Shown: one piece after another, positions 1-8,136 of the stretch
Layout of the letters: each line of letters begins with the position of its first letter
Position numbering within the stretch: position 1 is the stretch's first letter
From: an uncultured archaeon
Lineage (GTDB): Archaea > Asgardarchaeota > Jordiarchaeia > Jordiarchaeales > Jordiarchaeaceae
Length of the DNA: 8,136 nt
Reading direction: 5' to 3'
Assembly: GCA_964510585.1 (NCBI GenBank)
Contig: CAZECW010000115.1
Location: forward strand, 1-8,136
The notes under the pieces: model-generated
The model's input: only the letters and a program-made list of their open reading frames with translations
What the model was told of the DNA's origin: nothing
The model's database searches: none
Program-made: the position numbers and the translations under genes

Positions 1-218
1 AGCTGAATTCTTTATAGAAGCAATATGCATGATTGGAGAAATAAGAAAAAAAGAAGAAGAAAAAGAAAAATATCCGGCTAAAAAACCCATAAAGGGTACC
101 AGAAAAAAGTGAAAAATAAAGCGAAACAGAGAAAACACAAAAGTGGAATTTTGGTTATGGAACGGAATGTTTGGTAACGAAACTTAACGAAAGCTGGAGC
201 TATAAAACGATAATAATT

Positions 219-242
219 AGGAAGGTAATAAGGAAGGTAATA
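219..242 (+). repeat. Perfect 12-bp tandem duplication (AGGAAGGTAATA x2) containing the probable RBS of the first CARF gene
   Basis: AGGAAGGTAATA at 219-230 and 231-242. The second copy puts GGAAGGT about 7 nt before TTG246. TATAAAA at 201-207 is a candidate TATA box. Confidence 0.8.
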
Positions 243-245
243 AAT

Positions 246-1241
246 TTGGTGGATTCTGTTCTTATTATTTCTCTTGGTCGGTCTCCTCCTGTTGTTACTG
301 AGACTGTTGATGCTTTGCTTGAGATGGGTGTTAATCTTAGGAGGGTTTACTGTGTTTCTACGAATGATAGGGATATTCAAAATAGGTGTATTCCGCTTCT
401 TGAGGCCGAGTTTAGAAACTATCCTGAATATGTAAATAGGGGGATAGAGTTTCACCCGTGGAATTTTATTTCTAATAGGGATATTGAGACTCAGGAGGAT
501 CATTTGGAGTTTGTGAATTTGGCTTCTTCCATAATGAAGAGGGAGGAGGTTAGAAGGTCTGATATTTATCTTAGTATGGCTGGCGGCAGAAAAACTATGT
601 CTGCGGCTATGGCTGTGCTGGCTCAGATTTATAGTGCTAGGGCGATTACTCACGTGCTTGTTTCTGCAGAAATTGAGAGGAGGGGCACAATAGATGTTTT
701 GGAGAAGGAGCCTGAGGAGGAAAGGAGAAAGATTTTGCATCCTGAAAACAAGAATCTGATTCTTTTCCCAGTTATTGGAATAGCCTCCTTCAGAAATGAG
801 ATAATCCAGATATTGAAAAGGCAGGCGGGAACCCCTGATACAAGGATAATGGAGATTCTGAAAACAAGCAATTTTGTTGACGCCAGCGGCAACCCAACAC
901 ACCTCGGGAAAGAGTATCTAAAAATACTTGAAGACATAGAGGACACCCCGCCAACTTCAACCAGGAAACCTTCTGAAAAGTGGAAAATCTCACACAAACC
1001 CATCTCCAAAAACTTGAACCAATTCGTACAGAAAATAACAGAATGTCCACACGTAGAGATGGTGCAGGACATAGAATACACTCCCTCTCCTGCAACGAGA
1101 ATACGAGGCGTAAAGGACAACATAATAGTCGCCCAAGTTGCAGATGGAAATAAATCGGTTGTACTACACATACACACCACAGCCAAAACAGAAAGCCAAA
1201 CTAAAAAGGTCGAAAAAGAACTTTCACCCCTATTCAAGTAG
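246..1241 (+). CDS. CARF-domain protein (NE0113/Csx14/Crn1-like CARF) with a wHTH-like linker and a C-terminal DUF2103-like domain; putative cyclic-oligoadenylate-activated effector or ring nuclease, about 331 aa
   Basis: CARF strand-1 motif VLIISLGRSPPVVTE (SLGRSPP at 270-290), DIETQED motif typical of NE0113-like CARFs, and LSMAGGRKTMSA (GGRKTMS at 582-602). A helical segment ending PTHLGKEYL resembles a wHTH wing. The C-terminus SH...KITECPHV...DG...HTTAK...L resembles DUF2103. Start moved from 171 to TTG246 (or GTG249) because the RBS lies there and the CARF motif normally starts the protein. Confidence 0.85.
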   Translation: MVDSVLIISLGRSPPVVTETVDALLEMGVNLRRVYCVSTNDRDIQNRCIPLLEAEFRNYPEYVNRGIEFHPWNFISNRDIETQEDHLEFVNLASSIMKREEVRRSDIYLSMAGGRKTMSAAMAVLAQIYSARAITHVLVSAEIERRGTIDVLEKEPEEERRKILHPENKNLILFPVIGIASFRNEIIQILKRQAGTPDTRIMEILKTSNFVDASGNPTHLGKEYLKILEDIEDTPPTSTRKPSEKWKISHKPISKNLNQFVQKITECPHVEMVQDIEYTPSPATRIRGVKDNIIVAQVADGNKSVVLHIHTTAKTESQTKKVEKELSPLFK

Positions 1242-1306
1242 AAACAAACAGAGAAGAACTGATATGTTGCATCGCCTTCATATACACCACTTCATTAACA
1301 AACTTA

Positions 1307-1338
1307 GTGGGTCGTTGCCCCTGGGGGAACGATTCCAC
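1307..1338 (+). other. Imperfect GC-rich hairpin between the first two CARF genes (possible terminator or processing element)
   Basis: GTGG-G-TCGTT-G-CCC...GGG-G-AACGA-TT-CCAC, with arms GTGG/CCAC, TCGTT/AACGA and CCC/GGG. Confidence 0.35.
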
Positions 1339-1340
1339 CT

Positions 1341-1363
1341 TATTATAAAATCACACTTTTAAG
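1341..1363 (+). promoter_or_regulatory. Candidate archaeal TATA-box promoter for the second CARF gene
   Basis: TATTATAAAA (1341-1350) and CTTTTAAG (1356-1363) lie about 40-60 nt upstream of the start, where composition switches from A/C-rich to G/T-rich. Confidence 0.4.
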
Positions 1364-1403
1364 TTGGTAATGTTTAGCTTTTGGGTTTGGGAGAGTGATT
1401 TTG

Positions 1404-2366
1404 TTGGGTGTTTGGCATTTTAGTGGTTTGGGTAATAGTCCTGGTGCGCTTACTGCGCCCTTAACCTACATTTACTTGCTTTTGAAGGCTGCGTCTAGGG
1501 GGGATAAGGAGGCTCAGAGGTTTTTTGAGGCTTCGGGTGAGGTTTCTCAGGAGAGGAGGGGCGCACCAGAGGCATTGATTATCTTCACATCGAAGGGAGT
1601 TTTAGAAGGGAGTGTTGAGAGCAAAGATGTTACTGATAGGTGGTTTGGGATTGGTAAGGGTTCTGTGCCTGAGGTTATTTTTAGGTATTTCTCAAGGCTT
1701 TGGGGGCGGTTGAGGGACGATGCGTTTTCAGAGTTTTATGGTGAGGGCTGGATTCGGTACATTCATTTTGTTGCGGTTAACCACATGGATATGTATGATT
1801 GTTTTCCCAAGTGTTATGCTACGATGAATGCTTTGAGGGAGAAGGAAATCTGGATAAATATGGTGGGCGGCTCGAATCCAATTAATGCTTCGCTGATTCT
1901 CGGTGCAGGCTTCGTTGAGGCTACTGCGAGGACCTACTACGTTTTTGAGCCGGATACCACTTGTCTTCATCCCCAGTTTGATGAGCCGGTGGATTTTTCC
2001 AAGCCTAGAGTTAGACCATTGCTTTCGAAACTTTATATTCTCCCCTTTTTTTCACTGAATTTGGGCAAGCTAGTTAGTGAACTTAAGCAAAGATTTTCGT
2101 GGGGAGGGGGCAGAGTTAGCAAAAGGGAGATAGATAGCCTACTTGCTGATTTGGGACTGCCCGGACAGTATCTTAGAAAACTGGTGAGTGGCGGCTGGAT
2201 TAGAATGGAGGGAGACACAGCCTTCGTTGGGGAAATGCTTGAGCGTTGGAACAAAATGCTCAAAATAAGTGAGTACCCTTCAAACTACTCTGAGTGGAAG
2301 AAGTGGGCGAGCGGTGAAGGAATCCTATATGAACTCACCTCCGAAGGGGAAGTAATAAGATTGTAA
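1404..2366 (+). CDS. Divergent CARF-domain protein with an internal insertion and a C-terminal wHTH, about 320 aa
   Basis: N-terminal WHFSGLGNSPGALT (CARF motif I, GxSP), ALIIFTS strand, and IWINMVGGSNPINASL (CARF motif II position; GGSN at 1866-1877). C-terminal VSKREIDSLL...YLRKLVSGGWIRMEGDTAFVG looks like a wHTH. Start is TTG1404 (GAGTGA upstream) or GTG1395. Confidence 0.7.
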   Translation: MGVWHFSGLGNSPGALTAPLTYIYLLLKAASRGDKEAQRFFEASGEVSQERRGAPEALIIFTSKGVLEGSVESKDVTDRWFGIGKGSVPEVIFRYFSRLWGRLRDDAFSEFYGEGWIRYIHFVAVNHMDMYDCFPKCYATMNALREKEIWINMVGGSNPINASLILGAGFVEATARTYYVFEPDTTCLHPQFDEPVDFSKPRVRPLLSKLYILPFFSLNLGKLVSELKQRFSWGGGRVSKREIDSLLADLGLPGQYLRKLVSGGWIRMEGDTAFVGEMLERWNKMLKISEYPSNYSEWKKWASGEGILYELTSEGEVIRL

Positions 2367-2416
2367 CTCAAACAAAATAATCACAGCCTGTTACTCGTTT
2401 CAAGGGCGAAAAACAG

Positions 2417-2455
2417 AGAAACCTTCTTGTCCAAAATATTTTTTGGCAGGTTTCT
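2417..2455 (+). terminator. Putative stem-loop terminator downstream of the second CARF gene
   Basis: AGAAACCT (2417-2424) pairs with AGGTTTCT (2448-2455), enclosing CCAAAA (2431-2436)/TTTTGG (2441-2446). It contains a T-run and sits about 50 nt after the stop. Confidence 0.35.
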
Positions 2456-2668
2456 TGTCACTTTAATTGTCCATGATAGAATATGTGGATTTTTTGTGCT
2501 AATGTAGTTTCACCTATTTTCCTACAAGTAGTGTGCTTAGCTTCTTTTCCAGTTTAGAACCCTTAAATAAGGGGGTGTAGAATCATGCGAATACAAATCG
2601 CCCTTTTTTTGGGTAGAGGTCACATTTAAGAGTTGGGCTTCTCGCACATTTCTAGGGAGATAGTGTGA

Positions 2669-2793
2669 CTGCCAGATGAGTTGAAGTCTAGGTTTTTTGG
2701 ATGTATGATTGGATGCGCGGCTGGTGACGCTCTGGGTGCATTTTTGAAGGCTTATCAAACTTAGATGGAGAATTGGTTTTCCATGGCGAATGG
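2669..2793 (+). pseudogene. 5' remnant of an ADP-ribosylglycohydrolase (DraG/ARH family) gene, frameshifted and truncated
   Basis: The frame from 2669 reads LPDELKSRFFGCMIGCAAGDALGAF, matching the ARH N-terminal signature R..G...G.A.GDALGA. Adding one T to the T5 run at 2741-2745 continues it as FEGLSNLDGELVFHGEW. It breaks into G/T low-complexity sequence just before the expected TDD metal-binding motif. An RBS-like GGGAGA lies at 2655-2660. Confidence 0.75.
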
Positions 2794-2908
2794 GGTGGGT
2801 TTTTTGGGGTTTGTGGGATTGGTGCTGTTTGGGGATGGGTGTTTGTTCTCCTTTTTTTTGTAGGGGCTATTTTTTAAATTGTCGGTTTTTTGTATAGTTT
2901 TTTGTTTT
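2791..2908 (+). repeat. G/T-rich low-complexity tract containing a canonical G-quadruplex motif
   Basis: Almost only G and T. G-runs at 2792-2795, 2797-2799, 2806-2809 and 2815-2817 (loops of 1, 6 and 5 nt), plus 2831-2834 and 2837-2839. Confidence 0.7.
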
Positions 2909-2995
2909 AAACATCAAATTTTTTGATTGAAAAACCAACCGTATTTAGTACCAGAACCTATCGACTTGGAAATTTTATTAGTGGTGAAATGTGGT

Positions 2996-3436
2996 ATGAA
3001 GTTAGGCGAGTTTCTGGAGGAAAGAGCAAGGCTCATAAAAGAGATTTGTAGTCTCGAGGAGCTGCGAAGCATGGAATTCCGCGAGTTGAAGGACAGTCCC
3101 TCTGAGGTGAGGTTCAAAGACATAACAGAGCAAATTAACCAGAAGAGAAAGGAGCTTCGAGAACTTAAACTTAGGCTGATGAAACTCAATCTCTCCACGA
3201 AGATTCCTGGGCATCCAGAAATAAGCAGCATGATGGAGCTTAACCTGAAAATTGCCGACATCATTGAAGAGATACGCTGTCTCCGCTCACTTGATCCTCA
3301 CTGTTCATACGGTAGTGAAATCCAACCCCAGCTTTCCCCAAAAGAGCTGAGGAGGATATTAAACGATCTGGTTCGAGAGAAGGTACGCTTAGATGTGCTG
3401 AGAAAAATGACTAACTGGTCGACAGAGGTTGAATAA
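2996..3436 (+). CDS. DIP1984-like all-helical coiled-coil protein, about 146 aa, function unknown
   Basis: Begins MKLGEFLEERARL (family pattern MKLAEAL..RA.L) and has the central ...L..LKLRLMKLNLST and C-terminal RLD....TNWSTEVE (family LD..IQ..NW.TE[LV]). ATG2996 has GGTGA at 2983-2987, so the 2927 extension is probably not translated. Confidence 0.7.
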   Translation: MKLGEFLEERARLIKEICSLEELRSMEFRELKDSPSEVRFKDITEQINQKRKELRELKLRLMKLNLSTKIPGHPEISSMMELNLKIADIIEEIRCLRSLDPHCSYGSEIQPQLSPKELRRILNDLVREKVRLDVLRKMTNWSTEVE

Positions 3437-3960
3437 AGCTGATAGTTTCACTCATCACCGACACTAACACATTTTCCAGCGAAAACCACTCTAAATCAAA
3501 AATCAAAAATTAACGATTAACAATTTAACATGCCAAAAAGGGTTCAGACTGTCAAACCTTAAAAATTGAAATTACCATCCCCTACAGGGTTCAAGGTAAG
3601 CCCACGGCACCAACTATCAGCGTCAAAAACCTCTGCCCCACCCCCTCAATTCCTTTTTTTCCAAAAAATAGTGAAGTTGAATCCAGAATGAATCTCAATT
3701 TTTAGAAAGTCTACCGGAACACGAAACCGCCTTTATGAGAAGCAGCTATATTTTTTAGCGATTCTCGCATGATTCTAAGGAGGGGACGCAAACAGAAGGA
3801 AATCGTGCTTTAAACAAAAAAATCTAAAAAACGGAAGTCTGGGTTTCCAAAACCAGTAGGTCTCCGCGGAGGGTTTTTCTTACCGCTATCCTTTAAATGG
3901 GGAAACTCCAAAATTAAACATAGTCAATCTTTTATGGGAAATGGTAATTAGTAGCTAGGA

Positions 3961-3970
3961 ATATATATAA
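3961..3970 (+). promoter_or_regulatory. Candidate TATA box for the methyltransferase-HNH operon
   Basis: ATATATATAA lies about 27-50 nt upstream of candidate starts TTG3997 and ATG4018, each preceded by GAGAGG. Confidence 0.45.
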
Positions 3971-4017
3971 TTTGAGTATCGTAAATTTAGAGAGGATTGG
4001 TTTTCGATAAGAGAGGT

Positions 4018-4815
4018 ATGAAATTGGCTGGTGGGATTCCCTTCTTTAAAAGTGGTTCAATAACTATTTACAATGATGACATTTTGAAGATAGATGCTAT
4101 TGAAGGTGATAGCATTGACCTCATAGTCACCTCGCCACCGTATGGCGTAGACATAAAGTATGAAAATTACAACGATAACATACCATATGACAGGTATTTG
4201 GACTTTACAGCTGAGTGGCTAAAAAAATGTTTAAACTTGGTTAAGCCTGATGGGAGATTATGCCTAAATATTCCCCTAGACAAACTTAAGGGCGGAGGAC
4301 AAAGCGTATACGTGGACATAACAAGCATCGCCAAGAAAGTTGGATGGAAATACCACACAACAATAATCTGGAACGAACAAAACATTTCTAGGCGAACAGC
4401 CTGGGGCTCCTGGCTCAGTGCATCGGCCCCCTTCGTCATAGCACCCGTAGAAATGATAGTGGTCATGTACAAGAAACAATGGAAGAAAAAACACAAAGGA
4501 ACATCCGACATAAGCAGAGAGGAGTTCCTGGAATGGACAAACGGTGTATGGAACTTTGGCGGTGAGAATAGAACCAAAATAGGTCACCCCGCACCCTTCC
4601 CAGTCGAACTCCCCAAAAGGTGTATAAAGCTATTCAGCTTTGTAGAAGACGTTGTTCTAGACCCATTTCTCGGCAGTGGATCTACCCTGATAGCATGCCT
4701 AGAAACAAATAGAAAGGGTATAGGAGTAGAAATCAACAAAAACTATTGCGAACTAGCAGTAAAAAGATTAAAAGAATACGGAATACTACAGAGGAAACTA
4801 GTAGAAGTTCTGTAA
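4018..4815 (+). CDS. Site-specific DNA methyltransferase, N4-cytosine/N6-adenine type, beta class, about 265 aa
   Basis: Catalytic motif IV DLIVTSPPY is N-terminal, followed by HPAPFPVELP, with SAM-binding motif I VLDPFLGSGST and GVEIN C-terminal (beta order). The start could be 3997, 4018 or 4024. Confidence 0.95.
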   Translation: MKLAGGIPFFKSGSITIYNDDILKIDAIEGDSIDLIVTSPPYGVDIKYENYNDNIPYDRYLDFTAEWLKKCLNLVKPDGRLCLNIPLDKLKGGGQSVYVDITSIAKKVGWKYHTTIIWNEQNISRRTAWGSWLSASAPFVIAPVEMIVVMYKKQWKKKHKGTSDISREEFLEWTNGVWNFGGENRTKIGHPAPFPVELPKRCIKLFSFVEDVVLDPFLGSGSTLIACLETNRKGIGVEINKNYCELAVKRLKEYGILQRKLVEVL

Positions 4816-4871
4816 CCTCAATAAACTAAAAGGGAATTGCAACTCGCTTTTTGGGAGGGGGAAGTAACACC

Positions 4872-5480
4872 ATGAGTTTGGAAAAACCAACAATTGGAGA
4901 TCTAATTATGGAATACTTCCGCAAGCATCCCAAAGAGGATTTAAAACACGGTCCAGTAGTAGACTACGTAGAAGAAAAGTACTTCAAAATATACGGTCGT
5001 AAACCAAGAGATACTTGGAGACAGATACGTAGATTGCATCAAGAAGGCATTCTGATAAAAGTAAAAAAAGGAGTCTACAGATACGACCCCGACTACATCC
5101 AACATAGGGAACTTTATGATTTTCCACCTGAGGTCAAAGAAGAAATTTTCAAAAGGGACGGTTACAAATGCGTAATTTGTGGTAGGGGAAAAGGGGAGGG
5201 CATGGAACTACACGCTGACCACAAAATACCAATAGAAAAAGGAGGTACAAACACTCTTGATAACGGTCAAACCCTCTGCTCAGAACACAACTTTTTGAAA
5301 AAAACATACTCACAGACAGAGTTCGGCAAAAGATTCGTAATAAAACTCTACGAAGACGCAGTAAATAAAAACGATGAAAAAATGATAAAATTCTGCAAGG
5401 AAATCTTCGAAACCTACAACAAATACGGAATAAACAGGCACATACCACGGCCCAACCACAAACAGGATAAAATAGTCTAA
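4872..5480 (+). CDS. HNH endonuclease, probable cognate type II restriction endonuclease, about 202 aa
   Basis: RDGYKCVICG...LHADHKIP..KGGTNTLDNGQTLCSEHNFLK is an HNH (beta-beta-alpha-Me) motif with Zn ligands. An N-terminal wHTH-like region (IRRLHQEGILIKVKKGVYRY) precedes it. It starts 56 nt after the MTase stop, with GGAGG upstream of ATG4872. Confidence 0.88.
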   Translation: MSLEKPTIGDLIMEYFRKHPKEDLKHGPVVDYVEEKYFKIYGRKPRDTWRQIRRLHQEGILIKVKKGVYRYDPDYIQHRELYDFPPEVKEEIFKRDGYKCVICGRGKGEGMELHADHKIPIEKGGTNTLDNGQTLCSEHNFLKKTYSQTEFGKRFVIKLYEDAVNKNDEKMIKFCKEIFETYNKYGINRHIPRPNHKQDKIV

Positions 5481-5747
5481 CTAATGATTGCGAGTAAGTT
5501 TATGGCATGCCTGCTCCGGTGCAACAACTTCCGCATAATTTTGCTTTTTTCAAAATATTTATGTCGAAAATTTCAAATCTGGTTAGTTTCCTCTCCTCAG
5601 AACTCCAAAAAAGAGGGGAAGACAATTTCCATAAATGTAAAAGAAAAAATTCGGGGAAAAAATAATTAAGCCTCTTATCCCCTAATTTTTTAGAAAAAAT
5701 ATGGGATGGTAAACTGTTTTGAAATTTTTTGAATGGGGTTTGGGACT

Positions 5748-6224
5748 ATGAAGGTGTGGATTACCACTGTTGGAACAAGCGTGTTTGCGGTTGTTAATCC
5801 GGTTTGGGCTGCTTGCATTCTTGACGGCTTTGTTCCTGAGCGTGTCCATCTCTTGAAGAATGAGAAGATTGAGGGCAACGTGCAAACTGTGAAGAATTGG
5901 TTGACCAGCATTCTTGAGTGCTTCGGTGTGCGCCCAGAGTTCCATGAGCATGATGCGGATGAGGATAACATGGACTCTTTTGCAAGGACTCTAATTAGTG
6001 TTGTGAAATCAGAGGTGGGCAACGAGGTTGCTGTTGATATGACTCCGGGAAGAAAATTTATGAGCGCCTGCGCCATGGCTGCTGGGCAGAAGTTTCGGGT
6101 GAGCAAGCTTTACTATCTCCATCTTTATAATTTGGCTTATCAGGAGAAACCTCTCATTTTGATTCCCTTTAACCAGCAAAAACTAATTAACGTTTTAAAT
6201 TATACTGGAGGGGTCCCAGAGTGA
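5748..6224 (+). CDS. Stand-alone CARF-domain protein (ring-nuclease-like or ligand sensor), about 158 aa
   Basis: MKVWITTVGTS (motif I), VPERVHLL, VAVDMTPGRKFMSA (motif II; TPGRK at 6042-6056), LYYLHL. There is no fused effector domain. ATG5748 is preferred over ATG5733. Confidence 0.82.
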   Translation: MKVWITTVGTSVFAVVNPVWAACILDGFVPERVHLLKNEKIEGNVQTVKNWLTSILECFGVRPEFHEHDADEDNMDSFARTLISVVKSEVGNEVAVDMTPGRKFMSACAMAAGQKFRVSKLYYLHLYNLAYQEKPLILIPFNQQKLINVLNYTGGVPE

Positions 6225-7297
6225 ACCAGTTCCTAATCCCCCTTAACGAAATGTTCCTATTTTTGAACGGTCTATTTCTGACTGGTGTCCGCAGATTTAC
6301 TGTAAAGTCTCTCCTCCTGAACCAGGAGCTATTCCGCGTGACACTGAGCGGCGTCGGAGAAAAATCCGAGTTAACTGGATTAGTCGAAAATGAGACCTAC
6401 GAACAGCTGAGAAACAATTGCTGCGAAGTTATCGGTGAAATCCCCACCTACACAGATTATCTCAACGTGTTCCTTGCTTCTGGCATAAACAAGCCAAAAG
6501 ACTGGCCTCAGATAAAAGAGCGCATAGTTAAATTTTTGGACCGTGACCCCCTCCGCGGAGAGAGATCTGTTTTCATTTCCTTCGATACCAACGCGCTGAG
6601 AAGAAGGTACTACACCCTAATTTCAAATCTCCTAATCACGGAAAACGCCCGAAGGAGAGCCAGACCCCTGAGGGCGGGGTTTGCAGTCTCAACCGGAGTA
6701 AGGAATGAACTGGAACGTTTCGACGCCAAATACAGTGAGTCAGACGTTTCATCAATGAGCAGGATACTCGGAGTGCAACGCGAAATTCTCGACGAATTCT
6801 TCAACCAGCTAAAACTCGGAGCACGCCTATCCAAATTAGGCTACACAGAATACCTCAAAATACTCAAACAAGAATACACCGAAGAATTAGAAGGAAAACC
6901 CGGCGACATACAAATAATTGAAACTCTGGAAAGCTTCTCCAAGCGTAGAAACGTAGACATACTAGTTTTAAGCGAAGACTCCGACTTCATTCAAAGAGCA
7001 AACACAAGAAAACTAACGGGAATAAGACTCGACCGCCCAACAAATCCCCCCCAAAAAACAGAAACCAACTGGGAAGACATCGCCCAACTCCTCTACACCA
7101 CCGCCACAACCTACGGAGCCATAACCCTAACCGCAAAAACAAGCGCAAAAATCTACGGCATATGGAAAGGAAAAAAAGCAGAAAACTGGCAAACCGAATC
7201 ACTAAAAATAACCACAGACGACACCACACTACAAGAAATCCTAGAAAAAAACCAGAAAATACTCGAAAAACAAAAACACCAAAACAAAACCACATAA
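6221..7297 (+). CDS. PIN-domain protein (predicted RNase) with N- and C-terminal extensions, 358 aa
   Basis: PIN acidic tetrad is intact: ISFDTNAL (D122, nt 6584), VRNELE, PGDIQII, VLSEDSDF. The GTG start overlaps the TGA stop of the CARF gene (GTGA, 6221-6224). Confidence 0.82.
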   Translation: MNQFLIPLNEMFLFLNGLFLTGVRRFTVKSLLLNQELFRVTLSGVGEKSELTGLVENETYEQLRNNCCEVIGEIPTYTDYLNVFLASGINKPKDWPQIKERIVKFLDRDPLRGERSVFISFDTNALRRRYYTLISNLLITENARRRARPLRAGFAVSTGVRNELERFDAKYSESDVSSMSRILGVQREILDEFFNQLKLGARLSKLGYTEYLKILKQEYTEELEGKPGDIQIIETLESFSKRRNVDILVLSEDSDFIQRANTRKLTGIRLDRPTNPPQKTETNWEDIAQLLYTTATTYGAITLTAKTSAKIYGIWKGKKAENWQTESLKITTDDTTLQEILEKNQKILEKQKHQNKTT

Positions 7298-7390
7298 CAA
7301 CACGCAACAAAACACTGACTCCCAAACCTTGTCCCACCCCAACTTATTACACTCCAACAACCCCACCTATCCACACCCAAAACTATAACC
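7298..7390 (+). repeat. A/C-rich low-complexity 3' tail following the CARF-PIN operon
   Basis: Sequence such as CAACACGCAACAAAACAC...CCCACCCCAAC...CCACACCCAAAAC, nearly free of G. It continues the A/C bias of the gene's 3' end. Confidence 0.6.
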
Positions 7391-7879
7391 GAAAGAAGGC
7401 ATAAAAATTTTCTAGGCGCACCCTCCGATTTCTGAATAGTTGAACGCAGAGACCCCACAAAAAATGGCTTAACACTCAGTTGCGAAAGAAGCCATACCAA
7501 GGCCTCCTTCTAGCAAAGAATAATTTTATACATGGGAACAGGCTATTTTTTTGAGCCAAACTGATGCGCTCTCCACAAATTTGCAATAGAAACTAGGCTC
7601 AAAAATTGGAAATACGCAAATCTAAAAATTAAAAACCACCCGGGAAAATGTGAGGAGATTCTGTGGATTTCAAGTGGAGGGGAACCGAATCAGATTGGCG
7701 GAGTCAAAAGAGGGAGACTTTGTGATGCCGCCCTGATAATTGTTGGCTACTTTTTCAAATGGTCATCGGCATCTTTGGCGATTTTTTCTGGTTTCGGGGA
7801 AGCCCTCGGGTTTTTATAATAACTTTTTTGTTTAATAAATAGAATCTGAACACTACAAAGTTTCCACCTGAAATTTAGG

Positions 7880-8100
7880 AAAACCGAAAACATCAAAAAA
7901 ACAGGAAAAAACCCAAAAAAACAAACAAAAAAACATAAAACCCAAAAAACCACAAAGAAAAAAAATCAAAGAAAAAAACAAAAAACAAAAAACAAAAAAA
8001 CCAAAAACAATAAAAAAAGATTCTCCAACACCAAAACAACACAACACAGCAACCAAAAATCTCAAAAAAACCAAAAAAGACATAAAAAACCTTCCCCACT
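7880..8100. repeat. Extremely A/C-rich low-complexity non-coding tract (A-runs punctuated by C)
   Basis: Hand count for 7901-8020 gives only 8 G+T in 120 nt. Degenerate CAAAAAA units, with no exact periodic repeat. Confidence 0.75.
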
Positions 8101-8136
8101 ACTCGAACACATTTATAAAGAACACACATTTTACCC

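Follow-up and report, generated by a model that had tools for sequence, protein, structure and literature searches.

Archaeal proteins that carry a CARF domain and a PIN domain on one polypeptide were already catalogued in 2014, according to the accessible part of that survey (PMC4012209). They are now listed as Crf6, a CARF+PIN type that is typically not CRISPR-associated, in a table row that bears the ring-nuclease tag 's,e,r' and that is itself silent on two genes (PMC12669027 Suppl. Table 2). For a fused CRISPR PIN enzyme, the accessible parts of two reports describe activation by cA4-dependent oligomerisation, which reconfigures active sites across subunits (10.64898/2025.12.27.695470), and cutting of RNA upon phage detection (10.64898/2026.09.30.754977). 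To judge from the titles of PDB entries, the CRISPR PIN enzyme of Wang et al. (2025; NAR gkaf744) is probably SiRe_0806 of Sulfolobus islandicus, which has been solved in the apo form (PDB 9JXW) and with cA4 (PDB 9JXX). Another fused relative, ST0035, was weakly cross-linked to cA4 and was not activated by it, as stated in the accessible part of the report (PMC6546367).

The locus described here lies in an 8,136-nucleotide window, i.e., the whole stretch of DNA analysed, which is the entire contig C115 of a 3.78-Mb, 217-contig, 96%-complete Jordarchaeia (Asgard) genome, G000. SiRe_0806 is one chain of ~420-429 residues, whereas the same succession of CARF, docking, PIN and C-terminal domains is distributed here over two chains of 158 and 358 residues. 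Ligand and activation have been shown for SiRe_0806, as far as the accessible sources go. The reading that we favor, with a probability of about 0.68, is that the two chains form a CARF2:PIN2 Crf6 unit, an RNase of type III CRISPR defence that would be activated by a cyclic oligoadenylate (cOA), probably cA4. The features of the window, all on the forward strand, are as follows.

171-1241, +, CARF5/Crn1-like CARF with a DUF2103-like C-terminal part (PF09623, E 2e-23; PADLOC CARF5, E 8e-48)
1395-2366, +, CARF3-type protein (PDLC01864, E 3e-68)
3997-5480, +, N6/N4 DNA methyltransferase and HNH nuclease (PF01555, E 2e-48; PF01844, E 4e-9)
5748-6224, +, CARF gene from ATG 5748 to TGA 6224, 158 aa, putative stand-alone CARF_m1 (Crf6) sensor (PADLOC PDLC01973 positions 1-147, E 3e-47)
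6048-6056, +, G101-R102-K103 of the CARF protein, conserved in 22, 21 and 22 of 22 split CARFs
6156-6176, +, CARF residues 137-143, segment predicted to dock on the PIN protein (lowest-error predicted contacts)
6207-6224, +, Shine-Dalgarno-like GGAGGGG (6207-6213) and GTGA start/stop overlap (6221-6224), read from the sequence
6221-7297, +, PIN gene from GTG 6221 to TAA 7297, 358 aa, extended PIN nuclease (PDLC01973 positions 172-458, E 1e-35)
7676-8120, +, likely CRISPR leader region, by alignment to the PIN-to-array interval of locus L003

Several genes precede the pair. The protein encoded at 171-1241 also matches CARF7-DUF2103 over 256-354 and has Ser and GRK motifs; as a candidate for a ring nuclease or a Cami1-like protein, it is preferable to the CARF encoded at 5748. 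The CARF3-clade protein at 1395-2366 has a possible C-terminal helix-turn-helix, and 2927-3436 encodes a helical protein, its true start perhaps near 2996, with weak, below-cut-off similarity to DIP1984/DUF6847. The genes at 3997-5480 interrupt the series of CARF genes and likely form a restriction-modification pair.

The CARF and PIN genes are in different frames and share the GTGA overlap of 4 nt that an earlier note on this DNA had reported, with 7 nt between GGAGGGG and the GTG start of the PIN gene. An alternative in-frame ATG is available to the CARF gene at 5733; all four close CARF homologs serving as seeds start with MRVW, as does the product initiated at 5748. The junction points to translational coupling of the two genes, and -4 overlaps are found at 8 of 25 Asgard split loci. 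The earlier note had also described one compositional gradient, suggestive of one transcript. Indeed, third-position G+T falls from 0.78 to 0.05 across both genes with no reset at the junction, where the jump (-0.175) is of a size equalled or undercut by 13% of 254 coupled pairs vs. 3% of the 699 pairs of same-strand genes separated by 150-800 nt. The gradient thus fits one transcript. A 5'-to-3' fall of this kind is seen genome-wide, in 74% of 2803 ORFs of G000, and resets in that genome between distant genes and not between coupled ones, so that it is usable as an operon marker. A scan of the window with a sigma-70 promoter/terminator model, which leaves archaeal promoters uncovered, gave matches at chance level.

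One fused-protein HMM (PDLC01973, CARF_m1-PIN) spans both ORFs in order, and by sequence the CARF and PIN proteins each match one half of a single fused family in the catalogue, CARF_m1/Crf6 CARF+PIN. The hallmarks of Crf6 found here are a CARF of the CARF_m1 clade and an extended PIN with its tetrad; the single-chain fusion is replaced by two ORFs. The CARF is assigned to CARF_m1, a clade reportedly defined by Makarova in 2020, far ahead of CARF_m3 (E 4e-7) and CARF_m13 (E 1e-3), and it also matches the stand-alone CARF_m1 models PDLC01972 and PDLC01971 (E 4e-38 for PDLC01972). Its motifs comprise G9/N17, D97-x-T-P-G-R-K103, Y123-x-H-L126 and a C-terminal I139-P140 segment; the GRK is presumably the ligand-pocket motif, as in other CARFs. 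Matches of TAL-effector and ribosomal proteins to the CARF profiles were rejected as low-complexity noise. For the 358-aa protein, Pfam and NCBIfam name no PIN family. It has an N-terminal docking domain (1-115), a PIN core (~116-273) and a C-terminal domain that holds G313-x-W-x-G-K318, i.e., ~115 residues before the core and ~85 after it. Its acidic tetrad, already noticed as intact, is D122, E163, D229 and D253, kept in 120, 120, 121 and 121 of 121 aligned homologs (mostly 320-400-aa matches, plus 11 locus copies).

SiRe_0806 is the top solved structural match of both AF2 models (pLDDT 95 for the CARF, 97 for the PIN protein). The CARF model superimposes on its residues 1-138 (Z 16.1, rmsd 2.3, 138 aligned), a Z within 1 of those for Can2, VC1899 and Cad1 (15.1-15.4), and residues 1-356 of the PIN model superimpose on 152-420 (Z 16.9, rmsd 3.1, 249 aligned; runner-up 11.3); Foldseek gave E 3e-7 to 9JXX. 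Sequence identity to SiRe_0806 is only 15-21%. A profile built from 13 fused homologs ranked SiRe_0806 first (E 6e-10) and aligned with it the DxTPGRK motif, which reads DITPGRKYM there, and the C-terminal 'P-F-x-Q' segment. The narrow profile A1 of the PIN protein had no PDB match, whereas wider profiles and folds do match. Split and fused members have DxTPGRK, YxxL..P and the junction helix in common. As the two models tile SiRe_0806, the boundary between the genes corresponds to its linker, and the fused enzyme has the PIN 'extensions' as well. Thus, the contrast with fused effectors drawn in the earlier note is not supported, both halves belonging to a fused family (PDLC01973/Crf6) with a solved relative.

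How common the split form is was examined in several samples. PDLC01973 is matched in 37 of 301 sampled Asgard genomes. Among 44 loci examined besides the window (4 plus 40 further stretches), 25 are of the split type, their CARF gene lying immediately upstream of the PIN gene (five of these are broken or cut), and 14 are fused; four have a PIN without an upstream CARF (two are weak matches, and the remaining two share a genome that has CARF_m1 elsewhere), and one has an unrelated CARF. At L052 the CARF lies on the far side of a cas1 gene from the PIN gene. A metagenome scan with a second sub-alignment yielded 15 loci, namely 8 split, 6 fused and 1 cut by a contig end. At the protein level, 116 of 162 homologs (the best 150 of 218 plus a second search set) are PIN-only, with 300-420 aa and no CARF; in this same set, 30 are shorter, 10 have a detected CARF, and 6 are longer with no CARF detected. 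The nearest named homologs are from Jordarchaeia/Freyarchaeia, Asgard archaea, and the ten cluster proteins looked up include PIN-only members from Methanosarcinales/ANME and a 517-aa member from Haloplanus. Viral contigs scanned with profile A1 gave 99 pattern matches, none of them a relative.

Fused homologs at 14 of the 44 loci, and L004, where a single in-frame stop separates the CARF and PIN halves, might be taken to mean that an assembly error, or the decay of a fused gene, has produced the split. This is barely credible, as the split form accounts for 25 of 44 Asgard loci and 8 of 15 metagenomic ones and most of the homologs just described are PIN-only. Moreover, the junction is reproduced with 0 differences (5708-6753) in a contig of the independent run X2, and a diverged contig of run X4 has a 1-base change at 6215 and still two frames among the differences listed; run X1, possibly the window's own source, was excluded from this support. 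The five copies found in the same genus are likewise all split and show RBS-like purine runs together with overlapping or abutting start and stop codons. Broken copies were of no use as natural knock-outs: the break in the PIN gene of L040 is an N gap, and the frameshifts in the PIN gene of L003 and the CARF gene of L048 are possible sequencing errors.

The trees of the CARF and PIN proteins (31 rows) have the same main clades, and the fused rows cost at least three changes on each; they are midpoint-rooted 'quick' trees with long-branch warnings, from which the direction, fusion or fission, is not readable, and they omit the broken or cut split loci L003, L040, L048, L067 and L068 and the cut or broken fused loci L056, L059, L061 and L062. 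Pairwise identities of the CARF and PIN proteins are correlated over 20 split pairs (Spearman 0.76; 0 of 5000 permutations), although such Mantel figures, like co-occurrence counts, overstate because kin are not independent. The sequence correlation shows co-inheritance, not binding. The conserved two-gene module supposed in the earlier note was thus found in both samples, with its genes inherited together.

A second CARF-PIN operon of this genome may have had another fate. L075 (G000:C136) has three CRISPR repeats at 32-389, and its 38-nt first spacer recurs after the third repeat, where it continues directly as the 3'-terminal part of a PIN paralog of the second clade. In runs X1 and X2, one contig spans the repeat end and the spacer at ~2x flank depth; the contigs of runs X4 and X5 have PIN-coding sequence instead upstream of the point where spacer and PIN gene join. 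Either a self-derived spacer may have been acquired and the operon then lost by recombination between spacer and protospacer, or the assembly may be chimeric.

Physical association of the two chains was addressed by a 2:2 structure prediction, as the earlier note had proposed, with CARF 1-152 and PIN 1-347 and their own alignments. An interface was predicted, with a score of 0.72 compared with 0.20 for the best control; the score mark is one that 116 of 157 solved pairs attain, as do 2 of 215 mismatched ones, rates that are only roughly valid for this prediction. The runs agree in at least 89% of contacts, with a partner pLDDT of at least 86. The likeness to the solved SiRe_0806 may account for the success of the prediction. 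On the CARF side, the predicted contacts are 137-143 (plus 20, 24, 51-59, 73-74 and 127-135), and on the PIN side they are 9-20, 42-47, 143, 283-285 and 343-347. In the model, CARF segment 137-143 would dock on the PIN helix 9-20, W284 and 343-347, which would rebuild the contact bridged in SiRe_0806 by a linker of ~13 residues. I139 and P140 are each kept in 18 of 22 split CARFs, and N16 of the PIN protein is conserved in 111 of 121 homologs; among fused proteins, the equivalents of P140 and N16 are nearly or fully invariant, the proline being nearly invariant across the 13 fused homologs. The proposal that the PIN extensions form a docking surface is supported in that the N-terminal helix and the C-terminal region take part in the predicted interface, but these extensions are family domains common to the fused enzyme, not special additions.

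In VapBC modules, a small gene lies upstream of a coupled PIN gene, and the CARF-PIN pair resembles them in having a coupled small gene before that of a PIN RNase with an acidic tetrad. By analogy, the pair might be a ligand-gated toxin-antitoxin system, in which the PIN protein would be active alone, restrained by the apo CARF and released by cOA. The gene order, the predicted interface, and the presence of a CARF directly before the PIN gene at 25 of 29 non-fused PIN loci agree with this idea, which we nevertheless regard as unlikely. The upstream gene encodes a DNA-binding antitoxin in VapBC and a folded nucleotide sensor here, and the PIN protein, whose model matches VapC chains with Z 6-7, has three domains here and makes its confident predicted contacts away from the active site. 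The antitoxin reading is weaker because those contacts omit D122, E163, D229 and D253, an argument of limited weight given that residues not named among the contacts are uncertain. In addition, cA4-dependent oligomerisation activates the fused relative, according to the partial account cited above, L048 has a frameshifted CARF (possibly a sequencing error) beside an intact PIN gene, and the four PIN loci mentioned above lack an upstream CARF, two of them being weak matches and two belonging to a genome with CARF_m1 elsewhere. Of the two roles in trans that had been suggested for the CARF, sensor or antitoxin, the first is favored and the second is the less likely, the best reading being that the CARF is an activating subunit.

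In Crn1 ring nucleases, the Ser and Arg-Lys residues are catalytic. Like the CARF described here, Crn1 proteins (Sso2081, Sis0455; CARF_m13) are CARF-only and have both motifs, and G9-T10-S11 and G101-R102-K103 are present as the earlier note had stated, so that the CARF might mainly be a Crn1-like ring nuclease, with the PIN protein a separately acting, co-transcribed nuclease. Sso2081 matches the CARF profile (E 5e-8), the CARF model matches the Crn1-type structure 7YGH (Z 13.1), and the 's,e,r' tag of the Crf6 row (PMC12669027 Suppl. Table 2) would agree with such an activity. However, Ser11 is conserved in only 11 of 22 split CARFs and is missing from three of the four closest homologs, and because of this poor conservation the hint of Crn1-like activity is weak. 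The NCBIfam Crn1 model scores 12.7 bits, below its cut-off of 125, and Crn1 is assigned to another clade, CARF7/CARF_m13, not CARF_m1, in the accessible parts of two classifications (PMC12409355; PMC9638899). Unlike Crn1, the CARF has a dedicated nuclease partner, to which fusion in relatives and the predicted interface tie it. This explanation is thus very improbable, although slow, self-limiting cleavage may occur within the complex.

The neighbourhood survey that the earlier note had called for in order to look for a link to cas10 showed that the pair is often tied to type III CRISPR. Cas10 palm-2 was detected in 57 of the 301 genomes. Of 24 genomes that carry a split pair, 16 have it, compared with 35 of the 264 that lack the family, a difference that the kinship of the genomes inflates; no Cas10 match was found in the other 8 of the 24 (completeness 82-96%). 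Around the 25 Asgard split loci, where 224 neighbours were scanned at E 1e-7 on contigs many of which are short, a cas gene lies within ~4.5 kb in 9 cases (Cas10 in L045, L048 and L063). Two CARFs and an array are present at L039, the array of L004 is at a distance of 7 kb, and L054 has a Cas10 ~9.5 kb away; 3 loci have only other CARF or Crn2-type genes nearby, and at 10 no cas gene, array or other cOA gene was found nearby. Among metagenomic split pairs, 6 of 8 are in or beside cas operons, and in four cases the pair follows immediately on a type III RAMP cluster and is itself followed by a Csm6-type HEPN gene.

The window holds no cas gene. Its genome has a Cas10 with GGDD (G000:C108) and a Cmr locus, and its copy of the pair groups with the TPGRK clade found in or beside cas operons (L003, L045); similar split pairs in or beside cas operons are those of L048 and L077-L085. 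Both traits that mark type III ancillary effectors are found, since the genome encodes a Cas10 with a cyclase motif and the pair is linked to cas loci. In particular, the last 450 nt of the window align to the interval between PIN gene and array in L003 (70% over 461 columns, E 1e-47, low-complexity filter off), so that the pair likely precedes an array here too. A 21-mer near the end of the leader candidate recurs ~90 nt before a repeat on G000:C130, and a 606-nt contig of run X2 (depth 5.79) matches both window positions 7445-7500 and a repeat start, if, as we infer from equal length and depth, the two X2 listings are one record. From these sequences, an array likely starts just beyond the contig end.

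Part of the evidence would also suit the same two-chain enzyme with a ligand that is not a Cas10-made cOA, such as an RNA end or a different nucleotide, cyclic or linear. The table row cited above gives Crf6 as mostly unlinked to CRISPR, ST0035 was not activated by cA4 according to the partial account of it, one clade of fused genes that lies behind a metallo-beta-lactamase gene in 9 genomes is accompanied by Cas10 in only 1 of them, and some split loci are found among helicase/PLD/methylase defence genes, one of them beside a SMODS gene. For the window copy, such a ligand is nonetheless doubtful: this copy belongs to the TPGRK clade of cas operons and likely abuts a CRISPR leader, and its genome combines the GGDD Cas10 with only a below-cut-off SMODS match.

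Several neighbourhoods are of interest in their own right. In the fused clade made up of L041-L044, L046, L047, L049, L056 and L059, a metallo-beta-lactamase-fold gene comes directly before the fused gene in 9 of 9 cases, and SurE is next in 4; this is a candidate non-CRISPR nucleotide-sensing RNase operon. Divergent split pairs (L064, L066, L070, L073 and L074) occur near radical-SAM/SF1-helicase/PLD/ThiF/DndB genes, some with a second, HFX_2341-type CARF, and these neighbourhoods are possibly a distinct defence island type. At L063, a SMODS nucleotidyltransferase gene (5309-6232) ends 150 nt from the split pair, with Cas6 and a Csm1 domain nearby; it is a possible second signal source. L053 encodes one 700-aa chain, whose close relatives L057/L058 are cut elsewhere: one gene encodes 304 aa with the CARF and an extra domain, and the PIN protein has a gene of its own, adjoining a Crn2-type (PF08960) gene; in P0039 and P0087 the extra N-terminal part is on the PIN protein instead. 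By eye, the extra part of the L053-type proteins may resemble a winged helix.

In the favored reading, that of a two-chain, cOA-activated Crf6 RNase, translational coupling would keep the amounts of the two chains matched, and the chains would most likely assemble constitutively. By analogy with the fused relative, the complex would be latent before the signal. Cas10-made cA4, probably the ligand, would then bind the CARF dimer and drive a higher-order assembly that turns on the PIN sites, and RNA cleavage would slow or kill the infected cell. A more speculative proposal is that the two-gene form is ancestral to Crf6 and was fused at least three times independently, the free CARF being a detachable subunit that restrains the PIN protein until cA4 appears, with sensors swappable between paralogous nucleases, i.e., a toxin-antitoxin system wired to the CRISPR alarm. 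Taken as a whole, this proposal is probably incorrect.

The family itself is already known, since it is catalogued, its fused member SiRe_0806 is solved and CARF-only CARF_m1 profiles exist. No account or test of a two-gene CARF+PIN system was found in the literature covered, a coverage that does not extend to the clade-defining work of Makarova in 2020 and by which absence is not proven. The remark in the earlier note that such a pair had not been characterised biochemically accordingly stands for the split form in the literature searched, but not for the fused form, at least from the accessible parts of the reports cited above.

If the two-chain reading is true, the pair would be a CARF-nuclease effector with its sensor and its nuclease on separate polypeptides. 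The two could be purified, titrated and swapped separately, making it testable whether the ligand activates the nuclease by assembly or by lifting inhibition. Because fused copies occur in at least three places on both trees, the pair also bears on the origin of fused CARF effectors. Finally, in contrast with the Crf6 listing, split copies outnumber fused ones in the present sample and often lie in type III loci, so that type III operons do contain some members of a family classed as 'typically not CRISPR-associated'.
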